DNA of 64,000 bases, from positions 364,020 through 428,019 of the forward strand of contig JALRHH010000001.1 of assembly GCA_023253175.1 (NCBI GenBank), given 5' to 3'. A model generated the notes under the pieces. It was given only the letters and a program-made list of their open reading frames with translations. It was not told the DNA's origin and did not search any database. Positions 1-64,000 of the stretch are shown one piece after another; positions within the stretch are counted from its first letter, which is position 1, and the number at the start of each line of letters is the position of its first letter. The position numbers were made by a program, and so were the translations under genes. The stretch is from Candidatus Saccharimonadia bacterium (lineage in GTDB: Bacteria; Patescibacteriota; Saccharimonadia; Saccharimonadales; JALRHH01).

Positions 1-306
1 CGCTACGCTCTGCGCACCAGGGTATCGCTCGAGCACCGCAGATGTATTAATAAATTGGTTGAACTGATCTTTATTGACCGCCTGGTTCCCAGCGAACAGG
101 CCAAGCCCAGCATGAAGGGTTTCCTCAAAAATATTGAGCCGGTCCCTAATGACGTTGCGGGTTGATTCACCATACTCCGCCGCGGCCGCATCCAATTCCT
201 TCTGGTTACTGTTAAGTGACATAAAGAATGAAATTCCGACAACCGCCATGACCGCCAAAAATACGACAAGAACTGGGAGCAGAATAGTCTTTTCAATACG
301 CTGCAT
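1..306 (-). CDS. Membrane sensor protein, N-terminal fragment (TM helix plus CHASE-like extracytoplasmic domain); the rest lies outside the window
   Basis: My own translation from the ATG at 306-304 gives MQRIEKTILLPVLVVFLAVMAVVGISFFMSLNSNQKELDAAAAEYGESTRNVIRDRLNIFEETLHAGLGLFAGNQAVNKDQFNQFINTSAVLERYPGAQSVA. The frame stays open to the window edge, so it has no in-window stop and is missing from the ORF track. It replaces the implausible 3..356 ORF. Confidence 0.6.
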   Translation of the reverse strand, partial: MQRIEKTILLPVLVVFLAVMAVVGISFFMSLNSNQKELDAAAAEYGESTRNVIRDRLNIFEETLHAGLGLFAGNQAVNKDQFNQFINTSAVLERYPGAQSVA

Positions 307-431
307 ATATAGCAGTGTAGCGCATGTATATACATGAATGCCAGAGGTGACACCATACTTCAGCGATATTTAAGGATACAAAGGTAGGCTACATATGCTG
401 CCTGTAAGCAGCAAGCAAGGAGAGATAGTAC

Positions 432-953
432 ATGAAAAAACAACTTTTAGCGGCCGGCGTTGCGACCGTAATTGGTGTGACTGGACTCGGTGCTGGAGTC
501 GCTCATGCAGCGACCTCATCAGAAGAAAATGACGGGCCGATGTCGAGCCTCGTGAGCGCAATTGCGACCAAATTTAACCTCGACAAGACACAGGTTCAGG
601 AGGTATTTGATGCACAGCGCGAAGCAATGGAAAAGGAACGCGAAGAGAAGGTACAAACCGAACTAAAGCAGCTCGTAACTGATGGTAAGCTAACCCAAGC
701 GCAAGCAGATGCGATAACTGCCAAGCGCACTGAACTCGAGACGCAGCGCGAAGCAAACAAGGATTCCATGAAAGACCTAAGTAGTGATGAGCGAAAGGCT
801 AAAATGGACGAACAGAAAACCGCACTTGAAGCATGGGCCAAGGAACAAGGTATTAGCACCGAATATCTTCGCTATGTCATGGGTCATGGACCTGGAGGTC
901 ACGGAGGACCGGGAAGAGGACGAGATCAAGCTACCTCAGATACTAATTCCTAA
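432..953 (+). CDS. Secreted coiled-coil protein of unknown function
   Basis: Signal peptide MKKQLLAAGVATVIGVTGLGAGVAHA, a Glu/Lys/Gln-rich middle and a GHGPGGHGGPGRGR tail. AAGGAG lies upstream of the ATG and a terminator follows. Confidence 0.7.
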   Translation: MKKQLLAAGVATVIGVTGLGAGVAHAATSSEENDGPMSSLVSAIATKFNLDKTQVQEVFDAQREAMEKEREEKVQTELKQLVTDGKLTQAQADAITAKRTELETQREANKDSMKDLSSDERKAKMDEQKTALEAWAKEQGISTEYLRYVMGHGPGGHGGPGRGRDQATSDTNS

Positions 954-974
954 TATAACGACTGTAAATCCAAA

Positions 975-1003
975 AACACCGCCTTGTATCGGCGGTGTTT
1001 TTA
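975..1003 (+). terminator. Rho-independent terminator
   Basis: AACACCGCC (975-983) pairs with GGCGGTGTT (991-999) and is followed by a T run. Confidence 0.75.
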
Positions 1004-1054
1004 TATCCGGATCTTTCTCAGGTTATTTTCAAGTAAACCAGTAAAATAGAGAGT

Positions 1055-1735
1055 ATGAGAATATTGATTGTAGAAGACGAACATAAAATTGCCAGCGCCA
1101 TCAAGCGTGGCCTTGAACAACAGTCATATGCAGTTGACGTATCATATGACGCTGATGATGGGCTCGCTATGGCGACGACAGAACCGTATGATCTCATTAT
1201 TCTGGATCGGATGTTGCCTGGAAGCCTCGACGGCATTGGTATCCTCCGTACGCTGCGAGACCAGAATAACCATACGCCTGTTTTGCTATTGACCGCTAAA
1301 GATCGGGTACTGGACAGGGCAGAAGGCCTTAATGCCGGCGCCGACGATTATCTCGTGAAGCCTTTTGCCTTTGTAGAACTCATTGCACGAGTTCGCGCTT
1401 TACTGCGGCGTTCACCTCAGGCTACAAATAGCGTCATAGAGTATGACGATCTTAGCCTTAACACGTTGACTAAAACCGTCGAAAGATCAGGCAACAATAT
1501 TCAACTTACATCTAAGGAATTCGCACTACTTGAATACTTTATGCGTAATCCAGAACGCATTGTGAGTAAAGATGCATTGATTCAGCACGTCTGGAATTAT
1601 GACGCCGACATCCTTCCAAATACTGTCGAAGTATACATGGGCTATCTCAGGGGCAAGATCGACAAACCGTTCAAGCAAAGTAAACCACTACTACACACTC
1701 GGCGCGGATTCGGCTATTATTTTGGTACCGTATGA
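1055..1735 (+). CDS. OmpR-family response regulator (REC plus winged-helix)
   Basis: MRILIVEDE...DLIILDRMLPG...LLLTAKD...GADDYLVKPF, with a C-terminal trans_reg_C-like part (LTSKEFALLEYFMRNP...RRGFGY). Confidence 0.95.
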   Translation: MRILIVEDEHKIASAIKRGLEQQSYAVDVSYDADDGLAMATTEPYDLIILDRMLPGSLDGIGILRTLRDQNNHTPVLLLTAKDRVLDRAEGLNAGADDYLVKPFAFVELIARVRALLRRSPQATNSVIEYDDLSLNTLTKTVERSGNNIQLTSKEFALLEYFMRNPERIVSKDALIQHVWNYDADILPNTVEVYMGYLRGKIDKPFKQSKPLLHTRRGFGYYFGTV

Positions 1736-2745
1736 TTTTTCATAAAACTTCACTAAAGCTGGCCGGACTCTACCTGGCTGTCATGATGACAATCAGTATC
1801 TTTTTCAGCGTCACCATCTATCAGGTTTCTGTCCAGGAATTAGAAAGAGGACTCCGCAGACCGCTACCAGTTTTTAGTGCAAATGGTCCTGGATTTTCAT
1901 CACAAGTTCGCGACGTATTTATAGAACAACGTACTCAGTCCTACGAGGAGGCCAAAGATAAACTCATTGCTAAATTATTACTCATAAATGGAGTTATCCT
2001 TATACTCGGTGGTGGCCTGAGCTACTATCTGGCACTCAGAACGCTCAAGCCAATCGAGGACGCACACGAAGCCCAGAGTGCCTTTGCGGCAAATGCTAGT
2101 CACGAACTACGAACGCCCATCACTGCGATGCGGAGCGAAAATGAAGTGGCCCTGATGGACCCAGACCTTACGCTTGAGGAGGCAAAGCAGCAGCTCCAAA
2201 GTAATATCGAGGAGCTTGAGAAGCTTACTGCGCTTTCAGAAGGACTACTCAGCTTAGCTCAAGCAGAAGGGGCACAGTTGAACAAAGAACGTGTACTCGT
2301 GAGTGACGTTACGGCATTAGTAGCAGAGCGAATGAGGCTTGCCGCAGAAGCAAAAAATGTGACACTAAATATCAAAGTACCGAAAGGTATAGCCATTTTC
2401 GTCAACAAGACCGCAGCAGTAGAAATACTGGCAGTGCTTGTAGACAATGCAATCAAATACTCGTCAAAGGAAGGCAAAATTACTATCAGTGCAGTAGCGA
2501 ATGAAACCATAGACATACGCGTTACAGATACTGGCCCTGGTATTCCAAAAGATGTGCAGGCACACATATTCGACAGGTTTTACAGGGCAGACAGCTCACG
2601 AACCAAGCAGCAAATTGGCGGCTACGGTCTCGGTCTTGCTATTGCCAAGGGTCTCGCTGATGCGAACGATTGTAAACTATCCGTTACCTCAACTGAAGGC
2701 AAGGGTAGTACGTTCGTGTTATCAGCGCCAAAGTTCGTAGCCTAA
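1732..2745 (+). CDS. Sensor histidine kinase (2 TM, HisKA, HATPase_c)
   Basis: H-box SHELRTPIT, N-box DNAIKYS, and G-boxes DTGPGI and GGYGLGLAI. ATGA start/stop overlap with the response regulator gene. Confidence 0.95.
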   Translation: MIFHKTSLKLAGLYLAVMMTISIFFSVTIYQVSVQELERGLRRPLPVFSANGPGFSSQVRDVFIEQRTQSYEEAKDKLIAKLLLINGVILILGGGLSYYLALRTLKPIEDAHEAQSAFAANASHELRTPITAMRSENEVALMDPDLTLEEAKQQLQSNIEELEKLTALSEGLLSLAQAEGAQLNKERVLVSDVTALVAERMRLAAEAKNVTLNIKVPKGIAIFVNKTAAVEILAVLVDNAIKYSSKEGKITISAVANETIDIRVTDTGPGIPKDVQAHIFDRFYRADSSRTKQQIGGYGLGLAIAKGLADANDCKLSVTSTEGKGSTFVLSAPKFVA

Positions 2746-2773
2746 ACCATAAGCGCCGTGCTACTATACAGCT

Positions 2774-3397
2774 ATGTTATCCTCACATTTTCTACGTGTT
2801 GTTTGGCGATTTTTGAAGCCTGAAATTGAAGAAGTAATAGTGTACGTCATATCAATTATTGGCTTCGCTGGCATCGCCTTTTATCAAGCCATTAACAGAG
2901 GCTACATTGGCCAATCTCAGACTATCAGTGACAGTCTGGCGATCATACACGATAACTTTACGTTTATCACAAGTGGGGGAGATGGGGCGGCCAAGCTATT
3001 TACCTTTGGAACCTGGTTTATTATTGGCACCGTAGTTTATATGATTGCCTGGTTTTTTATCTCCTTTGCGAGTGGTGCGTTTAAAGACATCGAGGTGTCG
3101 AATACCTATGTGCACCCACGTTCATTTAACAAATCAAACTTCTGGGGAGCGATTATGGCACGCATTGCCCTGCAAGGCGCGGCAGCTATTTCGTTTATAA
3201 TTTACGCATCAATTTGGCTTACGATTTTTGCACCTGCGTGGCTTGCAAATTATAAGGATCTGTTCCTGAACGGTATTAACAGCGATACGCTGATTGGACT
3301 TTTAGTTTCAATAGTAGGTATTGCAGTGACATTGCACGTCGGAGCAATTATCCTCCGCGTTATGCTGCTCCGTTCAAAATACTTCTACGAACGTTAG
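2774..3397 (+). CDS. Integral membrane protein, unknown function
   Basis: 207-aa ORF with about 5 hydrophobic helices. No family recognised. Confidence 0.65.
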   Translation: MLSSHFLRVVWRFLKPEIEEVIVYVISIIGFAGIAFYQAINRGYIGQSQTISDSLAIIHDNFTFITSGGDGAAKLFTFGTWFIIGTVVYMIAWFFISFASGAFKDIEVSNTYVHPRSFNKSNFWGAIMARIALQGAAAISFIIYASIWLTIFAPAWLANYKDLFLNGINSDTLIGLLVSIVGIAVTLHVGAIILRVMLLRSKYFYER

Positions 3398-3653
3398 ATA
3401 TATCATAGTGCAGACTGATGCCAGCCTTCATACTAGGCTGAATGAGCAAACAATATCAGCGACTTATTCATATATTTGAATCAGGAAATGTCAGCACGAA
3501 GGAGCTGACACTCCGCAATCGTGGCAAAATGAGGCCCGATCTTATTGGAGATAATGATATCGAGTAGGCGCAGCCAAGATACGAGCTAGTTCGTATCTTG
3601 CGAGCACTTCGTGATATACCAATGTATATTGAGTAGGTATACTACCTCTCGAT

Positions 3654-4259
3654 ATGTTGAACATCAAAGATTTTAAGCTTGTTAGTGACCAGATTGACTA
3701 CGACGAGCTGGCAGTCATTATCAGAGAAGCCGATGCGGCTCTAAAAGCCGGCGCCGAAGCGGCTTTCGTAGAACTGGGTTGCTATACCGGTACGACCGCG
3801 TTGTTTATCACCAGGCTACTGATGATGCACGGCAAATCCAATGAGCTACACGTCTACGATTCATTTGATGGACTTCCCGACAAAGTCGCAGCGGACAGCA
3901 GTCCAGCCGGTGAGCAGTTCAAGGCAGGGGAATTAAGAGCCAGCAAACAGCAGCTCATTAAGCATTTTCGCCAAGCAATTCTTCCGCTGCCAATTATTCA
4001 TAAGGGCTGGTTCGAAGAGCTCACGGCAGCTGACATGCCAAACAAAATATCCTTCGCATTTTTGGACGGAGACTTCTACACATCAATTGCATCAAGCCTG
4101 CACGTCATCACGCCGCACCTGGAAGCAGGAGCCGTTATTCTGATTGACGACTACGCAAACGAGGCGCTGCCTGGTGCCCAGAGAGCAGCCGACGAATGGG
4201 CAAAACAACAGGGGAAAAGCATCAAGACAGAAAAAAGTCTTGGTATTGTTCGCTGGTAA
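3654..4259 (+). CDS. Class I SAM-dependent methyltransferase, TylF/MycF-like
   Basis: VELGCYTGTTALFI, VYDSFDGLP and FLDGDFYTSIASSL...GAVILIDDY follow the TylF-type layout. Confidence 0.75.
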   Translation: MLNIKDFKLVSDQIDYDELAVIIREADAALKAGAEAAFVELGCYTGTTALFITRLLMMHGKSNELHVYDSFDGLPDKVAADSSPAGEQFKAGELRASKQQLIKHFRQAILPLPIIHKGWFEELTAADMPNKISFAFLDGDFYTSIASSLHVITPHLEAGAVILIDDYANEALPGAQRAADEWAKQQGKSIKTEKSLGIVRW

Positions 4260-4267
4260 CCAAGCAC

Positions 4268-4729
4268 TTACTCGTGGTGGTAGGGGTGGCCCTTTGTAAT
4301 CATGATCGTGCGGTATAGCTGCTCCATTACAATCAATCGAATGAGTCTGTGTGGGAACACGAGGTTCGATAGTGACCAGACAACATTAGCCGTGTTTCTG
4401 AACTCGTCAGTAACGCCATACGCACCACCAATCACGATTACGGTGCGTCCTTGCCGCGTTGCAAGTCCTTCAAATACATCCGCAAAAGCTTTGTTATCAA
4501 ATTGCTGACCACGCTCGTCAAGCAGGACCACCGAATCAGTATCCTTTATATATTTTGACAGTGCTTCGGAATCTTCGCGCCGACAGATACGCTCATCAGC
4601 CGATCGACTTGCGGGCACAAACTGCCAGGTGATCTGATATTCTCGGCCAAGTCGTTTCTCATATTGATCAATCAATGATTCAATCGTCTGCTCGGATTTT
4701 TTGCCTACAGACAGAATTACAATTTGCAT
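4268..4729 (-). CDS. rlmH: 23S rRNA (pseudouridine1915-N3)-methyltransferase
   Basis: SPOUT/RlmH pattern: VLLDERGQQF, VIVIGGAYG, WSLSNLVFPHRLIRLIVMEQLYR. Confidence 0.9.
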   Translation of the reverse strand: MQIVILSVGKKSEQTIESLIDQYEKRLGREYQITWQFVPASRSADERICRREDSEALSKYIKDTDSVVLLDERGQQFDNKAFADVFEGLATRQGRTVIVIGGAYGVTDEFRNTANVVWSLSNLVFPHRLIRLIVMEQLYRTIMITKGHPYHHE

Positions 4730-4737
4730 ATTAGACC

Positions 4738-5961
4738 CTACACTCTCCGCAGGGCTTCAATAGGATCTTTTTGAGCAGCCTTGAGTGCCGGCGCGACACC
4801 AAATACAACACCGACCAGCAATGCGACCACAAGTGCGATACCCATGATCGGCAGCGTTATGACAGGAACCAGGTTAGTTGAAACCCGCAAAACAAAATTA
4901 GCTACCAAAGAAACAATAATCCCAAATATTCCGCCAACAAAGCTGATTACCGCGGATTCGATCACGAACTGCGCGAGAATCTGTCTGTTAGTTGCGCCGA
5001 CTGCTTTACGGATGCCAATTTCATGCGTACGCTCAGTGACCGATACAATCATGACATTCATAATCCCAATACCACCGACGATCAAGGAGACTGCTGCGAC
5101 AGCCGTAACGAGACTGGTCAAGATATTAAGGATTTCATTAGATATCGAACGATTGTTATCTTGTGTCAGCACAGAAAAATCGTGCTGACCAGCATGCGAG
5201 TTCAGCAGCCGACTTTCAACATTTTTTGCTACCTCATCCCGCTGTGACAACTCATCTGGTCGCAGCAAAATCTGCTGAATAGGCAACTGATTATTGTTGA
5301 GCTTCTTAGCAGCTTCGGTCGGAATAAAGATTGCAGTATTGTAGTCAGCCTCTGGGCTGAGCGAGATGTCGTTGAATTCCTCAAATATACCAACCACCAC
5401 AAAGCTTTGACCGCGCAGCTGCATGCTTGCGCCAACTGGCACCGTTTCTTTAAATAGCTCCTCGGCAACCCTTGGTCCAATAACCGCCACATTCTTGTTT
5501 GCGCCTTTGTCAAAGAATGCGCCGTATTCGATCTTTTGATTGAGCGCCTTTGGCAAATCACCACTCGTACCAAATACCACAGCACGAGGCATCTCAGTTT
5601 TTTCTACCTTTGGCACTCCAGATAGATAACTAACCGGTACCGCATAATCCACATCTGACGTACCGGAAACTACCTTCAAATCATTTTCTGACAACGGGGC
5701 GTTCACAAGACTGCTGAAAATAGAAGCGCTGTTAATGCGACCATTTTCATCAGTTTCGGCAACTTTACCGGGCCTTACGGTGATTAGGTCAGGGCCGCGG
5801 CGATCGATCTCCTCTGAAACCTGTTTCTTAACACCCTCGCCGATACTAATGATGGTCACGACGCTGGCAACACCGATAATAATACCGAGCATCGTGAAGA
5901 AACTGCGCCATTTGGCGTGCTTGATCGAATCCATTGCGATCTTAAAATTACCCGTGACCAT
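4738..5961 (-). CDS. ABC transporter permease, MacB/FtsX family
   Basis: N-terminal TM helix, a large periplasmic MacB_PCD-like domain, and a C-terminal FtsX 3-TM module (ERTHEIGIRKAVGAT). Confidence 0.9.
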   Translation of the reverse strand: MVTGNFKIAMDSIKHAKWRSFFTMLGIIIGVASVVTIISIGEGVKKQVSEEIDRRGPDLITVRPGKVAETDENGRINSASIFSSLVNAPLSENDLKVVSGTSDVDYAVPVSYLSGVPKVEKTEMPRAVVFGTSGDLPKALNQKIEYGAFFDKGANKNVAVIGPRVAEELFKETVPVGASMQLRGQSFVVVGIFEEFNDISLSPEADYNTAIFIPTEAAKKLNNNQLPIQQILLRPDELSQRDEVAKNVESRLLNSHAGQHDFSVLTQDNNRSISNEILNILTSLVTAVAAVSLIVGGIGIMNVMIVSVTERTHEIGIRKAVGATNRQILAQFVIESAVISFVGGIFGIIVSLVANFVLRVSTNLVPVITLPIMGIALVVALLVGVVFGVAPALKAAQKDPIEALRRV

Positions 5962-6845
5962 TACTTCTTCGCCTTTGCTTTCTTGGTTCGCGCTTTATAT
6001 GTACGCTTTTTTGGAGTAGCTTTTTTGACGGAAACTTTTTTGGCAGCGGGCTTTTCATCTGGCATGGTATTCATGAGCGATGAGACGCCCTTGAGATCAT
6101 CATCAACTGTCTTGCGCGGCGCAAAGTACATACTGCGTTTAAGCGTATCTGGGATCTCACCGAGCTTGGTTTGTTCATCAGCAACAATACTACCGTCATG
6201 CATAAAGACCACGCGGCTTGCGTACTTCGTCAAGGAAGGGTTGTGCGTCACCATAAGGACCGTATTGCCAGCTTTATGAATATCACTGAGTAGTTCCATT
6301 ACTAATCGGCTGCTTGCACTATCAAGGCTTCCGGTAGGTTCGTCAGCAATAATAATTTGTGGGTCATTAATCAGCGCTCGAGCAATCGCTACGCGCTGCG
6401 CCTGACCACCACTGAGCTGACTCGGATAGAAATACTCTTTTTCAGAAAGACCTACACGCTCTAACATGGCAGCAGCTTTTTTCAGCCGCTTTGTTTGTAG
6501 CATGCCCTTGTACGCAAGTGGCAAAGCCACATTTTCAATCACCGTCATACGCGGCAAGAGATTAAACGACTGAAATATAAAACCAACTTTGTCACGGCGG
6601 ACCCTTGCCCGGGATTGCTGGCGAAGCCGGGCAACATGACGACCATCAAGCATGTATTTCCCGTGTGTTGGACGATCGAGTAAGCCAATCACATTAAGTA
6701 AGGTTGATTTACCGGAACCGCTTGGACCCATGATAGCCACGAACTCACCGCGCTCAATAGAAAGCTCAACTTCGTCGAGCGCAATCGTCGTTGCATCGCC
6801 AAAGCCATACAACTTGTTGACATCTTCTAATAAAATCACCGGCAT
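5961..6845 (-). CDS. ABC transporter ATP-binding protein (MacB/LolD-like) with a Lys-rich C-terminal tail
   Basis: Walker A GPSGSGKST, signature LSGGQAQRVAIARAL, Walker B IIIADEPTGSLD. It overlaps the permease start by 1 nt. The extra tail is ...KPAAKKVSVKKATPKKRTYKARTKKAKAKK. Confidence 0.95.
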   Translation of the reverse strand: MPVILLEDVNKLYGFGDATTIALDEVELSIERGEFVAIMGPSGSGKSTLLNVIGLLDRPTHGKYMLDGRHVARLRQQSRARVRRDKVGFIFQSFNLLPRMTVIENVALPLAYKGMLQTKRLKKAAAMLERVGLSEKEYFYPSQLSGGQAQRVAIARALINDPQIIIADEPTGSLDSASSRLVMELLSDIHKAGNTVLMVTHNPSLTKYASRVVFMHDGSIVADEQTKLGEIPDTLKRSMYFAPRKTVDDDLKGVSSLMNTMPDEKPAAKKVSVKKATPKKRTYKARTKKAKAKK

Positions 6846-6930
6846 TTACCAGATAGTGTACCTTCTTTGGGGTGTAAGCTTCAAGGTGTAAAATCAACAT
6901 TTTTTCGGTATACTGTGCTGGTGCTAGCAC

Positions 6931-6990
6931 GGAGGGGTCGCCTAGTGGCCTATGGCGCACGCTTGGAAAGCGTGTTGGGTTTACGCCCTC
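6931..6990 (+). pseudogene. tRNA-Ser(GGA)-like 5' part with no T-stem 3' strand or acceptor 3' strand
   Basis: GGAGGGG-TC-GCCT-AGTGGCCTA-TGGC-G-CACGC-TTGGAAA-GCGTG, then variable-arm hairpin GGGT-TTAC-GCCC and CGAGG. The required 3' acceptor strand CCCCTCC is absent downstream. The anticodon stem-loop matches the intact tRNA-Ser at 7111 exactly. Confidence 0.6.
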
Positions 6991-7090
6991 GAGGGTGAAG
7001 ATCACCAGTGGTGATCTGCAAGGGAACCAACTCTTGAAAACTTGTTTTCAAAGATGTTGTTCCGGGGTCGCGGAACGTGACCGAATCCAG
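6986..7090 (+). repeat. Structured repeat, copy A (family also at 15222-15338, 46228-46340, 46353-46460)
   Basis: CCCTCGAGGGTGAAGATCACC-AGT-GGTGATCTGCAAGG, a long hairpin tipped by TGAAAACTTGTTTTCA (7035-7050), the GAA-loop hairpin GGTCGCG-GAA-CGTGACC, then GAATCC. Confidence 0.7.
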
Positions 7091-7110
7091 TAATATAAGG
7101 TTCACAGCGT

Positions 7111-7200
7111 GGAGAGGTGTCCGAGTGGTTGAAGGAGCACGCTTGGAAAGCGTGTGTGCAGGCAACTGTACCAGGAGTTCGAATCTCCTTCTCTCCGCCA
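7111..7200 (+). tRNA. tRNA-Ser (anticodon GGA), CCA encoded
   Basis: GGAGAGG acceptor, D-loop GAGTGGTTGAA, anticodon loop TTGGAAA, long variable arm, T-arm AGGAG-TTCGAAT-CTCCT, then TCTCTCC-G-CCA. Confidence 0.95.
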
Positions 7201-7437
7201 GAATAAAAACAGTCAGGCCATTTGTCTGGCTATTTTTATTCCCCACGAAGAAAAGATTCAAACCAGGCTCGATGGTACGGCCGGTGGTCGATCCGGACCG
7301 GATTGCCATGGCCTTGGGGTGATAGTCAGGAGAACCGCATCTTGACGTCATTTCTAGGTCGAATTGATTAACACGGAGTCCAGAATAGGGTTGACATACT
7401 TGATATTTCGGCGCAATGTGTATTTTAAGAGCTATAT

Positions 7438-7905
7438 ATGGAATATGATCAAGAGCCCCACCAACAACTAGATGCCGGCAGCGCTGAGGGCATAGCCAAA
7501 CCGCCACAAATAGAGAACACAGTCTGTCAGGCGTGGGGAGCGATAGCACTAGGCCCAGATGCCATAGCGGTAGGAGATAAGTCAGTAGAGGATGGTTCTG
7601 CTGCCAGCGAGGCCAAGGAAATGCTCACAAGTATACAACAGGATCAATTAACCCAATTATTAATGGGTGTTGATGATCCTGGCAAACGCCAGGAAATTAC
7701 GATTCGATTTGGTCGGAGAATGGCACGGAAGAATGCCTATATCAGAAGCAGGACAGGGAGACTTATTGCGAATTTGTCGCAGAATGCGGCAGAGGCAGGC
7801 CAGAAGAAGGCATTGAGCCGATTCCAGAAGAAGGGTATAGAAGGGTTTCACCACGTTAAATCAGCCGAGATTTCAGCAGCGAAGATTCGAGGCACCAAGA
7901 AGTAG
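7438..7905 (+). CDS. Hypothetical protein with a basic C-terminal half
   Basis: 155-aa ORF and the only long ORF in this interval. No family recognised. Confidence 0.4.
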   Translation: MEYDQEPHQQLDAGSAEGIAKPPQIENTVCQAWGAIALGPDAIAVGDKSVEDGSAASEAKEMLTSIQQDQLTQLLMGVDDPGKRQEITIRFGRRMARKNAYIRSRTGRLIANLSQNAAEAGQKKALSRFQKKGIEGFHHVKSAEISAAKIRGTKK

Positions 7906-7958
7906 AGCCTAACGCCGAGGCATAGCTTAGTCCCGTACCATTCTGCTATCATGTAAGC

Positions 7959-8726
7959 ATGAATAGTTTACTTGGTATATTAACTGCGGTTTCAACTGTC
8001 GTTCTGGTTTACATGACAACATGGTTCATATTAGCGTTAATTCTAAGACGGCGTGACATCGTGGACAGCGCATGGGGCATTGGCTTTATCGTCGTTGCCA
8101 TAACCGCATTCCTGCAGCGAAATAATGAATCTACCTTTACGGTCATAGCACTCGCACTTGTGACGCTGTGGGGGCTACGCCTATTTCTACACATCACAGC
8201 TCGTAACTGGAAGAAAAAGGAAGATTATCGCTACGCGCAGCTCGGCGAACTGAACTCTGTCCGATTCTGGGCTAAAACTTATACGAATGTATTCCTACTG
8301 CAAGGAGTACTCATGGTCGCGATTAGCTTGCCGGTAATTGGCATTATGTATGCGAGCTCCGATCCAATCGTACTTATAGCTGTAGCCGGCGCAATCATTT
8401 GGTTATTCGGAATTATTTTTGAAGCAATTGGTGATTACCAACTTCGTCAATTCATCAGCGCAGGCAAAAAAGGTGTCATGGACCAGGGACTCTGGAAATA
8501 CACACGCCACCCCAATTATTTTGGAGAAGTTACTGCGTGGTGGGGAGCAGCACTGATCGCGCTATCATTCGGTGTGTGGTGGGGAATTCTTGGAGCAGTT
8601 GTCATCACTATACTCATTACAAAAATATCCGGTATACCGCTACTTGAAAAACGATACGAAAATGACAAAATCTACCAGGCCTATGCAGCGAAAACCCCAA
8701 AACTCATTCCAAGGATTGTAAAATAA
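7959..8726 (+). CDS. DUF1295 / steroid 5-alpha-reductase-like membrane protein
   Basis: Multi-TM protein with the C-terminal motif KYTRHPNYFGEVTAWWG typical of this family. Confidence 0.8.
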   Translation: MNSLLGILTAVSTVVLVYMTTWFILALILRRRDIVDSAWGIGFIVVAITAFLQRNNESTFTVIALALVTLWGLRLFLHITARNWKKKEDYRYAQLGELNSVRFWAKTYTNVFLLQGVLMVAISLPVIGIMYASSDPIVLIAVAGAIIWLFGIIFEAIGDYQLRQFISAGKKGVMDQGLWKYTRHPNYFGEVTAWWGAALIALSFGVWWGILGAVVITILITKISGIPLLEKRYENDKIYQAYAAKTPKLIPRIVK

Positions 8727-8729
8727 GCC

Positions 8730-9323
8730 ATGGCAACCAAACATACTGTCATATACGTCCCGGGACTTGGTGACACTAATATTTCAGGCAGGCAAAAACT
8801 CCTCAGTATTTGGCACTATAAGAACATAGCTATCGAAGCGTGTTCGATGAACTGGCAAGTTAACGAGCCACTTGCCGATAAACTAGAGCGACTCGTATCA
8901 AGAATTGATACGTTACAGTCAAGCGGACAAAAAGTGTCACTTATTGGCGAGAGCGCTGGGGCAAGTGCCGTCATAAATGCGCTCAAGCTACGACCAAAAG
9001 CACTTAACGCCGTCATCTTACTCTGCGGCAAATCCCAGTATCCCGATCGGATCGGAACACATTTGCGCCACAAAAACCCCAGACTTTACGAATCAGTAGC
9101 GTTATCACACGAATACATTCAGGCTATGCCGACAGAACATAAGGCAAAGGTTTTGAATTTGCATCCTGTTGCCGATCCTGTTGTACCGGTCAGGGAGACA
9201 AAAATAAATGGTGTCAGGAATGCAAAAATGCCCTCATTTGGCCATGCAACAAGCATCATATTTGGTATGACAATCTGGAGCTTTAGCATTGTGCATTTTA
9301 TAAAAGGACAGGGGAGTAAATAA
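8730..9323 (+). CDS. Alpha/beta-hydrolase-fold protein (GxSxG)
   Basis: VIYVPGLGD and the nucleophile elbow LIGESAGAS. Confidence 0.65.
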   Translation: MATKHTVIYVPGLGDTNISGRQKLLSIWHYKNIAIEACSMNWQVNEPLADKLERLVSRIDTLQSSGQKVSLIGESAGASAVINALKLRPKALNAVILLCGKSQYPDRIGTHLRHKNPRLYESVALSHEYIQAMPTEHKAKVLNLHPVADPVVPVRETKINGVRNAKMPSFGHATSIIFGMTIWSFSIVHFIKGQGSK

Positions 9324-9325
9324 CT

Positions 9326-9727
9326 ATGAAATTATTTTTAGCACTATATGGGATTGCGGCCAGCATCTTTGTAATCATCGATGCAATTTGGCTATCGCTC
9401 ATTGCGAACAGTTTTTACAAAGAAAAGCTCGGCAAACTACTAGCAGAAAAACCTTCACTCGGCGCAGCGGCTATTTTCTATGCACTGTACATTATTGGTC
9501 TCGTGATTTTCATTATCAAGCCAGGCATTGATCAATCACTTACAACCGTAGCCTGGAAGGGTGCGCTGCTTGGACTGATCATGTACGCAACCTATGACCT
9601 CACCAATCAAGCCACCCTCAGAGATTGGCCCACATCAATTACAATCGTTGATTTGATCTGGGGAACATTCATTACTGCCACAGTGAGTGTGTTAACAGTC
9701 CTTATTTACACCAGAATTTTTGCCTAA
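9326..9727 (+). CDS. DUF2177-like small membrane protein
   Basis: 133 aa with 4 helices, IIDAIWLS...YDLTNQATLRDWP. Tightly packed with the two preceding genes. Confidence 0.7.
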   Translation: MKLFLALYGIAASIFVIIDAIWLSLIANSFYKEKLGKLLAEKPSLGAAAIFYALYIIGLVIFIIKPGIDQSLTTVAWKGALLGLIMYATYDLTNQATLRDWPTSITIVDLIWGTFITATVSVLTVLIYTRIFA

Positions 9728-10431
9728 GAAATTACGGTACCGATTTTTTCGCCTGCAGCAAGTTTGGCAATATTACCAGGCACATTTGAATCGAGCACCA
9801 CAACAGGCATATGCTGTTCCATCGCAAGACCAATTGCGGCCTTATCCATCACCTGAATGTTTTCATTTTCAACGGCCTGCTGGAAGCTCAGCTCGTCATA
9901 CTTAACCGCGTCCGAGAATTTAGCAGGATCTTTGTCATACACACCATCAACCTTTGTCGCCTTAATAACCGCATCACAGCCTAGCTCTAGGCCAAGGTTA
10001 ACCGCAGCGGTATCATGCGTGAAATAGGGGCGCCCGATACCCCCTGCAATAATGATTACTTTACCGCTGGCCAGATGCTTTTCAGCGCGCCGAAACGAGT
10101 AGTGCTCTGCAACTTGATCAGCAAAAATATTACTGAGACAGCGTGTCTCTAGGCCATTTGCTTCGAATACATCAGTTAATGCCAGTGCATTAATAAGACC
10201 GCTAAGCATGCCCATGTGATCGGCAGTAACGCGGCGAATGCCATTGCCAGCGACCTGTGATCCACGGACTAGATTACCCGCACCTGCAACAACCACAATT
10301 TGCGTGCCAGTTGTCACCGCAGCCTTAATTTCATTTGCAAAATAGTCCGCGACTGAAGGGTCAAATCCGGTACCGTGCTCCCCAGAGAGCTGTTCACCAG
10401 ATATTTTCAGTAGTAGCCGCTTATACGCCAT
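9724..10431 (-). CDS. pyrH: UMP kinase
   Basis: MAYKRLLLKISGE..., GAGNLVRG, IIAGGIGRPYFTHDTAA. The track ORF extends to a GTG at 10449. I prefer the ATG at 10431. Confidence 0.93.
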   Translation of the reverse strand: MAYKRLLLKISGEQLSGEHGTGFDPSVADYFANEIKAAVTTGTQIVVVAGAGNLVRGSQVAGNGIRRVTADHMGMLSGLINALALTDVFEANGLETRCLSNIFADQVAEHYSFRRAEKHLASGKVIIIAGGIGRPYFTHDTAAVNLGLELGCDAVIKATKVDGVYDKDPAKFSDAVKYDELSFQQAVENENIQVMDKAAIGLAMEQHMPVVVLDSNVPGNIAKLAAGEKIGTVIS

Positions 10432-10466
10432 TGAACGATAGTGTACCACAACCTATACTATTAGCT

Positions 10467-11258
10467 ATGAAGATTTACTCGTGGAATGTAAACGGCATCC
10501 GTGCAGTCGTCAAAAAAGGCACGTTTCAAGAATTTATAGCCAAGCACCAGCCAGATATTTTGTGTCTACAGGAAACCAAGGCAGAGCAGGGACAGGCAGA
10601 GGTGGACCTGTCCGGCTACGAAGAATACTGGAATTCATCCCAGAACAAAAAGGGCTACAGCGGAACCGCGATATTCACCAAGATCAAGCCAATCGCAATT
10701 ATCAACGACATTCCGAAAGAGTTCGCAGAGAAGAGTGGGCTCATTGCTGATGGCTACGGCGACGCCAACCAAGAAGGCCGCGTGATTGCAGCGGAGTTTG
10801 ACGACTACTACGTTGTTACCGCGTACACGCCGAATGCTAAAGATGGCCTGGCGCGCATCGACCTGCGCCAAAAATGGGACCAAGCCATGATCATGTACTG
10901 CGCCGATTTGCGAACCAAAAAGCCCGTCATTTACTGCGGCGATATGAACGTTGCGCACACAGAAGATGACCTTGCCAATCCCAAACCAAACCGCGGCAAA
11001 AAAGGTTTTAGCGACGAAGAGCGATCTGGCTTTGACGACTGGCTGGCGGCTGGATTTATTGATACGCTGCGTCAGTTTAAACAAGGAAATGGCTTTTATA
11101 CATGGTGGAGTCACTTTGCAAATGCAAGGGCCCGGAACGTCGGCTGGCGCATCGACTACTTCCTGATTTCTGACAGCCTAAAGCCGCAGCTTAAAGATGC
11201 CCAAATCCACCCAGACGTCATGGGATCTGACCATTGCCCAGTAAGTATTGAGGTATAG
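10467..11258 (+). CDS. xth: Exodeoxyribonuclease III
   Basis: MKIYSWNVNGIRA, LCLQETK, GDMNVAH, SDHCPV. The track ORF start at 10335 would overlap pyrH, so I use the ATG at 10467. Confidence 0.92.
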   Translation: MKIYSWNVNGIRAVVKKGTFQEFIAKHQPDILCLQETKAEQGQAEVDLSGYEEYWNSSQNKKGYSGTAIFTKIKPIAIINDIPKEFAEKSGLIADGYGDANQEGRVIAAEFDDYYVVTAYTPNAKDGLARIDLRQKWDQAMIMYCADLRTKKPVIYCGDMNVAHTEDDLANPKPNRGKKGFSDEERSGFDDWLAAGFIDTLRQFKQGNGFYTWWSHFANARARNVGWRIDYFLISDSLKPQLKDAQIHPDVMGSDHCPVSIEV

Positions 11259-11633
11259 ATGAGCGACGTAACCTTCAAGGAAATTGCCGACCTTATTCAG
11301 AAACACCTGGAAGAACGTGGCTGGGAGCATAATCCACCGCGCGGACTGGCAACATCCATTGCCCTAGAAGCCAGTGAACTACTGGAACACTATCAGTGGT
11401 CAGACAAACCGGTAGGGAACAAAGACGAGCTCGCAGGCGAGCTTGCCGATATTTTCATATATGCATTCCAGTTCGCCCAGGTAAACAACATCGATATACC
11501 AGCAGCTATCACTAAAAAACTGGCAGAAGCAGCCAAAAAATATCCAGCAGAAAAATTCAAAGGCAAAGATATGGCCCAGCAGCGTGCAGCCTGGATCGAG
11601 GCTAAGCTAAATCACAAGAAACAGGGACTATAA
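11259..11633 (+). CDS. MazG-like nucleotide pyrophosphohydrolase
   Basis: EASELLEHYQW...ELADIFIYAFQFA fits the all-alpha NTP-PPase (EExE...D) layout. Confidence 0.8.
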   Translation: MSDVTFKEIADLIQKHLEERGWEHNPPRGLATSIALEASELLEHYQWSDKPVGNKDELAGELADIFIYAFQFAQVNNIDIPAAITKKLAEAAKKYPAEKFKGKDMAQQRAAWIEAKLNHKKQGL

Positions 11634-12115
11634 TGGCAGAATTGCATCCAGACATCAGGCGTACGTTAGTATTTTTCCGAAAGGATGATCAGATACTGCT
11701 TGCCATGAAAAAACGCGGCTTTGGCGCTGGCAAATGGAACGGTGTTGGCGGCAAGATTGAGGCAGGTGAAACCATTGAAGAGGCACTTGTCCGCGAGAGC
11801 GTGGAAGAAGTTAGCATGAAACCGTTGTCATGGAAAAAGGTAGCCGAACTGGACTTTATTCAAGATGCCGAGACCGACCCATGGCATATGTACGTCCATG
11901 CCTACATCTCAGAAGAGTGGGAAGGCGAGCCCACAGAGAGTGAAGAGATGAAACCACAGTGGTACAAGATTACAGACATACCATATAGTGACATGTGGGA
12001 CGATGACGAATTCTGGGTACCAAGAATACTCGCAGGCGAAACAGTATTTGGCAATTTCACCTTTAATGAACACGATATAATGACGTCACACGCTATTAGG
12101 CAAGCTGATTTTTAG
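11633..12115 (+). CDS. NUDIX hydrolase (MutT-like)
   Basis: Nudix box GGKIEAGETIEEALVRESVEEVS. Confidence 0.85.
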   Translation: MAELHPDIRRTLVFFRKDDQILLAMKKRGFGAGKWNGVGGKIEAGETIEEALVRESVEEVSMKPLSWKKVAELDFIQDAETDPWHMYVHAYISEEWEGEPTESEEMKPQWYKITDIPYSDMWDDDEFWVPRILAGETVFGNFTFNEHDIMTSHAIRQADF

Positions 12116-12359
12116 GTAAAAGTGGCGGATCATAATTCCAGCGATCTAAAATATTCGCAGGAAGGCCAGGCGACGCCAATATAAACTCTCCAGCATTCGC
12201 ATCCCTCAGCTCCACTGCAACAGAAGCACTAAATGCCACCATTCCAATATAGGTGTGGACAATATCGCCATACGATTTGCCAGTGTATTCACTGATTACG
12301 TCCTCGATGGGTTCACTCAGTTTGCTTGCGGCAGGTAGGCTAATTCGATTAGTCCGCAC
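12096..12359 (-). CDS. Hypothetical protein; possibly the 3' half of a frameshifted gene
   Basis: 87-aa ORF whose 5' end overlaps the 3' end of the 12317..12733 ORF by 43 nt, in a different frame. Confidence 0.4.
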   Translation of the reverse strand: MRTNRISLPAASKLSEPIEDVISEYTGKSYGDIVHTYIGMVAFSASVAVELRDANAGEFILASPGLPANILDRWNYDPPLLPKNQLA

Positions 12360-12733
12360 TGATCCTTAAAACCCTGCAGTACGTGCCAGCTCTCATCCAA
12401 GGCAGTAAGGATATTTTCACCCCGTGCGACCCTGCCCAGTAAAAACCCATGCTGTGCTAATGACGTAGATTCGAGTATCAATCTTCCAAGCGCAAGGCTC
12501 TTGGTCTCATCTTTGTTCTCATCAAATAATAAATCTATGTTCCGCCGAAACTCGTTCATATTTTTGGGGATCTGGGTTTTATATAGTGGTTGGCTTTTTT
12601 GGTAAGCACTGTTGCGGTGGAGCCCATTTCTCCGCTGTGGCCGTGCAATACTTTCTACATGTAACCATTCCTCAACAAGATCCAACCCGCGCCGTTCGTG
12701 CAATTTTATATATTTATTGTTTTCTGTTGCCAT
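12317..12733 (-). CDS. Hypothetical protein; possibly the 5' half of a frameshifted gene
   Basis: 138-aa ORF. No family recognised. Confidence 0.5.
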   Translation of the reverse strand: MATENNKYIKLHERRGLDLVEEWLHVESIARPQRRNGLHRNSAYQKSQPLYKTQIPKNMNEFRRNIDLLFDENKDETKSLALGRLILESTSLAQHGFLLGRVARGENILTALDESWHVLQGFKDQCGLIELAYLPQAN

Positions 12734-12764
12734 TATATTCTAATTATATCATAATTAGTCAAGT

Positions 12765-13553
12765 ATGTCTATGAACTATTGGATGAAACAAGAGGCAGAA
12801 ACGTCACTTTTTCCGGATCTTGCGTGGAGCAAGCCAGAAAATAAAATGCACGCCGGCAAGCTGCTAATTATTGGCGGTAATCTTCATGGCTTTTCAGCGC
12901 CAGCAAATGCTTTTAACGCCGCAGAGAAAGCAGGCATTGGGATGACGCGCGTATTACTACCAAATGCCATCCAGAAATCTGTTAAGACTTTTATGCCGGA
13001 AGCAGACTTTGCGCCAAGTACGCCAAGTGGCAGCCTTGCGACCACAGCGCTTGATAGCCTCCTTGAAAATGCGGCTTGGTCTGATGCAGTCATGATCGCC
13101 GGTGATCTGGGTCGAAACAGTGAAACCGCCGTACTGCTTGAATTATTCATCAGCAAGTACAGTGGACTACTCAGTATCACCAAGGATACGCTTGATTACC
13201 TCGTAGAAACACCGAACCTCATCATAGATCGAGAAAACACCACTATTACCGCCAGCTTTGCGCAGCTGCAAAAGCTTTTCATAACAAGCAAATCACAGCA
13301 GGCACTGACGTATGATATGGGGCTCGTTCGGCTCGTGGATGCGCTACATGAGTTTACGCAAGCGTATCAAATTCACATTATCACCAAATATCACGATGCC
13401 TATGTCGTAGCCGTGAACGGCCAGGTGAGTACAACTAAAGAGCCTTCGCCCAGAGAAATCTGGCGGGTCGATACCGCAGCTGCAGCGACTGTTTGGTGGC
13501 TGCAGCATGCCGCAAAACCGTTCGAGGCTCTCACGACCTCGCTCGTCAACTAG
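12765..13553 (+). CDS. YjeF_C / NAD(P)HX-dehydratase-like carbohydrate-kinase-fold protein (divergent)
   Basis: GKLLIIGGNLHGFSAPANAFNAAEKAGIG and IAGDLGRN resemble the NnrD N-terminal and middle motifs. The C-terminal GxGD motif is not obvious. Confidence 0.5.
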   Translation: MSMNYWMKQEAETSLFPDLAWSKPENKMHAGKLLIIGGNLHGFSAPANAFNAAEKAGIGMTRVLLPNAIQKSVKTFMPEADFAPSTPSGSLATTALDSLLENAAWSDAVMIAGDLGRNSETAVLLELFISKYSGLLSITKDTLDYLVETPNLIIDRENTTITASFAQLQKLFITSKSQQALTYDMGLVRLVDALHEFTQAYQIHIITKYHDAYVVAVNGQVSTTKEPSPREIWRVDTAAAATVWWLQHAAKPFEALTTSLVN

Positions 13554-14104
13554 CGACTCTTAACCAGCAGGGAATCCATATGCTTAAAAAGATCTTGGCC
13601 GAGTCGGGCAAGCTCTGATTGGTAGAATTTCCAAATAACCTCCGCATCATCGAGTGCCCGGTGACGGTTCTCAACGGAAATACCGAGTCGTTCGATAACT
13701 TTGTCCAGGCGGTGGCTGCGGTGCTCTGGATATAATTTACGGGACAAGCGCGCACTGCACATTCGGTCCATCGAAAATGCATTGCCAATACGGGCAAACT
13801 CCGCCTGTATAAATCTGTAATCAAAGTTTACATTGTGTGCCACAAAAATTGCATCAGACAAAAATAGCTCAAGATCATCGGCGATGCCTTTGAATGTCGG
13901 CGCCTCCCAGACCATATCATTGCTGATGCCTGTCATGTTTGTAATAAATGCTGGTATTGGCTGTTCAGGGTTAATGAGCTGGCTGTATTTCGCTACAACC
14001 TGATTATTCTCAACACGGAGCGCACCAATCTCGGTAATGCGCGACTGCGCAGGGCCCATTCCCGTTGTCTCGATATCTAAAAATATAAGTGGTTTATGCG
14101 TCAT
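13550..14104 (-). CDS. DEDDh 3'-5' exonuclease (DnaQ/epsilon-like)
   Basis: Exo I IFLDIETTG, Exo II FVAHNVNFD, Exo III HRALDDAEV. Confidence 0.85.
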   Translation of the reverse strand: MTHKPLIFLDIETTGMGPAQSRITEIGALRVENNQVVAKYSQLINPEQPIPAFITNMTGISNDMVWEAPTFKGIADDLELFLSDAIFVAHNVNFDYRFIQAEFARIGNAFSMDRMCSARLSRKLYPEHRSHRLDKVIERLGISVENRHRALDDAEVIWKFYQSELARLGQDLFKHMDSLLVKSR

Positions 14105-14109
14105 AAAAC

Positions 14110-14658
14110 TTAGGCGTGTATTCCGGTTTGGCCATCTTTGACACTTGTAACGCCAAGCTTGTGCTCAAGGTATACGACGGTCGGTAAATTAAGGAGATGG
14201 AATTTGACGGTGTAACGTCCAAGATTTAGTCCGATCTCTGGATTAATGCCACGGTCAGCCGCACGCATCTCGAACGGCTTGCCATCGTATTTCTTGAGGA
14301 ACGTTGGAATATCGTCATATAGCACAAACTCGATATGCTCCAGACCTTCTTCATGGACGGCGCCTTCTTTTGGGGCAGGCAATTCTATTGCATCGATGCG
14401 CCAATTTGCATGCCTGATAGGTTCTTTCAGCCTAAATGTGCAAATTGGGCGGCCGTTAATTTCCGTCTCACCAAGTAGTGATGCAACTTCCGAAAGCTCA
14501 GCCTTTTTCTGCTCATAATTTTCCAGTGAAGTTGTGCGGTAACAGGCATGGTCAATCTGCACAAAGTCGGACAACTCGAACCCCTCGGCCTCTGTCTGCG
14601 CCAAAATCTCACTCAGAAAAGTTTGATAGTCCCCAATAATTTCTTCGAGCATTTTCAT
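14110..14658 (-). CDS. YecM-like VOC-fold protein
   Basis: 182 aa. IDHACYRT...LEHIEFV resembles the YecM family. Weak assignment made by eye. Confidence 0.45.
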   Translation of the reverse strand: MKMLEEIIGDYQTFLSEILAQTEAEGFELSDFVQIDHACYRTTSLENYEQKKAELSEVASLLGETEINGRPICTFRLKEPIRHANWRIDAIELPAPKEGAVHEEGLEHIEFVLYDDIPTFLKKYDGKPFEMRAADRGINPEIGLNLGRYTVKFHLLNLPTVVYLEHKLGVTSVKDGQTGIHA

Positions 14659-14707
14659 ATACGTATCATAGCAGATACCTACGTATCAGATCAGTCTAAC
14701 TCCCACG

Positions 14708-15169
14708 TTATTTTCTTTTTGAAAGTGGGGCAGTTGAGGCAGCAATGCCGATAGCAACAGCGATCACGACTGCGTTCTTGATGATGTACTGTCCTTCGAG
14801 CGTCGGTACCAGTAAGGACTGCCATGTATGTTCGGGTACCAATACAAGCGGCGAACAAACGATTGCCATATGAAGGAGCAGTAGCGGCACAACGATTCTT
14901 GTAAGCCTCGGGAATAGAAACAGTAACCCCACGATACATTCCAAAACTGCAATTACATAAAACAGTGGCTCAAAATACTGAGCACCGACCGTTTTCGCAG
15001 TCAGCGCCTGCGCAAGTGGACTTGCCGGGCTTAAGCCCAGTAGTTTTATAAGCCCAAACCAAAAGAAAATAAGAAACACCGAGAAACGGGCAACTGGATT
15101 AAACGTGCGTCCAAAAAACGCAATTAATCTCAAATCAAGACTGTAAATATCCAGCTTTTTGTGTTTCAT
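14708..15169 (-). CDS. Small integral membrane protein (DoxX/DUF417-like)
   Basis: 153 aa with 4 hydrophobic helices. Confidence 0.55.
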   Translation of the reverse strand: MKHKKLDIYSLDLRLIAFFGRTFNPVARFSVFLIFFWFGLIKLLGLSPASPLAQALTAKTVGAQYFEPLFYVIAVLECIVGLLFLFPRLTRIVVPLLLLHMAIVCSPLVLVPEHTWQSLLVPTLEGQYIIKNAVVIAVAIGIAASTAPLSKRK

Positions 15170-15183
15170 CTTACAGAGCTATT

Positions 15184-15213
15184 AAAACAAAAACACTCTG
15201 CTTTCGCAAAGTG
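15184..15213 (-). terminator. Rho-independent terminator closing the tRNA-Leu transcription unit
   Basis: On the minus strand, CACTTTGC-GAAA-GCAGAGTG is followed by TTTTTGTTTT. Confidence 0.8.
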
Positions 15214-15221
15214 CTTATGCT

Positions 15222-15338
15222 TGGTACCGCGGGCCGGACTTGACCTACCTTCGGCAGGCCCGAAATTTCGCCATTGAAAACAAGTTTTCATCGGAAAGTT
15301 TCCTTGCAGATTGCCACAGGCAATCTTCACAGCACGAG
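15222..15338 (-). repeat. Structured repeat, copy B, ending in a tRNA-like T-loop/acceptor/CCA
   Basis: On the minus strand: GTGAAGATTGCC-TGT-GGCAATCTGCAAGG, a hairpin tipped by TGAAAACTTGTTTTCA (15275-15290), GGCCTGCC-GAA-GGTAGGTC, then AAGTCCGGCCCGCGGTACCA. Confidence 0.7.
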
Positions 15339-15408
15339 CTAATGCTCACTGGATTTTGACGTTTACGGCACAACCTTCGGGTTGTGCGCCCTGGCGTTTA
15401 AAAATATG

Positions 15409-15493
15409 TGGTGGGCGAGGAGGGACTTGAACCCTCAATCCGTAAGGAACGCGATTTTGAGTCGCGCGCGTATACCAATTCCGCCACTCGCCC
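15409..15493 (-). tRNA. tRNA-Leu (anticodon CAA), CCA encoded
   Basis: GGGCGAG-TG-GCGGAATTGGTATACGCG-CGCGA-CTCAAAA-TCGCG, variable arm TTCCTTACGGATT, T-arm GAGGG-TTCAAGT-CCCTC, then CTCGCCC-A-CCA. Confidence 0.95.
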
Positions 15494-15514
15494 ATCATAT
15501 ATTTTTAAAATACT

Positions 15515-15552
15515 GCCCTGGCGGTATTGTCTACCAATTCCACCACCGCGGC
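15515..15552 (-). pseudogene. tRNA-Leu-like 5' fragment (acceptor 5' strand plus D-arm)
   Basis: The minus strand reads GCCGCGGTGGTGGAATTGGTAGACAATACCGCCAGGGC. GTGGTGGAATTGGTAGAC matches the intact tRNA-Leu (GTGGCGGAATTGGTATAC) with 2 mismatches. GCCGCGG is complementary to CCGCGGT-A-CCA at 15222-15232. Confidence 0.55.
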
Positions 15553-15579
15553 TTACTCAGAATCTAACGGGACCATTTT

Positions 15580-15652
15580 ACTATAGAAGTTGAACGGAGG
15601 GAAATGAAGCTTGCTTCAATTTTCCGAGTACTACGACGTAAACGAAGTTATA
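15580..15652 (-). promoter_or_regulatory. Promoter/operator-like module, copy 1 (copy 2 at 61346-61421)
   Basis: On the minus strand, -35 is TTCATT (15603-15608), followed by 17 nt and -10 TATAGT (15580-15585). The near-palindrome GAAGCAAGCTTC overlaps -35. The module is about 85 percent identical to the copy upstream of ftsI. Confidence 0.5.
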
Positions 15653-15717
15653 AGTAATAGACATTCCATAGTACATACGCTTAAATTGCCTCTAATAAGA
15701 TATAATGTAAGTCAGAA

Positions 15718-16950
15718 ATGGCCACAAACCAAAGCGACAACGACCAACCCCAAGAACGGCACCTTTCTTCGCAGTCACGGAAGGTAGTAGAACCGTTGCC
15801 AAGTTCAAAAAGTGACAACCCAGCTGCTGATCTCATACGCCAGCGCCTCAATAGCTTATACACAGACGAACCGTCAGCTAAAGAAGAAATTGCAGAGGTC
15901 GAAGAAGTAAAGCACCGCTCAAAACACCAGCAGTTCATGTACGAACTCAGTCATTCCGGAAAATCTCTGGCGGAGATCCAGACACAGTGGCACGAATATT
16001 ACTCGGCACTTCCAAATGATGAAAAGCATGAGGTCTGGCAAGAATTCTACGTTAATCATGACAAGCAGCAGGCAGAGGCGAGCCATGACAAAACGCCAAA
16101 AGTCGTAGAAGCTGACAAGGCAATCGCAAAACCCCAGCACGAACCTAAACCGAAACTGTCTGATGCCAGAACCGTTACAGAAGTCAAAGAACAGCTGATC
16201 AGCAAAGTAACCGCTCGGGGCAAAGCCAAACGCAGTCACCATATTCAGTCACTCTTATTTGGTCTGGGAATGGGATCAATCACGCTGCTTATTTTCCTAT
16301 TTGGGTTCTTTAACGAACGATTTATTGCGCCCTTTATTACGCCAGCCAGAGCAGTCAGTTCAACCCCAATCATCATAGATCCGACGAGCGGGGCAGTAGG
16401 ACCAGAGTCCAAAATTATTATTCCCAAAATCAATGTAGAAATTCCGATTGATTTCGACGAGCCAACCATTAACGAAGACGCCATACAACGATCCCTTGAA
16501 AAAGGTGTCGTCCACTATCCAACGACTCCAGATCCAGGTCAAATAGGGAATGGAGTCATATTTGGGCACTCGGCTAATAACATCCTAAACAAGGGTAAAT
16601 ATAAATTTGCGTTCGTACTCCTAAAGCGTCTAGATAGTGGCGATGTATTCTATATCCAAAAAGACGGTAAGCGCTATGCATACAAGGTGTTTGAAAAGAA
16701 AGTTGTCGCCCCAACTGAAGTATCTGTGCTTTATCCGAGCTTCCCAGATAAACCCAGTACTTTTACGCTGATAACCTGTGACCCTCCGGGCACGAGTCTA
16801 AACCGTCTTATTGTTGTAGGGGAGCAGATATCACCTGATCCAGCGGCCAATGTTGCCAGTTCCGTCACAGGGCAGCAACAAGCCACACCAGAAGAGCTCC
16901 CGAGTAACTCCATAACACTCTGGCAACGTATCAAAAACATCTTCAGTTAA
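15718..16950 (+). CDS. Sortase-family transpeptidase with a long disordered N-terminal region and a TM anchor
   Basis: The C-terminal catalytic domain has IFGHS and the TLITCDP (TLxTC) motif. A TM helix precedes it (LLFGLGMGSITLLIFLFGFF). Confidence 0.85.
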   Translation: MATNQSDNDQPQERHLSSQSRKVVEPLPSSKSDNPAADLIRQRLNSLYTDEPSAKEEIAEVEEVKHRSKHQQFMYELSHSGKSLAEIQTQWHEYYSALPNDEKHEVWQEFYVNHDKQQAEASHDKTPKVVEADKAIAKPQHEPKPKLSDARTVTEVKEQLISKVTARGKAKRSHHIQSLLFGLGMGSITLLIFLFGFFNERFIAPFITPARAVSSTPIIIDPTSGAVGPESKIIIPKINVEIPIDFDEPTINEDAIQRSLEKGVVHYPTTPDPGQIGNGVIFGHSANNILNKGKYKFAFVLLKRLDSGDVFYIQKDGKRYAYKVFEKKVVAPTEVSVLYPSFPDKPSTFTLITCDPPGTSLNRLIVVGEQISPDPAANVASSVTGQQQATPEELPSNSITLWQRIKNIFS

Positions 16951-16995
16951 GGTATCGGGTTTTAAATATACGAGTAAGGGGAGTACTATTAAATC

Positions 16996-17379
16996 ATGGA
17001 AGTACACGGCACCAGAGACCAAGTATACATAGCACTCACAGAACCCCTCGAGGTTGATGCAGTCGCTGCTGCCACTAACTACTATATTGGGATCCATAAT
17101 CGAAATACATTCGGGTTAGGTCTTATAGGAAAAAGACGCTTATTTAAACTTGCCGAGAAGACCTTACACCATGGAGCATTCTCAAGAAATGAACTACCAT
17201 TGGAGCTCAACCTCAATGAAACCAAACTTGCAGTAAAAGCACTGACAAAAGTAAACGAACTCATCCAGAAAGCGCCTGAGCCACGGATCATACCATTCTC
17301 TCCCACGCTTGAAACAGTGATCAATGAATGTGTCGATACATATCGGCAGCAGACAGCACTCTTGGAGTCAAATCGCTAA
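16996..17379 (+). CDS. Hypothetical protein
   Basis: 127-aa ORF, convergent with the PEGA gene. No family recognised. Confidence 0.4.
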   Translation: MEVHGTRDQVYIALTEPLEVDAVAAATNYYIGIHNRNTFGLGLIGKRRLFKLAEKTLHHGAFSRNELPLELNLNETKLAVKALTKVNELIQKAPEPRIIPFSPTLETVINECVDTYRQQTALLESNR

Positions 17380-17381
17380 AA

Positions 17382-18854
17382 CTAATCTTCGCCGAGATTG
17401 AGGTCAGTCCAGATAAGCCCTTGCTTATTTGTATCCACGACAGTTGGGCCAACAGTATAAAGACGGTTGTAGTCACGATCAAACATCGGAATAAATGCGT
17501 TATTTGTAGTAACGAGCGTCTGCGCATTGAGTCCATCGTAATCAAACACCGTCATCTTGTTGTCATTACCAACGAGCATAAGTCGGTGACCATCCATCCA
17601 CTTGGCCTTATATTTTTCAGGGATCGCAATCTTTGTATCATATTTATACTGCTGTTCTGTTTCGAAATCATACAAGGCAAAACGAGATCCAGCCTGAACT
17701 GCGATAAACCTTGCGTTACCAGAGAATGACATATACTGTGCGCCCTCAAGTCGAAGTAGCAGCAGCGGAGCCAGAACCTTACTCTGATCCTTAAGGGTAT
17801 CTACGGGGTTCTTGTATATATAGACTTTACCGTCGGCAGTCGCAGAGCCAATCACATAGGTATCACCATCAAACTCTGCCATATTGAGCAGATATGCATC
17901 ACTGCGGACAAGCTCACGAAGCTGATAGGTGGTTTTGCCGTCTTTAAGTTTGAGCTGCACCTTTTCTGTCGTAGCATCAGCTGCTGTAGTGTAGAGTAGT
18001 GTCTCGTCTTTGTACGGCCAGAATGCATAGACTTGGTCGAGAATTTTTTCTGTTGTTTTAGCCTTTGCATCACCGCTCAGCAAGACACCACTCGCGGTAT
18101 CGTGAAGATATAATTGGTCATATTTTTTGTCACGAAGCATCACGTTTTGGTACGCCTTGCCAAACTGCTGCGTAACATTATATGTTTGGGCGCCATCTTG
18201 ACGATCAAACACGATATAGTCATAACCGCCATCGTATACATTCTTGAGCAGGACATGACGATTGTCAGTAGACCACTCCACCATTTCAAGTCTAGCATTC
18301 GCTTTGCCGGCCAAAATCGCAGAAGGAATTGTCACTGGCGTAATAGGCAGCTGCTTATCACTTGTGTCGAGCACTTGGAATTGGTTAATAGCTGCCTGAT
18401 TATGGATAACGATCCAGCGACGGTCCGGTGATTCCGTCACAAGATCAGGCTGAGCTGTAAATGTCTGAATATCAGTGCTCGTGAGCTTATTAGGGAACAA
18501 GAATGGATACACCAGCCGTACAATATTAGCGCCGTGCAGCGTAAAGTCGCGCTTCCAGGTACGATAGCCATCTCGCTGGAGCTCCACATTATATGTGCCA
18601 GCCTCTAGTACGAAACGACCATCAGTTTGGCCGCGGTCTTGGCCATTGATGTACATACGTGCTGCCTGGGGATGCGCATCTACGAAAAGTAGACCATTCT
18701 GCGTAACTTCACCGGTTGAACGATTGATGCCATATCCAAACGCCGCAAAGAGCAGCAGTACTGACGCCAAAAACAATGCAATCGTAACGAGAGCATAGCC
18801 TATATAGAGGCGAATGATGTGGGATCGTTTCTTTCGGGGATCAAGGAAATCCAT
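17382..18854 (-). CDS. PEGA-domain protein with a C-terminal beta-propeller-like region; N-terminal TM anchor
   Basis: The TM helix is followed by a PEGA-like segment (ARMYINGQDRGQTDGRFVLEAGTYNVELQRDGYRTWKRDFTL). The remainder is repetitive and beta-rich. Confidence 0.75.
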   Translation of the reverse strand: MDFLDPRKKRSHIIRLYIGYALVTIALFLASVLLLFAAFGYGINRSTGEVTQNGLLFVDAHPQAARMYINGQDRGQTDGRFVLEAGTYNVELQRDGYRTWKRDFTLHGANIVRLVYPFLFPNKLTSTDIQTFTAQPDLVTESPDRRWIVIHNQAAINQFQVLDTSDKQLPITPVTIPSAILAGKANARLEMVEWSTDNRHVLLKNVYDGGYDYIVFDRQDGAQTYNVTQQFGKAYQNVMLRDKKYDQLYLHDTASGVLLSGDAKAKTTEKILDQVYAFWPYKDETLLYTTAADATTEKVQLKLKDGKTTYQLRELVRSDAYLLNMAEFDGDTYVIGSATADGKVYIYKNPVDTLKDQSKVLAPLLLLRLEGAQYMSFSGNARFIAVQAGSRFALYDFETEQQYKYDTKIAIPEKYKAKWMDGHRLMLVGNDNKMTVFDYDGLNAQTLVTTNNAFIPMFDRDYNRLYTVGPTVVDTNKQGLIWTDLNLGED

Positions 18855-18987
18855 CTAGCATACAGTATATGACGGAAGAGTCGAATTGTGTATAAAAAAT
18901 ATACCCAAAATGTATTGCATTAACCCATTACTGCAGAGTACTATATGCATACGTAACTAAAACGCTTAAGGTAGGGGACAACAACAG

Positions 18988-20079
18988 ATGGCGAAGCACG
19001 TCATAGAACTAAATGGCCAGAAATACGACGCAACCACCGGTCAGATAGTTTCAGCCCCCACCGAAACCAAAAAAGCCCAACCAGCCAGCGCAGTACCCAA
19101 GCATCTTGATGGATTCAGCCGACGTGCAGCACCAGCCCGCGCAGCGGCTATACCAAAGCCAGTACACGCCAAGACACAGAAATCGCAGACACTCATGCGC
19201 AAGGTTGTTAAAAAACCAGTTACGCCAGCTAAAGTCCACCATCAAGTTGCAGCACCAAGTGCAGCGCAAAAGACAGTCAAAGCGACCCCTAAATTTGACG
19301 TTGAAAAGCCAGGACGTACCATCCGGGCCAACAACATCAGCCAGAGCAATCTCATCAGCAAGTTCGGTAAGCAGCCTGCCAATATCAAGTCACAGATCAT
19401 GCCAGTGAAGGCAGCCCCTGTTGATGTAGCGCCCAAAAAACCAACCACCGCAACTGCAAAGTCTGCTCAGAAAGCGCCAGCAACAGCACCGGTCGTATCC
19501 TCAGTTGCGAAGCCAGACCGTAAAGACGTATTCCAGACTGCAATCGAAAATGCTGCGAGCCACAGTAGTCCAAAGCTTAAAAAAGCCAAAGTTCATCACC
19601 GCGTCGCAAAGAAGCTTCACGTCAGCCCACGCCTCATTAGCTTTACCGGCGTAACCTTGAGCATACTGGCAGTAGGAAGCCTACTGGCATATCAAAACAT
19701 GCCAGAAATCGCCATGAAGATCGCATCGACAAGGGCGGGACTGAATGCAAGCCTACCGGCATATCAACCTTCAGGTTTTGCGCTGGCCGGACCAATCAAA
19801 TATGACAGTGGTGAAGTAACGCTTAACTACAAATCAAACAGCGACCAGCGAGCGTTTAATGTGGTGCAGAAGAATTCTTCCTGGAACAGTGAAACACTGC
19901 TCGAAAATTTCGTAGAGACAAATAGCCAGCCGTACCAGACATTCCAAGCAAATGGCCGTACCATCTATATATATGACGGCAATAAAGCGACTTGGGTAGA
20001 TGGCGGTGTCTGGTACAACATTGACGGTCAGGCAAACCTCAACAGTGATCAGCTCCTCAAGATTGCTGAAAGTCTTTAG
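18988..20079 (+). CDS. Membrane-anchored protein: basic Ala/Pro/Lys-rich N-terminal region, one TM helix, DUF4367-like C-terminal domain
   Basis: 363-aa ORF with TM helix ISFTGVTLSILAVGSLLAY. The C-terminal globular part resembles anti-sigma-associated DUF4367. Weak assignment made by eye. Confidence 0.55.
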   Translation: MAKHVIELNGQKYDATTGQIVSAPTETKKAQPASAVPKHLDGFSRRAAPARAAAIPKPVHAKTQKSQTLMRKVVKKPVTPAKVHHQVAAPSAAQKTVKATPKFDVEKPGRTIRANNISQSNLISKFGKQPANIKSQIMPVKAAPVDVAPKKPTTATAKSAQKAPATAPVVSSVAKPDRKDVFQTAIENAASHSSPKLKKAKVHHRVAKKLHVSPRLISFTGVTLSILAVGSLLAYQNMPEIAMKIASTRAGLNASLPAYQPSGFALAGPIKYDSGEVTLNYKSNSDQRAFNVVQKNSSWNSETLLENFVETNSQPYQTFQANGRTIYIYDGNKATWVDGGVWYNIDGQANLNSDQLLKIAESL

Positions 20080-20093
20080 CCGGCTTACCTAAC

Positions 20094-20124
20094 TTGCGAT
20101 TTTACACTTTCATGCTATTATAAT
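20094..20124 (+). promoter_or_regulatory. Sigma-70-like promoter in front of the structured region upstream of gltX
   Basis: TTGCGA (20094-20099), then TATTAT/TATAAT (20116-20124) at 16-19 nt spacing. Confidence 0.45.
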
Positions 20125-20160
20125 ATTGCAAATCGAGAGACTTTTCGGTTTTTGCACTTT

Positions 20161-20673
20161 TGCAGACGTTTTGACCCCTCAGGCTGCAGGGCTGGCGACA
20201 CGGACAATCCCGTCCACATAAATCAAGGTGTGTTGTCAGTCCTGCTGTAGACGGGTGTTGTGATCTGTCGGTGTCCCCCCGGCAAGAGAACCGCACTCGA
20301 GGAGTGGGCCGGCATCGTTACTACTACTACGATGAGCCGCAGGGCATACCCGCGCCCGGCCCACTCCGTACCACCCCTAAGGAAATGATAGAGACCGGTG
20401 AGCCCGATGTTGCCCATATTGCATATGGTGTGCAAAGAGCACGAAGGCCGTCCAACGGTACCGCTCCGTCGGGCTCACCTCTCTTAAAACCCCAAGTCTG
20501 GGTGGGTAGCGTAAAAGGTATGTTGAAAAGGCAACTAGTCACTAGTGTCCGTACCAAGCCTAGCACCGGCAAGTGCGAACGGCTTCGCTACCCAACCTGC
20601 CATTTTGGCGAAAGACAGTTGGTCGAGCTTATGCTCCCACATCCTTCCGCCAAAACCCCGAAAAACGTCTGCA
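20161..20673 (+). ncRNA. Candidate large structured RNA of unknown family
   Basis: Closing helix 20161-20172/20662-20673 (12 bp). Internal perfect helices 20301-20312/20356-20367 (12 bp) and 20397-20407/20469-20479 (11 bp), plus 20500-20511/20586-20597 (11 of 12). Several nested hairpins. GC-rich with no credible ORF. Confidence 0.55.
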
Positions 20674-20756
20674 GTACCTATCAGAATTCACGAAGCATCG
20701 TGGCTTGTGCAAGGTAGCATTCCCATAACAGGGGTAATCTGGTAAACTACCTAACG

Positions 20757-22187
20757 ATGAACAAACCCGTTAGAACCAGATTCGCCCCATCACCAACCGG
20801 ACTCCTCCATGTCGGCGGTATACGAACCGCGCTTTTTGCGTGGCTATACGCCCGACAGAATAATGGCCAATTCATCCTACGATTCGAAGACACCGATAAA
20901 GCCCGCGAAAAGGATGGCGCGCGCGAACACCTTATTCAGAGCCTACGATCCCTGGGGCTACAGTATGATGAAGGACCCGATATCGGCGGACCCCACGCAC
21001 CCTACATTCAAAGCGAACGTCTAGAGATTTATAAGCAGTGGGCACAGCGCCTTATTGACAGTGGACGCGCCTACGCAGATCCATATTCACCAGAAGAGGT
21101 CCAGGCGTTCAGGGACCAGGCCAGAGCAGAGAAGAAGCCATTCTTGTATCGAAACCACCGGCCAGAAAACCCAAAAGCATGGGACGGCAGCACACCTCTC
21201 AGATTCAAGTCAGACCCCAAAGCCTACACCTGGAACGACGCAGTTATCGGTGACGTCAGTACAGGTCCAGAAGTTATTGACGACTTCATCCTCATAAAAT
21301 CCGATGGCTACCCGACCTATAACTTCTGTCATATTGTTGATGATGCCGAAATGGAAATTACCCATATTTTCCGCGGGCAAGAATTTATTGCCAGCGTGCC
21401 AAATTATTTAAACCTGTACGAAGCACTTGGGCTCCAGCCACCTGTAATGGCCCACATGCCACATATCATGGCCGAAGGCGGAAAGCGTAAGCTAAGCAAG
21501 CGCGATGGCGCAAAGGACGTACTCGATTACATCCGTGAAGGGTACCTGCCAGAAGCACTTCGCAGCTTTATTGCGACCCTTGGATGGAACGATGGCACAG
21601 AGCAAGAAGTATTCACCACCGATGAACTCATTGCGAAATTCTCGCTTAATCGTATCGGCAAGAGCGGAGCACTCTTTGATGAACGCCGTCTAAATTGGGT
21701 AAATGGATCATTCATTCGTGAGTTATCACTGGACGAACTATATGAGCGCAGCAAATCGTATCTTCCCAAAAGCGCAGCTTCTTTTGACGAAGCATACAAA
21801 AAACAAGTCGTTGGCCTCGCACAGGAGCGGCTTAAGTACTTTGCAGAACTACCAGAACTCACTGATTTCTTCTTTGAAGATCTTCCGGTAAATCCAGAAC
21901 TCATGAGCGGCCACAAGCAACTAAAAAAAACTGAACCACAAGAACTAAAACAACTTCTCGAATCAGCACTTGAAACAATTTCGGAGAGCAGCTTTACGGT
22001 AGATGATCTGACCACTAGGCTCAACCAGCTCCTCGAAGCAAGTGGCCAAAAGCCAGCTGTACTATTCAGCCTGATTCGTATCGCCACTACGCAGGCACCA
22101 AATAGCCCGGGGCTCGCCGACACGCTCGCCGTATTAGGAAGAGAAACAACGCTTCGCCGTATAAAATCACAGTTAGCCTCATTTTAA
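20757..22187 (+). CDS. gltX: Glutamate--tRNA ligase
   Basis: RFAPSPTGLLHVGGIRTALF (HIGH region) and KLSKR (KMSKS region). Full-length class I GluRS layout. Confidence 0.97.
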   Translation: MNKPVRTRFAPSPTGLLHVGGIRTALFAWLYARQNNGQFILRFEDTDKAREKDGAREHLIQSLRSLGLQYDEGPDIGGPHAPYIQSERLEIYKQWAQRLIDSGRAYADPYSPEEVQAFRDQARAEKKPFLYRNHRPENPKAWDGSTPLRFKSDPKAYTWNDAVIGDVSTGPEVIDDFILIKSDGYPTYNFCHIVDDAEMEITHIFRGQEFIASVPNYLNLYEALGLQPPVMAHMPHIMAEGGKRKLSKRDGAKDVLDYIREGYLPEALRSFIATLGWNDGTEQEVFTTDELIAKFSLNRIGKSGALFDERRLNWVNGSFIRELSLDELYERSKSYLPKSAASFDEAYKKQVVGLAQERLKYFAELPELTDFFFEDLPVNPELMSGHKQLKKTEPQELKQLLESALETISESSFTVDDLTTRLNQLLEASGQKPAVLFSLIRIATTQAPNSPGLADTLAVLGRETTLRRIKSQLASF

Positions 22188-22266
22188 ATTTGCGTAGTAG
22201 CTAAACTATCTGCTACTATACAAAGTAAAGAATAGAATAACTACAGAAAGCTAAAGAGGGTCCTGT

Positions 22267-23733
22267 ATGGTCAAAAAAGCTCTGCACAAAAACTATGTGC
22301 TCTTAATCATCGCGGTCGCACAGTTCATGGTAGTACTTGATACTTCGATCGTGAACGTGGCGCTGCCGTCAATCTTCCATGGACTTGGCTATGCCAGCGA
22401 AAGTAGCCTACAGTGGGTTGTTACGGCCTATACATTGGCGTTCGGTGGGTTCCTACTTCTCGGTGGCCGTGCGGCTGACCTATTTGGTCGTAAGAAAATG
22501 TTTATGTACGCCGTTGCAGCCTTTACCGTTATGTCACTACTCTGTGGTCTTGCGCAGACCAGCACCCAGATGAATGCGCTCAGGGCGCTTCAGGGTCTTT
22601 CGGCAGCCTTTATGTCACCAGCTGCGCTATCTATCATCCTGACGACCTTTAAGGAAGGCAAGGAGCGCGCAAAAGCCCTCAGTGTCTGGGGTGCCGTTGC
22701 TGCCGGTGGAGCAGCAGCCGGTGTACTATTTGGTGGTATTTTGACTCAGTATCTTGACTGGCGCTGGAACTTCTTTGTAAACGTACCTGTTGGCATCGCT
22801 GTGTTCTTAGCAGCCCGTTGGTACGTACCCGAAAGTAAGGCAGATCTTGACCACCAAAAGCTTGATTTGCCAGGTGCAGTCAGCGTTACCGCAGGACTTA
22901 TCGCACTTGTATATGCAATCACGCTCGCACCAGACAAGGGCTGGGGTAGCAGCGAAACACTGGGCTTCCTCGCATCATCTGTAGTGCTGCTTGGCTTCTT
23001 CCTCTGGAACGAGGCGCGTAGCAAACATGCACTCATGCCGCTGAGTATCTTCAAGATCGGTAACGTAGCGGGCGCAAACGCAGCACAGTTGCCAATGATC
23101 GCTGCTATGTTCTCGGTGTTCTTCTTTGTGTCACTATATGTGCAAACAATCCTTGGCTTCTCGCCTGTCCGAACTGGACTCAGCTTCTTGCCAATTCCAT
23201 TCGTCATTGGACTCATCTCATCACAAATGCCAAAGGTTATTCACAAATACGGATATAAACTACCACTTGTAACCGGACCACTCTTTGTGTCCCTAGCACT
23301 ATTCCTCATGTCACGAATCACCGTGGACGGAAACTACTTTACTGACGTATTGCCTGGACTCATTCTGATGGGAATTGGTATGGGACAAGTATTTATATCC
23401 GTAACCATTGCTGCAACGGCTGGCGTCCCAGCCAAGGAGTCAGGTCTTGCCTCGGGCATGCTTAATACCTCACAGCAGATTGGTGGCGCACTCGGACTCG
23501 CGATCCTATCAGGTATCGCCACAGCTGGCGCAAAGGCTTACCAGGTCAATAACGTACAACTGCCTGCAGATCCAGAAAAGGCTCAGCAGCTCATTGCCGC
23601 CGCAGCGCAAGTTAATGGCTTCCAGGATGCACTATTTGTAGCAGCGTTCTTCCCGCTGATCACTTCTGCTGTTGCACTCTTCTTTATTCGCCACTACAAG
23701 ACTGACGACTCGGCCGCAGCCATTCACGTCTAA
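22267..23733 (+). CDS. MFS transporter, DHA2 (EmrB/QacA-like, 14-TMS)
   Basis: LDTSIVNVALPSI, GGRAADLFGRKKMF, and about 14 hydrophobic segments. Confidence 0.9.
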   Translation: MVKKALHKNYVLLIIAVAQFMVVLDTSIVNVALPSIFHGLGYASESSLQWVVTAYTLAFGGFLLLGGRAADLFGRKKMFMYAVAAFTVMSLLCGLAQTSTQMNALRALQGLSAAFMSPAALSIILTTFKEGKERAKALSVWGAVAAGGAAAGVLFGGILTQYLDWRWNFFVNVPVGIAVFLAARWYVPESKADLDHQKLDLPGAVSVTAGLIALVYAITLAPDKGWGSSETLGFLASSVVLLGFFLWNEARSKHALMPLSIFKIGNVAGANAAQLPMIAAMFSVFFFVSLYVQTILGFSPVRTGLSFLPIPFVIGLISSQMPKVIHKYGYKLPLVTGPLFVSLALFLMSRITVDGNYFTDVLPGLILMGIGMGQVFISVTIAATAGVPAKESGLASGMLNTSQQIGGALGLAILSGIATAGAKAYQVNNVQLPADPEKAQQLIAAAAQVNGFQDALFVAAFFPLITSAVALFFIRHYKTDDSAAAIHV

Positions 23734-23754
23734 ATCTCTTAGTAAAGATATGTA

Positions 23755-23782
23755 AAAGACCTCCGTATCCGGAGGTCTTTTG
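23755..23782 (+). terminator. Rho-independent terminator (A-run upstream, so potentially bidirectional)
   Basis: AAAA-GACCTCCG-TATC-CGGAGGTC-TTTT. Confidence 0.8.
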
Positions 23783-23993
23783 TAATCTTTCATCCTTTTG
23801 GATCATACCCCATTGAGGTATGAGGTCCTTCATTCGGAACATAATTTTGAGCAAGTTCAAAATATACGCTACCTCATTCGAGACCCTCATCAGTACAAAC
23901 ACGCATTTGTATAGATTACGTGAGGTGGGTGGGTCCGGCGACAGGGCATTATAGCCATATATGTCGCCGGACCACACCGCACCTCTTCAGGAG

Positions 23994-24830
23994 CTAGCTG
24001 CCCAGCTTGCCGGCCAGCCAGATCAGCTCGTGCCAGTAGATGTCCGGACGCATGTACAGGTCGTGCGCCAGACCCGGCACTGCAGTCAGCGTGAACGAAG
24101 ACTTCGCGCTCATCCTTGCGCCGATGGCACCAGCCGGAGGGAAGGTGAGCGTACGCCCATCGATCCAGGTGTTGCCACCGTTGTACGGAACGACCGCGTC
24201 CAGTCCACCGTGCCACTGGGCGAGATTGACGCCGTCCTTGTTGCAGGGACCGGTGTAGGTGCCCGCGAACGAAGCCGCCGCCTTGAAGACGTCCGGTCGC
24301 TCGCACGCCGCCTTGTGGCTGAGCATACCGCCATTGGAGTCGCCCATCAGACCCACACCGCTGCGCTTCACGCCGTAGTCCACGTCGATCTGCTCGACCG
24401 CCTTGACCAGGTAGCCGACGTCGTCGACCCGGGTCTCGTAGGTGCAGCAAATGCCGCTGTCCCAGCGGAGCGTACCACCCTTGCTGACCGAGTAGACGAA
24501 GATGACGTTCGGCCAGATCGCCGCCAGGTTGTTGAGCGCCGCCGTGGCATTGCTCTGGCCCTCCTGCGTTCCGGCGGGGTGCGAGTAGATGACGAGCGGC
24601 CTCGGCTGCGCGATGCTGTCGACACACGCCTGCTCCGTCGCCGGTGCGCAGGTAGGAACGCGCGCGTAGAACACACGTCCGTCGTCCTGCGTGAACTGCT
24701 TGACCTCCCAGCCGTTTGTGACTGCGGCCGCACTTGCTCCTACCGGAACCGGCACAACCGCCTGGACGAAGATGCTCGCTACACTCACACTGAGCACAGC
24801 GATCAACCTACGAATCATGACAATCACCAT
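23994..24830 (-). CDS. Secreted esterase, PHB-depolymerase/LpqC-like alpha/beta hydrolase (high-GC island)
   Basis: Signal peptide MIRRLIAVLSVSVASIFVQA and nucleophile elbow GDSNGGM. Of the many overlapping ORFs here, this is the only frame with a protein-like sequence. Confidence 0.75.
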   Translation of the reverse strand: MVIVMIRRLIAVLSVSVASIFVQAVVPVPVGASAAAVTNGWEVKQFTQDDGRVFYARVPTCAPATEQACVDSIAQPRPLVIYSHPAGTQEGQSNATAALNNLAAIWPNVIFVYSVSKGGTLRWDSGICCTYETRVDDVGYLVKAVEQIDVDYGVKRSGVGLMGDSNGGMLSHKAACERPDVFKAAASFAGTYTGPCNKDGVNLAQWHGGLDAVVPYNGGNTWIDGRTLTFPPAGAIGARMSAKSSFTLTAVPGLAHDLYMRPDIYWHELIWLAGKLGS

Positions 24831-24996
24831 TTCTTCCTGAATTGTTGCGGCTTACTCGGGTTCAACCGCAGGTACACACTCAACCATCTCTAGGAGTGAC
24901 AACGGTAACAATACCATCCTAGGGAGTATATGCAAAGTTGTTTATGCAGTCTAAATACTTCAGTCCTACAACTGTTTAGGATCATAATAAACAAGA

Positions 24997-27591
24997 CTAT
25001 CTAAGTTTGATCTCAGCGCCGTTATCCGTAATGGTCGGCTGACTGGGATCTACTGGCTTCTTTTTGCGGCTCCGGGTACGCTTACGCTTTTTCTTAGGCG
25101 CCTCGGCTTCGCCAACCGTATGAACTAGGGATGGACGGGCATTTATTTGTGCCTCGGTCTCGGGCACGACAGTCGTTACGTCCTCGACATTCTTGAAGGT
25201 TTCTTTAGATGGTTTGGCTTTGGGTTGGGGTTTCGGTTGTTTTGGCTGGCTAGTAGGCTTGGGCGTCTCTGTAATATAACGACCGTGCATAAATGTCTCT
25301 ATCTCGCCGCGGCCTACCGCATAATTCTGTCGGCTCTGCGCAACGATGTAGCTACTGAAATCTGGTGGTTCAGGCGGAATTGCCATCGTAGTGCCAGAAA
25401 ATGCCTGAGCCTTTTCTCCATTAATCGTCATGCTAATCACGAAGTGGCGATTATGCATGTGCACCATGTCGTGCTCTTCGAACTTCGGCTCAAAGTATTT
25501 CAGCATCACGCGGGCATCGTCGGCACTCGTCCTGAACGATACGATACAACCGACGTTTCCAAAGACTGCATCTTTGACTTCCTGGGACATCTGCGCGGTG
25601 TACTGGTTAGCGACTGTCAGGTTTAGGGCATATTTACGGGCTTCTGACAAAATGACCGCAAATGAATCCGTTGCAAAGTTCTGGAATTCGTCAACGTATA
25701 GGTAGAACGGAATGCGGTCCTTCTGGTCCATATCAGCCCGAGACATAGCACCCATCTGCACTTTGGTTACCAGCAAAGAACCGAGCAAGCTTGCGTTATC
25801 TTCACCAATCAGTCCACGGGACAGGTTGACGATCAGGATCTTGCGGTTGTCCATAATTTCACGGATATTAAAACTGCTCTTTGGCTGGCCGATGATATTA
25901 CGTACGATTGGGTTAGCCGTAAACGCACCGACCTTGTTCAGTACCGGCGCCACCGCTTCGGCTGCAAACTTGTCGTTCCAGCTCGCGAACTCGACGGTCC
26001 AGAAATTACGAACCACTGGGTCTTCAACATATGACAAAACTTCGTTCCTAAACTTTTTATCAGTCAGGATACGAGTAATGTCGAGCATAGTGGCGTTCGG
26101 GTAATCGAGCAGCGCTAAAAGACTGTACCGAAGGATATACTCAAGCCGTGGACCCCACGATTCAAACATTCGCTTCAGGACGCCAATCAATTCAGAACAG
26201 GTATGTGTTTTGAGCTTTGGATCAGTGACCTCCATTGGATTAAAGGCAATAGGGAAGTCAGTGTCGGCGGGATTAAAGTAAATGACATCGTTAATACGGT
26301 GTTCGGGAATTCGCTTGAGGATACTCAGTGCATAGTCACCATGCGGATCGATTACTGCAAAGCCGTAAGGGCTGTAGATATCAGAAATCGTCAGAAGCTC
26401 CAGCATACCAGATTTACCAACACCAGTTTGTCCAATGATGTACATGTGCCTATTACGGTCCGATCGCGGCATACCAAAGATTGTGTTATGCCCACGAAAG
26501 TTCGTAATTGCGATCGGGCTGACCTCATGCTGATTAGCCTGTGTCGCAATCGGTAGGGTAGCGGGGGGTTCAGCGGTCTTGGCGCTTGCCCAGAGAATGT
26601 TTGGAGTTTCTACGTTGGTGTGCGGCAGATGGTATAGACTGGCGACCTCTTCAATATTGAGCACAAAGCCGCGCTTCGGGAAGGCTCGGCGACGATACAT
26701 ATCAACATCATACTCACTTGACGTGTAGGTCTTTTGTGCAAAGCCATTTAGATACGTCGTATTGAACTGTTTGAAGCTGGCGGTGATCGCCTGCATGCGC
26801 ATTCTCGCCTGAGGCTGGTTGGCGCCGCGGTAGACGATACGAACGACCACTTCGTAGGCCAGCTTGTGAGATTTTTCCTCTGCCGCATTGGCGCGCGCGG
26901 ATTCATGCTCTGCAAGCTTTGGTGCGCTAGTGTCAGATTCTGGCGGTGCCCATAGTGCCTTAAATAGTCCCTTGGTGCTTGTCTTGCCGCCGCGTATGCT
27001 TGCAGCGTAGCTTTCACTCTTTTTGTACCAGTTATCAAGCGCAGGTCGGACCACTACCTGCATCCACGCTTCTTCATTTGCATCGAACTGGGCGAGCGTC
27101 GCAGTTATTGCCGCTAAGGGATCAACCTCAAAACTCGGAAAGGTCTTAACGGGCAATGCCTCATTGGCAGTCAGTTTTAGCTCGGTACAGAGTGCGACGT
27201 TTTCCGCATGCACATCCGTAATTGTATAATCAGGCACTTCGCTGATATGAACTGTCGGGTACTGGGCATAGATCTGCTCCTCCACAAAGCTCTTCAGGTA
27301 CTGTGGAACCCACACATAAAAGCCAATTCGCTTCGCCTTAACTGCAATCTCGAAACTAACGCGTTCACGCGTGCTTTTAGAGCCTAAAAAGGTGGCCTGA
27401 CTACTGAGCAGCAAGCCATGTAAACTTGCCAACATTTGCTCGGCGGCAAGCTCTTTCTTCTCGTTGGTGCGAGGCACCTGGAGAAGCAGCACTGAGCCAG
27501 CTTCCGGCTCTGATACGGCTTGGCTTTTAGAAAGTTTCATTACTAGATGTAAGTATACGCGCTTTAGGGGGCGCGGCGCAATCATAAGCAT
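24997..27591 (-). CDS. T4SS coupling-protein-like (TraD/VirD4/TrwB-type) P-loop ATPase with a Lys/Pro-rich tail
   Basis: Walker A GQTGVGKSG and Walker B-like FYLYVDEFQNF, plus AVIDPHGDY. The tail is ...KPQPKAKPSKE...APKKKRKRTRSRKKKP. The start is uncertain; an alternative ATG lies at 27540. Confidence 0.8.
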   Translation of the reverse strand: MLMIAPRPLKRVYLHLVMKLSKSQAVSEPEAGSVLLLQVPRTNEKKELAAEQMLASLHGLLLSSQATFLGSKSTRERVSFEIAVKAKRIGFYVWVPQYLKSFVEEQIYAQYPTVHISEVPDYTITDVHAENVALCTELKLTANEALPVKTFPSFEVDPLAAITATLAQFDANEEAWMQVVVRPALDNWYKKSESYAASIRGGKTSTKGLFKALWAPPESDTSAPKLAEHESARANAAEEKSHKLAYEVVVRIVYRGANQPQARMRMQAITASFKQFNTTYLNGFAQKTYTSSEYDVDMYRRRAFPKRGFVLNIEEVASLYHLPHTNVETPNILWASAKTAEPPATLPIATQANQHEVSPIAITNFRGHNTIFGMPRSDRNRHMYIIGQTGVGKSGMLELLTISDIYSPYGFAVIDPHGDYALSILKRIPEHRINDVIYFNPADTDFPIAFNPMEVTDPKLKTHTCSELIGVLKRMFESWGPRLEYILRYSLLALLDYPNATMLDITRILTDKKFRNEVLSYVEDPVVRNFWTVEFASWNDKFAAEAVAPVLNKVGAFTANPIVRNIIGQPKSSFNIREIMDNRKILIVNLSRGLIGEDNASLLGSLLVTKVQMGAMSRADMDQKDRIPFYLYVDEFQNFATDSFAVILSEARKYALNLTVANQYTAQMSQEVKDAVFGNVGCIVSFRTSADDARVMLKYFEPKFEEHDMVHMHNRHFVISMTINGEKAQAFSGTTMAIPPEPPDFSSYIVAQSRQNYAVGRGEIETFMHGRYITETPKPTSQPKQPKPQPKAKPSKETFKNVEDVTTVVPETEAQINARPSLVHTVGEAEAPKKKRKRTRSRKKKPVDPSQPTITDNGAEIKLR

Positions 27592-27757
27592 AAGTATTTT
27601 AAAGGGGGCTGAGTGTGGACTTGTCGAAGCATGTGGACAGAGGGTACAATAACGCTTATGAATTATCAGAAAAACACGTATAAAATACTACTAAAGGGCA
27701 ATGCTTGATGATTATTCCTATATTTACCGTTAATAAGCTTCCAGGAGGCGAAGCCTC

Positions 27758-29020
27758 ATGATTGACGGCATTACACCAGGTGGCAGCAAGCGCCGACCAC
27801 TGTCCGAAAAAACCAAAGACGAAACACCGGAACCAGCATTCCGTACACCGGAGGCAGTTGCTGCAGTCGCCGATGATGTCATAGCATTACCAAATGACGA
27901 CCCAAAGCCAGCCGACAAGCCACAATTTGCCGGAGGCCGTGGTGAACACAAAAAGCGCAGCCCTAAAGAGTGGTTCTTGGACCTTGGTACAAAGCAAAAA
28001 ATTGCGCTCATCGTAGCTATTTTACTTGTGCTAGCCGGTGGTACCGTTGGCGCAATGCAGCTCCTTAAAAAGGACGCTCCCGCCCCAGCGCCAGCAGCCA
28101 AAGTCGAAGAACCAAAAGAACCCGTAAACACCGTAATCTACTCGCCGCTCACGGGCGTGCCGGTCAGTAAAGAGCAAAGCCAGCTACCCGTCACCGGCAT
28201 TATGATCGAAAATAGCCCAGATGCTAGGCCACAATCAGGCCTTAATAAGGCTGGGGTTGTATTTGAAGCAATCGCCGAAGGCGGCATTACGCGGTTCTTG
28301 ACGCTCTTCCAGGAAGAGCAGCCAGACTACGTTGGCCCAGTTCGATCAGTCAGGCCATACTACGTCGACTGGCTAGAAGGGTTTGATGCAGCAGTCGCCC
28401 ACGTCGGCGGCAGTCCCGAAGCGCTTGCCAAGATTAAATCAGATGGCGTTAAAGACCTTGACCAATTCGCGAACGCCGGTCCATACAAGCGCGTCAGTAA
28501 CCGCTATGCACCGCACAATATGTACACAAGCCTTGGTGGGCTCATTGACCTCAGCAAATCAAAGGGGTGGACCTCGAGCAAGTTTGAAGGATTCCCACGG
28601 AAGCCAGAGGCGGCTAGCGCAGCCCCTACGGCCCGAGGCATAGACATCAAGATATCAAGCCCGCTCTACAATGTTCACTACGATTACGACGCTGCGACCA
28701 ACTCATACAAGCGAGTGCTCGGCGGCAAGCCACACCTTGACGAGCGATCAAACGAGCAAATATCGCCAAAGGTAGTTATTGGATTGGTTGTGCCGTACAG
28801 TATTCACCCTGATGGCGTGCACTCTGTCTATAAGACAATTGGGTCGGGTACCGCTTATATCTTCCAGGATGGTAACGTGACCGAAGCAACCTGGGAGAAG
28901 GCATCCGCTAAATCCCAGATCACCTTCAAGGACGCAGCGGGAAAGCCAGTCACCCTCAATGCCGGGCAAACCTGGATTACTGCAACCGCTGTTAACACGA
29001 ACGTTACATACAAACCGTAA
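27758..29020 (+). CDS. DUF3048 (YerB-like) membrane-anchored protein
   Basis: TM helix followed by VTGIMIENSPDARPQSGLNKAGVVFEAIAEGGITRFLTLF...VRSVRPYY. Confidence 0.85.
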   Translation: MIDGITPGGSKRRPLSEKTKDETPEPAFRTPEAVAAVADDVIALPNDDPKPADKPQFAGGRGEHKKRSPKEWFLDLGTKQKIALIVAILLVLAGGTVGAMQLLKKDAPAPAPAAKVEEPKEPVNTVIYSPLTGVPVSKEQSQLPVTGIMIENSPDARPQSGLNKAGVVFEAIAEGGITRFLTLFQEEQPDYVGPVRSVRPYYVDWLEGFDAAVAHVGGSPEALAKIKSDGVKDLDQFANAGPYKRVSNRYAPHNMYTSLGGLIDLSKSKGWTSSKFEGFPRKPEAASAAPTARGIDIKISSPLYNVHYDYDAATNSYKRVLGGKPHLDERSNEQISPKVVIGLVVPYSIHPDGVHSVYKTIGSGTAYIFQDGNVTEATWEKASAKSQITFKDAAGKPVTLNAGQTWITATAVNTNVTYKP

Positions 29021-29041
29021 GATTGAGATAGCAGGACACGG

Positions 29042-30577
29042 GTGGACCACTTTAAAAAACTTAAAAACCAGATACAGATCCCAATCGCCCTCAGCATTTC
29101 TGCAACCGCAGCGGTCGTTATTGGGGGACAGCTGGCGATTGAAGCGCTCGACATCAGTCCACTCATTGGTGCCGCGGCTGTATTAGTCGTAGTTCTGATA
29201 TTGGCTATACTGCTGTCTGATTTTGCAGCCAAAAAAGCCCTGATCCCCGTCAAAACTATCTGGGAGGCAGTGCTGCACATCGACCCAGACCATCACACGA
29301 CCGCCGCACCCAACTTAACAAGCCTTAAGGTAGGCAGAGAACTTGTTACCAGCATCGTGCTGCAGGTATATCAATTTGCGAGCCAGGAAAACGGCAAAGA
29401 TCTTATCGAGCACCGCAAGCAAGTCATCCAGGCCGCAAATATCGTCAGCCATATGCCTTTGCCACTTTTTGTATTCAACAAAAGCCTTATTGTTACTAAT
29501 GCGAGCAACTCTGCACTAGAATATACCGGTGTTTCTAGCAGTGATTTATTCGGCAAGTCATTATTTGATACCTTAAAGCTTGAATTTTCTGACGATCACA
29601 CCCTTGATGCCTGGGTCATCGCATGTCAGGAAAACAAAGTTACTGACACCGCCTACTGGGAGCGCGTACACGTCCTTTCAAAAGAGAATGACAGCGTGAT
29701 CCGCCAGTGTGATATTTCGGCATACTACAACCGCGATAACGCCAGCGGCGCAGAGTTTATCGTAACCTTGTTTGACCGTACAGCCCGCTACAGCCTAGAG
29801 GATGATCAGCTCAGCTTTGTTTCCATGGCCGTGCACGAACTCCGGACTCCTATTACGATGCTCCGCGGTTACATAGAGGTGATTGACGAGGAATTAAAGG
29901 ATAAACTCGATGACGAAATGAAACAATTTGTTGTCAAAATGGGCATCGCCGCCAAAAACCTCAGTAGCTTTGTTAGCAACATCCTAAACGTTGCCCGTAT
30001 AGACCACAACCAGCTCTCGTTGCACCTCATTGAAAAACCGTGGAAGGAAACCCTGAGCGAAAGCATTACTGATGCAGAGCTCCGTGCAAAGATTCGCGGC
30101 AAGAACATTCAACTGACGATTGATGAAAACCTCCCGACGGTCGCAGTTGATCAGGTAAGTATTTATGAAGTGCTTAATAACTTGCTTGAAAACGCCATCA
30201 AATACAGTGGTGAAAGCAAGGATATCATCGTTAAATCCGGCCTCAATAAAGATGGGCTCGTCGAAACAACGGTCCAGGACTTTGGAGCCGGTATCCCCAC
30301 AAGTGTACTACCTTACTTGTTCGAGAAATTCTCTCGTAATCACCGCACCCGGGCTTCAGTGAGCGGCACCGGACTGGGCCTCTACCTCAGTAAGGCCATC
30401 ATCACTGCACATGGCGGACAAATCTGGGCCTCATCAAAAGAAGGCGAGGGCAGTACCTTTGGCTTTACACTCCAGCCATATACCAACATGGCCAGTGAAC
30501 TTGAAGGTACCCAAAACAAAGAAATAACTCGCAATGCGCACGGCTGGATCAAGAACCACTCACTATACCGCCGCTAA
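29042..30577 (+). CDS. Sensor histidine kinase (TM, PAS-like, HisKA, HATPase_c)
   Basis: H-box VHELRTPIT, N-box NLLENAIKYS, then DFGAGI and GTGLGLYL. GTG start as given in the track. Confidence 0.9.
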   Translation: MDHFKKLKNQIQIPIALSISATAAVVIGGQLAIEALDISPLIGAAAVLVVVLILAILLSDFAAKKALIPVKTIWEAVLHIDPDHHTTAAPNLTSLKVGRELVTSIVLQVYQFASQENGKDLIEHRKQVIQAANIVSHMPLPLFVFNKSLIVTNASNSALEYTGVSSSDLFGKSLFDTLKLEFSDDHTLDAWVIACQENKVTDTAYWERVHVLSKENDSVIRQCDISAYYNRDNASGAEFIVTLFDRTARYSLEDDQLSFVSMAVHELRTPITMLRGYIEVIDEELKDKLDDEMKQFVVKMGIAAKNLSSFVSNILNVARIDHNQLSLHLIEKPWKETLSESITDAELRAKIRGKNIQLTIDENLPTVAVDQVSIYEVLNNLLENAIKYSGESKDIIVKSGLNKDGLVETTVQDFGAGIPTSVLPYLFEKFSRNHRTRASVSGTGLGLYLSKAIITAHGGQIWASSKEGEGSTFGFTLQPYTNMASELEGTQNKEITRNAHGWIKNHSLYRR

Positions 30578-30596
30578 TATGCTAGGATGAAATCAT

Positions 30597-30986
30597 ATGG
30601 AACCAGACATAAAGCAAACTAAAATACTCTGCGTCGAAGACGAACACTTTATTAGCGAACTCTACAACCGAGCCCTCACCAAGGCAGGCTATGATGTAAA
30701 AACCGTGCTTGACGGGGTCGAGGCACTCAAAGAAGCCCAGACAGACGAGTACGACATCATCCTGCTTGATATCATGCTCCCAAACATGACCGGTCTTGAT
30801 ATTCTCGATAAACTCCGTAATCCCGCAGAGCCGCAGATCAAGGCAAAAATTATTATTGCCACCAACCTGGAACAAAGCGAAGAAAACCGCCTCGCAGTAG
30901 AAGAAAAAGCCGATGCCTACGTTGTGAAAGCCGAAATGACCCCACGCCAACTCGTCGAATTCCTCGACCAATTCAAAACCGCCTAG
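30597..30986 (+). CDS. Single-domain (CheY-like) response regulator
   Basis: ILCVEDE...DIILLDIMLPNMTG...ATNLEQ...ADAYVVKAE. No output domain. Confidence 0.9.
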   Translation: MEPDIKQTKILCVEDEHFISELYNRALTKAGYDVKTVLDGVEALKEAQTDEYDIILLDIMLPNMTGLDILDKLRNPAEPQIKAKIIIATNLEQSEENRLAVEEKADAYVVKAEMTPRQLVEFLDQFKTA

Positions 30987-31146
30987 ACTAGTGTTACACT
31001 AGTATTAGCCGTGTGGGTACTTCGTACGCGATTTCTACCTACAGACTTATAACTATCTTGTCGTTGCCAAACGACTCTATCCATACCAATGGATCCAAAT
31101 CTAAAATCTTTTATCTCTTAATTTTATTTGGAAGGGTAGTTATCTC

Positions 31147-31506
31147 ATGGAGTCTCAAAACATATATCACAAAGGAGTCAGCCAAGACGGCGTGGCGATT
31201 CATACTGGTTTTCCGAATCCGGCAATTGACGCCAGCCTGAAAGACCTTGATCTTAATCAGCTACTGATCGCCCATAGCGCGAGTAGTTACATGATGCGTA
31301 TAACGGGCAATGACTGGCGATCGCTCGGGGTTTTTGATGGCGACATTGCAATCATTGATAGGTCATTAACCGCACGGCAAAATGACATTGTCGTCTGGTG
31401 GCACGAAGATAGCTTCATGCTCAGCTATCTATCCCAGACGCCGAAACAGGCAATTGTCTGGGGCATCGTCACCAGCACCACTCACATCTTCAAGGACGTA
31501 CGATGA
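31147..31506 (+). CDS. umuD: UmuD-like S24 peptidase-fold protein (LexA C-terminal-domain-like)
   Basis: SSYMMRITGNDW...DGDIAIIDRSLTARQNDIVVW fits the S24 layout. ATGA overlap with the downstream Y-family polymerase gene. Confidence 0.7.
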   Translation: MESQNIYHKGVSQDGVAIHTGFPNPAIDASLKDLDLNQLLIAHSASSYMMRITGNDWRSLGVFDGDIAIIDRSLTARQNDIVVWWHEDSFMLSYLSQTPKQAIVWGIVTSTTHIFKDVR

Positions 31507-32831
31507 AACGGCCCCCTGTATTCGCACTCATTGACTGCAATAACTTCTTTGTGTCCTGCGAACGCTTATTCAGGCCAGACCTAGAGGGGAGGCCAGTCGT
31601 AGTCCTCAGTAGCAACGACGGCTGCGCCGTATCACGAAGTAGCGAAGCTAAAGAGATCGGCATACCCATGGGCGCGCCGGCTTTTAAGTACCGGGAGCTA
31701 TTCGATAGACACGGGGTCGTACAGTTCAGCGCCAACTTTGAGCTGTACGGCAATATCTCGCGGCGCATCACCAGTTTACTTACCTCTATAACTCCCCGAA
31801 TCGAGATATATTCAGTCGATGAATCGTTTCTAGACCTCAGCCAGCTGCCGATAACAGATTACGAGGCATGGGGCAGAGAAATCCGGCAGCTCATATTCGA
31901 TTGGGTAGGCATCCCGGTATCAATTGGCATTGCGCCGACTAAGACACTGGCCAAACTCGCTAATTTGCGTGCCAAAAAGGATCAATCACTAGACGGAGTA
32001 CTGTCCTTTATTAAAAATCGAGACAATAGGGAGGCATATGCTGTGCACGACGTTATCAAAACATGGCAGCATATGGCCCTCAGCCCAATCGGTGACATAT
32101 GGGGTGTTGGGTGGCGATTCGCGCCCAAGCTACGGGGCGAGGGGATCAGCAACGCCCTGGCGCTCGCACAAAGCTCACCGCGCCTCGCGCAGCAGCTCAT
32201 GGGGATCCACGGTCGCCAGCTTGTCGCGGAATTGAACGGCACTAGTTGTTATCCACTTGAGGTAGAAGGAAAGTTGCCTAAAAGCATCTCTGTAACCCGC
32301 ACCTTCGGGCAGGACACCACAGACAGTGAAGTCGTCGAAGCGGCCATTGCCAGCTTTGCTACCCGCGGCGCATTTAAGCTGCGCAGGAGCCGCCAAATGA
32401 CCAGTCGGGTGTCAATATTTACGACCACCAGCAAACACAAGCCCGGCTATGCCAGCTGGTCCAGGCAGGTAATTTTTCAGCAACCAACCGCGGATACAGA
32501 ACTACTCATAAAAACCCTTACCGGACTATTCAGGGATATTTATAGCCCCGGCATCATGTATCACCGTGCCGGTATACTGTTGCATGATTTTGTCCCAGAT
32601 GATCAACTACAGACCGATCTTTTGGGGACAGTAGACACAAACAGGCATGATATAGCCCGTGACCGCATGGCCGCAGTGGATGCAATTAACAACAAATTTG
32701 GCAGCCACAAGATCCGTTATGCGGCAGAGGACCTGCGCCGAGACTGGACCCCGCAGCGCAAAATCCGCAGCCCGCGTTATGTCAGCCACTGGGAAGATCT
32801 CCCTCTATTAAGGCCTATATTACCAAAATAA
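31503..32831 (+). CDS. umuC: Y-family DNA polymerase (UmuC-like)
   Basis: FALIDCNNFFVSCERLFRPDLEGRPVVVLSSNDGC..., YSVDESFLDL. Confidence 0.9.
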   Translation: MKRPPVFALIDCNNFFVSCERLFRPDLEGRPVVVLSSNDGCAVSRSSEAKEIGIPMGAPAFKYRELFDRHGVVQFSANFELYGNISRRITSLLTSITPRIEIYSVDESFLDLSQLPITDYEAWGREIRQLIFDWVGIPVSIGIAPTKTLAKLANLRAKKDQSLDGVLSFIKNRDNREAYAVHDVIKTWQHMALSPIGDIWGVGWRFAPKLRGEGISNALALAQSSPRLAQQLMGIHGRQLVAELNGTSCYPLEVEGKLPKSISVTRTFGQDTTDSEVVEAAIASFATRGAFKLRRSRQMTSRVSIFTTTSKHKPGYASWSRQVIFQQPTADTELLIKTLTGLFRDIYSPGIMYHRAGILLHDFVPDDQLQTDLLGTVDTNRHDIARDRMAAVDAINNKFGSHKIRYAAEDLRRDWTPQRKIRSPRYVSHWEDLPLLRPILPK

Positions 32832-32850
32832 GTTCAGCTATTATAGTGGT

Positions 32851-33420
32851 ATGGCACGGCGAAGACGAAGACAGCAAAGTGACACTGGTCCGACAACCCT
32901 GGGTCTTGTTGTACTCTTAGTACTTGGACTATACCTATATCAGTCCGGCATACATCTAGGGGTCATAATAGCTATATTCCTACTGTCAGTAACGACCATT
33001 GGTCTATTGATTTACCTTATTTACAGGAATAAACAAGCACTGCTTAGCAAATCAGGTATAGCAACCATCGATACTATGTCTGGCATAGAGTTCGAGTACT
33101 ACCTAAAAGCACTCTTGGAACGAAGAGGATATTCACGCGTAAAGCTAACCACCACGTACGACCTAGGCGTTGACCTTATTGCCCGCAAAGATAACGAGAT
33201 GTGGGCGATCCAAGCAAAGCGCTATAAAAAGCCAGTCGGCCTTGATGCGGTGAGACAAGTAATAGCTGCGGCAGCCCACTATAAATGCACCCGTACTATG
33301 GTTATAACCAACAGCTACTTTACCCGTAATGCCCAGACAATTGCACGCAGTATGGACTGCGTGCTCATAGACAGAGACCTCCTGATAAAGCTAATACTGC
33401 AGGATAATCCGCCTAAATAG
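32851..33420 (+). CDS. Membrane-anchored Mrr_cat-type restriction-endonuclease-fold protein
   Basis: Two N-terminal TM helices, then GIEFEYYLKALLERRGY...DLGVDLIARKDNEMWAIQAKRYKKPVG (PD-(D/E)xK, Mrr-like). Confidence 0.8.
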   Translation: MARRRRRQQSDTGPTTLGLVVLLVLGLYLYQSGIHLGVIIAIFLLSVTTIGLLIYLIYRNKQALLSKSGIATIDTMSGIEFEYYLKALLERRGYSRVKLTTTYDLGVDLIARKDNEMWAIQAKRYKKPVGLDAVRQVIAAAAHYKCTRTMVITNSYFTRNAQTIARSMDCVLIDRDLLIKLILQDNPPK

Positions 33421-33471
33421 AAAAAGGAGCCTAAACGTTGGGCTCCTTTTTCTTGAGCAGTATCCGTTCTG

Positions 33472-33723
33472 CTAACACACAACCTGGTGGGTCAGTAGGG
33501 TCCAGCTGCGGGCTGATCGCTCGAACTTCAGGCGGTACTGATCCCGGCCGTCGCTCATGTTGAAGATCTCGATCATTTCCTGGCCCTTTTGAACAAGGCA
33601 GCGAAGGCCGCCGTGTTCGAATGTTAGTTCTGTATTACCAAACTGGACACGGGAAGGGAAGGTTCGGCCTTTGGTAAAGATGTAGCCAGTTACGTTAACG
33701 GGTTGGTTGATAGTGCGTGTCAT
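33472..33723 (-). CDS. Hypothetical small protein
   Basis: 83-aa ORF with GGAGG upstream of the ATG. Confidence 0.5.
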   Translation of the reverse strand: MTRTINQPVNVTGYIFTKGRTFPSRVQFGNTELTFEHGGLRCLVQKGQEMIEIFNMSDGRDQYRLKFERSARSWTLLTHQVVC

Positions 33724-34006
33724 ATACGCCTCCTTCTAAGATTTTTTGAGATAAATAGAAGATCGTCCACAAATGTTTGTAGCCCAGAGCGGAGTGAGGA
33801 TGAGAGGATTATTCTAGGGAGAAATCGTTCCGCTCGCAGCGATTTCGTAGAAATAATCGTTTGTATATGACATCGCAGTGACCGAAGTATGCTTGTCAGA
33901 AAATGTATATAGGCTCAGAAACGATGACTGTTTCCAGTTCATGCTCCCGTAGCTACGTATAATTATATACCCGCTAATGGTTTACTTAAAATCGTATAAT
34001 TTACAG

Positions 34007-34033
34007 CAAAAGACCGCCTGTTATCGGCGGTCT
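34007..34033 (-). terminator. Rho-independent terminator of the LPXTG-protein gene
   Basis: AGACCGCC (34011-34018) pairs with GGCGGTCT (34026-34033). A U-run follows on the minus strand. Confidence 0.75.
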
Positions 34034-34058
34034 TTATATCTGTCACCAGTATCTCTAT

Positions 34059-35096
34059 TTAAGAGAATAGGCGACGGCTAATGACATAGTACGCTGCACT
34101 TGAGAGTGAAGTTACTCCGGTGAAGATTGCGAATACCGCACCAACACCAGTGTCAGGAAGAGCCTTAGGAGCTTCAGGAGTAGGGGTTACAGGAGTCGCC
34201 GCACACTTACTGAAGTCAGTCGTGTACTTGTCACTCATCTGATTCTGATCAATAGTAACTGTTTGCTTGGTAGCAATTTCACATACGGTGATCTTCCCAG
34301 GAATCTCAGGAGTAACCGTAACAGTCGCTGTACATGCAGCGCCATTCTTAGCACCCACACTTGTATTTACCGTAACCTTAGCAGTGTAAGTACCTGGCTT
34401 AGTCTGTCGGTAGACATGCGCAGCAGTTAGAGAAGTGGTGTTTATAGGACGAGTTTCGGTAGTACCATTACCAGTTGTTACGAATGTGTAACCCGTAATC
34501 TTGGCACCATTCTTTACAGATGCCTTGGCGATAAGCTGGAACTGGGTGCGGTCTAACTGCTTTGCTGTCAGACTTACACATGCAGCCTCTGGCTTTGGCT
34601 GAACAACCTGACCACAGTCCTTGATAGCACCGTGCTCGTATGCAAGCACCGGCAGTACGTTGCGAACACCGTAGGTAAGATCAAGCTGGTAGAAACAACC
34701 CTTTTCTTTAGTACTCTTTACCGGCACCTTAACATCAAGTGTGTGCTTACCGGGGCCAAATACCTTCGTGTTAGGCTTTCCATATGGGATCTGCGCGCTC
34801 CATGGCTGACCATTCATGCTTGGGGCGTAGAATGAGTTGTTAGATACCTGCACGCGGCAGTTTGCACCACCTTCGGCAGTAAATGTTACGCTGGCAGTGT
34901 CGCCTTTAACAACGAATGAGTTGTTACGAGCCTTACCGGTATCAACGTTACAACGTGGTGCATCGCCAACCTGACCAGGCAGGGCAGCCTGCGCTGACTG
35001 CTGTGATATCCCAAACATTGCTCCAGCAAGTACAAAGCCGGCAATAATAGCTAATTTCAGTTTCATGATGATATTCCTCCTCGTGCCCTCCGGCAC
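34059..35096 (-). CDS. Sortase-anchored surface protein (LPDTG sorting signal)
   Basis: Signal peptide, a beta-rich Thr/Val/Gly body, and a C-terminal LPDTG, hydrophobic helix and RRLFS. Confidence 0.8.
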   Translation of the reverse strand: MPEGTRRNIIMKLKLAIIAGFVLAGAMFGISQQSAQAALPGQVGDAPRCNVDTGKARNNSFVVKGDTASVTFTAEGGANCRVQVSNNSFYAPSMNGQPWSAQIPYGKPNTKVFGPGKHTLDVKVPVKSTKEKGCFYQLDLTYGVRNVLPVLAYEHGAIKDCGQVVQPKPEAACVSLTAKQLDRTQFQLIAKASVKNGAKITGYTFVTTGNGTTETRPINTTSLTAAHVYRQTKPGTYTAKVTVNTSVGAKNGAACTATVTVTPEIPGKITVCEIATKQTVTIDQNQMSDKYTTDFSKCAATPVTPTPEAPKALPDTGVGAVFAIFTGVTSLSSAAYYVISRRLFS

Positions 35097-35258
35097 TTAG
35101 TCCCACACTCCTCATGTGTTAAATACATATTAGCATAAGATTGATAATTTGTCAATATGTTTATGCTAAATACACTTTGGCTACGAAAGGATTGTAGCAG
35201 GGAATATTACTTCTTAAAGTGAGCTATTTAACGCATTAATAACTTGAACTCGGTAATC

Positions 35259-35708
35259 CTACTCATTCCGGCGTGCAAAATATTCTTCGGTTTCTCGCAT
35301 GAATATCTCGGCAGTTTTAGGCCCCACTCCATACAGCTTCTGAAGGCGCTTTGATAGTTCATCTTCATTTTCGCTCTGTTCAATCATGAGCAGCAGGGAA
35401 CCATCGTAGAAATCCACGAGTTGCTGCATGCAAGTCTTGAGTGCATACGTCATAACATGCTGGTACCGTGTATAACCGCCTTGGCGAAGTAACGAAGTAA
35501 GCTTGCGGTCCTTTATCTGCACAATTGCCCATGGAAAATCTAATTTATTATCCAGGAACAGCTGCCACGTCTTAACCGCAACTGTTGACTGAATCGGTTT
35601 TCCGAGTAGAAATGTCATCAAAAACCACCGGAACAGATCGTCATCGTTATCGATTACATCCAGGTCAAAATCAGATGGACGATGGATAGGCCGCTTGCGG
35701 GCAGTCAT
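35259..35708 (-). CDS. HhH-GPD-superfamily-like protein that ends shortly after the helix-hairpin-helix
   Basis: LQKLYGVGPKTAEIFMRE lies 14 aa from the C-terminus. No downstream catalytic Asp segment. Confidence 0.5.
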   Translation of the reverse strand: MTARKRPIHRPSDFDLDVIDNDDDLFRWFLMTFLLGKPIQSTVAVKTWQLFLDNKLDFPWAIVQIKDRKLTSLLRQGGYTRYQHVMTYALKTCMQQLVDFYDGSLLLMIEQSENEDELSKRLQKLYGVGPKTAEIFMRETEEYFARRNE

Positions 35709-35793
35709 AGGCGCACTCCTTGTACAAGATAAGCTTCAGTATATATCCTGAGCTAATTTTAACTGTGAAGTATGCCGCTTTATAATAGGCAAT

Positions 35794-36300
35794 ATGATCG
35801 CATATCACGAAGTTCCACTTGATACCGTAGAAGCCGTGCTTTCCAGTGGCCTAAAACGAAGCTCGCGGGGAGCAAAGGGCATGGATGGTGACATTATCAA
35901 AACTGACATGTTTCTTGATGATAAACGCCCCAAACAGCTTGAGGGGCAAGGTATAAGTCGGGATCATAACATTTACGCGTATCTATACCTTAATAACCAA
36001 ATCATCGACATACGAACTGGCAATGGTATACCTTTACAAGATTTTATATCAAACAGTAACCAGGCAGTACTTAAGTTAGAAATCGACCCTCAGCGCTGTT
36101 ACGTTTCAGATCTTGATACCTATGATTCTCTGAAGAAAGCCATCGAAGACGGTGATAACAATGCAAAACTAGAGCAATTAGCTAAAAGTTATTGGGACAA
36201 GCTAATTCCCCTAGAGGAATATCGACCTCATGACATTTTACGTCCAGAAATTATGATTACTTACGATATCTTACCGGCTCAGATTTCACGGTGCAGCTAA
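35794..36300 (+). CDS. Hypothetical protein
   Basis: 168-aa ORF, divergent from 35259..35708. No family recognised. Confidence 0.5.
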   Translation: MIAYHEVPLDTVEAVLSSGLKRSSRGAKGMDGDIIKTDMFLDDKRPKQLEGQGISRDHNIYAYLYLNNQIIDIRTGNGIPLQDFISNSNQAVLKLEIDPQRCYVSDLDTYDSLKKAIEDGDNNAKLEQLAKSYWDKLIPLEEYRPHDILRPEIMITYDILPAQISRCS

Positions 36301-36379
36301 CCCAAATACAGTAAATAAGAGCCAGCGTAGTTATTTTTCTCACAGTTCATATAGATGGTGAAGTTTTATAGTACTCCTC

Positions 36380-37369
36380 ATGACATCACCGCAGTTGCAT
36401 ATTACTCGCCGTAAAAACCGAAATACCTATGATTATTTTGATGTTAACGAAAAGCGCATTACCGATAAAAGAATCATCGAACGCATCAATAAGCTTGCCA
36501 TTCCGCCTGCTTGGAGGAGGGTAGAAATCGCTCCTTCGGCCGCCGCCAAATTACAAGCAACAGGTTATGACTCTGCTGGCCGCAAACAGTCCATTTACCA
36601 CCCAACCTTCAGGCTGAGACAGGACGAGCAGAAATTCGAACGAATACTCCGTTTCGCAAGGGCACTCCCGAAATTACGCGCCCAAGCATCGCGTGACATG
36701 AACAGACGTACATTGTCTCGTGAGAAAGTCTTGGCACTGATTGTAACCCTAATGGACCAGGCTTATTTCCGCGTGGGCAATGAAACATCGGCCAAAGAGC
36801 AGGGCACATATGGCATTACTACGCTCCGCAGTAAACATGTCGACGCCAGCACAACCACCGTAGTATTTGACTTCACCGGCAAAAGTGGCCAGAAACAGCA
36901 TAAGGAAATCAATGACCGCAAAGTAGCCCGAATCATAAAACAGCTCGATGAGGCACCAGGATATGAGCTATTCCATTTTATTGATCATGAAGGGCAGAAG
37001 CAAAACATATCAGCCAGCGACGTAAACGAATATATCAAAGAGACGATGGGCGAGGAGTTTACGGCAAAAGACTTCAGAACCTGGGGTGGAACATTGCTTG
37101 CAACCAGCGCCGCACTAAAAGTCGACATCGATAAGGAAGCCGGTAAGACAGAACTAAAGAAAATGGTGACAACTATCGTCAAAAGTGTCGCCAAACGGCT
37201 CGGCAACACCCCAGCAATCGCCAGAAGTTCCTACATAGACCCACGCGTCATCGGCGCATTCGATGATAAAGAAACACTGCCAAAACTCAGGGAAGCTATG
37301 ACCAAAATGAAACCACGGAAGTATTTATCCATCGAAGAGCAATGCGTCATGAAGCTACTGTCAGGGTAA
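36380..37369 (+). CDS. DNA topoisomerase IB (poxvirus-type bacterial TopIB)
   Basis: INKLAIPPAW, GYDSAGRKQSIYHP, YGITTLR, FTAKDFRTWGGT, and ARSSYIDPRV carrying the catalytic Tyr. Confidence 0.9.
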   Translation: MTSPQLHITRRKNRNTYDYFDVNEKRITDKRIIERINKLAIPPAWRRVEIAPSAAAKLQATGYDSAGRKQSIYHPTFRLRQDEQKFERILRFARALPKLRAQASRDMNRRTLSREKVLALIVTLMDQAYFRVGNETSAKEQGTYGITTLRSKHVDASTTTVVFDFTGKSGQKQHKEINDRKVARIIKQLDEAPGYELFHFIDHEGQKQNISASDVNEYIKETMGEEFTAKDFRTWGGTLLATSAALKVDIDKEAGKTELKKMVTTIVKSVAKRLGNTPAIARSSYIDPRVIGAFDDKETLPKLREAMTKMKPRKYLSIEEQCVMKLLSG

Positions 37370-37560
37370 CAATCTCACGGGGAATCAGCCTTTGGCTGGA
37401 AACTGCGTCGCTTACTCGATGCAAGCATCTGCGTGAGCTTGCTATCCGTCGTCGCTTCGCTCCTTTGGGATAATCTGCAGCCGTGCTCGAAGCAAGCTTC
37501 TGTGCGCGACTTTGATTATCGCATCCCTTCGGGGTTCCATTTCACTCTGTGAAATGACCA

Positions 37561-37595
37561 TAGTAAAGGCCCCACGCAAGGTGGGGCCTTTACTA
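37561..37595 (-). terminator. Strong hairpin immediately 3' of tRNA-Glu
   Basis: 14-bp stem TAGTAAAGGCCCCA/TGGGGCCTTTACTA. No clear U-run. Confidence 0.55.
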
Positions 37596-37670
37596 TGGTG
37601 ACCTCACGGGGAATCGAACCCCGATTGCCAGGATGAGAACCTGGTGTCCTAACCGTTAGACGATGAGGCC
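37596..37670 (-). tRNA. tRNA-Glu (anticodon CTC), CCA encoded
   Basis: GGCCTCA-TC-GTCT-AACGGTTA-GGAC-A-CCAGG-TTCTCAT-CCTGG-CAAT-CGGGG-TTCGATT-CCCCG-TGAGGTC-A-CCA. Confidence 0.95.
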
Positions 37671-37895
37671 AGATGCGCAGGAAAGCGATTTTGTGTTTAC
37701 ATAAAATCATTTTCCGAGCAGCTGGGCTGATCTCGAAGAGATAAGGCCAATTTGCTCAAATGTGCATTAGACCACAAAATACTATCACAACAGAGACAAA
37801 TAGTCTAGATGTCAAATAGACTATTAATTGCATTAAGTAATTTTAGATGGTATAATTATCACCAAGTTCAACACCGAGATAAGGATGTGAAGAAC

Positions 37896-38810
37896 ATGTA
37901 CCTTTTGTGGATGATTGCAGGATCTGTCATCTTGCTGCTCGTGATCGTGCTGGCACCAAGACGCCGCCGCGTCGCGATCAAGCGGATGCTCTTCGGCAAG
38001 GCCATCAACGACTGGCTGGCCTCGTTCTCCGAGGTTCCGCGCCAACTGGACAAGCTGGCCGCCGTACCTCCGCCACCAAAAGGGTGGGACACCCTGCGGG
38101 AGGTGAGGGACGCCCAGGCCGCGATCGAGCGAGCTCGCGAGCTGATCGAGGACGACGCCAGGTACCAGCGCCAGTTCGAGAAGCAGCAAGCCGAGATGGC
38201 CACCCAGGTGATCAACTTCCGCACCCGCGGCGACTACCTGGAGCACCATGACGAGCTGATCGAGCTCGCCAAGCAGCCGCACCTGATGTCCGACGCCGAC
38301 AAGAACTGGGTCGCCGAGCAGGTCAACGCCAACGCCGTCGCCAAGGCCGACCTCTTGCTCGACAGAGCCAGGAAGGGCGACCGGCAGAGCTTCATCGAGC
38401 TGATGACGTTCGCGCCGGAGTACAGTGCCTCCAGCGGACTCAACTGGCTGGACTTCTACTCCGGACAGACCGGCAAGCCCTACGAGGCACCGAAGGACTG
38501 GAACAAGCTGGTCGTGAGGTACTTCGAGAACCCCTCCCTGGACGACTTCCGGAACATCAGTGCGAATCGACTGACTCCGGGAGACTGTCGCCTGATGGCC
38601 GCCTCGGCGCTTCAGGAGGAGTCACTCGTACTCGGTCAGATCGTTCTCGCGCTCTGCAAGATCGGCAACAACGACTCCAGCTACAGGCCGAGCACCAGCT
38701 TCCCTTGGCGGGACGAGATCGGTGCCGTACTCCTGGCCGACGTCACCAAGATGGTTCGCCGGCTGCAGAAGCAGGAGCAGGTCGCCTTCAGCCACACCAC
38801 AACTGAATAG
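37896..38810 (+). CDS. Membrane-anchored hypothetical protein (high-GC island)
   Basis: I prefer the ATG at 37896 (AAGGA upstream). The GC shift begins there. The N-terminal TM helix is LLWMIAGSVILLLVIVLA. The track ORF starts at 37809. Confidence 0.6.
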   Translation: MYLLWMIAGSVILLLVIVLAPRRRRVAIKRMLFGKAINDWLASFSEVPRQLDKLAAVPPPPKGWDTLREVRDAQAAIERARELIEDDARYQRQFEKQQAEMATQVINFRTRGDYLEHHDELIELAKQPHLMSDADKNWVAEQVNANAVAKADLLLDRARKGDRQSFIELMTFAPEYSASSGLNWLDFYSGQTGKPYEAPKDWNKLVVRYFENPSLDDFRNISANRLTPGDCRLMAASALQEESLVLGQIVLALCKIGNNDSSYRPSTSFPWRDEIGAVLLADVTKMVRRLQKQEQVAFSHTTTE

Positions 38811-38821
38811 CCCAACTCGCT

Positions 38822-38887
38822 GTAGAGCCCAACCCGAAGGTGTGTATTTGCCCTTTGGCGAATACGTTCCTCCGGGTTGGGCTCTAC
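38822..38887 (+). terminator. Long hairpin closing the high-GC island
   Basis: 15-nt arms GTAGAGCCCAACCCG (38822-38836) and CGGGTTGGGCTCTAC (38873-38887). Confidence 0.5.
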
Positions 38888-39013
38888 TTATATATGGGGG
38901 GTAAAAATCTCGGTTTTCTCCTATAGCGACATAAACATAACTGTTATAATACCTACAAGTACGTCCCTTGAGATAACTCCCTGGGTGGGAAACAGGGGAC
39001 GATATTTACAGAT

Positions 39014-40750
39014 ATGCAAGCAGTCAATCGTAAATGGTACATAGCCTACAGATGGGTCACGCTGGTGGTAGCGAGCTTGTTTTTGGTGCTCGGAATTATT
39101 GCCTGGACCGTCCCAGAACTGCTGCCGATTGCAAGTTTCAAGGATGTCAGTTACTTCAGTGGGGGACTAGCCATCTTAACAATTGTATATGCGATCTTTG
39201 GCTACGATAGGGTTGCAGCCAAACGATCACACCTCGAATCAATGCTGATCCTTGCTATGGTGCAAGCGACACTGACGCTCAGCCTTGTCCAGACAACCGG
39301 CAAGATGCAGTCCATCTTCCTCATATGGTGGGGCATTATGTCGTTTATGGCACCGATCTTCGGCATCTACGGCAGCGGTGGAACCGCATTTGTCAGCGTT
39401 ATTTACTTCATCCTAATGTCAACAAACACCGAGGGTCATACTGATTACACAGTTCAGAATTTGGCAATTCTTGGCTCTGTCCTAATCGCTACAGGCATCG
39501 GGCATCTGTTCTGGAAACGCTTTTTTGTTGATTCCGAGACAGAGAAAGTCGCGCTGTTATCTGGTGAACTTAAAGCTAACCAAAAACAGTCAGAGATCCT
39601 CGTACAGGCCCTGACAGACGGCGTACTACTCGTAAGCCCAGACGGCACTATCACACTCATGAATCCCGCAGCAGCGCGCATGACAGGCTGGGAGGTCAGT
39701 GAAGGAACCGGGGCAGATAGCCGACTGGTTGTCTCGTTCAAAAAAGAAGACGGCTCTGATCTTGAAAAAGAAGAAAACCCTCTCGAACACATCATTAACA
39801 AGGGCGTCGGTGAAACTGCCACGTTGCAGCTCGTTCACCGCAGCAGTAGCTGGTTAATCGTATCCGTCGTCACATCACCGCTCGTTAACCCTAAAACCCA
39901 AGAAAACATCGGTGGTGTCATCGTGATCAGAGACATTAGCGCCACGCACCAATCCGATAAACAACGTGCAGAATTCATTAGTACAGCCAGTCACGAAATG
40001 CGTACGCCAGTTGCTGCTATCGAAGGTTATTTGCAGCTTGCCTTGAACGAAAAGGTATCGAAAATTGACCCTAAGGCCCGTGATTATTTAACAAAGGCGC
40101 TTGAGTCCACTCATCACCTTGGACAACTCTTCCAGGACCTTCTAACAAGTGCAAAAGCAGAGGATGGCCGCCTTGTCAGTCACCCGGAAGTTGTCGAAAT
40201 GGGTGAATACATCGAAAATCTGTCTGAATCGTTCAAATTCTCGGCTGAAAAGAAGGGGCTGCTCACCAATTTTGTCTTTGGTAAAAGTAGCACTGATGCA
40301 GAGCATGTGATTCGGCCGCTCTACTACGTAAATGTTGACCCGGATAGACTGCGCGAAGTTGTCACCAATCTTTTCGATAATGCGGTCAAATACACCCCAA
40401 GCGGCAAAATAACCCTAGGACTGACAGGTAATAATGATGTCATTCAGATTTTCGTCAAAGACACCGGTCCCGGCATTGCAGCAGAGGATATCCCACATTT
40501 ATTCCAAAAGTTCTACCGCGTTGATAATTCTGCCACCAGGACCATCGGCGGTACAGGTCTGGGTCTCTTCATTTGTAAGAAGATCATCGAGCTATACAAC
40601 GGCCGTATCTGGGCTGAGAGCGAGGTCGGCAAGGGTAGCACCTTCTACATTAACCTCCCAAGGCTAACCAACCAGCAGGCCGATACGCTTAGGCTACAAG
40701 GCTCCCAGCAGGCTCCGGCGCCAATCAGTTCATTAACCACGCCAGTCTAG
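39014..40750 (+). CDS. Sensor histidine kinase (multi-TM, PAS, HisKA, HATPase_c)
   Basis: H-box SHEMRTPVA, N-box NLFDNAVKYT, then DTGPGI and GTGLGLFI. Confidence 0.92.
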   Translation: MQAVNRKWYIAYRWVTLVVASLFLVLGIIAWTVPELLPIASFKDVSYFSGGLAILTIVYAIFGYDRVAAKRSHLESMLILAMVQATLTLSLVQTTGKMQSIFLIWWGIMSFMAPIFGIYGSGGTAFVSVIYFILMSTNTEGHTDYTVQNLAILGSVLIATGIGHLFWKRFFVDSETEKVALLSGELKANQKQSEILVQALTDGVLLVSPDGTITLMNPAAARMTGWEVSEGTGADSRLVVSFKKEDGSDLEKEENPLEHIINKGVGETATLQLVHRSSSWLIVSVVTSPLVNPKTQENIGGVIVIRDISATHQSDKQRAEFISTASHEMRTPVAAIEGYLQLALNEKVSKIDPKARDYLTKALESTHHLGQLFQDLLTSAKAEDGRLVSHPEVVEMGEYIENLSESFKFSAEKKGLLTNFVFGKSSTDAEHVIRPLYYVNVDPDRLREVVTNLFDNAVKYTPSGKITLGLTGNNDVIQIFVKDTGPGIAAEDIPHLFQKFYRVDNSATRTIGGTGLGLFICKKIIELYNGRIWAESEVGKGSTFYINLPRLTNQQADTLRLQGSQQAPAPISSLTTPV

Positions 40751-40833
40751 GGGTTGAAATATGGCACGCCGTGATACAATTACAGACATAAGCATAAACA
40801 ACATACAACGTAACTAAGAGGGCTATAAAAACT

Positions 40834-42354
40834 ATGGCAAAAATTATGCTCGTCGAGGACGACAACAACCTACGCGAAATATATGAAGCTCGTCTCTTGG
40901 CCGAAGGATACGAAATTGTCGCTGCCAAAGATGGTGAGGATGCGCTCGCACTTGCCGTCAAAGAAAAGCCAGATCTTATTATTTCTGATGTTATGATGCC
41001 TAAAATCAGCGGTTTTGACATGCTCGACATCCTGCGCAGTACCCCTGAAACCAAGAACACAAAGGTTATCATGATGACTGCCCTCAGCCAGGCAGAGGAC
41101 AAGGGCCGCGCGGACAGACTGGGCGCCGACCGATATCTCGTTAAGTCACAGGTGACACTTGAAGATGTTGCCAAGGTTGCAGAAGAGGTCTTATCAGGCG
41201 AAGCTGCGCCCGTCACAGCCGCCCCGGCTAGCCCGGCACCAGACCCAACAGTAGCTCAAGCTCCAGCGACTGCCCCAGAACCAATTGCTGTAACACCCCC
41301 GCCGGAACCTCCCGTTACTGCCCCCAGCGCTCCTGTTGCGCCGGATCCAGCACCTGTTACAGCTCCAGTGGCCGAAACCACACCGCCAACACCTACCTCA
41401 ATACCAGTTGTAGACCCTGCGCCAACGGCCGTGACGCCAGTAGTCGAAGAGCCCGCAGCGGTAGCAGAGCCGGCAAGTGCACCAACACCAACAGCAATTC
41501 CCGTCGTTAATGTATCAACTCCGGTAGTCGAAACTCCTGCGTCTCCGGAACAATCTCCAGAAGCGCCAGTCGCGCCAACGGAGCCAGTACAAGAAACTGC
41601 ACCAGATCCAACCCCAAGCGAACCACAGGCGCCAACAGCAGAGATGCCCACAATTGCAGAAGAGCTGACACAAACCTCCCAAGAAGAAGCTGATGCCGCT
41701 GAAACACAAATCAATGAAATACTCGCCCAAGCTGTTGAGCCAGACACAGCCGTGGAAGCACCTGCGGCCGTTGCAGCAGAAACCCCCGCCGCTGAAACAC
41801 AGCCAGAAGTAATTGAAGTAGCACAAACACCTCCACCAACAGAGGTAGATGGCATCAATCAGCCTGTCTTTACGAGTCCCGCGGAAGCTGCACCTGTAGA
41901 CAATACAGCTCCAAGTCCAGAAACACCAATAGAGGCAACTCAGACAGCTCCCGCAAATGCAGAGCAAGTCTTTGCACCAACTGCGCCAAATGTACCCTCA
42001 CCAGAGCCGGTATCAACACCCCCTCAGAACCCAATTAATCAGCCAGTACCCCCGACGCCAGCGGCCGTAAACAACCCTGACAGCGCAATCACCGGCGGTC
42101 AGCGGGTTATTCAGCCAATCAATGACCTGAGCAGCAAGCCAGATCTTAGTGAACTCCTCAAAAAAGAAGAAGCAAAAGCTGATGCCCTCAATACTACAGC
42201 AGCTCCAATGGCCCCAGCTGCAGAACAAGTTGTGATTCCGGGTGCGACCACGCAGCCAAACACCGTTGCGCCAAATGTACCTGGTACCGATGAAAAACCA
42301 GCTACGCCTCCACCAACTGGCAGCGTAATCTCCCCGAACGACATCGCACTATAG
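40834..42354 (+). CDS. Response regulator receiver domain fused to a ~380-aa Pro/Ala/Thr/Glu-rich low-complexity extension
   Basis: REC domain MAKIMLVEDD...DLIISDVMMPKISG...MTALSQ...GADRYLVKSQ. The rest is PAPT-rich, with no recognisable output domain. Confidence 0.85.
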   Translation: MAKIMLVEDDNNLREIYEARLLAEGYEIVAAKDGEDALALAVKEKPDLIISDVMMPKISGFDMLDILRSTPETKNTKVIMMTALSQAEDKGRADRLGADRYLVKSQVTLEDVAKVAEEVLSGEAAPVTAAPASPAPDPTVAQAPATAPEPIAVTPPPEPPVTAPSAPVAPDPAPVTAPVAETTPPTPTSIPVVDPAPTAVTPVVEEPAAVAEPASAPTPTAIPVVNVSTPVVETPASPEQSPEAPVAPTEPVQETAPDPTPSEPQAPTAEMPTIAEELTQTSQEEADAAETQINEILAQAVEPDTAVEAPAAVAAETPAAETQPEVIEVAQTPPPTEVDGINQPVFTSPAEAAPVDNTAPSPETPIEATQTAPANAEQVFAPTAPNVPSPEPVSTPPQNPINQPVPPTPAAVNNPDSAITGGQRVIQPINDLSSKPDLSELLKKEEAKADALNTTAAPMAPAAEQVVIPGATTQPNTVAPNVPGTDEKPATPPPTGSVISPNDIAL

Positions 42355-42369
42355 TCTATACTAGGCAGC

Positions 42370-43026
42370 ATGAGATTAAATAAGTACCTTGCACTGGCAA
42401 CGGGCATGAGTCGTCGTGCCGCTGATAACGCCATTGATGATGGCCGTGTGCTTGTCAATAACAAGCGGCCAGAACAGGGTATTCAGATATCAGATCATGA
42501 TGTCGTCACGCTTGACGGCAATGTAGCCTCGCCCAAGCAGCACGTCACGATTATGCTCAATAAGCAGATTGGTTACGTTTGTTCCAGGGATGGACAGGGC
42601 AGTAAAACCATCTATGATTTATTACCAGAAAGCTACTATAACCTAAAACCGATTGGGCGGCTTGATAAAAACTCTTCTGGTCTCTTACTCCTTACAAATG
42701 ATGGGAATCTCGCAAACGAGCTGACCCACCCAAGCAGGCAAAAGGTTAAAATCTACGAAGTTACGCTTAATCAGCCGCTGCAGCCTTTGCATCGTCAGAT
42801 GATCAGTGATTTTGGCATTGAACTTGAAGATGGTCTCAGTAAATTTGAACTAGAACGACGTACCGATGATGATAGAGACTGGATTGTCGCTATGCACGAA
42901 GGCCGCAACCGTCAAATTAGACGTACATTCAAGGCACTCGACTACACCGTCATTAAGCTCCACCGCACCCACTTTGGCCCTTATATACTTGCAGATCTCA
43001 AGCCGGGAAAAACAAAGAATATTTAG
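42370..43026 (+). CDS. Pseudouridine synthase, RsuA/RluB family (S4 domain plus catalytic domain)
   Basis: MRLNKYLA...SRR (S4 domain) and GRLDKNSSGLLLLTNDG (catalytic Asp motif). Confidence 0.9.
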   Translation: MRLNKYLALATGMSRRAADNAIDDGRVLVNNKRPEQGIQISDHDVVTLDGNVASPKQHVTIMLNKQIGYVCSRDGQGSKTIYDLLPESYYNLKPIGRLDKNSSGLLLLTNDGNLANELTHPSRQKVKIYEVTLNQPLQPLHRQMISDFGIELEDGLSKFELERRTDDDRDWIVAMHEGRNRQIRRTFKALDYTVIKLHRTHFGPYILADLKPGKTKNI

Positions 43027-43090
43027 ATATATTTAAATATAATTATATCATACTTGTCAATAGTAGGTACCTCTGTTATACTAGTATCTA

Positions 43091-44509
43091 ATGAGTAAGA
43101 AACTCCCTATTGTCGCTATCGTTGGTCGAGCTAACGTTGGCAAGTCCAGCTTGTTCAACAGCATCCTCGAACGCCGAGAAGCAATCGTTGCACGCGAAGC
43201 GGGTACAACCCGTGATTCTTTGTGGGCGCGCGCACAGCACAATGACCAGAACTTCTGGCTCATTGACACCGCTGGCATGAAGGACGCCGAAGATGAATTC
43301 GAGCTGACAATTCAAGAGCAAATTAGCGAGGCTACGGCCGCTGCTGATGTTATTTGGGTCGTGATTGAGGCTGACGTGCCAATTACCGAAGAAGACCGCC
43401 GCGTCGCGACCATGGCGCTCAAAAGCCGTAAGCCAGTCATGCTCGTCGTCAACAAGTCTGACAAGGCCAAGAAAGCTACCATCGATGAATACAGGCGCCT
43501 CGGCATTAAAGAGATATTCCTAACGAGTAGCACCCAGCACAAGGGCATAGACATGCTCCTAGATGCACTCACCGATGCCATCCCCAAGGTTATTGAACGC
43601 GAGCCCGACAATGTACTACGTATTGCGCTGCTTGGTCGTCCAAATGTTGGGAAATCGTACTTATTCAATACACTCGCCAAAAAGCAGCAGGCGATTGTTG
43701 CTGACCGTGCTGGTACAACACGCGATATTAACCGCGCTGCCATTCGCTACGAAAAGCGCGACATTGAACTGCTTGACACCGCTGGTATTCGCCGTAGTGG
43801 CAAGATCGAAAAGGGCATTGAAAAGTTTAGCGTCATTAGATCAATTGCCGCAATTGAACAGGCCGATATTTGTCTGCTTCTGATGGATGCGAACGAGCTC
43901 AACACCGGACTAGACCAGAAAATCGCCGGCATGATCAAAGAAGCAGGCAAGGGCATGATCCTTGTTGTGAGCAAGTGGGACATTAAGGAAAAAGATCCGT
44001 TTACGCGCGATCAGCTCGCTGCCGAAATCCGTCAGACCTACGACTTTGTGCCATGGGCACCGCTCATCTTTACCAGCAGCGTAACTGGTCAGAACGTTAC
44101 TAAAATCTTTGAACTTGCCCTTGAAATCGTTGAAGAGCGCAAGAAAAAGATCAAAACAAGGGAACTCAATAGCTGGCTCCGTGAAATTGTTGACCGTCAT
44201 CCACCAGCTGGCCTTAAAAACCGCATGCCAAAGCTCAACTACATCATCCAAGAAGACGATAATGACTCACCGAACTTCAAGGTATACGGGTCGCACACCA
44301 AGCTGCTGCACTGGAGCTACAAGCGCTACATGGAACGGGAACTTCGTGAAAAGTACGGCTTTAACGGTACTGGCCTTCGGTTCTGGTTCTTCGAAAAGCA
44401 TGTCACTCACAAGCACGGTGTCAGCCCGACCCGCGCCGACAACACAGCCCTGCAGCGCCACAACATCAAGAAGCGCAACTGGGGCAAGAAGCCTAAAGAA
44501 GAAGCCTAG
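43091..44509 (+). CDS. der: Ribosome-biogenesis GTPase Der (EngA)
   Basis: Two G domains (GRANVGKSSLFN and GRPNVGKSYLFN, each with DTAG and NK.D), followed by a KH-like C-terminal domain. Confidence 0.95.
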   Translation: MSKKLPIVAIVGRANVGKSSLFNSILERREAIVAREAGTTRDSLWARAQHNDQNFWLIDTAGMKDAEDEFELTIQEQISEATAAADVIWVVIEADVPITEEDRRVATMALKSRKPVMLVVNKSDKAKKATIDEYRRLGIKEIFLTSSTQHKGIDMLLDALTDAIPKVIEREPDNVLRIALLGRPNVGKSYLFNTLAKKQQAIVADRAGTTRDINRAAIRYEKRDIELLDTAGIRRSGKIEKGIEKFSVIRSIAAIEQADICLLLMDANELNTGLDQKIAGMIKEAGKGMILVVSKWDIKEKDPFTRDQLAAEIRQTYDFVPWAPLIFTSSVTGQNVTKIFELALEIVEERKKKIKTRELNSWLREIVDRHPPAGLKNRMPKLNYIIQEDDNDSPNFKVYGSHTKLLHWSYKRYMERELREKYGFNGTGLRFWFFEKHVTHKHGVSPTRADNTALQRHNIKKRNWGKKPKEEA

Positions 44510-44543
44510 TATTCGCTGGCTGCTTTCTGTATCCTAATAATCA

Positions 44544-45176
44544 ATGGCTTTATTTCAGAAGAAACCCGATGTGAGCTCAAATCTCCCAGTGTACTCACTT
44601 GGCCTAACTAAGACACTGCTCATTGTCGGCCTCGGTAATATTGGCAAGAAATACGATGGCACGCGCCACAACATTGGCTTTGCGGCGCTTGACGAAGTCG
44701 CCAGTAATCAGGGCTTTGACCCCTGGATCGAGAAAAAGGACCTAAAGTGTCACATCACCCAAAAAACCGTTGGCGATAATCGAGTTATTCTCTGCAAACC
44801 AACCACCTATATGAACCTGAGCGGGGAAGCCGTGCAGGCCCTCAGCCATTTCTACAAAATACCACTCCAGCAAATTGTTGCGGTTCACGACGAGTTAGAC
44901 ATTCCATTCGGCCAGATTAGAACCCGCACCGGGGGTAGCAGCGCGGGACACAACGGCATCAAGTCAATCACCCAGCATATGGGTGAGGATTACGGCCGTA
45001 TCCGCATTGGCGTTGGGGCAGAAACCCCAATGGAAACAAGTGATTTCGTGCTCGCCAAATTCAGCAAAGACGAGCAAACGCATATGAATGCACTCCTCAA
45101 AGAAACCAATGCCATCCTCACAGAATACATGTATAGCGCCCAGCTCCTATCAGAGACGCGAAGCTTCATCTTTTAA
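44544..45176 (+). CDS. pth: Peptidyl-tRNA hydrolase
   Basis: LIVGLGNIGKKYDGTRHNIGF, YMNLSGEAV, GGSSAGHNGIKS. Confidence 0.95.
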   Translation: MALFQKKPDVSSNLPVYSLGLTKTLLIVGLGNIGKKYDGTRHNIGFAALDEVASNQGFDPWIEKKDLKCHITQKTVGDNRVILCKPTTYMNLSGEAVQALSHFYKIPLQQIVAVHDELDIPFGQIRTRTGGSSAGHNGIKSITQHMGEDYGRIRIGVGAETPMETSDFVLAKFSKDEQTHMNALLKETNAILTEYMYSAQLLSETRSFIF

Positions 45177-45259
45177 CTTCCTGTGGATAAAGTGATTGAC
45201 AGGGGAGGCGGCTTGGCGGATAGTTAGGGTAATTAATGATCTGCGCTTAAAGGTGCCGT

Positions 45260-46225
45260 ATGAAAAGTAAACAAAAACTTCAACGTAAAAAATTTTCACC
45301 CCTTAACATACGACGAAAAGGACTGTTTGCACTTTTACTTATTTCAATATTTGCAGGCATTGGGTCTTACCAAGTATGGAACTCAAGAGCAGCAACCGTT
45401 TACCGCTCTGAGGCGCTTTCGGCCGCCACCAGCGAAGGGTGCATGTTAGTTGGACGCAAATGGGTCAATGGCAACTGTAGTACTACGTGCATTCAAACAG
45501 GCGATAAGTTCATTGCAGGCACTAACTACGTTGTTGGTGGTGAAAAACTCGGATCAGGCTTCTGTCCCGGAGCAGTACAGCAAACCGTGACCAGAGACCA
45601 GTGTACCGGCATAGGAAGGCGCTGGGTATACAGCACTGGATGTGCCCGACAACTAAATCAGACGACCAACAAATTAAACTCGGTACACTGTATCGACTCA
45701 ACCGCAACCTACACGGTACCGTCGAACTCCTGTGTATGTCCAACAGGAACAGAGCGTGACGCCGGAAACGGAAAATGCGTACCCCCAGGAACCGCAAGCG
45801 TTGTATATACCGGCACTGATACAATCGTTCCGTCAGATGGTACCGTCAGTCTTTACAGTAGTACATTTGATCAAGCCGTACACAGCCGTTTGAATGTCTT
45901 TAGATCAAATGCAAATCTCAAACTTTTAAAGGAAAATGCCTGTCTAGCGAAATACGCCCGTGCCAGTGCAAAACGCATGGCGGAAAATAACAGCATGACT
46001 CATGCTACAAATCTACGAAACGCCATCAGTGAATGTGGAGCTAACAAGATAGGTGAAAATATTGCTGCCGGATTTACTGATCCAATACGGCTATGCGCAG
46101 CCTGGTATAACTCCGAAACGCACCGCCGAAACATGCTTGAGCCTTCATACGACTTACTCGCGGTAGCATCATACAAGAGCAGCACAGGACGCGTATACAC
46201 CGCAAGCTGGTATATGGCGAACTAA
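45260..46225 (+). CDS. Secreted Cys-rich protein with a C-terminal CAP (SCP/PR-1-like) domain
   Basis: TM/signal segment, a Cys-rich middle, then a CAP-like end (...MTHATNL...GENIAAG...WYNSETHRRNML...). Confidence 0.75.
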   Translation: MKSKQKLQRKKFSPLNIRRKGLFALLLISIFAGIGSYQVWNSRAATVYRSEALSAATSEGCMLVGRKWVNGNCSTTCIQTGDKFIAGTNYVVGGEKLGSGFCPGAVQQTVTRDQCTGIGRRWVYSTGCARQLNQTTNKLNSVHCIDSTATYTVPSNSCVCPTGTERDAGNGKCVPPGTASVVYTGTDTIVPSDGTVSLYSSTFDQAVHSRLNVFRSNANLKLLKENACLAKYARASAKRMAENNSMTHATNLRNAISECGANKIGENIAAGFTDPIRLCAAWYNSETHRRNMLEPSYDLLAVASYKSSTGRVYTASWYMAN

Positions 46226-46227
46226 AG

Positions 46228-46340
46228 TCCTCAGAGTATGAAGACTGCCAGTGGCTAACAGCAAGGTCATCTTCTCCTGAAAACTTGTTTTCATGGATGA
46301 AATGACGGGCTCGCCGAAGGTGAGTGGGCACTTCTCAGAC
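46228..46340 (+). repeat. Structured repeat, copy C1
   Basis: TCCTCAGAGTATGAAGACTGCC-AGT-GGCTAACAGCAAGG, a hairpin tipped by TGAAAACTTGTTTTCA (46278-46293), then GCTCGCC-GAA-GGTGAGT. Confidence 0.7.
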
Positions 46341-46352
46341 CAACTAAAAAGA

Positions 46353-46460
46353 GCCCTCAGAGGGTGAAAAATCCCTGTGAGATTTTGCAAGGAAATCTAC
46401 TCTTCAAAACTTGTTTTGAAAGATGTAGTTTTGAGGCCACAGAATGGGGCTGAGGCGCCG
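46353..46460 (+). repeat. Structured repeat, copy C2 (tandem to C1)
   Basis: GCCCTCAGAGGGTGAAAAATCCC-TGT-GAGATTTTGCAAGG, a hairpin tipped by TCAAAACTTGTTTTGA (46404-46419, compensatory G/C swap), then GCCACA-GAA-TGGGGC. Confidence 0.7.
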
Positions 46461-46473
46461 CTTTTACGAAGAC

Positions 46474-46863
46474 AAAAAAAGAGCCGTCAGAGGGGGTGGG
46501 CACCGCTGACAGCTCATTTCATGGCTCGAAACGTGTTCGAGCCGGGGAATCACCCTTCAACCCACCCGAGCGAAACATCATCGCCTAACGTCTAGTGGCG
46601 TGTGTCTGCAGAAGCAATCATTTAGACTCGCTTTGATCGGGAGCCGGGGGCGTTACCTCGTAACGTCCGGGGATCTGTTAAAGGGGTTAGTATGTTTTAG
46701 AACGTCTTGCAAACAAGTCACAAGAGCAAAGAGTAAGTGGAGGGTAACAACTTCTAATTGGCGCGCTCTAAAACACTCTAACGTTCATCTCCTAACAAGT
46801 AGGGGACGAATGCTATAAATGGGGGTTTAAAAGGTGCGAAAGCGTCATTACGAACGCTTACAG
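46474..46863 (-). ncRNA. Candidate ~390-nt non-coding transcript bounded by a promoter and a terminator; family unknown
   Basis: Near-consensus promoter at 46870-46898. Terminator GAGCTGTCAG...CTGACGGCTC followed by T7 at 46474-46515. No ORF longer than 20 codons. Contains hairpins such as 46644-46672. Confidence 0.5.
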
Positions 46864-46869
46864 GTTGTA

Positions 46870-46898
46870 ATATTAGCAAATTTGTTTCCTAATGTCAA
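46870..46898 (-). promoter_or_regulatory. Sigma-70-type promoter
   Basis: On the minus strand: TTGACA (46893-46898), 17 nt, then TAATAT (46870-46875). Confidence 0.6.
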
Positions 46899-46962
46899 TA
46901 CTTAAACACTATTTTGTGTTTTTAGCGAAAATGTAACTGTACTATATTTTACCACTAGCGTA

Positions 46963-47910
46963 ATGAATATTCATCTGTTAATATTTATGGTTATTGCACT
47001 TTTGCCAGGGGTCTATACAATGAGATTACATACGAAGAGCAAAGCCCCTCAAATGAAAATTTCACGTATTTCAGCAGATCACACCCTATACCCCAAGCGG
47101 CTGCATACCATTACAGACTACCCAAAACAGCTCTATATAGCGGGCGAATTAGATATAGAGAGCCGTCTAACACTTGCGGTAGTAGGCAGCCGCAAAGTAA
47201 CACCCTACGGAAGGCATGTCACTGAACTTCTGGTCCGTGAGGCTGCCAAGCAGGGCATTGTCATTGTCAGCGGCCTTGCACTCGGTGTAGATGCCATCGC
47301 CCACCAAGCAGCACTGGCAGAGCGGGGCACGACCATAGCGGTGCTTCCGTGTGGCCTTGATACCATGTACCCAACAAGTCACCACCACCTGGCAAAGCAA
47401 ATCCTAGACCAAGGTGGGGCACTCGTCAGTGAGTACTCAGAAGGCACCAAACCTTTTAAACTAAATTTCATCGCGCGTAACCGCATTGTTGCTGGATTAG
47501 CCGATGCCGTGCTTATAACAGAGGCGGCGGGCAAAAGTGGCACACTCCATACCGCAAACTTTGCCCTAGAGCAGGGCAGGACGGTCATGGCCGTGCCAGG
47601 AAACATCACAAGTGAGCAGTCGCGGGGCACAAATAACCTTATTAAAATGGGAGCCGTGCCTGTTACTGATATTACAGATATACTGGCCGCCATGGGCCTT
47701 GAAAACCGTGGGGCAATAGAGCGACTCTTGCTTGGTGATACAGAAGAGGAGACCCGCATACTAAAACTCCTGAGTAGCGGCATATCTGACGCAAGTGAAT
47801 TGCTTCATAAAAGCGAGCTTGATCCTTCACTATTCAATCAGTCGCTAACCATGCTTGAAATTAATGGCAAGGTTCGTCCTTTGGGCGCGGGGCATTGGGG
47901 CATCGCATGA
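46963..47910 (+). CDS. dprA: DNA-processing protein DprA (Smf)
   Basis: LAVVGSRKVTPYGRHVT...IVSGLALGVDAIAHQAAL...GTTIAVLPCGLD. The true start may be an internal ATG (47020 or 47053). Confidence 0.9.
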   Translation: MNIHLLIFMVIALLPGVYTMRLHTKSKAPQMKISRISADHTLYPKRLHTITDYPKQLYIAGELDIESRLTLAVVGSRKVTPYGRHVTELLVREAAKQGIVIVSGLALGVDAIAHQAALAERGTTIAVLPCGLDTMYPTSHHHLAKQILDQGGALVSEYSEGTKPFKLNFIARNRIVAGLADAVLITEAAGKSGTLHTANFALEQGRTVMAVPGNITSEQSRGTNNLIKMGAVPVTDITDILAAMGLENRGAIERLLLGDTEEETRILKLLSSGISDASELLHKSELDPSLFNQSLTMLEINGKVRPLGAGHWGIA

Positions 47911-48113
47911 AATGGCTCTTTAACCTATTATTCCCGACCAGCGCCCGTGACCGCAAGATGTGTAAGGATAAGGTTCGTTTCGCTAATGAACCGGCCGCCA
48001 ACGAGGCAATTAGACGTATCAACCCCACTCGGCGTAAAGACAAGCCGAATAGGGCATACAAATGTCCCAAATGCCGCGGCTATCATCTGACGCGCAGCCC
48101 AAAGCAGCAATAA
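47907..48113 (+). CDS. Small basic protein with a C-terminal CPKCxGxH zinc-ribbon-like motif
   Basis: ATGA overlap with the dprA stop. The motif is ...AYKCPKCRGYHLT. Confidence 0.5.
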   Translation: MKWLFNLLFPTSARDRKMCKDKVRFANEPAANEAIRRINPTRRKDKPNRAYKCPKCRGYHLTRSPKQQ

Positions 48114-48255
48114 TCATACATAATAGTATGTGAACATTTTCATTGCTTATTTTTGCATTTTACAATATAATATTATGGTTTTGTCGAGTTTTGAGAGTTC
48201 TAAATTCTCCTCAACATTACGATCATTGACAAGCAGATACAGGAAGAGGTGATTG

Positions 48256-48528
48256 ATGTCTCCAGCACGTGCTAGACTGTCCGTCGAAAACTGCCACGTG
48301 ACTCCGCTCAAAGCAGCAGAGCTCGGCCAGTATCTCGGCGCACGATTGTCGTGGCACATCGAAGTGGTGATCCATTTCCACTCGAACGAGAGCCTAACGC
48401 TCACGTTTGTTCCACCATGGGAGTACTGGCAGCGACCGGCAATGTTCAAAGAACTTGTCGCGAGAGTCAGTGGCTTCACTACCGGCACCGTAATCGAACA
48501 AGGTACCGAAGACACCGTTCTCCGGTAA
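48256..48528 (+). CDS. Hypothetical protein (high-GC islet)
   Basis: AGGAAGAGG RBS 7 nt upstream of the ATG. 90 aa. The antisense ORFs here are compositional artefacts. Confidence 0.45.
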   Translation: MSPARARLSVENCHVTPLKAAELGQYLGARLSWHIEVVIHFHSNESLTLTFVPPWEYWQRPAMFKELVARVSGFTTGTVIEQGTEDTVLR

Positions 48529-48540
48529 TGAAAGGAAACA

Positions 48541-48702
48541 ATGTCTGTCCAGCAAGGTCGGGGATACGGATACACGTCAGATGAGATGCTGAGCTGCATG
48601 CGAAGCGCGAGAGGCCTCGGCGTCCCGTTCGCACCCCGACGACTCGGCCCCATCGGCATCGTCCTCCAGGGCAGCAAGAAGCTCCTGGGAGTTCTCTTCT
48701 GA
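48541..48702 (+). CDS. Hypothetical small protein (53 aa), second gene of the islet
   Basis: My own translation gives MSVQQGRGYGYTSDEMLSCMRSARGLGVPFAPRRLGPIGIVLQGSKKLLGVLF. AAAGGAAA lies upstream. A 12-bp hairpin follows at 48720-48765. The ORF is below the track size cut-off. Confidence 0.3.
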   Translation: MSVQQGRGYGYTSDEMLSCMRSARGLGVPFAPRRLGPIGIVLQGSKKLLGVLF

Positions 48703-48872
48703 GGGGTGCACTCGGAACTCGCTGTGGGCGATCAAGGCATACGCTGCTCTTGGTCGCCCACAGCGCCCGCCCCCTACGCCCAAAAACCCGTATCTGCTTG
48801 TCATCAACCCAATGAATTACCTTTAAAGTAGTCCTACAATATGTAGGGCTTTTTATATGCCATACTATGTAT

Positions 48873-49046
48873 ATGAGCCAAAAAACAATTATCTACATAT
48901 TTATCGCTATCTTTGGTACGGCAGGCAGCTGGCTCGGCAGTCTCCTCGACAAAGGCAATATGTTTGGTGTCTGGGGCATTATTGGCGGCACCATTGGCGG
49001 ACTGTTCGGCATCTGGGCGGCCGTAAAGGCCACCAGCGGCGAGTAA
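48873..49046 (+). CDS. Small two-helix membrane protein (57 aa)
   Basis: My own translation gives MSQKTIIYIFIAIFGTAGSWLGSLLDKGNMFGVWGIIGGTIGGLFGIWAAVKATSGE. The overlapping track ORF 48857..49123 is in another frame and looks non-protein-like. Confidence 0.5.
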   Translation: MSQKTIIYIFIAIFGTAGSWLGSLLDKGNMFGVWGIIGGTIGGLFGIWAAVKATSGE

Positions 49047-49128
49047 GCGACTTATTTGCATTCGCCATCCATGTGCGTTACGCTAGAGCGGTTTTGATCA
49101 AACAATACATGAGGTATACTTAAGCGTA

Positions 49129-51423
49129 ATGACAAAAAATTTGGTTATCGTAGAGTCTCCGGCAAAGGCCAAGACAATTGAGAAATTCCTCGGCAAGGAC
49201 TTCACCGTCAAGAGTAGCTTCGGCCACATCCGTGATCTTCCCAAGAAAGGGCTCAACATTGATATCCAAAACGATTTTGCTCCAACCTATGATATTAGCC
49301 TTGATAAGAAGAAGGTTGTTTCAGAATTAAAATCAGCTGCCAAGGGCGCCGAAGTCTGGCTCGCATCCGATGAAGACCGCGAAGGAGAGGCGATCGCATG
49401 GCACCTCAGCGAAGCACTTGGGCTCGATGCATCTAAAACAAAGCGTATCGTATTCCACGAAATCACCAAGACTGCGATCGAAAATGCCGTTAAGAACCCC
49501 CGCACAATCGACAAGAACCTTGTTGACGCGCAGCAGGCACGCCGCATCCTGGACCGCCTTGTGGGGTACGAACTCAGTCCAGTACTCTGGAAGAAAGTCC
49601 GTCCAGGCCTCAGTGCTGGACGCGTGCAGTCTGTTGCTGTTCGCCTGATCGTTGAACGCGAACGTGAAATCCGTGAGTACACCGCAGAAACCAAATACAA
49701 AGTATCGGCTGTATTTAATGTAGAATCCGCTGATCTACCGGCAGAACTCAGTACAAGATTCGAAAGCAAGGACGACACTAAACAGTTCCTTGAAGCAAAC
49801 ATTGGCGCAAGCTACAGCGTCCAATCAGTCGAAACCAGCCCAGGAACCCGCAATCCGAGCGCACCGTTTACGACCAGTACACTCCAGCAAGAAGCATCTC
49901 GTCGCCTCGGCTACGGCGTAAAGCAAACCATGACCTTGGCACAGCGCCTCTACGAAGCAGGACATATTACCTACATGCGTACCGACAGTACGACGCTGTC
50001 TGGCTTCGCGATCAAGGCCGCTGAAGATCACATTACCCGTGAATACGGTAAGGAATACCACAAGCTCCGCCAATTCAAGACCAAGAATGAATCCGCCCAG
50101 GAAGCCCACGAGGCCATCAGGCCAACTGATTTTGGCAAACTGTCAGCAGGAGCAGATGCCCAGCAAAAGAAGCTCTATGAGCTCATCTGGCGCCGCAGCA
50201 TCGCCAGCCAGATGGCACCTGCATCAATTGACAAGACCGAGATCAAGATAGCTATCAGCAGCCGCAAGGAATACTTCAGCGCCAAAGGTGAAGTCCTTAA
50301 GTTTGATGGCTTCCTAAAGGTATACGGTGGTGGCAAGGACGATGTTATCTTGCCAGCATTATCAGAAGGACAGAACCTTGAGCGCAGCAGCCTGAGCGCC
50401 ACACAGGTCTTTAGCCGTGCGCCAGCCCGTTATTCAGAGGCGAGCCTCGTTAAGGCACTCGAAGAAAACGGCATTGGCCGTCCAAGTACTTATGCACCTA
50501 CAATTAGTACTATCCAAGCCCGCGAATACGTTATTAAGGCAGACGTAGAGGGCAGGGAGCGCCAGGTAGAAACACTTACACTTGAAAATGATACCGTTAG
50601 CGAAGAAACCAAGACGGAAATTACCGGTGCTGACCGCAATAAACTTTTGCCAACGGCCCTGGCAGATGTCACGACCGACTTCCTCGTAAAGCACTTCCCG
50701 TCAGTCGTTGACTACGACTTTACCGCTCGCGTTGAAGGCAACTTTGACCATGTCGCCGAAGGCAAGGAGACATGGGTCCAGATGATCAAGGACTTCTACA
50801 AGGATTTCCACCCACTAGTCGAAAGCTCGGCAGATATCAGTAGAGAAGAGAGCACTCAGACTCGTGTGCTCGGCAGCGATCCAAAGAGCGGCAAGCCCAT
50901 CATGGCCCGCTACGGCCGTTATGGCCCAATGCTGCAGCGCGGGGAAACAGAAAGTGAAGAAAAGCCAGACTTTGCACCTATGCCAGAGGGCGTACTTCTC
51001 GAGGAAGTCACTCTGGAGCAGGCACTTGAAATGTTCAAGCTACCACGCCTTGTCGGTGTCACCGAGGACGGCAAGGACATCAAGGCCAACATCGGCCGCT
51101 TTGGTCCATATATTCAGGTAGAGAAGCTGTATGTATCCATTAAGCCGCATGATCCAATGAAGATCACCGAGGAAGAGGCACGTGAGCTCTACGCCAAGAA
51201 ACTCGAAGCAGAGGCCAACAAGTACATTCAAATCTTTGAAAAGAGCGGTATTAAGGTCGTAAATGGTCCGTACGGTCCATATATTACCGATGGCAAGAAG
51301 AACGCCCGCATTCCAAAATCAGTTGACCCAGCCAAGATTACAGAAGCAGAAGCTAAAGAGTTAGTAGACAAAGCCCCAGCCAAGAAAAAGCGCGTCATCC
51401 GCCGCACCAAAAAAGCTTCATAG
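49129..51423 (+). CDS. topA: DNA topoisomerase I
   Basis: TOPRIM LVIVESPAKAKTIEKFLG, DEDREGEAIAWH, and the active-site region YITYMRTDS. Lys-rich C-terminal end. Confidence 0.97.
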   Translation: MTKNLVIVESPAKAKTIEKFLGKDFTVKSSFGHIRDLPKKGLNIDIQNDFAPTYDISLDKKKVVSELKSAAKGAEVWLASDEDREGEAIAWHLSEALGLDASKTKRIVFHEITKTAIENAVKNPRTIDKNLVDAQQARRILDRLVGYELSPVLWKKVRPGLSAGRVQSVAVRLIVEREREIREYTAETKYKVSAVFNVESADLPAELSTRFESKDDTKQFLEANIGASYSVQSVETSPGTRNPSAPFTTSTLQQEASRRLGYGVKQTMTLAQRLYEAGHITYMRTDSTTLSGFAIKAAEDHITREYGKEYHKLRQFKTKNESAQEAHEAIRPTDFGKLSAGADAQQKKLYELIWRRSIASQMAPASIDKTEIKIAISSRKEYFSAKGEVLKFDGFLKVYGGGKDDVILPALSEGQNLERSSLSATQVFSRAPARYSEASLVKALEENGIGRPSTYAPTISTIQAREYVIKADVEGRERQVETLTLENDTVSEETKTEITGADRNKLLPTALADVTTDFLVKHFPSVVDYDFTARVEGNFDHVAEGKETWVQMIKDFYKDFHPLVESSADISREESTQTRVLGSDPKSGKPIMARYGRYGPMLQRGETESEEKPDFAPMPEGVLLEEVTLEQALEMFKLPRLVGVTEDGKDIKANIGRFGPYIQVEKLYVSIKPHDPMKITEEEARELYAKKLEAEANKYIQIFEKSGIKVVNGPYGPYITDGKKNARIPKSVDPAKITEAEAKELVDKAPAKKKRVIRRTKKAS

Positions 51424-51536
51424 CTCTATTACCAAGCATCTTGGCACTCCTATACATCGTTAGCACTTATTTTATTTTTCCATAATTATGTTATAATATA
51501 GATATTCACCACCCAAGTGAAGATCCTTCTACCGGA

Positions 51537-51830
51537 TTGGAGAGCACTATGCTCATCAACAACCCCATCATGTTCACCATGTTCATTCTTGCGCTGGTAA
51601 TTTTGTCAAGTGCTTGGCTCAACCTAGCGTACAACACCCTCAAAAGTCCAGACAAAGTCAGTGCACGTTGCACCCTGGCCATAGGGGCATCTTGCTTCAT
51701 TCTGGCTGGTGTCTGGCCGTCGGGAGACTCCGGGCAGAACCCGTGGATCATCAGCCTGTTCTTGGCAGCGGGGGTGATGCACACTTACATCGGCCTGGCT
51801 CACTACCAGAGGTTGAGGGAAACGCCGTAG
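51537..51830 (+). CDS. Small membrane protein (3 helices), GC-rich 3' half
   Basis: 97-aa ORF with hydrophobic helices. The overlapping alternative-frame ORFs were rejected. Confidence 0.5.
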   Translation: MESTMLINNPIMFTMFILALVILSSAWLNLAYNTLKSPDKVSARCTLAIGASCFILAGVWPSGDSGQNPWIISLFLAAGVMHTYIGLAHYQRLRETP

Positions 51831-51964
51831 AAGCATCAAGCCCTTGGAGATTGATTCCGAGGCAGCCAACAAAAACGGGGAAGGTTGGCTCTAGTATCAC
51901 TTGTTGATACAGCCCCGAAGAGGAGATTTGAAGGTTTACCATTTTGGTAAAACTCATCTTTCTC

Positions 51965-52022
51965 TTGTCGCTATACGAATATGATAGTCGTACTGATGAG
52001 CCGTGAACGGCGAAAGCGATAA
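51965..52022 (+). ncRNA. Hammerhead self-cleaving ribozyme, type III topology
   Basis: TTGTCGCTA|TACGA-ATATGATAG-TCGTA-CTGATGA-GCCG-TGAA-CGGC-GAAA-GCGATAA. All invariant core positions and all three stems are present. Predicted cleavage is after A51973. Confidence 0.85.
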
Positions 52023-52209
52023 AACAGGGGTGTTTTTCCACAATTTTGACAGATTACAAACTCGTTTTGTTGTAATATTTCTATAGAATTATCAAGCAGG
52101 GAAGTCTATTTAGTGATACAATAGGCTTATATACATAAATTATTGACTTTAGAGATAGTTTGTTATAGAATAATACTAAATCTCTTGCATTAACAGATAA
52201 GGATAACTG

Positions 52210-53250
52210 ATGACCGACACGGCTACGAAACTGCCTGTAGAGCAAATTGTGAATGACATCTTGGGCACCATTGATCGCGAACGAGAACGCGAGATTGTTT
52301 CACGTCGCTATGGTTTGTTTGACCGCAAGGAAACTCTGGAGCAGATTGGTGAGCTCCTTGGGATTACCCGTGAGCGTGTTCGTCAGCTCGAAAAAGCAGT
52401 TGTCCAAAAGCTGAAGGCACAAGGGGAGAGCGGTGAGCTTCCTCATATTGCCGAAGTCCAGACTGCGCTCGTTGCCGCCATCAACGACATGGGCAAGGTA
52501 GTTCGTGTCAAGAACCTCTCAGAAGTCTTTACAGAAGAAAACAGCAAGCTCGACCAAGCACGCATTGCATTCCTTGCACAGCTTTGCCCAGAGCTAACTG
52601 TTATTGACGACAATGACCACTTTCACAACGCAGTTGCCGTAACTGTTCACCATGATGAAAAGAAGGTGAAAGACCTCGTAACGGGTCTTATTGATACCAT
52701 CAAAGAGCACGGTGAACCAGCTGAAATCAGCACATTTGCCAAGAAGGCAGGACACGACGACCACAAGCACACCGAATCACTTGCATCTGTCAGTAAACAT
52801 CTTGCAACACTGAACGACCGCTGGGGTCTTATCAAGTGGCCTATGGTCAATCCAAAGAACATCCGTGACAAGATCTACGTTATCTTAAAAGAACACGGCA
52901 AGCACATGCACTTCAACGAAATCGCGGAAGCCATCAAGGGCAGTGACTTCAAGCGCAAAGACGTAACCACACAGGCAATTCACAACGAACTTATCAAGGA
53001 CAAGCGCTTCGTGCTCATCGGCCGTGGTATTTACGCGCTCAAGGAATGGGGTTACAGCAAGGGAACCGTTGCTGATATCATCGCTGATGTCCTTAAGGAC
53101 GCAGGCGAACCCCTACACCGCGATGAAATCGTTAAGCGCGTGCTAGAGAGCCGCTACGTCAAGGAAACAACCATTCTTCTGAATCTCCAGGGCAAGCCAC
53201 AGTTTAAGCGCGTTGCCAAAGCTACCTACACCCTCGCTGACGCGGAGTAG
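52210..53250 (+). CDS. Sigma-70 region-4-like HTH protein with a C-terminal HARE-HTH-like domain
   Basis: The N-terminal part RRYGL...TLEQIGELLGITRERVRQLEKAVVQKLK is a region 4.2-type HTH. The C-terminal part MHFNEIAEAI...IHNELIKDKRFVLIGRGIYALKEWGY is HARE-HTH-like. Confidence 0.7.
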   Translation: MTDTATKLPVEQIVNDILGTIDREREREIVSRRYGLFDRKETLEQIGELLGITRERVRQLEKAVVQKLKAQGESGELPHIAEVQTALVAAINDMGKVVRVKNLSEVFTEENSKLDQARIAFLAQLCPELTVIDDNDHFHNAVAVTVHHDEKKVKDLVTGLIDTIKEHGEPAEISTFAKKAGHDDHKHTESLASVSKHLATLNDRWGLIKWPMVNPKNIRDKIYVILKEHGKHMHFNEIAEAIKGSDFKRKDVTTQAIHNELIKDKRFVLIGRGIYALKEWGYSKGTVADIIADVLKDAGEPLHRDEIVKRVLESRYVKETTILLNLQGKPQFKRVAKATYTLADAE

Positions 53251-53252
53251 AC

Positions 53253-54059
53253 ATGCCTCCATTCGGTCCAGAAGAAAACCCAGCAGATCACAGCCTTCAA
53301 GGTGTTGATCAAGACGCCTCTATAATAACCGAACACGAAGCAAGCCAAGAAGAAGTCGTGCGCCTCATTGGAATCACAAAAGCTGCAGGTATTCTTGGAG
53401 TAAGCAACTGGCAAGCCACGAAAATACTCACACCAACCCCAGAAAGCGACCCGATGCCACCAAACCCTGTGCTGTATTTTCCCACTGGCAGACAATGGGC
53501 GAAACGTGATATAGAAAATTTCAGACAGGCTACCCTAGAACTTCGACATACAGAAAGAATGCGAACATACGAAGCGAAAGCAATCTATAGATTCGAAGAC
53601 ATTACAGATAGGAAAGATATCATTCTTAGGGAACATTTTGAAGATTTAGCCCTACTAGAATCACACTCATTCAAGAATGCATGGATACGAGTATTCCATA
53701 AAATTGTGGATGGAGGAGCATCTTCTACGGAAAGACTCACCGAATATCGCGTAGAGAAAGACACCTTGAAGCGTTTCTTCCAGGTTCGTGAGCCAAAGCC
53801 TCTTTATGGAGCAGTTATTATTCACAGGAGCAGCGCAGACATCCCCCCTTACGATGGAAGTCCTAACTCGGACGCTAGCGCAAGAGTATACGCCGAATAT
53901 GGTATACAAGCAGGAAGCATTCTAGAGGGCCTACGACACCTTATTGGGCAAGAACCTGGGGCTAAGGCAAACCAAACAACCCGAGGGCTACACAAGCTTG
54001 CTGAATACCTTGATATACAGATTAACCAAAGTAGCGATGCATCCCAGAGGAGTCTATAA
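53253..54059 (+). CDS. Hypothetical protein
   Basis: 268-aa ORF, tightly coupled to its neighbours. Possible HTH at VRLIGITKAAGILGVSNWQATKIL. Confidence 0.55.
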   Translation: MPPFGPEENPADHSLQGVDQDASIITEHEASQEEVVRLIGITKAAGILGVSNWQATKILTPTPESDPMPPNPVLYFPTGRQWAKRDIENFRQATLELRHTERMRTYEAKAIYRFEDITDRKDIILREHFEDLALLESHSFKNAWIRVFHKIVDGGASSTERLTEYRVEKDTLKRFFQVREPKPLYGAVIIHRSSADIPPYDGSPNSDASARVYAEYGIQAGSILEGLRHLIGQEPGAKANQTTRGLHKLAEYLDIQINQSSDASQRSL

Positions 54060-54487
54060 TGACCAATCCCGAACAGTATGGCCCGAGTCGCTACGGTGAG
54101 TTCTCGCCTGAGCAAAATGCAGCGCTCGAAGCAGGTCCCGGACGTGTCACTAATCCAGCCGGTCCATTTTTAGCATCGACATCAGAGATGAAGCACCTCA
54201 ATAACTTCTTCATGTATTTTGATACAAATACCGATTCTTTTATTTCCAACATGTACAGGCAGCTTCCGTACAGGCAGCGCTTCGCGATCATATACCCAGA
54301 ACTAACCGCAGAATTAGAAGCACACGTGGCAGGTGGCTATAATCCTGTAGGCGATACATCATTCATGGAAACATCACTTGGTAGGCTTTTCGCGGACGCC
54401 TACGACCTCATGCGAGACCAAGTAGATATGGCAGATCCAGGCGTACTTCTTGACGGTGAAGTCAATCGATACCTTCTTTGGGGTTAA
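54059..54487 (+). CDS. Hypothetical protein
   Basis: 142-aa ORF with a 1-nt overlap with the upstream gene. Confidence 0.55.
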   Translation: MTNPEQYGPSRYGEFSPEQNAALEAGPGRVTNPAGPFLASTSEMKHLNNFFMYFDTNTDSFISNMYRQLPYRQRFAIIYPELTAELEAHVAGGYNPVGDTSFMETSLGRLFADAYDLMRDQVDMADPGVLLDGEVNRYLLWG

Positions 54488-55184
54488 GATCTAAATCGTT
54501 TAAAAGTGAACGTTTTACGAACATTGTTCATATTTAGATATTAGGTCGAACTAGTCAAAGAACGATCCAAGCCAGGACAAATCTACCAATTAAGCATTGA
54601 TAGCAGTAGAGCGGGTTAGATTTTTTAATCGCAATACTGGACGTGGGCGAATTCAAAATTGCCAATGAAATTTGGTGAAATATCAAGCAGCAGAGCATCA
54701 AAACGAAATACAAACATGATGTCGCACAATGTATATTTTGCGACTCGAATATCTGGTAATTAGTTGAATACTGATACATTGGCTGTGGGGCATTGTTTTT
54801 CGATATCTCGCATATTTGTACTTTTTACGCTTACAAATATACTTTTTTTATTAACGAACTACATCTCTTATGAACTGGTCCACCTGGTATCACTGACGTT
54901 GTAAATTATAGACGTCGCTCTATAGTTTTCCACAGAACTATTTGCTTTTTTGACTTTTTCTGTTTTTGTTATACTTTTCCCCTCCTCCCCTGCATTTCAG
55001 TAAAAAAGCGTGAAATATTTGACTTTTCACGTTTTAGATATTTTTATATAGTTTTTCTAGCAAATATATGAACATTTTACGAACATGTAGGGTAGTAGAA
55101 CAGTGGTAGTTACGTGTTTGCCTAGGCAGCCCAGATGGCAATAAAGCATTAAGCTGCAGCGCTCTGCCGTAGATCAGCCCTTAC

Positions 55185-56084
55185 TTATTTATAGTAAGCC
55201 CTCTCCTCTACTCTGACGTCAACATATTCCTTAGGCTGCTCCCTGCTCTCTTTCAATTGATTCTTAACCGCGAGGTATGTGCCGACTTGTGTCCGAGCGT
55301 CCTGTAGTGCATTAAATCGGATATAGTACGGAACACCCTGAGGCTTGACCCTAACTTCGTTTGCCTCCAGGGGAAGTGTTATAGACTCGTATGCAATCTT
55401 AGTCGAAGAAAGATGTGCGAGAAGCTGTGCAATAAACGTGACCGTGTCACTTGGGAGGACCTGTTTTCCGGCCTCTATCGGCAAATTGGTCTCATCAGTA
55501 ACCGTGGGGATGTTCTGCGGCTTCTCCGCTATATCAGATACCTTTACGAGTGGCATGCCTTTATCACTCACATAGTACGCACCCTGGCTCGTCGCAAGTA
55601 CAAAAGAAGGGCTCGCAACCGCAATCCTGACAATTGGCTTATGACCAAGAAGCGGCAATGTAACTATCGCACTATCAACCTCTGGAAATTCCTTCTGTAG
55701 CGATTCAATGAGTGGTTGCGCATTAAATGTCAGCTTTGATTTATTAAACACTGATCCACCAAGCTGCTTTGACACATAATCCGCATAAACTTTGTCAGAA
55801 CGCTGCAGTGGCTGACCCGAACTACTGGCAAGCACCTGAATTCGCGGTTGATTACCAAGCAATGAGGCATAGAGTAGTGTGCCGACGATTACCATTCCCG
55901 CAATGAGTGTGGGAGTGTGTTTTAGACGCTCTAGACCCCTACGCTTATCTGCTGGTAGCTCGTACCGCGCGCGTGCTGTCTCCGGGGCAGACCGGTTTGA
56001 ATGATACGAAAATACAGTCGTCCGTTGAACCGGCTGCGACATTCGTCTAGGTTGTATTTCTTTTGATTTTCGCTTTGGGAGCAT
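55185..56084 (-). CDS. ftsQ: Cell division protein FtsQ/DivIB-like (TM plus POTRA)
   Basis: Position after murG, a single TM helix (TLIAGMVIVGTLLYASLL), and a POTRA-like region. Confidence 0.75.
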   Translation of the reverse strand: MLPKRKSKEIQPRRMSQPVQRTTVFSYHSNRSAPETARARYELPADKRRGLERLKHTPTLIAGMVIVGTLLYASLLGNQPRIQVLASSSGQPLQRSDKVYADYVSKQLGGSVFNKSKLTFNAQPLIESLQKEFPEVDSAIVTLPLLGHKPIVRIAVASPSFVLATSQGAYYVSDKGMPLVKVSDIAEKPQNIPTVTDETNLPIEAGKQVLPSDTVTFIAQLLAHLSSTKIAYESITLPLEANEVRVKPQGVPYYIRFNALQDARTQVGTYLAVKNQLKESREQPKEYVDVRVEERAYYK

Positions 56085-56092
56085 ATCTACCC

Positions 56093-57253
56093 CTATTGTA
56101 ACAGTAACTGGGCAAGTTTTTCAGCTGCATTTATCAGCGTTACATCCTGCAGCGTCTTACTGAGCTCTTTTCTTTGATCAGGATTATCCAGCAGCTGTAT
56201 GATCGAAGCTTTGAGCTCCTCCGCGTTCGTGGCCTTGGCAGTTTCAGTCACGATAAGTGCTGCACCAGCAGCCCGAAGCGCCTCGGCGTTCTTAACCTGG
56301 TGACCGCCCGTAAGTAGTGGGTTAGCAACCGCAATAACAGCTTTTCCTTGCGTGCCGAGCTCCGCAACAGTATTACCACTGGCACGTGAAACAACGATGT
56401 CGGCCGCCCCCGTGTAAACATACATTGGGCGCATAAACTCTATAACACGAAGCCGTTTATGGGTGTACGTACCATAAATCCCAGCTTTGCCTTTACCGGC
56501 TTGATGAACAATATATAGATCAGGATATTGAAGGAGCAATTCATCTACGATGGCTTTTACGGCGACATTGATGTTTTGCGCCCCACTACTACCACCTGTG
56601 ATGAGTAGCATTGTGGCATCTTGTGGTACTTCAATCTGCCGTTTCATATCTGCTTGAGTTTCTGGAGTTACGGGCTTAAAGTTCGGTTCCACCAGCACGC
56701 CCACCTGTATTGTCTTAGCCTGAGGGTATGAATATATTTCAGCTGGCATCGCTACTGCATGCGTTCTTGCCCAGCGACCAACAATTCGATTCGCAAGTCC
56801 CGGCAGTGCATCTGAGTCATGAGTTATAAATGGTATCGTGTGCAAATGTGCGGCGATGCCAACGGGCACACCAACAAAACCGCCTTTTAGAAAAACTATA
56901 TTTGGATGCAGTTTTCGTAGCAAAAAGAAACTCTGGATACTACCAAACGCAAACAAAAACAGATCTCTGAGATTTAATAGGTTCGTACGAACATCAACAA
57001 GTCGCTTTAGCCAGGACTCACCGTTATAGCGTCTGAACTTACCTGCCCAAATTTCATAAGAAGCATCAATGGCCTCATGCGAATCAGTTAATTCTTTAAA
57101 CTTTCCATGCTTTTCACCAATGTAAACTGTCCTTACAGTTGGATCAAGCTTCTTGAGTTCGTGCGCCACGGCCAAAATCGGCGTGATGTGTCCGCCCGTT
57201 CCACCACCTGAAAGGACAATCGTTTTACCTTCGTGATGAATATCCGAGCGCAT
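56093..57253 (-). CDS. murG: UDP-N-acetylglucosamine--N-acetylmuramyl-(pentapeptide) pyrophosphoryl-undecaprenol GlcNAc transferase
   Basis: GGGTGGHITPILAVAHEL and ITGGSSGAQ. GT28 layout. Confidence 0.95.
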   Translation of the reverse strand: MRSDIHHEGKTIVLSGGGTGGHITPILAVAHELKKLDPTVRTVYIGEKHGKFKELTDSHEAIDASYEIWAGKFRRYNGESWLKRLVDVRTNLLNLRDLFLFAFGSIQSFFLLRKLHPNIVFLKGGFVGVPVGIAAHLHTIPFITHDSDALPGLANRIVGRWARTHAVAMPAEIYSYPQAKTIQVGVLVEPNFKPVTPETQADMKRQIEVPQDATMLLITGGSSGAQNINVAVKAIVDELLLQYPDLYIVHQAGKGKAGIYGTYTHKRLRVIEFMRPMYVYTGAADIVVSRASGNTVAELGTQGKAVIAVANPLLTGGHQVKNAEALRAAGAALIVTETAKATNAEELKASIIQLLDNPDQRKELSKTLQDVTLINAAEKLAQLLLQ

Positions 57254-58454
57254 ATCTTCTCCCTTCTGGTTTGCGTGGCGGTGCCGTTTCTTCTATGTCG
57301 TGTACACCAAATGTTGTATAGCGGGAAATATTGAATATAAGTCCTACAGCGGCTGTCGCGAATATCAAACTGGTACCACCGTAACTAATAAATGGCAGTG
57401 TAATTCCCTTCAGCGGCAATAGTCCAATCATTGCACCGATATTAATGATTGCCTGCATACTGAGCCACGCCAAAAGACCAACCACCACGAGCCTTGAGAA
57501 ATTATCTGGTGCCCTTTCGATAATATTCTTTACCCTGGTAAAGAACGCCCAAAATACACAGAGGATTGCTGTTACGCCCACAAACCCAAACTTCTCTGCA
57601 ATAACTGCAAAGATCGAGTCGTTGGCTGCCTCTGGGAGGTATCCATACGCCTGTACACTGTGTCCAATGCCTTTTCCGAATAAACCACCCGTACCAACGG
57701 CAATCAGTGCCTGACAAGCCTGATAACCCGCTGCTTGGCAGTCACGTTCAGGGTTCATAAACGTCATCACGCGGTCACGACGATAATCGCTCGTTGAGAC
57801 AGCCAACAGGAATACCACTGCAATCGCCCCAAGTAGCAAAAGCACCCTTTTAACGGGCAAGCCTGCCACAAACCACATCAGCCCCATAATAGCGATAATA
57901 ACCGCCGTTGATCCAAGGTCACTCTGCAGCCCAGCCACGACAAAGGCGATAACGACAAAGGCTATGCCAATTGGCTTTACGGACTTATCTATGTCATTAA
58001 CTTCACCGCGCCGCATGCGATCCGCCAGGAAGCCCGCAAGGATAAAAATAAGTGCAAACTTTACAAGTTCAACAGATTGAAAAGACAGCCCACCAAACCG
58101 TATCCAACGGTGCGCAGGATACTGTTCACTGACAGGAAGCGCCAGGGCTATTAATGTCGCAACAATCGCTGCGCCAATCAGTGGTTTCTGGAGCTTCTTC
58201 CAGGTTTCATACGGGATCGTTGCCATTGCTGTAAACGTAACGATGCCGAGACCAATTGCGATCAGCTGCTTGTTAACATAATAGTTCTCGCTGACGTTAC
58301 GCTGAATCGCGAGCCCAGGACTAATGGAATAGATGGTGACGAGGCCCACAACAAGTAAGATCGCTGTTAAGACAAGTAGTACATAGTCGGGCTTATGACG
58401 CCGCTGCGCCACCCCGCCCCTCTGTATTACCGCAGACCGTCGCCTGGGCTGCAT
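57225..58454 (-). CDS. ftsW: SEDS-family peptidoglycan polymerase FtsW/RodA
   Basis: About 10 TM segments, with YLPEAANDSIFAVIAEKFGF and LPFISYGGTSL. Confidence 0.9.
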   Translation of the reverse strand: MQPRRRSAVIQRGGVAQRRHKPDYVLLVLTAILLVVGLVTIYSISPGLAIQRNVSENYYVNKQLIAIGLGIVTFTAMATIPYETWKKLQKPLIGAAIVATLIALALPVSEQYPAHRWIRFGGLSFQSVELVKFALIFILAGFLADRMRRGEVNDIDKSVKPIGIAFVVIAFVVAGLQSDLGSTAVIIAIMGLMWFVAGLPVKRVLLLLGAIAVVFLLAVSTSDYRRDRVMTFMNPERDCQAAGYQACQALIAVGTGGLFGKGIGHSVQAYGYLPEAANDSIFAVIAEKFGFVGVTAILCVFWAFFTRVKNIIERAPDNFSRLVVVGLLAWLSMQAIINIGAMIGLLPLKGITLPFISYGGTSLIFATAAVGLIFNISRYTTFGVHDIEETAPPRKPEGRRYALGYSSRR

Positions 58455-58457
58455 ATC

Positions 58458-59501
58458 CTAGATGCCTCCACCTAGTAAGAACAAGATTAATCCCAGCACA
58501 CCAGCAACCTGCCCGATAACCCAGAACCGCATAGTGACTTTTGTCTCTTCCCAGCCGGAAGCTTCGAAGTGATGGTGCACAGGTGCAATTTTGAATATCT
58601 TCTTGCCACCGCGCAATTTCTTGGACAAAATCTGAATCAGCGTAGAACCGGCTTCAGCAACAAACACCGCACCAATAATTGGCAGGAGCAGCACCGTATC
58701 AGTAATCATCGCAACAACGCCGAGCGCCGTACCGAGTGAAAACGAACCGATATCGCCCATAAAGAATCGTGCCGGAAATATATTGAACCACGTGTAGCTG
58801 AGCAGACCACCAACAATTGTCATACAAAACGCCGCAACACCGTACCTTCCCTGCATGAATGCGATGACCGCATATGCCGTAAATGCACTGGTTGCGAGAC
58901 CCCCCGCAAGCCCATCGAGCCCATCAGAAATATTAACCGCATTTGCGGTAGAAACGACTACCAGAACAAACAGCGGTATGATCAGCCAACCGATAGATAG
59001 ATCCCCGTAAAACGGAATATTAACACTTGTAACGTCTAGCTTGAAGTAAAAATAGAGACCACCAATCACTGCAATAAGTGTTGTCAGTAGTAGCTTTATC
59101 TTTGAGGGTATACCTGCAACACCCTTACCAGAGCCACGAATATTAATAAGGTCGTCCAGTAAACCAATAAGACCCGCCCCGAGGAATGCAGCCAACGGTA
59201 ACCATGTTTCTGTTCGTTCAAGATTGAACAGCAGCGTCACGAGCGCCGTAGATACGACAAAAATAAGTCCAGCCATAGTAGGAATCAACCGCTTGTGCTT
59301 GGCAGCATGGAGCTTTGCAAACACCGTTGCGACCTCACCGGTCACACTCTTTTCACGCGGCTTCTTCCACCACTCGTATTTATAGGCTAACGTCGTATAT
59401 AGCGGCGTGATAAGCATACTTAGGGTGAATCCAAGAAAACCCATTAGCAAAATGCGAACAAGCGTTTCAGTCTGGACAGCAATTGTAATAACTTCGGTCA
59501 T
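58458..59501 (-). CDS. mraY: Phospho-N-acetylmuramoyl-pentapeptide-transferase
   Basis: NAVNISDGLDGLAGG, MGDIGSFSLG, APVHHHFE. Confidence 0.95.
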   Translation of the reverse strand: MTEVITIAVQTETLVRILLMGFLGFTLSMLITPLYTTLAYKYEWWKKPREKSVTGEVATVFAKLHAAKHKRLIPTMAGLIFVVSTALVTLLFNLERTETWLPLAAFLGAGLIGLLDDLINIRGSGKGVAGIPSKIKLLLTTLIAVIGGLYFYFKLDVTSVNIPFYGDLSIGWLIIPLFVLVVVSTANAVNISDGLDGLAGGLATSAFTAYAVIAFMQGRYGVAAFCMTIVGGLLSYTWFNIFPARFFMGDIGSFSLGTALGVVAMITDTVLLLPIIGAVFVAEAGSTLIQILSKKLRGGKKIFKIAPVHHHFEASGWEETKVTMRFWVIGQVAGVLGLILFLLGGGI

Positions 59502-59559
59502 GTGTATTTTCTTCTTTCTTGGTAGATATTATACCCCTTGAGAGTCAGTCTGGACAGTC

Positions 59560-61335
59560 CTACTCCGACCGAGGCACAACTCCGTAGCTATCAATCATCA
59601 TATTAGCAAGTTTTACGAATATTGGCGCCGCCGCTTTCGACCCAGCGTAACCAGCAATCTTTGGTTTATCAACACGCACGACGATCACATACTCAGGCCT
59701 ATCACCACCGATAAATCCTACATACGTACCGTTGTAGTCATTCTCGTCATAACCGCCATCCGGCTTTGATATCTGTGCGGTTCCGGTTTTACCGCCAACG
59801 GAATACTCAGGACGTATCTGCCCCGCCCCATATGCAGCGCGGTTGTGCCTATAGGTCGTTTCAAGCATTGATACTAGGTCACGGCTTACCTGCTGACTTA
59901 CCACATCCTTTTTTACCACTTCAGGTGCTTTCTTTTGCATTTTCCCTTCTGCGTCGGTCTTTGCCTCAATAAGGGTCGGTTTGTAATACGTACCGCCATT
60001 GAGCATTGCACTAAACGCAGCACCCATTTGCAGTGGAGTAGCGGTCATACCCTGACCAAACGATGTGTTTGCATAGGTAATATTCAGTCCGTATCCGTCA
60101 GTCGGGCTTGGAATCGTTCCCTCTGCCTCGTAGCCTTGTTCGATACCGGTCTTTTTGCCAAGCATGTAGTGATTTGTCATGTAGTCGTACCACTGCGTAC
60201 GAGCTTGGCGATTAATCTCGCCGCCGCCCATTTGCATAAGCAGCCAGGTTGCACCCGTGTTCAGCGAGTACTTGAGGACATCAGTGGTCGTTCGCTGCGC
60301 CGCGCCGCCGTCTTCCTCGATGTTACGCACCGTTGCATCATCAATTTTGTAATAGCTTGGATCGTAGTAGCTCGTATTTGGTCCAACCACCCCAATATTC
60401 ATAGCTGCTGCAGCCGTCAACGGCTTCATGATCGATCCGACTTCAAGTGGAGAGCTGACATTCGTGTTATTGAAGGCAGCACCGTCTGTCACTTTATAAT
60501 ACTCGGCTGGATTAAAGGTTGGGTAGCTTGCCATTGCCCGGATCGCACCAGTATTCACATCCATGATGAGCGCACTACCCGATTTAGACTTGGCGTTATC
60601 AAGGCCTTGCTTCAAAAGGTCCTCAAGCTGCTGCTGAACACCGATATCTATCGTCATCTGTACGCCAGTACCCTGCTTCGGATTAACGACCACGTTATCT
60701 TTATTTGCAGCGAGCGGCACACCAGATGCGTCGGTAATCGCCTTGAGTTGGCCAGGAGTACCATTCAGGTCATCATTCAGTGCTTCTTCAAGGCCGTATT
60801 TACCCTCGCCGTCATCATTCACAAATCCAAGCAGCTGTGCTGCAATTTGGCCGTCAGGATAGGTTCTGTACTGCGACTCCCTGGTGCCAATTCCCTTTAG
60901 TTCAAGCTTGTCGATCTTTTCATGTTGATCACGACTGAGGCGCTTCGCAAGAATGGTATAGCGCGGCGAGTCAGGCTTTTTGAGCTTATTCTCGTAATCC
61001 GACTTTGATCCACCAATGGTTTTTTGGATCTTATCAGCAATATCACCAGCGTCCTTCACGTATTTTGGATCAGCGTACAGTGTAAACAGCGTCTCATTAA
61101 GTACAAGCGGCACTGTCTTATCCCCGCTTTTGGCCGTGATAATACCGCGGCTGGCAGGAATCTGATACTCCTTCAACTGGCTGAAAGCAGCCGATTTTTG
61201 GTAGTAGTCGTGCCTGATTACCTGAAGATAAAACAAACGAACGACAAATAGGCCGCCCAAACACAAAAGAAGCACATACCAAAACCGGATGCGCTGGATA
61301 GTTCCAAATACTGATGTTTTTGTTTGTGGCCGCAT
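59560..61335 (-). CDS. ftsI: Class B penicillin-binding protein (FtsI/PBP2-like transpeptidase)
   Basis: TM helix plus dimerisation domain, with transpeptidase motifs GSIMKP (SxxK), SLN (SxN) and KTGT. I chose the start at MRPQTKT (61335). The track extension to 61410 runs through a duplicated regulatory module. Confidence 0.9.
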   Translation of the reverse strand: MRPQTKTSVFGTIQRIRFWYVLLLCLGGLFVVRLFYLQVIRHDYYQKSAAFSQLKEYQIPASRGIITAKSGDKTVPLVLNETLFTLYADPKYVKDAGDIADKIQKTIGGSKSDYENKLKKPDSPRYTILAKRLSRDQHEKIDKLELKGIGTRESQYRTYPDGQIAAQLLGFVNDDGEGKYGLEEALNDDLNGTPGQLKAITDASGVPLAANKDNVVVNPKQGTGVQMTIDIGVQQQLEDLLKQGLDNAKSKSGSALIMDVNTGAIRAMASYPTFNPAEYYKVTDGAAFNNTNVSSPLEVGSIMKPLTAAAAMNIGVVGPNTSYYDPSYYKIDDATVRNIEEDGGAAQRTTTDVLKYSLNTGATWLLMQMGGGEINRQARTQWYDYMTNHYMLGKKTGIEQGYEAEGTIPSPTDGYGLNITYANTSFGQGMTATPLQMGAAFSAMLNGGTYYKPTLIEAKTDAEGKMQKKAPEVVKKDVVSQQVSRDLVSMLETTYRHNRAAYGAGQIRPEYSVGGKTGTAQISKPDGGYDENDYNGTYVGFIGGDRPEYVIVVRVDKPKIAGYAGSKAAAPIFVKLANMMIDSYGVVPRSE

Positions 61336-61345
61336 AAGCACTATA

Positions 61346-61421
61346 AGTATACAAGCTGCACGGAGGAAAATGAAGCTTGCTTCTTTTTCCGAGTACTGCG
61401 CCGTAAACACGAAGTGTTATA
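61346..61421 (-). promoter_or_regulatory. Promoter/operator-like module, copy 2 (copy 1 at 15580-15652)
   Basis: On the minus strand: -35 TTCATT (61369-61374), 17 nt, -10 TATACT (61346-61351). GAAGCAAGCTTC overlaps -35. The ftsI ATG lies about 10 nt after -10. Confidence 0.5.
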
Positions 61422-61452
61422 CCATCTAAGGTGTTAGAGGTGAATATCTTGC

Positions 61453-61800
61453 CTAATTCTGGACAGTAGCCGATGGGGCGACAGAAACCATGTTCTTGGC
61501 AACATCACTGTTCTTTACGCGATCAAGCGCCTGAAGTCGTGCCGCCGAAACCTGAAGCTCTGCGTTCTGGTCTTTAAGCTGCGTTTGCTGTTGCTGCAGA
61601 TCGTTGATTTTGTACCCGTACGAATTCGTTTTTGTAACCTGCGTCAAATACAGGAGACCAAGAAGGCACGCCAAAATCACCAGCATGATCGTATTGCTGA
61701 TTGGTCCAAGAGTGCGTTCATTTGCCTTAAAGCGTGCCGTATTCTGATTACGACCAAAGCTTTGATTGCGGCGCATAGCTAATGAGCTTGAATATGTCAT
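61453..61800 (-). CDS. ftsL: FtsL/DivIC-type septum-formation initiator
   Basis: Position between rsmH and ftsI. One TM helix followed by a coiled coil (LQQQQTQLKDQNAELQVSAARLQALDR). Confidence 0.7.
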   Translation of the reverse strand: MTYSSSLAMRRNQSFGRNQNTARFKANERTLGPISNTIMLVILACLLGLLYLTQVTKTNSYGYKINDLQQQQTQLKDQNAELQVSAARLQALDRVKNSDVAKNMVSVAPSATVQN

Positions 61801-61957
61801 ATGTATTTTTGTGTTAGTTTTTGTTTGATATGGTCCACTTACCGGGTTATTTTGACCCGGTAAGTGGCGTGATTACACGATTACTGTTCTACTCGAACAA
61901 CAACCTTGTAAGCGCGGGAGAGGCTTTTTACCTGAATAGGCATGGCGCATCCCCTTT

Positions 61958-62842
61958 CTATATTTTTATTTTCACTGCGACTCGAAGTTTTGCACTTCTT
62001 GCACGCGGATTGAAAACAATTTCGTCTGCCCCGCCCGTAATAGGTTGCTTTGTGAGCAGCCTTAGGACGGCGTCGTAGCGATTACCAGATTGTGAGGCAT
62101 AGTACTGTTTAACTATACGATCTTCCAGGCTATGAAAACTGATAACCGCAATTCGCCCTCCCGGAGCCAGTAAATCCGTCCAGATTGGCAAACTCTGTTC
62201 TAGGAGTCCTAGTTCATTGTTTACTTCTATTCGGATAGCTTGGAACGTCCGTGTAGCTGGGTGGACCTTACTGTACCCCGGCCAAGCATGGGCGACGATT
62301 TTCGCTAGTTCATGAGTTGTCGCAATAGGTCTGTGTTCTACTATCAGCTGTGCTATTTTATTCGCACGCGGCTCTTCACCATACACACGTATGATTCTAC
62401 GTAGCCTGTCCACGTCATAGTTATTCACTACATCCGCGGCTGTCAGCTCCTGCGTTTCATCCATGCGCATATCAAGCTTTGCATCAAACTTAATGCTAAA
62501 CCCACGACTCGCGTTATCAAGGTGCGGTGACGATACGCCCAAATCCGCCAAAATAATATCGAACTGCTTGCCCTGGCTTAAAAGCTCCTGGCTTGCGCTC
62601 AGAAAATCTTTATGGATTACCTGAACGCCACTTCCATCGAACTTTTGACCAAGGTGCAAAATTGCGTTTTGATCGCGATCGACAAGAGTTGTGTTGTGAG
62701 GCTTCAAGGTACGATCCAATATCTTTTCGGCGTGTCCACCGTATCCTGCCGTCAAGTCGAGGTAAGATTCCCCTTCTTTTGGGTCAAGATACTGCAGAAC
62801 TTCGTCAAGAAGCACTGGATAATGTTTTGTGTAATCATTCAT
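61958..62842 (-). CDS. rsmH: 16S rRNA (cytosine1402-N4)-methyltransferase
   Basis: HYPVLLDEVLQYL, DLTAGYGGH, ADLGVSSPHLD, SFHSLEDRIVK. Confidence 0.95.
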   Translation of the reverse strand: MNDYTKHYPVLLDEVLQYLDPKEGESYLDLTAGYGGHAEKILDRTLKPHNTTLVDRDQNAILHLGQKFDGSGVQVIHKDFLSASQELLSQGKQFDIILADLGVSSPHLDNASRGFSIKFDAKLDMRMDETQELTAADVVNNYDVDRLRRIIRVYGEEPRANKIAQLIVEHRPIATTHELAKIVAHAWPGYSKVHPATRTFQAIRIEVNNELGLLEQSLPIWTDLLAPGGRIAVISFHSLEDRIVKQYYASQSGNRYDAVLRLLTKQPITGGADEIVFNPRARSAKLRVAVKIKI

Positions 62843-63248
62843 TGCTGAATATATATTACCGTGTTTTTTATTTTGGTTTTGATTTTGGTGTATTTTTTCT
62901 TGTTTTTGTTTTTTACAAGGTCACCTATCCAGCAGCCAACTATTTGTTTTTTGGGTTGTTTTTGTTTTTGTGTGCGTTATATCACGGTGATATATCGCGG
63001 TTTACCTATATCCGGTATGTGAGAGTAGCCTAGGGAATATATTCCAAAGGGTTGCCTTCACTGGTTATAGGCTAAGTGTTGAGAGACTTATGTGAGGTGG
63101 AGTTTTGGGAGGTGTTTTGAGAAAGGTGCTAGGGTTTTTTATATGGTTGCCCTCTGTCCATATGTTGACTGCCGGATAGCTGACCTCGAGTCATGATTTC
63201 CGGTTTAGCTGCTATAAACTCAAATTGTTAAGGTACAGTTAACAGGAC

Positions 63249-63611
63249 TTACTGCTTCGCCATAAGGCGCCAGTATCGTCCAACACCAACAGCTACGATA
63301 TCGCGCTCAATCCCTGCGTAATCCAGTAGGTGCTGTTCAAGCGTAATCCTACCTTGCTTACCGTCGAGTTGCCCCTGCAGCTTGCCCATACGAAACTGTA
63401 CGTTCAGATCTGCGATGCGCTCGTCGAGGATGTCGCCGTCAAGTCTTGGTTCTACCAACTGATCCCATACTGATTTTGGGTATAGGTGAAGGTATGTGCC
63501 AAAACCTCTGGTAATAACTACTCCATTTTCGAACTCGGCTCGAAGCTCGGGTGGTATTGTTAACCGCCGCTTGTCATCAAGCTTTCGTTCAAAGTAGTCT
63601 ACCGTGGCCAT
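63249..63611 (-). CDS. mraZ: Transcriptional regulator MraZ (short form)
   Basis: Two SpoVT/AbrB-like repeats (LDDKRRLTIPPELR and LDGKQGRITLEQHL), first gene of the dcw cluster. Confidence 0.85.
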   Translation of the reverse strand: MATVDYFERKLDDKRRLTIPPELRAEFENGVVITRGFGTYLHLYPKSVWDQLVEPRLDGDILDERIADLNVQFRMGKLQGQLDGKQGRITLEQHLLDYAGIERDIVAVGVGRYWRLMAKQ

Positions 63612-63672
63612 TGGTACCCTGTTTATTAAATTAGTGGTTTTTGTTTTTTCTTTCGGTAACCTATTTTGGATT

Positions 63673-63719
63673 ACCTACGATTACCCACTGACAGTAGTCT
63701 ACTACCCACAAACACCCAC
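63673..63719 (-). promoter_or_regulatory. Candidate MraZ operator: phased GTGGGT/GTAGGT repeats upstream of mraZ
   Basis: Plus-strand ACC(C/T)AC at 63673, 63683, 63704 and 63714, spaced 10, 21 and 10 bp apart. Confidence 0.5.
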
Positions 63720-63795
63720 ATGCAATAGTATTTTTACAGAAAATAGGGATACTTATCCACAGAGCTGCCTAACACGCTACATCTAGCCACAAATT

Positions 63796-63824
63796 AAAAA
63801 TACCGGCACTAGGACCGGTATTTT
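63796..63824. terminator. Bidirectional rho-independent terminator
   Basis: AATACCGG (63799-63806) pairs with CCGGTATT (63815-63822), flanked by an A-run and a T-run. Confidence 0.75.
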
Positions 63825-63841
63825 CTTAAGTAAGTATCTAC

Positions 63842-64000
63842 TTACTGACGAGGTTCTTCCGGAGCGTACTGACGCTCGGCCTCTTCTGAAACGTATTCAT
63901 CAGGAAGAACAAATAGCTCGCCCGCGTCTACGCCTGGATAACCCTGACTATCTGCTTGCTCAGAAATCTTATATGCTACCTTACGGAGGTCAGCATCTTT
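63842..64000 (-). CDS. C-terminal end of an unidentified protein (5' part outside the window)
   Basis: My own translation gives ...KDADLRKVAYKISEQADSQGYPGVDAGELFVLPDEYVSEEAERQYAPEEPRQ*. The stop lies at 63842-63844 and a terminator follows. Confidence 0.5.
   Translation of the reverse strand, partial: KDADLRKVAYKISEQADSQGYPGVDAGELFVLPDEYVSEEAERQYAPEEPRQ

Follow-up and report, generated by a model that had tools for sequence, protein, structure and literature searches.

Several kinds of extra segment are known at tRNA genes. Archaeal tRNA introns of the bulge-helix-bulge type occur at D- and T-loop positions, and tRNA sequence also serves as a scaffold for other non-coding RNAs, as with the box C/D guide in the archaeal tRNA-Trp intron, mascRNA-type processing signals, and tRNA-headed SINEs. 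Within the candidate phyla radiation, Saccharibacteria have been studied best, and little persistent non-coding DNA is expected in their tiny genomes. A study of tRNA introns in Patescibacteria is confined to group I introns of anticodon loops (PMC13011429).

Here we describe an element, E, in a 64,000-nt stretch of DNA from a Saccharimonadia bacterium (the window). E is apparently an undescribed folded RNA module of ~90 nt, with a family extending across Saccharibacteria; our literature search found nothing on it. Like non-canonical tRNA introns, E is an extra structured segment at a tRNA loop, lies in the tRNA orientation, and occupies a gene that standard finders miss. Unlike them, it has incomplete exons, so that excision gives no tRNA, and an intact gene lies alongside; it has neither a group I core nor an evident bulge-helix-bulge, and it is also found in a non-tRNA hairpin and within E itself. 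As in tRNA-scaffold RNAs, a non-tRNA module appears to use tRNA sequence for expression, folding, and processing, one layout resembling a tRNA head followed by a body. However, E is bacterial, has no C/D or H/ACA boxes and no reverse transcriptase context, and it is carried by a fragment of the neighboring gene rather than by a complete tRNA.

Three groups of DNA elements also share features with E. Rickettsia palindromic elements, REP/BIME, Correia elements, and IS200/IS605 PATEs are hairpin-rich repeats of ~100 nt that, like E, occur in a reduced genome and can occupy RNA genes, and the IS200/IS605 derivatives further share a fixed orientation and the absence of target duplication. The attL/attR duplications of tRNA 3′ ends made by integrative and cis-mobilizable elements likewise place a direct repeat of the tRNA 3′ end after an intact tRNA, with the T loop favored. 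Integron attC sites have, like E, a conserved fold, variable stem sequence, bulged bases, and strand-specific structure.

The tRNA-Ser(GGA) locus and the fold of E

Positions 6931-7110 of the window form one E unit, in which a three-hairpin module of ~87 nt is grafted at the T-loop of a truncated tRNA-Ser(GGA) copy. The locus is organized as follows:

6909-6914, + strand: possible -10 box TATACT, a candidate read from the sequence, 16 nt upstream of the tRNA-Ser fragment
6931-6995, + strand: 5′ fragment of tRNA-Ser(GGA), with acceptor 5′ strand, D arm, anticodon arm, variable arm, and T-stem 5′ strand, without their 3′ partner strands
6996-7020, + strand: hairpin P1, GAUCACC-AGU-GGUGAUC, with a conserved A·G mismatch near its base
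7018-7023, + strand: junction GCAAGG, invariant in 113/113 aligned copies
7023-7063, + strand: hairpin P2, ~19 bp, with three single-base bulges
7035-7050, + strand: invariant apex of P2, UGAAAAC-UU-GUUUUCA, with a CUUG loop
7066-7082, + strand: hairpin P3, GGUCGCG-GAA-CGUGACC, with a conserved G·U pair
7083-7088, + strand: T-loop 3′ remnant GAATCC, which in the MFE fold pairs with the variable-arm strand UGGGUUU, closing E
7089-7110, + strand: spacer with -10-like TAATAT/TATAAG at 7091-7099, before the intact tRNA
7111-7200, + strand: intact tRNA-Ser(GGA), CCA encoded, called by ARAGORN and Rfam
7211-7240, + strand: intrinsic terminator after the intact tRNA, the sole one of the locus

The fragment represents the 5′ two-thirds of a tRNA-Ser(GGA), E taking the place of the T-loop. 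Its acceptor strand (GGAGGGG), D arm (GCC/GGC), anticodon arm (CACGC-TTGGAAA-GCGTG, anticodon GGA), variable-arm hairpin, and T-stem 5′ strand (CGAGG(G)) can all be read from the DNA, bearing out a previous sequence-only reading of 6931-6990. That reading was also right that the 3′ strands are missing: neither CCTCG (T stem) nor CCCCTCC (acceptor) occurs 3′ of GAATCC, 6931-7090 makes no complete cloverleaf, and neither ARAGORN nor Rfam (RF00005) calls a tRNA there, even at E ≤ 10. The intact tRNA downstream shares its anticodon stem-loop with the fragment, as had been claimed, the identity covering 19 nt. The core of E, from T6996 to the end of P3 at 7082, is shorter than the ~105 nt first proposed. 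Copy A is an old unit, whose tRNA fragment has diverged from the intact neighbor and lost its T-stem 3′ strand. TATAAT-like boxes occupy the same place in the spacers of other units of this layout, and a consensus promoter scan of 6800-7300 found nothing.

The fold of E is strongly supported by covariation. In the alignment, 97.2% of cells are paired vs. 80.5% in shuffles, none of the 500 shuffles reaching the observed value, and only 31–51% are paired when the register is slid. Double-change cells number 552 vs. 153 in shuffles, and double changes are seen at 20 of the 32 pairs. The conserved pair of P3 is G·U in 96 of the 113 copies, G-C in 10, and A-U in 3, and the CUUG loop persists even where, in some subfamilies, the apex stem differs. 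With the covariance model, the reverse strand of copy A scores 15 bits vs. 114 for the forward strand. Covariation above shuffled and slid controls, together with strand specificity, is the general signature of a structured RNA under selection, and E displays both. A mutual-information search for pseudoknot or tertiary covariation gave nothing beyond the nested helices, and in a conservation test of a 5-bp closing helix the G-rich and C-rich flanks produced a high background. Searches with the Rfam 15 families at the gathering threshold, over the window (four copies) and 18 related loci, returned tRNA and RNase P only, none over E, and at a permissive threshold (E ≤ 10) no match at loci A and C/D overlapped E. 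Covariation, strand specificity, and the layout of expression signals together suggest a putative RNA product; the G·T pairs would also fit a folded single DNA strand.

Copies in the window and across Saccharibacteria

The covariance model finds exactly four copies of E in the window, scoring 84–114 bits:

6990-7094, + strand: copy A, 114 bits, E = 2e-31
15231-15335, − strand: copy B, 101 bits
46233-46337, + strand: copy C, 84 bits, with P1 partly broken, downstream of a CAP-domain gene
46359-46463, + strand: copy D, 93.5 bits, inside the loop of a duplicated 5′ hairpin whose parent belongs to a downstream unannotated RNA

The 16-nt apex TGAAAACTTGTTTTCA is present at all four (0.02 expected by chance), and the closing stem of copy D, GCCCUCAG/CUGAGGCGC, shows compensatory change relative to its parent stem. 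The tRNA-Leu locus around copy B had been thought to show the same arrangement as the tRNA-Ser locus. Instead, E lies there downstream of the intact tRNA-Leu(CAA), in the 3′ part of a degenerate second tRNA-Leu:

15513-15552, − strand: 5′ part of the degenerate outer tRNA-Leu, with acceptor GCCGCGG and D arm, upstream of the intact tRNA-Leu
15523-15515, − strand: first copy of the 9-nt repeat CGCCAGGGC, inside this 5′ part
15409-15493, − strand: intact tRNA-Leu(CAA), flanked on either side by one part of the outer pseudo-tRNA-Leu
15222-15243, − strand: tail of copy B, a T-loop remnant followed by CCGCGGT-A-CCA, complementary to the acceptor 5′ strand at 15552-15546
15191-15216, − strand: terminator after copy B

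The interval between tRNA-Leu and copy B contains no terminator. Rebuilding the outer tRNA-Leu by removing the nested tRNA and E gave no tRNA.

A 22-base core pattern of E occurs in at least 117 stretches of genome sequence and at least 120 stretches of a metagenome collection, almost all from Saccharibacteria, and the 109 genome copies in the alignment derive from 87 assemblies, again almost all Saccharibacteria. Being seeded with the exact core, the sample favors well-preserved copies; the covariance model also recovers decayed ones at 30–80 bits. Viral contigs contain no exact match to the core, and a relaxed pattern (at least 120 viral stretches) gave no true model match among the 80 loci examined; a phage origin was rejected on these grounds.

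About three-quarters of copies have an intact tRNA within 160 nt on their own strand, and roughly half of the tRNAs in the fetched loci (75 of 137) have a same-strand E within 160 nt. None of the copies inspected is a clear opposite-strand case; three further copies, on the opposite strand, lie within 200 nt of a tRNA. Copies near tRNAs sit inside a partial duplicate of that neighboring tRNA, the flanks matching it over 20–22 nt on the 3′ side and, on the 5′ side, over at least 45 nt, the longest stretch compared. Two main layouts are seen. In the upstream type, which includes copy A, a tRNA 5′ fragment is followed by E, a short spacer with a -10 box, and the intact tRNA. In the downstream type, the intact tRNA is followed by a terminator, a decayed inverted copy of the T arm, a T-stem 5′ strand, E, a T-loop remnant, the 3′ acceptor strand with CCA, and a second terminator. 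An independent metagenome sample contained 39 downstream units, 33 upstream units, 1 of both types, and 24 lone copies. The terminator layout suggests that E may be co-transcribed with the tRNA, in line with the original proposal. Tandem arrays of units also occur, and at one locus (L097) successive units follow a single tRNA, an ORF separating the second unit from the third.

The insertion junctions have the logo GGG|TGA(G/A)AA. Downstream-type insertions are in the T loop in 44 of 45 cases, and upstream-type insertions are in T, D, anticodon, or variable loops. E is also found in a non-tRNA RNA hairpin and, at CGGG^U, within P3 of another E. Thus, the central claim of the sequence-only reading, that a structured element recurs at the T-loop position of a truncated tRNA beside an intact tRNA of the same identity, is supported, and the element was found again in the window and in relatives, mostly at tRNA genes. 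The proposed targeting of class II tRNA genes does not hold, since carriers comprise more than 30 anticodons of ~18 amino acids, nor does restriction to T loops.

The idea of a once-functional gene broken in place fared no better. We attempted excision with 18 × 45 boundary combinations per copy followed by ARAGORN, for ~210 copies with enough flank, of ~250 found. Seven genome copies were flagged, and on inspection only one, a tRNA-Lys(UUU) (L106), was a complete interrupted tRNA. Excision thus convincingly restores a tRNA in one of ~110 genome copies and, for the 120 metagenome copies, in none of the ~100 that could be tested, or about 1 in 200 overall; copy A yields nothing. The carrier is normally a partial duplicate of its neighbor.

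Copies of E within a genome are as diverged as copies from different genomes (identity 0.766 vs. 0.759), indicating that E is not a currently spreading element, and clustering by locus type or genome gives essentially no signal. Very similar pairs are slightly enriched within genomes (5/31 vs. 4.6%, p = 0.014), so some copying between loci occurs. Orthologous units retain high-scoring folds through compensatory changes, both at Val-UAC in five species and at Ser-GGA (the window, L067, and L109, where the tRNA-Ser fragment and E of the window align to their equivalents). E is better conserved than its immediate flanks in three of the four alignable genome pairs but not more conserved than alignable outside DNA (0.72–0.86 vs. 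0.72–0.90), a mixed result from only four pairs. An early impression of highly conserved spacers (L019/L035) did not generalize.

Origin and maintenance of E

The reading that we prefer, tentatively and with slightly less than even confidence, is that a lineage-specific RNA module may have entered exposed loops of redundant stable-RNA gene copies, where it would be transcribed via the signals of the tRNA gene and kept by selection. Hairpin-driven local rearrangements, suggested by sense/antisense junctions at palindromic arms, would have produced redundant partial copies of stable-RNA genes. E would then have entered their single-stranded loops after a G run (GGG^UGA), the site pattern that the junctions display. 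From the promoter and terminator layout, the chimera is predicted to be transcribed from the tRNA gene's own or duplicated promoter, its 3′ end being set either at the tRNA terminator or through RNase P cleavage at the next tRNA. The selected product would be E RNA in its folded form, with the T stem, or another helix in its stead, closing the module; selection on the fold itself is evident. This RNA probably acts through the invariant junction and P2 apex on a putative protein or RNA partner. A point against this reading is that the direct repeats flanking E should delete it readily, so that its retention would require selection for a function that we cannot name. Nor does the reading account for the identity of the 3′ tail to the tRNA in 30 of 50 downstream units.

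Alternatively, E could be a selfish, non-autonomous insertion element (REP-, PATE-, or MITE-like, moving as single-stranded DNA) that targets GGG^T, with hairpins serving transposition rather than the host; it would survive only in redundant tRNA fragments, as insertions in real tRNA genes would be lethal. We consider this unlikely. The orientation fixed relative to the target, the G-run logo, the lack of target-site duplication, the subterminal hairpins P1 and P3, nesting of E in E, tandem arrays, the tail of decayed copies, and the weak within-genome excess of near-identical pairs would all fit. However, the copies are deeply diverged without a sign of a recent burst, compensatory change preserves the helices of orthologous copies as the flanks drift, and E is embedded in a partial duplicate of the neighboring gene. 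Pfam searches of 48 window ORFs (all but two of the non-overlapping ones of ≥180 aa; E ≤ 1e-5, one scan 1e-3) revealed no transposase, HUH, integrase, or RT domain. As a MITE or IS derivative, E has neither terminal inverted repeats nor target-site duplications at its junctions, no set of near-identical copies, and no transposase in those ORFs. As an IS200/IS605 PATE or REP/RAYT element, its hairpins, fixed orientation, and GGG^ site are compatible, and an HUH gene is absent from the same ORFs. The window does carry a topoisomerase IB gene, whose CCCTT-type site mismatches the E junctions.

A more radical form of the RNA interpretation, which we regard as distinctly unlikely, is that E would represent a new class of RNA domain, either a loop-invading, intron-like element spreading at the RNA or single-strand level or a functional ~90-nt domain that gives tRNA-like molecules via shared halves.

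In another improbable reading, E would serve recombination at the DNA level as an att- or attC-like site (acting as a folded single strand), with small cassettes integrating at tRNAs and the partial duplicates being attL/attR-type repeats. Direct repeats of the tRNA 3′ end and terminator, the successive units and ORF at L097, a perfect 16-bp palindrome with a central TT, and a conserved structure with variable sequence and bulged bases, as in attC, are consistent with it. But nearly all units are empty: the repeats lie just ~70–200 nt apart and bound only terminator and spacer, 5′-fragment units exist as well, no recombinase lies nearby, and the 48 window ORFs scanned include no integrase. In the repeat, E interrupts the T loop and has tRNA sequence to its left and right, an arrangement that a simple att crossover does not yield. 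Its three-hairpin junction is unlike the single imperfect palindrome of attC, it has no R″/R′ boxes or IntI, and its units are mostly without ORFs. The CUUG loop, conserved despite different apex stems, is an RNA-type feature.

Decidedly improbable is a shared-half tRNA isoform, in which the E-bearing fragment and the intact tRNA next to it, through its complementary half, would pair in a read-through precursor or in trans to give a tRNA-like molecule whose T-loop carries a 90-nt domain. The 3′ tail is identical to the tRNA (20/20) in 30 of 50 downstream units, though the inverted T-arm copy in these units has diverged by ~15%; 5′ fragments are often identical over ≥45 nt, and the complete tRNA-Lys(UUU) with E also speaks for it. 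Unequal crossing-over between repeats, with tandem arrays observed, could equally account for this identity, however, the tRNA halves at window copies A and B are diverged or truncated, and we know of no splicing system that would join such halves.

We find it very improbable that E is a cis-regulator or guide, with the inverted T-arm piece pairing with the cognate tRNA and E serving as a protein- or ligand-binding scaffold. This antisense copy of tRNA positions ~44–62 reaches significance in 32 of the 50 spacers of downstream-type units, and it follows the T-arm variants of individual species. Its mismatches, however, are ordinary GC-to-AT decay without a wobble-preserving bias (30 vs. 22), for which reason a guide-RNA role for the piece was rejected, and it is absent from the downstream-type copy B (z = −0.2; copy A, being upstream-type, falls outside this test). 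The piece looks like a rearrangement scar.

Finally, a genuine tRNA-gene intron, removed to give a functional tRNA, is largely refuted and scarcely tenable: its loop positions match archaeal and algal non-canonical introns and the tRNA-Lys(UUU) of L106 is complete, but a tRNA is hardly ever regained by excision, neither of the 3′ strands is present at copy A, the E-bearing fragment has an intact isoacceptor beside it, no group I or group II model of Rfam matches at the gathering threshold or E ≤ 10 (E is ~87 nt vs. the ≥~200 nt expected), and inspection by eye of GGG|UGA and GAC|CGAAU revealed no obvious bulge-helix-bulge motif.

For Saccharibacteria, a practical consequence is that E units give "broken tRNA" signals, which could mislead tRNA annotation and completeness estimates. 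If E is a mobile element, its target, the loops of stable-RNA genes, and its coexistence with essential genes would be unusual. If it is a functional RNA, as we tentatively favor, it would be an abundant, multi-copy cell component without a known role, and if it proved to be a new class of RNA domain in either form, it would constitute a bacterial RNA system without precedent.

The tRNA-Ser(GGA) fragment and its genomic setting

ARAGORN and Rfam find only three tRNAs in the window, Ser-GGA, Leu-CAA and Glu-CTC. Upstream of the intact tRNA-Ser (locus A) lies part of another tRNA-Ser(GGA), followed by copy A of E, a structured element of about 87 nt with three hairpins (P1, P2 and P3); copy B lies at the tRNA-Leu site (locus B).

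16 nt 5′ of the tRNA-Ser fragment, + strand: TATACT box, read from sequence
6931-6995, + strand: 5′ two-thirds of a class II tRNA-Ser(GGA), read from sequence
6996 (T) to 7082, + strand: E copy A, three hairpins in place of the T loop (covariance model, 114 bits)
7083-7088, + strand: T-loop remnant GAATCC, directly 3′ of E copy A
Spacer before intact tRNA-Ser, + strand: TAATAT/TATAAG, read from sequence
7111-7200, + strand: intact tRNA-Ser-GGA (ARAGORN, Rfam)
15335-15231, - strand: E copy B (covariance model, 101 bits)
15388-15396 and 15515-15523, - strand: 9-nt direct repeat CGCCAGGGC, flanking the AT-rich cassette with the intact tRNA-Leu(CAA) in it
15409-15493, - strand: intact tRNA Leu-CAA (ARAGORN, Rfam)
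37596-37670, - strand: tRNA Glu-CTC (ARAGORN, Rfam)

The 6931-6995 fragment comprises an acceptor strand (GGAGGGG), a D arm (GCC/GGC), an anticodon arm (CACGC-TTGGAAA-GCGTG), a variable-arm hairpin and the T-stem 5′ strand CGAGG(G). Neither a T-stem nor an acceptor 3′ strand follows the remnant, which lies 22 nt from the intact gene. ARAGORN calls no tRNA in 6931-7090, and Rfam gives no match there even at an E-value ≤10. Together with the adjacent intact tRNA-Ser, this confirms the sequence-only reading of a broken tRNA-Ser(GGA) with a structured insert at its T loop; the anticodon stem-loop that it found in common with the intact gene is identical over 19 nt. Minimum-energy folding of 6931-7110 produces the three E hairpins, closed by the variable-arm strand UGGGUUU pairing with GAAUCCA. 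The unit is orthologous to the Ser-GGA units of two related-genome loci, L067 and L109. Fragment and intact gene are different tRNA-Ser(GGA) alleles in all three, and L067 has the two alleles the other way round from L109.

At locus B, the tail following copy B (CCGCGGT-A-CCA) is complementary to the acceptor 5′ strand GCCGCGG upstream of tRNA-Leu(CAA), indicating that the intact gene is nested inside a degenerate, E-bearing outer tRNA-Leu, which can no longer be rebuilt as a tRNA. The 9-nt repeat looks like a junction duplication. The claim that this locus shares the arrangement of locus A holds for E at the T-loop position and an accompanying intact tRNA, and fails for the nested gene and for the order of parts, copy B being of the downstream type described below.

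A single intrinsic terminator (7211-7231) follows the intact tRNA-Ser at locus A; at locus B none separates tRNA-Leu from E, and one (15216-15191) comes right after the copy B tail. With the placement of the boxes, this positions both units for transcription with their tRNA. E is therefore probably transcribed, as the suggestion of a co-transcribed spacer RNA would have it. The window is an ordinary Saccharibacteria-like chromosome segment, syntenic with a Saccharibacteria assembly and carrying a cell-division/cell-wall cluster (MraW to MurG), gltX and dprA, and none of the 48 ORFs scanned has a transposase, integrase or reverse transcriptase domain. The tRNA-Glu(CTC), the sole window tRNA without an E unit, adjoins a bacterial type IB topoisomerase gene (36380-37369, + strand); the enzyme's CCCTT-type cleavage site misfits the E junctions.

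A conserved three-hairpin fold

The 16-nt apex TGAAAACTTGTTTTCA occurs at four window sites against 0.02 expected. The core pattern (GCAAGG and the apex, separated by 11 free bases) matched at least 117 stretches in a one-genome-per-species collection, nearly all from Candidatus Saccharibacteria/Saccharimonadales assemblies, and at least 120 in metagenomes, bearing out the proposed recurrence in relatives; viral contigs gave no match. One match in a Bacteroidales-labelled contig (L034 5696-5728) lacks P1 and P3 and is missed by the covariance model, and is a chance match or unrelated sequence.

The consensus fold and covariance model are based on 113 distinct copies; the aligned genome copies (n = 109) come from 87 assemblies. 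After P1 come the invariant GCAAGG junction and a long P2, which has three single-base bulges and an invariant apex closed by a CUUG loop; P3, with a GAA loop, is last. Compensatory double changes occur in 20 of the 32 pairs. Paired cells reach 97.2% vs. 80.5% in column shuffles (0/500 reach 97.2%), double-change cells number 552 vs. 153, and sliding the register by 1-3 columns lowers the paired fraction to 31-51%. One P3 pair is a conserved G.U (96 G.U, 10 G-C, 3 A-U), and mutual information gave no signal beyond the nested helices. With filters off, the model finds exactly four copies in the window. The reverse strand of copy A scores 15 bits vs. 114, so the structure belongs to the tRNA sense strand.

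A second subfamily retains the CUUG loop and overall layout with a different P2 apex (GAAGCUUGCUUC or GAAGCUAUGCUUC). Its members frequently sit within P3 of a canonical copy, at CGGG^U (L052, L064, L072, L076, L080, L094), and some stand alone (L091 1519-1626; L097 1231-1330). A small hairpin, GGC-UUUA-GCC or GAGC-AUUA-GCUC, recurs beside or within E units (window 15339-15350, - strand; L026, L030, L065, L087, L097).

Partial duplicates of stable-RNA genes

About 250 copies were found, of which about 210 were testable by in silico excision; a tRNA was convincingly restored once, and never in the metagenome sample. In related genomes, E almost never interrupts a complete gene. The single case, L106 (about 1620-1810, + strand), is a complete tRNA-Lys(UUU) with both acceptor strands, CCA and E in the T loop; ARAGORN sees no further tRNA in the 8 kb covered.

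Approximately three-quarters of copies lie ≤160 nt from an intact same-strand tRNA, within a partial duplicate of that very tRNA. In downstream units, a terminator comes after the intact tRNA, and then tRNA positions ~44-62 as an inverted, imperfect copy. A short loop leads to sense positions ~45-53 and E, which is followed by positions ~55-76 with the CCA and often by the same terminator once more. Upstream units, such as that of copy A, open with the 5′ part of the tRNA, which starts at position 1 and stops at the T-stem or at the D, anticodon or variable loop. E comes next, then a few more sense bases (often folding back as antisense); a spacer containing a TATAAT-like box leads to the intact tRNA. 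In the first 100 loci, 137 tRNAs have enough sequence on either side to be judged, and 75 of them come with E units (47 downstream, 23 upstream, 5 both); three opposite-strand copies lie ≤200 nt from a tRNA in these loci, with no clear opposite-strand unit. The metagenome sample reproduces this pattern (39 downstream, 33 upstream, 1 both, 24 lone, 23 too near a contig end). More than 30 anticodons are involved, which contradicts the proposed specificity for class II tRNAs.

Targeting of T loops only is likewise refuted. Downstream units have E in the T loop in 44/45 cases, and upstream units in the T loop (11), the D loop (8) or the anticodon or variable loop (about 10), while copies C and D occupy a non-tRNA hairpin:

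46233-46337, + strand: E copy C (covariance model, 84 bits)
46359-46463, + strand: E copy D (covariance model, 93.5 bits)
46480-46950, + strand: conserved RNA-like region of ~450 nt, unannotated, immediately 5′ of dprA, also in L024, L061 and L079

Both are upstream-type units of a non-tRNA gene, each sitting in a copy of the 5′ hairpin of this region, and in copy D the closing stem differs from the parent hairpin by a compensatory change. What E sites have in common is a single-stranded loop of the folded parent RNA and a preceding G run (junction logo GGG|TGA(G/A)AA); the junctions have neither target duplications nor terminal inverted repeats.

The RNA-like region starts AGAGCCGTCAGAGGGGGTGGGCACCGCTGACAGCTC, contains CACCCTTCAACCCACC, has a long-range helix GTTTTAGA..C / G..TCTAAAAC, and gives no Rfam match even at an E-value ≤10. 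Between dprA and topA, 48100-49100 is ~1 kb without a convincing ORF or an Rfam match at gathering threshold. In L097 (865-2140), tRNA-Lys(CUU) precedes three successive downstream-type units, each preceded by a terminator copy. A 162-aa ORF without Pfam match separates units 2 and 3, as if repeated units had been parted by inserted DNA. In L026, L065 and L087, E is closed by a T-arm-like stem (GGAGGG...CCCCTCC) directly 3′ of a protein gene ending ...EAxAEL*. The tRNA fragment there is limited to the T arm, so E with no more than a T arm can form a free-standing 3′ element.

Maintenance and origin of E

Copy identity is 0.766 within assemblies vs. 0.759 between them, copies do not cluster by locus type, and only tandem units are identical, which shows neither a recent burst nor homogenisation; very similar pairs show a weak within-genome excess (5/31 vs. 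4.6%, p = 0.014). Orthologous units across species keep high model scores with compensated differences (Val-UAC in L003, L006, L027, L048 and L089). Four pairs of genomes could be aligned. In three of them E has changed less than the sequence directly beside it, and its conservation is roughly that of the alignable DNA in the neighbourhood. The 3′ tail matches the tRNA over 20/20 bases in 30/50 downstream units; this calls for selection or for recurrent unequal exchange with the adjacent gene, and tandem arrays (L021, L055, L061, L113 and window C-D) show that unequal exchange happens. The inverted T-arm piece, significant in 32/50 downstream units, may on our reading of the sequences be a scar, left when hairpins caused strand switching at the terminator and T arm.

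We tentatively favour, at a little under even chances, E as a lineage-specific structured RNA module. It would have colonised exposed loops in redundant copies of stable-RNA genes, duplication presumably preceding insertion, would be expressed through the promoter, terminator and processing signals of the tRNA gene, and would be kept by selection on its fold, perhaps at host level. Such a module may work somewhat like a tRNA-scaffolded ncRNA.

The main rival, which we consider unlikely, is that E is purely selfish, a REP-like element or a derivative of IS200/IS605 that moves as single-stranded DNA and persists solely where the target copy is dispensable. In its favour are the fixed orientation, the G-run target and nesting; an IS200/IS605-like element is still a candidate, and E looks somewhat like a REP or Rickettsia-palindromic-type repeat. 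Against it count the missing sign of any burst and the compensatory changes that keep E intact at orthologous loci. An att/attC-like recombination site is improbable, and a shared-half tRNA isoform slightly more so. There is little to recommend an antisense guide or regulator: the inverted T-arm piece was rejected as a guide because its mismatches are plain GC-to-AT decay with no wobble bias (30 vs. 22). A true intron is hardly credible.

E failed the defining tests for a functional tRNA, an intron of any type, a member of any Rfam 15 family, a MITE/IS, an integrase att repeat, attC and a phage element, and no description of it was found in the searchable literature, including a 2026 paper on Patescibacteria tRNA introns. 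Since E fails all of these tests and no published description came to light, we rate the arrangement, measured only against Rfam 15 and the literature open to search and with its mechanism putative, as a new architecture: a truncated duplicate of the stable-RNA gene next to it, with a conserved structured module lodged in one of its loops.

What the first reader, a model, noticed from the sequence alone, without database searches (positions are those of the whole stretch)
15184..15552. tRNA-Leu(CAA) nested between 9-bp direct repeats inside a second, disrupted tRNA-Leu-like gene that also carries the structured repeat
Reading the minus strand, the order is:
1. 15552-15515 is a tRNA-Leu-like 5' fragment (GCCGCGG-TG-GTGGAATTGGTAGAC...).
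2. A 9-bp direct repeat follows (plus-strand GCCCTGGCG at 15515-15523, repeated at 15388-15396).
3. The repeats bracket a 118-bp cassette, 15397-15514. It holds the intact tRNA-Leu(CAA) at the tip of complementary AT-rich flanks (TTTAAAAATATATG and CATATTTTTAAA).
4. After the second repeat come a GCACAACC-CGAA-GGTTGTGC hairpin and repeat copy B.
5. The 3' end reads GTCAAGT-CCGGC-CCGCGGT-A-CCA. That is a near-canonical T-loop and an acceptor 3' strand complementary to the GCCGCGG at 15552.
6. A GAAA-tetraloop terminator closes the unit at 15184-15213.

The matching outer acceptor strands, the duplication-like 9-mers and the single terminator argue for one transcription unit. In it, an old tRNA-Leu gene has been invaded twice, once by the repeat and once by a tRNA cassette.
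Basis: partly seen in the sequence, partly recalled or inferred. Interest (0 to 1): 0.7.

Follow-up and report, generated by a model that had tools for sequence, protein, structure and literature searches.

The report
Working tRNA nested inside broken tRNA
In this Saccharibacteria genome the original leucine-tRNA gene is cut into pieces by three self-folding inserts: one carries the replacement tRNA, and another is a 90-base three-hairpin element that sits at the same T-loop position of tRNA copies beside tRNA genes across this bacterial group, an arrangement I found described nowhere.

Summary
The inner tRNA-Leu(CAA) lies at 15493-15409 (-). The sequence around it is the ortholog of a single tRNA-Leu(CAA) gene that is uninterrupted at the same locus in two relatives (L123, L125). 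74 of 75 retained outer bases match L123.

The outer gene is split by three insertions:
- a helix-closed cassette carrying the inner tRNA, between positions 24 and 25;
- a hairpin, between positions 32 and 33;
- an 88-nt three-hairpin element (SE), in the T arm.

The same composite is kept in two other lineages (L127, L149). There the outer acceptor halves are unchanged and the inserted helices show compensatory changes. A single terminator follows the unit.

SE is a family: 63 further copies were found in 52 Saccharibacteria loci. 23 of its 34 base pairs covary. It always sits between T54 and T55/C56 of a tRNA-derived T arm, on the same strand as a neighbouring intact tRNA, at fixed spacing.

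Half of the tRNAs surveyed have a copy of their own 3' end about 160 nt downstream. No transposase or integrase is linked. There is no Rfam, phage or plasmid match, and I found no literature.

The 9-bp repeat is not a target-site duplication: its right copy is the outer tRNA's own positions 25-32. The function of SE is unknown. I favour a tRNA-framed structured RNA over a purely selfish insertion.

The parts
15575..15608 (-). Upstream block, conserved in part in orthologous loci, with a likely promoter: TTCATT, 17 nt, TATAGT/TAAAAT, about 20-30 nt before the outer 5' end
   Evidence: Block present upstream of the tRNA-Leu in L123, L124, L125 and L126; only TAAAAT is shared with L127, which diverges here. 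The consensus scan did not call it, so promoter function is inferred.
15528..15552 (-). Outer tRNA-Leu(CAA) piece 1: acceptor 5' strand, D stem and D loop (positions 1-24/25)
   Evidence: 25/25 identical to the intact tRNA in L123 and L125 and to nested L127
15509..15528 (-). Hairpin H1 (AAUAC / GUAUU). Its loop holds the left 9-mer CGCCAGGGC (15523-15515).
   Evidence: A hairpin at this place in L127, L126 and L149 has different stem sequences, all complementary. The loop 9-mer occurs only in the window.
15496..15509 (-). 5' strand of the helix that encloses the inner tRNA (UUUAAAAAUAUAUG)
   Evidence: Pairs with 15408-15397. The helix is kept with different sequence in L127 (CUUUAAAAACAAGUG / CAUGUUUUUAAG) and L149 (AUUUCGUUU / AAACGAAAU).
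15409..15493 (-). Inner, intact tRNA-Leu(CAA) with encoded CCA: the working gene
   Evidence: ARAGORN; Rfam RF00005 60 bits, E=1.8e-10; 85/85 identical in L127
15397..15408 (-). 3' strand of the helix that encloses the inner tRNA (CAUAUUUUUAAA)
15388..15396 (-). Outer tRNA piece 2: positions 25-32 (CGCCAGGGC, mutated from CGCCAGAC).
   Evidence: L149 has CACGCCAGAC here, identical to positions 23-32 of the intact L125 tRNA. L127 has CGCCGGGGC and L126 has CGCCCGGGC.
15360..15387 (-). Hairpin H3 (GCACAACC-CGAA-GGUUGUGC) plus CGUAAACG, inserted between outer positions 32 and 33
   Evidence: Unique in the window. Present with compensatory stems in L127, L126 and L149.
15332..15359 (-). Outer tRNA piece 3: anticodon-loop 3' part including CAA, anticodon-stem 3' strand, variable arm, first two T-stem bases (positions 33-50)
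   Evidence: 27/28 identical to L123. The variable-arm hairpin GAGC-AUUA-GCUC serves as the helix just upstream of SE.
15244..15331 (-). Structured element SE (copy B): three hairpins P2, P3 and P4, replacing CGGT of the outer T stem/loop
   Evidence: R1 96 bits. Family covariation: 23 of 34 pairs with compensatory changes and 96.6% of cells paired, against 80% in shuffles and 29-48% in slid controls. The orthologous copy in L127 scores 69 bits.
15222..15243 (-). Outer tRNA piece 4: T-loop 3' part, T-stem 3' strand, acceptor 3' strand, A73, CCA
   Evidence: 22/22 identical to L123, L125 and nested L127. Pairs with 15552-15546 in every fold.
15191..15216 (-). Intrinsic terminator (GAAA loop, T run). 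The only one in the unit.
   Evidence: The same terminator follows the intact tRNA in L125.

Best explanation
WHAT IT IS
The locus is one tRNA-Leu(CAA) transcription unit of a Saccharibacteria (CPR/Patescibacteria) genome. The ancestral gene (outer) survives as four pieces, separated by three self-folding insertions:
1. a helix-closed cassette between positions 24 and 25, which carries a complete, diverged tRNA-Leu(CAA) (inner);
2. a hairpin between positions 32 and 33;
3. an 88-nt three-hairpin element (SE) in the T arm.

SE belongs to a family found across Saccharibacteria. It always sits exactly between T54 and T55/C56 of a tRNA-derived T arm. There U54 closes hairpin P2 and U55 closes hairpin P4. 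It is always on the same strand as an intact tRNA of the same kind and at stereotyped distance from it.

HOW IT WORKS
Inferred:
- One promoter and one terminator give a single precursor.
- RNase P and 3' trimming release the inner tRNA, which does the decoding.
- The remainder can no longer be a tRNA, because the anticodon stem and the T-stem 5' strand are gone.
- That remainder stays closed by the outer 7-bp acceptor stem plus ACCA and by the helix that flanked the inner tRNA. It carries SE as a tRNA-framed structured RNA that is kept by selection.

Shown: anatomy, orthology to an intact gene, conservation and covariation, family distribution, and the insertion site.
Inferred: transcription and processing, and that the framed SE RNA has a function of its own. 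I cannot name that function.

ORIGIN (inferred)
An insertion-with-duplication process with a period of about 180 nt places such elements in the T loop of a redundant tRNA copy. Here the redundant copy became the outer shell, and the inner copy later diverged in its stems.
For: 1. Intact orthologs at the same locus.
- L123 and L125 carry the uninterrupted tRNA.
- Retained outer bases are 74/75 identical to L123.
- ARAGORN restores a tRNA-Leu(CAA) when the 12 lost bases are put back.

2. The same composite occurs elsewhere.
- It is present in L127 (sortase only 76% identical) and L149.
- The outer 5' piece is 25/25 identical and the 3' piece 22/22 identical in L127. The locus was found through the protein, so this is unbiased.
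- Helices H1, H3 and the tRNA-flanking helix differ in sequence but stay complementary.

3. There is a single terminator, after the outer 3' end.

4. SE structure is under selection.
- 34 pairs; 23 have compensatory changes.
- No shuffle (0 of 500) reaches the observed values.
- Slid controls drop to 29-48% paired.
- Conserved G-U pairs in P4 mean the tRNA-sense strand is the constrained one.

5. Family distribution.
- 63 SE copies lie in 52 loci.
- Every copy that lies near a tRNA is co-oriented with it.
- The tRNA end lies 60-80 nt before the SE start, or the SE end lies 37-51 nt before the tRNA start.
- The junction table puts SE between T54 and T55/C56 next to 17 different anticodons.

6. 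Census of 69 tRNAs.
- 34 have a copy of their own 3' end 153-177 nt downstream.
- 9 have a copy of their 5' end 176-195 nt upstream.
- These include tRNAs that carry other inserted element families.
- All three tRNAs of the window show the pattern.

7. The 3' fragment tracks species-specific changes of its cognate tRNA acceptor stem. This holds for the Val(tac), Gln(ctg) and Ser(cga) sets.

8. Copies within a genome are only 74-83% alike. This is unlike a recently active MITE.

9. No transposase, integrase or TnpB is enriched among 150 neighbouring ORFs.

10. These are very small, gene-dense genomes (contigs of 644-950 kb). Inert DNA is not expected to persist there.
Against: - No expression or end-mapping data were available. 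Transcription, RNase P processing and stability of the remainder are all inferred.
- The function of SE is not identified.
- Class-2 copies (5' tRNA part + SE) lack an acceptor 3' strand. A closed acceptor frame is therefore not universal.
- The window's closest relative by sortase (L123, 95%) has the uninterrupted gene, while more distant lineages have the nested one. This requires allele exchange or repeated site-specific insertion, and it fits a mobile or homing element at least as well.
- Some SE copies next to different tRNAs in different genomes are 92-93% identical, which suggests movement between contexts.
- Conservation of the outer acceptor halves could be driven at the DNA level rather than the RNA level.
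Confidence: 0.6

Rival explanations
1. The outer gene is a dead pseudogene plus a selfish element. SE is a miniature, non-autonomous mobile element, moving as DNA hairpins or as RNA, that homes into the T loop of tRNA genes. Insertions survive only where a second tRNA copy exists. The outer gene is the corpse and the inner tRNA is the rescue. The hairpins are kept because the mobility machinery needs them, not because an RNA works for the cell.
For: - Presence/absence polymorphism between close relatives: the window against L123 and L125.
- Extreme site specificity, between T54 and T55, in many different tRNAs and in one non-tRNA hairpin upstream of dprA.
- Several unrelated element families occupy the same site.
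- Near-identical SE copies lie next to different tRNAs in different genomes (92-93%).
- A module can be lost between direct repeats: the module after the inner tRNA is present in L126 and absent in the window and L127.
- An archaeal precedent exists for tRNA disruption by an integrating element that leaves a tRNA fragment (PMC3293823).
Against: - No transposase or integrase is linked to any of about 47 copies examined.
- There are no terminal inverted repeats and no target-site duplication. Four bases are replaced in the filled-versus-empty comparison.
- Copies within a genome are old (74-83% identity).
- The nested architecture, including helices outside SE and both outer acceptor halves, is conserved with compensatory changes between lineages whose sortase is only 76% identical.
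- 3' fragments co-evolve with their tRNA.
- SE is absent from viral contigs, phages and plasmids.
Confidence: 0.25
2. These are remnants of integrase-mediated integration at the tRNA T loop. The full tRNA plus the downstream copy of its 3' end are attL and attR of a tiny integrated element (a cis-mobilisable, attP-only element). SE would be its arm region, perhaps folding as single-stranded DNA like integron attC or the CTX phage attP.
For: - Textbook geometry at class-1 loci: an intact tRNA, then about 160 nt, then a direct repeat that begins in the T loop and ends at or a few nt after CCA.
- The constant period of about 180 nt, for both 3'-copy and 5'-copy topologies, fits single-crossover integration of a circle of fixed size.
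- An inverted T-arm copy next to the direct one could fold into a duplex mimic of the target.
- (From established knowledge: tRNA T-loop sublocation of tyrosine integrase attB sites.)
Against: - SE interrupts the would-be core itself, between T54 and T55, in every copy.
- No integrase lies nearby.
- In the window's Leu locus SE lies inside the original gene, with no duplication and no inverted copy.
- The covarying stems with conserved G-U pairs are not what double-stranded protein-binding arms show.
- A 180-bp double-stranded circle is implausibly small.
Confidence: 0.07
3. SE is the scaffold of a guide RNA, analogous to TnpB/IscB omega RNAs or IS110 bridge RNAs. The tRNA fragment directly 3' of it would be the guide. 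It would direct a trans-encoded nuclease or recombinase to the uninterrupted tRNA allele, so that the interrupted allele spreads by homing.
For: - Scaffold-then-flank layout: the 20-23 nt after SE match a tRNA gene exactly.
- In the window the putative guide matches the outer-type allele found intact in relatives. The resident working tRNA (inner) differs in exactly that stretch and would be immune.
- Nested and intact alleles are distributed patchily among relatives.
Against: - No TnpB, IscB, Cas or IS110 gene occurs among 150 neighbouring ORFs or in the parts of the window examined.
- At class-1 loci the guide would match the adjacent essential tRNA (self-targeting).
- Class-2 and dprA-linked copies have unrelated 3' flanks.
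- There is no Rfam match to any known guide scaffold.
Confidence: 0.05
4. The outer gene is still a gene. The three inserts would be removed like archaeal multi-intron or split tRNAs, or like group I introns, giving a second functional tRNA-Leu(CAA).
For: - All three inserts are self-contained helical modules whose ends are brought together.
- The acceptor halves are perfectly conserved.
- Patescibacteria tRNA genes are known to hide self-splicing group I introns (PMC13011429).
Against: - After removal of the inserts no tRNA is found.
- The anticodon-stem 5' strand (CCAGG against UCCAG) and three of five T-stem 5' bases are lost. The same is true in L127 and L149.
- No group I intron signal appears at E<=10.
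- SE-bearing copies elsewhere are always truncated tRNAs beside an intact one.
- Bacteria are not known to have a bulge-helix-bulge endonuclease (established knowledge).
Confidence: 0.03

Closest known systems
Disrupted archaeal tRNA genes (multi-intron, split and fragment-plus-replacement loci, e.g. Caldiarchaeum tRNA-Thr; PMC3293823)
   Same: - A tRNA gene interrupted at several non-canonical positions, including the D and T arms.
- A tRNA fragment left beside a working copy.
- A mobile element proposed as the cause.
- Heterogeneity between members of a population.
   Different: - The archaeal cases are spliced or trans-spliced back into a tRNA by the bulge-helix-bulge endonuclease, or involve a 1.8-kb element with a recombinase.
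- Here the organism is bacterial and no recombinase is linked.
- The outer gene cannot be restored by excision.
- A whole tRNA sits inside another.
- The T-loop insert is a conserved 90-nt RNA-like element.
Group I introns in bacterial tRNA genes, including Patescibacteria (Nakagawa et al. 2026, PMC13011429)
   Same: Structured insertions in tRNA genes of the same phylum that defeat standard tRNA finders.
   Different: - Those introns lie in the anticodon loop (e.g. 35/36), are over 200 nt long, have the group I core and self-splice to a working tRNA.
- SE is 88-95 nt, lies between 54 and 55, and has no group I signal.
- SE always accompanies a truncated or dead copy.
Integrative elements at tRNA 3' ends (attL/attR repeats of the T-loop-to-CCA segment)
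   Same: An intact tRNA followed by a direct repeat of its own 3' end that starts in the T loop. The repeat stays identical to the tRNA.
   Different: - The intervening DNA is only about 160 nt and carries no integrase.
- The repeat's T loop is itself occupied by SE.
- The spacing is stereotyped.
- There is an extra inverted T-arm copy.
- At the Leu locus there is no repeat at all, only the original gene.
Bacterial miniature structured repeats (REP/BIME, Correia, RUP, BOX, ERIC; IS200/IS605-derived palindromic elements)
   Same: Short, non-coding, multi-copy, hairpin-rich, strand-specific elements with no gene of their own.
   Different: - SE has no terminal inverted repeats or target duplication.
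- It has a single-nucleotide-precise target in the tRNA T loop.
- Copies within a genome are old and covary like an RNA family.
- It is conserved across many Saccharibacteria MAGs rather than across a species.
tRNA-framed RNAs (tmRNA, bacterial Y RNA YrlA, viral tRNA-like structures)
   Same: An acceptor stem ending in NCCA frames a non-tRNA RNA domain. This may provide tRNA-type end processing and stability.
   Different: - Those keep an intact T arm and elbow and replace the anticodon arm.
- Here the T loop is the place of insertion.
- There is no sequence or Rfam similarity.

Membership tests
tRNA (Rfam RF00005): inner gene | Cloverleaf scoring above the gathering threshold, with an anticodon | tested here: met
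   60 bits against a threshold of 29. ARAGORN calls tRNA-Leu(caa).
tRNA: outer gene, as a present-day functional tRNA | Complete cloverleaf, as encoded or after removal of the inserts | tested here: not met
   No Rfam hit at E<=10. ARAGORN finds nothing after in-silico removal of the inserts. The anticodon-stem and T-stem 5' strands are lost.
tRNA: outer gene, as a descendant of a tRNA-Leu(CAA) gene | Orthology to an intact tRNA at the syntenic position | tested here: met
   74/75 retained bases are identical to L123:1748-1834. The promoter block is the same as in L123 and L125, and the terminator is the same as in L125 (L123 has a different one).
Group I intron | Conserved catalytic core (Rfam RF00028) | tested here: not met
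   No match in 15100-15700 at E<=10.
Transposon/MITE insertion (for the tRNA cassette) | Target-site duplication at the borders of the inserted DNA | tested here: not met
   The right 9-mer is the target tRNA's own positions 25-32. The left 9-mer is absent in L126, L127 and L149.
MITE (for SE) | Terminal inverted repeats, target duplication, near-identical copies within a genome | tested here: not met
   Filled versus empty site: CGGT is replaced and there is no duplication. The four window copies are 74-79% alike.
Integrated element with tRNA att sites | Direct repeat of the tRNA 3' end flanking the element | tested here: inconclusive
   Met at 34 of 69 surveyed tRNAs. At the window's Leu locus, however, the 3' piece belongs to the outer gene and differs from the inner tRNA's end.
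Integrated element with tRNA att sites | Integrase or recombinase gene inside or beside the element | tested here: not met
   None among 150 ORFs flanking 47 SE copies. Neighbours in the window are a sortase and a 153-aa protein with no Pfam match.
Structured RNA family (generic criterion) | Base pairs supported by compensatory changes on the transcribed strand | tested here: met
   23 of 34 pairs, with controls far lower. G-U pairs are present on the tRNA-sense strand.
OMEGA/TnpB-type guide RNA | Cognate RNA-guided nuclease encoded in the genome | not testable with these tools
   Only 64 kb of the genome and 8-kb flanks were available. None was seen there.
Archaeal-type spliced or split tRNA | Bulge-helix-bulge motifs at the junctions and a splicing endonuclease | not tested
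   The junction helices have no obvious 3-nt bulges. No search for an endonuclease was run.

The most novel reading that the evidence does not exclude
Saccharibacteria keep, beside most of their tRNA genes, a previously unrecognised class of tRNA-framed small RNAs. Each is a partial copy of the neighbouring tRNA whose T loop, exactly between U54 and U55, carries a roughly 90-nt conserved multi-hairpin domain. There are several families of this domain; SE is one. The partial copy co-evolves with its cognate tRNA. The nested Leu(CAA) locus is the extreme form: the frame is the whole ancestral gene and the working tRNA has moved inside it. These RNAs would then have a tRNA-specific cellular role, such as sensing, decoy, quality control or RNA-guided homing at tRNA genes, rather than being junk.
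Probability: 0.4. Interest if true: 0.9.

Novelty: new variant of a known kind. Interest (0 to 1): 0.78.

Why it matters
A working tRNA gene nested inside the conserved shell of its own ancestor has, as far as I could find, not been described in bacteria.

It also exposes a genome-wide rule in an ultra-small, host-dependent lineage. tRNA genes there come with a stereotyped module of about 160-180 nt. The module contains a partial self-copy whose T loop holds a covarying RNA-like element.

- If these modules are functional RNAs, they would be the first candidate small RNAs for Saccharibacteria. A TM7x transcriptome paper states that none is validated. They would also show a new way of using the tRNA frame.
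- If they are selfish, they define a protein-less element with single-nucleotide target specificity for the most conserved loop in biology. They would also suggest how split or disrupted tRNA genes can arise in bacteria.

There is a practical point as well. Such loci confuse tRNA annotation, and they may break assemblies: the L124 contig ends inside the outer 5' piece.

Tried and rejected
- **Group I intron or any Rfam family for the outer sequence or SE.** Nothing at gathering thresholds in the whole window, nor at E<=10 around the locus.
- **tmRNA.** ARAGORN found none.
Removing 15397-15523 gives no tRNA. Removing my three inserts also gives none, unless the 12 lost bases are restored.
- **Near-identical strains.** L001 and L002 were 100% identical at the locus and therefore uninformative.
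- **Phage, plasmid and viral-contig origin of SE or the inner tRNA.** No matches. The 14 pattern hits in IMG/VR are not SE.
- **Gene neighbourhood enrichment.** No mobility gene was found. Only dprA recurred, and it marks a separate non-tRNA SE locus.
- **The 22-nt outer 5' pattern in metagenomes.**
  - It mostly returned ordinary tRNA-Leu genes of unrelated taxa: 101 of 122 hits.
  - It added one nested locus, L149.
- **Ideas considered and dropped.**
  - The antisense T-arm piece as a retroviral-type primer-binding site. Its acceptor-complementary part is the least conserved.
  - A hammerhead or box C/D reading of CCGAUGA in P3. That stretch covaries as a helix.
  - IS91-type GTTC targeting. 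The junction is between T54 and T55, not after GTTC.
- **Literature.** Eight full-text searches found no description of the arrangement.
- **Two orthologous loci (P0015, P0027)** could not be read because the sample files were too large.
Full report
**1. What is in the sequence**

Read on the minus strand, the unit runs from G15552 to A15222.
- ARAGORN and Rfam find one tRNA in it, tRNA-Leu(CAA) at 15493-15409 (60 bits).
- A permissive Rfam scan of 15100-15700 (E<=10) finds nothing else. In particular it finds no group I intron.
- The only intrinsic terminator on this strand between 15100 and 15750 is at 15216-15191, just after the outer 3' end.

**2. Organism**

- The flanking genes are a sortase, a PEGA-domain protein, YecM and an RNase T-like exonuclease.
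- The exact sortase protein occurs on contigs of 644 kb and 950 kb.
- Its homologs and the element-bearing loci come from Candidatus Saccharibacteria/Saccharimonadales MAGs.
- I therefore treat the window as a Saccharibacteria (CPR/Patescibacteria) genome.

**3. The decisive comparison**

I used the sortase gene as a syntenic anchor and fetched orthologous loci.

Intact loci:
- L123 (sortase 95% identical) and L125 (83%) carry the same upstream block.
- At the same distance behind it they carry an uninterrupted 87-88-nt tRNA-Leu(CAA). Its sequence begins GCCGCGGTGGTGGAATTGGTAGACACGCC and ends GTGCCGGTTCAAGTCCGGCCCGCGGTACCA.

The window's outer sequence is this gene in pieces:
- 15552-15528 = positions 1-24/25;
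- 15396-15388 = positions 25-32, mutated;
- 15359-15332 = positions 33-50;
- 15243-15222 = positions 55-76.

Counting the three clean pieces, 74 of 75 bases equal L123. ARAGORN recovers tRNA-Leu(CAA) only when the 12 lost bases are restored. So the outer sequence descends from a real tRNA-Leu gene with the same anticodon as the inner one.

**4. Three insertions, not two**

Nested relatives show where the breaks are: L127 (sortase 76%), L126 (77%), and L149 (found by a metagenome scan for the outer 5' 22-mer).

- *Cassette, 15527-15397.* It consists of a hairpin, a helix strand, the inner tRNA and the complementary helix strand. It lies between positions 24 and 25.
- *28-nt hairpin module, 15387-15360.* It lies between positions 32 and 33.
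- *SE, 15331-15244.* It replaces CGGT at the T stem/loop.

In L149 the sequence after the cassette is CACGCCAGAC, exactly positions 23-32 of the intact L125 gene. This identifies the window's right-hand 9-mer (CGCCAGGGC) as outer-tRNA sequence. The left-hand 9-mer occurs only in the window, in the loop of hairpin H1. L126, L127 and L149 have other loops there. The 9-bp repeat is therefore not an insertion footprint. On its own it is also not statistically unusual: 13% of shuffles contain a repeated 9-mer.

**5. The composite is old and constrained**

Between the window and L127:
- the inner tRNA is 85/85 identical;
- the outer 5' piece is 25/25 identical;
- the outer 3' piece is 22/22 identical;
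- H1, H3, the helix enclosing the inner tRNA, and SE all differ in sequence while remaining complementary.

An RNAalifold run on the window, L127 and L149 gave the following:
- It keeps the outer acceptor stem, the inner cloverleaf, H3, the variable-arm hairpin and the SE hairpins.
- 19 of the predicted pairs change on both sides in at least one sequence.

L127 was found through a protein, so the conservation of its outer pieces is not a search artefact. L149 was found through the 5' piece itself, so only its 3' piece counts. The last 16 nt of that piece (T-stem 3' strand through CCA) are identical.

With neighbouring proteins at 76% identity, 47 of 47 identical non-coding bases is not neutral decay.

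L126 shows a variant. It lacks the outer T arm. The inner tRNA is followed by its own terminator, an inverted T-arm copy, a different structured element and a copy of the inner 3' end. That module is absent in the window and L127, as expected from loss or gain between direct repeats.

**6. SE is a family with RNA-like covariation**

- The window has four copies: 6990-7084 (+), 15335-15241 (-), and 46233-46327 and 46359-46453 (+).
- A pattern scan of one genome per species returned dozens of Saccharibacteria copies.
- A 37-sequence alignment gives three hairpins (P2, P3, P4) and 34 pairs, 23 of them with compensatory changes.
- 96.6% of cells are paired, against 80% in shuffles and 29-48% when partners are slid.
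- Conserved G-U pairs in P4 show that the tRNA-sense strand is the constrained one.
- The covariance model R1 finds 63 copies in 52 related loci.
- It finds none in the viral contigs that matched the pattern.
- BLAST finds nothing in phage or plasmid collections.

**7. Where SE sits**

Thirty-three copies lie next to tRNAs of 17 different anticodons. In these:
- the left flank is the T-stem 5' strand;
- SE begins with the T that corresponds to T54;
- the right flank starts at T55 or C56.

In the consensus structure U54 pairs with A31 to close P2. U55, or a C in its place, pairs with G79 to close P4. Every copy near a tRNA is on the tRNA's strand.

There are two topologies:
- *Class 1:* tRNA, terminator, an inverted and diverged copy of the tRNA's 3' half, a short loop, the sense T-stem 5' strand, SE, then the T-loop-to-CCA fragment. 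The tRNA end lies 60-80 nt before SE.
- *Class 2:* promoter, the tRNA 5' part through the T-stem 5' strand, SE, a T-loop remnant, an inverted T arm, a -10 box, then the full tRNA. The SE end lies 37-51 nt before the tRNA.

These topologies are described. Some tRNAs have both (L027 Leu(gag), L101 Val), which gives the same shell-around-a-gene topology as the Leu(CAA) locus. In the window the inner tRNA end lies 74 nt before SE, the canonical class-1 spacing.

**8. The architecture is general**

Among 69 tRNAs with enough flank in Saccharibacteria loci:
- 34 have a copy of their last 16 nt (at most 2 mismatches) 153-177 nt downstream;
- 9 have a copy of their first 22 nt 176-195 nt upstream.

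Many of these carry other inserted elements in place of SE. All three tRNAs of the window conform.
- tRNA-Ser(GGA) has a diverged 5' copy plus SE 180 nt upstream. It also has an antisense T arm, another element and a TCGAAT remnant 159 nt downstream.
- tRNA-Glu(CTC) has an antisense T arm, a 170-nt different element and a GATTCCCCGTGAG fragment.

The fragments follow species-specific changes in their tRNA's acceptor stem, for example in the Val(tac), Gln(ctg) and Ser(cga) sets.

**9. What SE is not linked to**

- Among 150 ORFs flanking 47 copies, no transposase, integrase, TnpB or reverse transcriptase is enriched.
- The only recurrent neighbour is dprA. It marks a separate locus where SE sits in 5' partial copies of a conserved, unannotated non-coding region of about 480 nt.

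**10. Interpretation**

*Shown:*
- the outer sequence is a broken ortholog of a tRNA-Leu(CAA) gene;
- the inner tRNA has the same anticodon and is the only intact copy in the unit;
- the break points are occupied by self-folding modules;
- the composite is conserved with compensatory changes;
- SE is a covarying, strand-specific family with a single-nucleotide-precise position in tRNA-derived T arms.

*Inferred:*
- one precursor is made;
- RNase P and 3' trimming release the inner tRNA;
- the rest persists as a tRNA-framed RNA carrying SE, closed by the outer acceptor stem and by the helix that flanked the inner tRNA.

I favour this over pure decay for four reasons:
- the outer halves and all helices are conserved;
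- SE copies within a genome are old;
- the fragments co-evolve with their tRNAs;
- these genomes are extremely compact.

I cannot name the function.

*Main rival:* a selfish T-loop-homing element with rescue by a second tRNA copy. It is favoured by three observations:
- the closest relative, L123, has the intact allele;
- unrelated elements share the site;
- some SE copies next to different tRNAs are 92-93% identical.

Three readings remain possible but weaker:
- an integrase att-remnant reading;
- a guide-RNA reading, in which the SE scaffold is followed by a tRNA fragment acting as guide. In the window that fragment matches the intact allele of relatives but not the resident inner tRNA;
- a spliced-tRNA reading. 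This one is contradicted by the lost stem strands.

**11. Novelty**

Eight full-text searches found no description of this arrangement.

The nearest papers were:
- group I introns at 35/36 in Patescibacteria tRNAs (PMC13011429). This paper mentions no T-loop insertions or duplicated fragments;
- a model of archaeal tRNA disruption by an integrating element (PMC3293823).

A TM7x transcriptome preprint states that no small RNAs have been validated in that organism.

I rate the locus as a new variant of known kinds, namely disrupted tRNA genes and short structured repeats. There is a substantial chance that the modules are something categorically new.

Noticed in passing
window 6931-7084 (+) and 7236-7370 (+): A diverged 5' copy of tRNA-Ser(GGA) runs straight into an SE copy 180 nt upstream of the real tRNA-Ser (7111-7200). 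It has a different acceptor and D arm but an identical anticodon arm. Downstream of the real gene lie an inverted T arm, another structured element and a TCGAAT remnant at +159.
   Followed up: partly
window 37560-37375 (-): After tRNA-Glu(CTC) and its terminator come three things. First, an inverted T-arm copy. Second, a structured element of about 170 nt that is unrelated to SE; its core GCGCACAGAAGCUUGCUUCGAGCAC is also found in the outer T loop of L149. Third, a GATTCCCCGTGAG fragment of the tRNA's own T loop, T stem and acceptor.
   Followed up: partly
window 46233-46965 (+); L050:270-855; L091:4655-5410: - Two tandem SE copies are each preceded by AAAAAGAGCCnTCAGAGGG.
- A third, SE-free copy follows and opens a non-coding region of about 480 nt.
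- That region has strongly conserved blocks (GGGGGTGGGCACCGC, CACCCTTCAACCCACC, GTGGAGGGTAAC, CTCTAAAAC, TGTCAATACTT).
- It lies upstream of dprA in three genomes and has no Rfam match.
- It is possibly an unannotated RNA gene that SE has also targeted.
   Followed up: partly
L123:578-1619: In the relative with the intact tRNA-Leu, two extra genes lie directly after the tRNA terminator: a Peptidase_M78/IrrE-like gene and a 167-aa ORF. They are absent from the window. This looks like a small island at the tRNA 3' flank.
   Followed up: no
L124:1-20: The contig of the 92%-identical sortase ortholog ends inside the outer 5' piece (GCCGCGGTGGTGGAATTGGTAGA). This suggests that the nested or repeated structure breaks short-read assemblies.
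   Followed up: no
window 15582-15617 vs 61348-61383: A 36-nt stretch overlapping the presumed promoter of the Leu unit is 89% identical to a second place in the window.
   Followed up: no
L023, L075, L078, L080, L082 (Fibrobacter succinogenes); L026, L033, L063, L085, L122 (Bacteroidales MAG): The pattern scan also hit a different multi-copy repeat in other phyla (GTGCAAGGYGAGAGCAGAGCGAAAACTTGTTTTC...GCCGAGCCGCAGCC). It is unrelated to SE.
   Followed up: no
L126:1640-1760; L106:7700-7840; L069:1440-1600: At least three further families of structured inserts occupy the same T-loop position downstream of tRNA-Leu(CAA) and tRNA-Val(tac) in other species. Several of them have hairpins with the same CC-AGU-GG loop as SE P2.
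   Followed up: partly

Follow-up and report, generated by a model that had tools for sequence, protein, structure and literature searches.

A structured non-coding RNA of about 590 nt is likely encoded on the plus strand of the 64,000-nt stretch of Saccharimonadia DNA that we analyzed (the window), at approximately positions 20127-20716, its ends and strand being inferred without expression data. The element sits exactly between the stop codon of a DUF4367 gene and the promoter of gltX, the gene at 20757-22187, which was identified by Pfam tRNA-synt_1c (4e-87) and an anticodon-binding domain. It is a conserved structured RNA by the measure of compensatory substitutions, which exceed those in controls; this rests on five to eight sequences and is not of R-scape grade. 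In the loci examined, the family that it represents is found so far only in one subgroup of the Saccharimonadales. We put the probability that the element is a functional stand-alone RNA on the plus strand at roughly 0.55; in the absence of expression data, promoter, transcript ends and strand alike are matters of inference.

An earlier note, made from sequence alone, had described a base-paired region of ~510 nt built on four helices. Checked against the window sequence, all four are present: a 12-bp closing helix in which TGCAGACGTTTT (20161-20172) pairs with AAAACGTCTGCA (20662-20673), the pairing of GGAGTGGGCCGG (20301-20312) with CCGGCCCACTCC (20356-20367), that of GGTGAGCCCGA (20397-20407) with TCGGGCTCACC (20469-20479), and a helix between 20500-20511 and 20586-20597 in which 11 of the 12 positions are paired. 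All of them are part of the minimum-free-energy (MFE) fold. The extent was refined to the ~590 nt given above, with a 5' and a 3' hairpin lying outside the closing helix. The MFE of the region was -254.8 kcal/mol (627 nt) compared to -200.2 +/- 8.0 kcal/mol for dinucleotide shuffles (z = -6.8), and none of 20 shuffles folded as well. Copies in relatives were also unusually stable (z = -9.6 in L002 and -7.5 in L040). The GC content of the RNA is 0.547 (0.565 in its core), as compared to 0.49-0.50 in the two flanking genes and 0.482 in the window, where only 4% of 590-nt windows reach the value of the RNA. The GC content is therefore above that of the flanks, as had been claimed, though the excess is moderate.

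Nine distinct versions with the same order of parts were found, in the window and at the loci L195, L196, L197, L198, L202, L204, L002, and L040, all of them between the DUF4367 gene and gltX in Saccharimonadales. No other sequences are known, and all nine are at one locus. The RNA is 450-600 nt long across the family while most relatives have just 30-60 nt at the same site, and the remark in the earlier note that such a region is unusual for a compact genome held. Saccharibacterial genomes are of ~1 Mb and contain hardly any non-coding DNA. When profile HMMs were built for the 5' and 3' modules, they matched every member covering the respective module and gave no significant match in 80 related gltX loci; the other matches were weak (E ≥ 0.04) and fell in viral loci that had been fetched by the 3' hairpin pattern. 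A covariance model recovered only the window, L002, L040, and L204 when searched against these and 81 other loci (~1 Mb). At this locus, the RNA is absent from close relatives nested among the carriers (L199 and L201), which indicates that it is dispensable.

Upstream of the element, a consensus scan of the plus strand placed the putative RNA promoter at 20094-20121, with a -35 box TTGCGA (20094-20099), a 16-nt spacer and a -10 box TATTAT (20116-20121) extended by an upstream TG; the RNA is predicted to start near 20127-20130. The TTGCGA box had been proposed before together with TATAAT (20119-20124) and is confirmed, but TATTAT is the better -10 box because TATAAT gives a 19-nt spacer. All parts described below are on the plus strand. 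The 5' hairpin (HP5, 20127-20156) appears in the MFE fold and in all full-length members; it carries the conserved AAAUCGAGAGAC and a conserved GAGAGA, and the letters of its helix vary among members (for example AAAUCG/CGAUUU versus AAUAAUCU/AGAUUAUU). The clamp helix P1 has 13 bp, formed by a 5' strand UUGCAGACGUUUU (20160-20172) and a 3' strand AAAACGUCUGCAG (20662-20674), and is supported by the fold and by alignments. Its core, GCAGACGUU/AACGUCUGC, is kept in eight members with 96% of cells paired; the changes are one G-C to A-U pair in L204 and one U-A to U-G in L202. P1 closes six helical domains in the window and four to seven across members.

Domain A (20186-20245) is a 16-bp stem with three G-U pairs and a conserved apical hairpin, GGAC-AAUCCC-GUCC; 7 of the 16 pairs were changed on both sides and 91% of cells were paired (alignment, helix 5). 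Domain B (20252-20299) folds as a hairpin with the C-rich loop UGUCCCC, and equivalent hairpins occur in L195, L198, L196, and L202. Domain C (20301-20367) is a three-way junction closed by the perfect 12-bp helix GGAGUGGGCCGG/CCGGCCCACUCC, and the junction at the matching position has a different closing helix in L202 (GGACCGACCGGC/GCCGGUCGGUCC) and in L002 (GACCGGUCGAUAGUAG/CUACUAUCGACCGGUC). Domain D (20381-20493) forms a long composite stem around three small hairpins, with the perfect 11-bp helix 20397-20407/20469-20479 as one part of it; equivalents of 87-104 nt with two hairpins inside are present in L195, L198, L196, and L202, and 4 of its 20 pairs were changed on both sides (alignment, helix 13). 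Domain E (20500-20597) encloses two hairpins within the helix GGGUGGGUAGCG/CGCUACCCAACC (11 of 12 positions paired), which in L196 is altered on both sides to GGGUGAGCCAGCG/CGCUGGCUCACCC. Domain F (20603-20655), which reads UUUUGG...GGUCGAGC-UUAU-GCUCCCA...CCAAAA in the fold and alignments, is the internal domain with the highest sequence conservation, leaving aside the 3' hairpin, and it gave profile HMM and covariance-model matches in all members.

The 3' hairpin (HP3, 20675-20716; CCAGAAUUCACGAA...UCGUG..UUGUG) begins directly after P1 and is the part most conserved in sequence. Eight of its 15 pairs were changed on both sides and 98% of cells were paired (helix 4, eight-member alignment); it was found once in the window. 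It is not followed by a U-run, and no intrinsic terminator was called between it and gltX. HP3 probably forms or protects the 3' end of the RNA, although this is inferred. Outside the RNA, the gltX promoter box AACAGGGGTAATCTGGTAAACT (20727-20756) is of the leaderless type; its -10 box ends 8 nt upstream of the gltX start codon (ATG, 20757).

Conservation of the fold was assessed in two ways. When the MFE structure of the window was projected on a sequence-only alignment of five members, 71% of cells were paired compared to 37-43% in slid controls, and 43 pairs were changed on both sides compared to 17-27 in the controls; none of 500 shuffles reached either value. For P1, domain F and the 3' hairpin in eight members, 92.6% of cells were paired (35-42% in slid controls) and 13 of 34 pairs were changed on both sides (2-5 in controls). 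The gltX genes provide a measure of neutral divergence: four-fold sites are 59-68% different between the window and every relative, and are therefore saturated, while the RNA is 64% identical to those of L195 and L198. Column conservation was 56-66% at paired and 37-53% at unpaired positions. The members thus share an architecture, and the fold has been maintained through compensatory substitutions in lineages where neutral sites are saturated.

Several searches bear on the range of the family. Inserts at the same site in L068, L205, L065, and L006 are very stable and were considered as distant homologues; this was rejected, as they have neither sequence, P1 nor the 5' and 3' hairpins in common with the element and are more rod-like. 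They are likely unrelated, or have diverged beyond recognition. A metagenome scan with the pattern CGTCTGC-N6-10-CAKARNNCAYRAANNNTYGTG gave one chance match, in a high-GC coding contig; because this pattern is too strict and misses the members L204 and L195, the scan does not bound the range of the family. A scan of viral contigs with the 3' hairpin pattern gave 109 matches, which we attribute to chance since none had a paired P1 strand upstream, and four gltX loci from the viral collection were without the element. No match to it was obtained by blastn against phages and plasmids, and no internal domain duplication or tandem repeat was found within it.

The element did not match any known RNA family. 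Rfam cmscan with all 4227 families gave no match at 19900-20900 on either strand at E ≤ 10, and none within the element at seven homologous loci at E ≤ 1; at the Rfam gathering score, the whole window contains three tRNAs only. The Rfam 15 models included RNase P, tmRNA, 6S, SRP, T-box, and group I and II introns as well as OLE, ROOL, GOLLD, HEARO, raiA, CsrB/Rsm, and small ribozymes. RNase P RNA has a universally conserved P4 and regions CR-I to CR-V and is the product of an essential gene present in every genome; the element showed no match to the bacterial model and is absent at the locus from most relatives, including L199 and L201. A tmRNA combines a tRNA-like domain with a reading frame for the tag peptide, and ARAGORN found three tRNAs and no tmRNA in the window. 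Group II introns have a 5' GUGYG end, a domain V hairpin with an AGC triad and a domain VI with a bulged A, and are inserted within a gene or in a mobile context. An ORF-less intron of this kind was rejected, as there was no Rfam group II match and the element is intergenic and starts with a hairpin behind a promoter. These results support the earlier judgment that a large structured RNA is present that does not fit RNase P, tmRNA, T-box or group I and II introns. The description of the ORFs as non-protein-like also held: the 148-aa ORF at 20271-20717 matches nothing in Pfam and is absent from even the closest relative, the longest ORFs vary in frame and position among members, and similarity of translations is limited to the nucleotide-conserved 3' end, where it occurs in several frames. 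The literature searched contained no account of a comparable RNA from Saccharibacteria or Patescibacteria.

The T-box riboswitch deserves separate mention, since its leaders likewise precede aminoacyl-tRNA synthetase genes and are co-oriented with them, and the element has a GGGUGG stretch and a 5' hairpin with GAG. T-box leaders consist of a Stem I with a specifier loop and a T-box sequence (UGGN) in an antiterminator bulge, competing with a terminator or a helix that sequesters the Shine-Dalgarno sequence. In the element, there was no match to RF00230 and no terminator or sequestering helix, and the stretch containing GGGUGG, GGGUGGGUAGCG, is paired as one strand of a covarying 12-13-bp helix. 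The UGGN of domain F differs among members (UGGC, UGGU, UGGA), and gltX is leaderless with its own promoter, leaving no Shine-Dalgarno sequence or leader to sequester. The element is also two to three times as large as a T-box.

Assignment of the strand and transcript ends rests on inference. A plus-strand promoter-like site is found 26-42 nt upstream of P1 in five of eight members at equal stringency and is weaker in the other three, while on the minus strand none of the members examined has such a site beyond the 3' hairpin. The wobble test normally reveals the transcribed strand. Here, P1 and the 3' hairpin gave 8 G-U versus 2 A-C cells, while counts in core helices were near symmetric (15 G-U versus 12 A-C; 46 versus 42 in a second count); taken together, the counts carry no strand signal, and the minus strand folds about equally well. 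The RNA would be transcribed from its own promoter. Canonical intrinsic terminators are used elsewhere in the genome and none lies between the RNA and gltX, so read-through into gltX is possible; because such a terminator is absent, the 3' end may arise by processing, or termination may depend on a factor and be followed by trimming as far as the 3' hairpin. P1 and the hairpins at both ends may protect the termini and stabilize the RNA.

The earlier note had left open whether the region is a separate RNA or the leader of gltX. The leaderless-type promoter box of gltX also occurs in relatives without the RNA (for example L201, L006, L020, and L043), and in the window the same box, TCTGnTAnnnT, is found 6-8 nt before three other ORF starts. 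In L202 the box stays with gltX while the RNA is ~450 nt further upstream, and a 113-codon ORF with its own promoter, for which we found no Pfam match or functional lead, lies between them. Because gltX has its own promoter, also where the RNA is missing, and because of the intervening gene in L202, we favor a stand-alone RNA; the element is probably not a leader.

Three other explanations must be weighed against this reading. It remains possible that the element acts on gltX in cis, either as a very long 5' leader that senses, for example, tRNA-Glu or temperature, or as a read-through unit that occludes the gltX promoter by transcriptional interference. In its favor, the RNA is directly upstream of gltX and in like orientation in eight of nine members, the interval between them has no intrinsic terminator despite the use of terminators elsewhere in the genome, and the conserved GAGAGA of the 5' hairpin includes Glu codons. 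However, gltX has its own leaderless-type promoter, with a box that RNA-less relatives share, a read-through transcript would have no Shine-Dalgarno sequence before the ATG, and L202 has another gene in between. The T-box model gave no match at E ≤ 10, the T-box-like stretch is a helix strand with pairs changing on both sides rather than a bulge, and the perfect 12-25-bp helices show no sign of an alternative, switchable fold. The constant position is expected from vertical descent alone, as RNA-less relatives share the gene order.

A structure maintained at the level of DNA is an unlikely alternative to the stand-alone RNA. The element would then be a selfish or palindrome-rich insert at a permissive intergenic site, whose arms template switching during replication keeps complementary (quasipalindrome correction), or a single-stranded DNA element such as an origin. 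Consistent with this, the helices are long and almost purely Watson-Crick with mismatches showing no strand preference (15 G-U versus 12 A-C), both strands fold similarly, unrelated and very stable inserts occupy the same site elsewhere (L068, with z = -13, L205, L006, and L065), presence among relatives is patchy and loops and linkers are poorly conserved. On the other hand, the element occurs once in the 64-kb window and ~1 Mb of related DNA has no copy at any other site, the boundaries show no target-site duplication when compared to the empty site in L201, and there is no likeness to phages, plasmids or viral contigs. The domain order, helix lengths, promoter, and two terminal hairpins are kept despite saturation, which local palindrome correction does not explain; the composition of unpaired bases is strongly strand-asymmetric (8% G versus 35% C), and P1 and the 3' hairpin do favor G-U. 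Less likely still is a functional transcript of the minus strand, in which the C-rich loops become G-rich (GGGA, GGGG), some with GGA, loosely like the CsrA-binding sponges CsrB and RsmZ. In five of eight members the minus strand folds at least as well as the plus strand, wobble counts give the plus strand no advantage, and 11 of 65 plus-strand loops have UCC, which is GGA on the minus strand. However, no promoter-like site precedes such a transcript past the 3' hairpin while plus-strand promoters are conserved, and it would run antisense into the DUF4367 gene. It would have only 0-2 GGA-type loops per molecule, and sponges of the CsrB type carry far more. Of its unpaired bases, 35% would be G and 8% C, a composition that favors misfolding, and no Rfam CsrB or Rsm match was found on either strand.

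Among known systems, the plus-strand RNA resembles several large bacterial RNAs whose function is unknown or only partly known. OLE, ROOL, GOLLD, raiA, and HEARO are likewise several hundred nt long with many helices, covariation and a narrow phylogenetic range, and they too were found through unusually long, GC-rich intergenic regions. In contrast to these RNAs, which have many conserved unpaired nucleotides and short helices, the element has near-perfect 12-25-bp stems with variable loops and linkers; it shows no match to them in sequence and structure at E ≤ 10 and is not beside tRNA genes, prophage genes or IscB/TnpB genes. MITE, REP, and BIME repeats share with it perfect 12-nt terminal inverted repeats (here the P1 strands), many hairpins and patchy presence. 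MITE and REP elements are scattered over unrelated sites with many copies per genome, and target-site duplications flank their terminal inverted repeats, while the element has one copy in 64 kb, only the orthologous site in ~1 Mb of related DNA and no target-site duplication relative to L201. It also differs from these repeats in its size of ~600 nt, its ordered multi-domain architecture, its putative own promoter, its restriction to one locus in all carriers and the survival of its structure through saturated neutral divergence.

The loops offer an indication of how the RNA might work. Averaged over eight members, unpaired bases are ~33% A, 35% C, 24% U, and 8% G. CCC occurs in 16 of 65 hairpin loops compared to 7.9 +/- 2.1 expected from loop composition, GGG occurs in none, and each molecule has 0-4 loops with a C-run. 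The loops include neither GNRA nor UNCG tetraloops, and no known tertiary motif was identified, though no dedicated search was made for pseudoknots, K-turns or tetraloop receptors. As constraint falls on the duplexes and not on junction nucleotides, a role as scaffold, decoy or processing precursor is suggested rather than a ribozyme or riboswitch. The RNA may act in trans as a rigid scaffold or decoy whose long, near-perfect helices would present short loops and linkers that are rich in A and C, poor in G and contain more C-runs than expected; as these loops and linkers cannot pair internally, they could offer a protein or G-rich RNA several places to bind. This specific mechanism is no more than a possibility and is inferred.

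Decoy RNAs provide an analogy. CsrB and RsmZ have GGA loops, and the C-rich loops of Staphylococcus aureus RNAIII and RsaE/RoxS pair with Shine-Dalgarno sequences. These RNAs likewise present a short recurring single-stranded motif on several stable hairpins, as the element does with C-runs at twice the expected frequency, and its depletion of unpaired G would keep such motifs accessible. Unlike them, the element is larger and closed by a clamp helix, has few C-run loops per molecule and no known partner, and has no Rfam match. The resemblance concerns a possible mode of working and is no evidence of membership. It could further be speculated that the element is a new class of large RNA specific to the epibiotic Saccharibacteria, a multivalent decoy in which several single-stranded, C-rich and G-free patches would project from rigid duplex arms and could titrate either G-rich RNA segments or a factor that binds C; the transcription terminator Rho, which loads at C-rich, G-poor sites, would be an example. 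Alternatively, the stems being under strand-symmetric selection for perfect duplex, it may be a multi-hairpin precursor cut by RNase III into small duplex RNAs. Both proposals are speculative and rather unlikely.

These conclusions are limited by the nine sequences at one locus, by the absence of the RNA from some close relatives and by the lack of expression data. Retention of a 450-600-nt RNA through saturated neutral divergence implies a real function. Its design is unusual in that the stems are long and perfect, while the loops vary, lack G and include none of the common tetraloops. New classes of large bacterial RNA are rare, and OLE, ROOL, GOLLD, and HEARO led to unexpected biology. For a phylum with only few known regulators, the element provides transcriptomic and genetic studies with a defined object.

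The region studied is the 677 nt between the stop codon of a DUF4367 protein gene (18988-20079) and the start of gltX (20757-22187; Pfam tRNA-synt_1c, 4e-87, plus an anticodon-binding domain), which lies downstream on the same strand. A PEGA-domain protein gene on the opposite strand precedes the DUF4367 gene and an MFS transporter gene follows gltX. Relatives of this gltX come nearly all from Saccharibacteria (order Saccharimonadales) metagenome-assembled genomes, and the gap upstream of gltX is only 30-60 nt in most of 80 species-level gltX loci. Four kilobases downstream of gltX, 24997-27591 on the minus strand encodes a protein of 864 aa. It carries HerA/DUF87 and TrwB-like ATPase domains and is of the coupling-protein type known from type IV secretion; related loci also have an equivalent gene.

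The RNA region (about 20127-20716, plus strand), folded as a stretch of 627 nt, had a minimum free energy (MFE) of -254.8 kcal/mol, compared to -200.2 ± 8.0 in dinucleotide shuffles (z = -6.8). Four helices proposed in an earlier note all held in position, and all were part of the MFE fold. The raised GC content that it claimed also held: the RNA has 0.547 and its core 0.565, the flanking genes have 0.49-0.50 and the window as a whole 0.482; among windows of 590 nt the RNA ranks in the top 4%. Its promoter-like site held in part: we read TTGCGA, 16 nt and a TG-extended TATTAT at 20094-20121, where the note had TATAAT. Its main claim, a structured non-coding RNA outside known families, was supported, and the observation is real. 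The Rfam comparison and search of relatives that it proposed gave, respectively, no family match and a homologous family with compensatory changes, and the conserved coding frame that it said would refute the claim was not found.

Within the scope of Rfam and the searchable literature, this RNA family is undescribed. Neither strand of the region matched any of the 4227 models of Rfam 15 at E ≤ 10, nor did seven homologous copies at E ≤ 1; the whole window gave three tRNAs and nothing else at gathering score. ARAGORN found no tmRNA, and blastn of the RNA against phages and plasmids gave no match. A weak type III hammerhead match at L002:9158-9200, minus strand (score 24 bits, gathering score 48.5, E = 0.94), is probably due to chance. 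A protein-coding gene was rejected: the 148-aa ORF is already absent from the closest relative, L195, the ORFs of the members differ in frame and position, and similarity in translation is confined to the nucleotide-conserved 3' end, in several frames.

A single-sequence search of the 80 loci recognised only L002 and L040, and we obtained closer relatives through GltX homologues: L195 (92% GltX identity), L196 and L197 (86%), L198 (84%), L204 (81%) and L202 (79%). Several assemblies carry copies identical to the window's. The order of parts is common to all members: a promoter (TTGCRA, 16-17 nt, TGnTATTAT); a 5' hairpin with AAAUC..GAGAGA; a clamp helix, P1 (20160-20172 with 20662-20674), with the core GCAGACGUU/AACGUCUGC; a set of domains, each with a near-perfect closing helix of 12-25 bp; domain F; and a 3' hairpin of 42-46 nt beginning directly after P1 (20675-20716). 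Some members lack domains A and B or have them in reduced form, and the core enclosed by P1 therefore varies in length, from 324 nt in L002 to 515 nt in the window. Searches with profile HMMs built from the 5' and the 3' module recovered all members with sequence across the respective module, among them L204, which was no part of the 3' model. They gave nothing significant beyond the members in 80 related gltX loci; other matches were weak (E ≥ 0.04) and lay in viral loci fetched by means of a 3' hairpin pattern. A covariance model of the 3' module was applied to the window, to L002, L040 and L204, and to 81 further loci (about 1 Mb); it matched in the first four only. A metagenome scan with a too-strict 3' hairpin pattern gave only a chance hit.

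Covariation in five to eight sequences shows that the structure is under selection. We mapped the window's MFE structure, derived from one sequence, onto a MAFFT alignment that was made from the sequences of five members alone. In it, 71% of cells were paired (37-43% with partners slid by 1-3 columns) and 43 pairs had changed on both sides (17-27 in the slid controls); none of 500 shuffles reached these values. Domain A had 91% of cells paired and both sides changed in 7 of 16 pairs. In a second test, on eight members and restricted to P1, domain F and the 3' hairpin, pairing reached 92.6% of cells compared to 35-42% in slid controls, and 13 of 34 pairs had changed on both sides compared to 2-5. 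Compensatory changes include G-C to A-U in P1 of L204 and CACGA/UCGUG to UUCGUAA/UUACGAA in the inner 3' hairpin helix. The window and each relative differ at 59-68% of four-fold degenerate gltX sites, a saturated level, yet the RNA remains 64% identical in L195 and L198; an unselected set of hairpins would have decayed. Paired columns are better conserved than unpaired ones (56-66% against 37-53%), and the constraint is therefore mainly on the duplexes. P1 of L195 (2445-2460, 2915-2930) has U opposite C where all other members have A-U; both sides have changed, yet no pair results. Either an assembly error or an intermediate state could explain this.

Averaged over eight members, unpaired plus-strand bases were roughly 33% A, 35% C, 24% U and 8% G. 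CCC occurred in 16 of the 65 hairpin loops predicted, where loop composition would lead one to expect 7.9 ± 2.1, and GGG in none; GNRA and UNCG tetraloops were absent from these loops, and no internal repeats were found within the RNA.

The plus strand is the likely working assignment, inferred from sequence alone, without transcriptome data. At the stringency of the scan, a plus-strand promoter was found in five of eight members, and the remaining three gave weaker matches; no member had a minus-strand promoter beyond the 3' hairpin. P1 and the 3' hairpin had 8 G-U and 2 A-C cells. The core helices had about equal numbers in separate counts (15 and 12, 10 and 7, 46 and 42), and the two strands fold about equally well. 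This symmetry is atypical for a structured RNA and is unexplained. One possibility is that the helices are long enough to tolerate either mismatch; others are that the perfect duplex is itself the selected feature, or that the constraint is on DNA or on both strands.

At the empty site of L201, a close relative without the RNA, the stop codon is followed by 3 nt, AACAGGGGTGTGCTAGACT, 8 nt and ATG. The same box (AACAGGGGTAATCTGGTAAACT, 8 nt, ATG) directly follows the RNA cassette in the window. In L202 it remains with gltX, and the RNA sits farther upstream by about 450 nt. In L202 alone, the two are separated by an ORF (2576-2917) with 113 codons, a promoter-like site of its own and no match in Pfam. 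The P0008 locus has a comparable additional ORF call of 151 aa. The box, TCTGnTAnnnT, is of extended -10 type and lies 6-8 nt before the starts of gltX (20738-20748) and three other window ORFs (7942-7952; 14665-14675, minus strand; 43072-43082); it therefore looks like the organism's leaderless-type promoter. Leaderless mRNAs may thus be common in this genome, again judging by sequence only. As gltX has its own promoter box and neither leader nor Shine-Dalgarno sequence, read-through from the RNA promoter would make a poor gltX message, and a separate RNA gene is thereby favored. Against it stands above all that no intrinsic terminator was called between the RNA and gltX. A canonical one follows the MFS gene (23750-23790, AAAAGACCUCCG-UAUC-CGGAGGUCUUUU); standard terminators are in use, so the absence is notable. 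Processing, or termination that depends on a factor, may produce a 3' end that the conserved 3' hairpin defines or protects.

Inserts of other Saccharimonadales lineages at this site (L068:5388-5988, L205:1-575, L006:3134-3410, L065:4162-4691) are very stable (L068 z = -13, arms of 35-60 bp) and have no sequence or terminal hairpins in common with the RNA family. Structured intergenic DNA seems to have a hotspot here; alternatively, the inserts are homologues diverged too far to be recognised. Elsewhere in the window, the intergenic region around tRNA-Glu(CUC) (37370-37808, minus strand) folds very stably (z = -7.0), and a perfect hairpin of 19 bp follows the tRNA immediately; a GC-corrected MFE scan also flagged 6800-7400, 15200-15600, 38600-39100 and 23700-24000.

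The best explanation, which we hold to be slightly more likely than not (about 0.55), is a functional, stand-alone, structurally constrained plus-strand non-coding RNA, its transcription being inferred without expression data. The missing terminator, in a genome with canonical ones elsewhere, would suit a cis effect on gltX; this is unlikely, however, given gltX's own leaderless-type promoter and the intervening ORF in L202. Two further rivals are weaker still. A DNA-level or selfish palindromic insert would account for core helices without G-U preference and for equal folding of both strands, but hardly for an order of parts that persists while neutral sites are saturated. The same symmetry would allow the minus strand to be the functional RNA, although no member has a promoter for it beyond the 3' hairpin.

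On a rough neighbor-joining tree of GltX, the carriers L195, L196, L197, L198 and the window form a clade; L204 and L202 also carry the RNA, the RNA-less L199 and L201 are nested beside them, and L002 and L040 lie further out. This pattern is consistent with an old element with several losses. Since the RNA is missing at this locus from nested close relatives, it appears dispensable, which would exclude a housekeeping RNA. Its stems are long and perfect, its loops variable and G-free, and few nucleotides are conserved at the junctions; this does not look like a ribozyme or riboswitch. A rigid scaffold or decoy that would present short single strands rich in C suits these features better, as does a duplex-rich substrate of processing. 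The scaffold or decoy is the most plausible role, though only a tentative inference in the absence of function or binding data.
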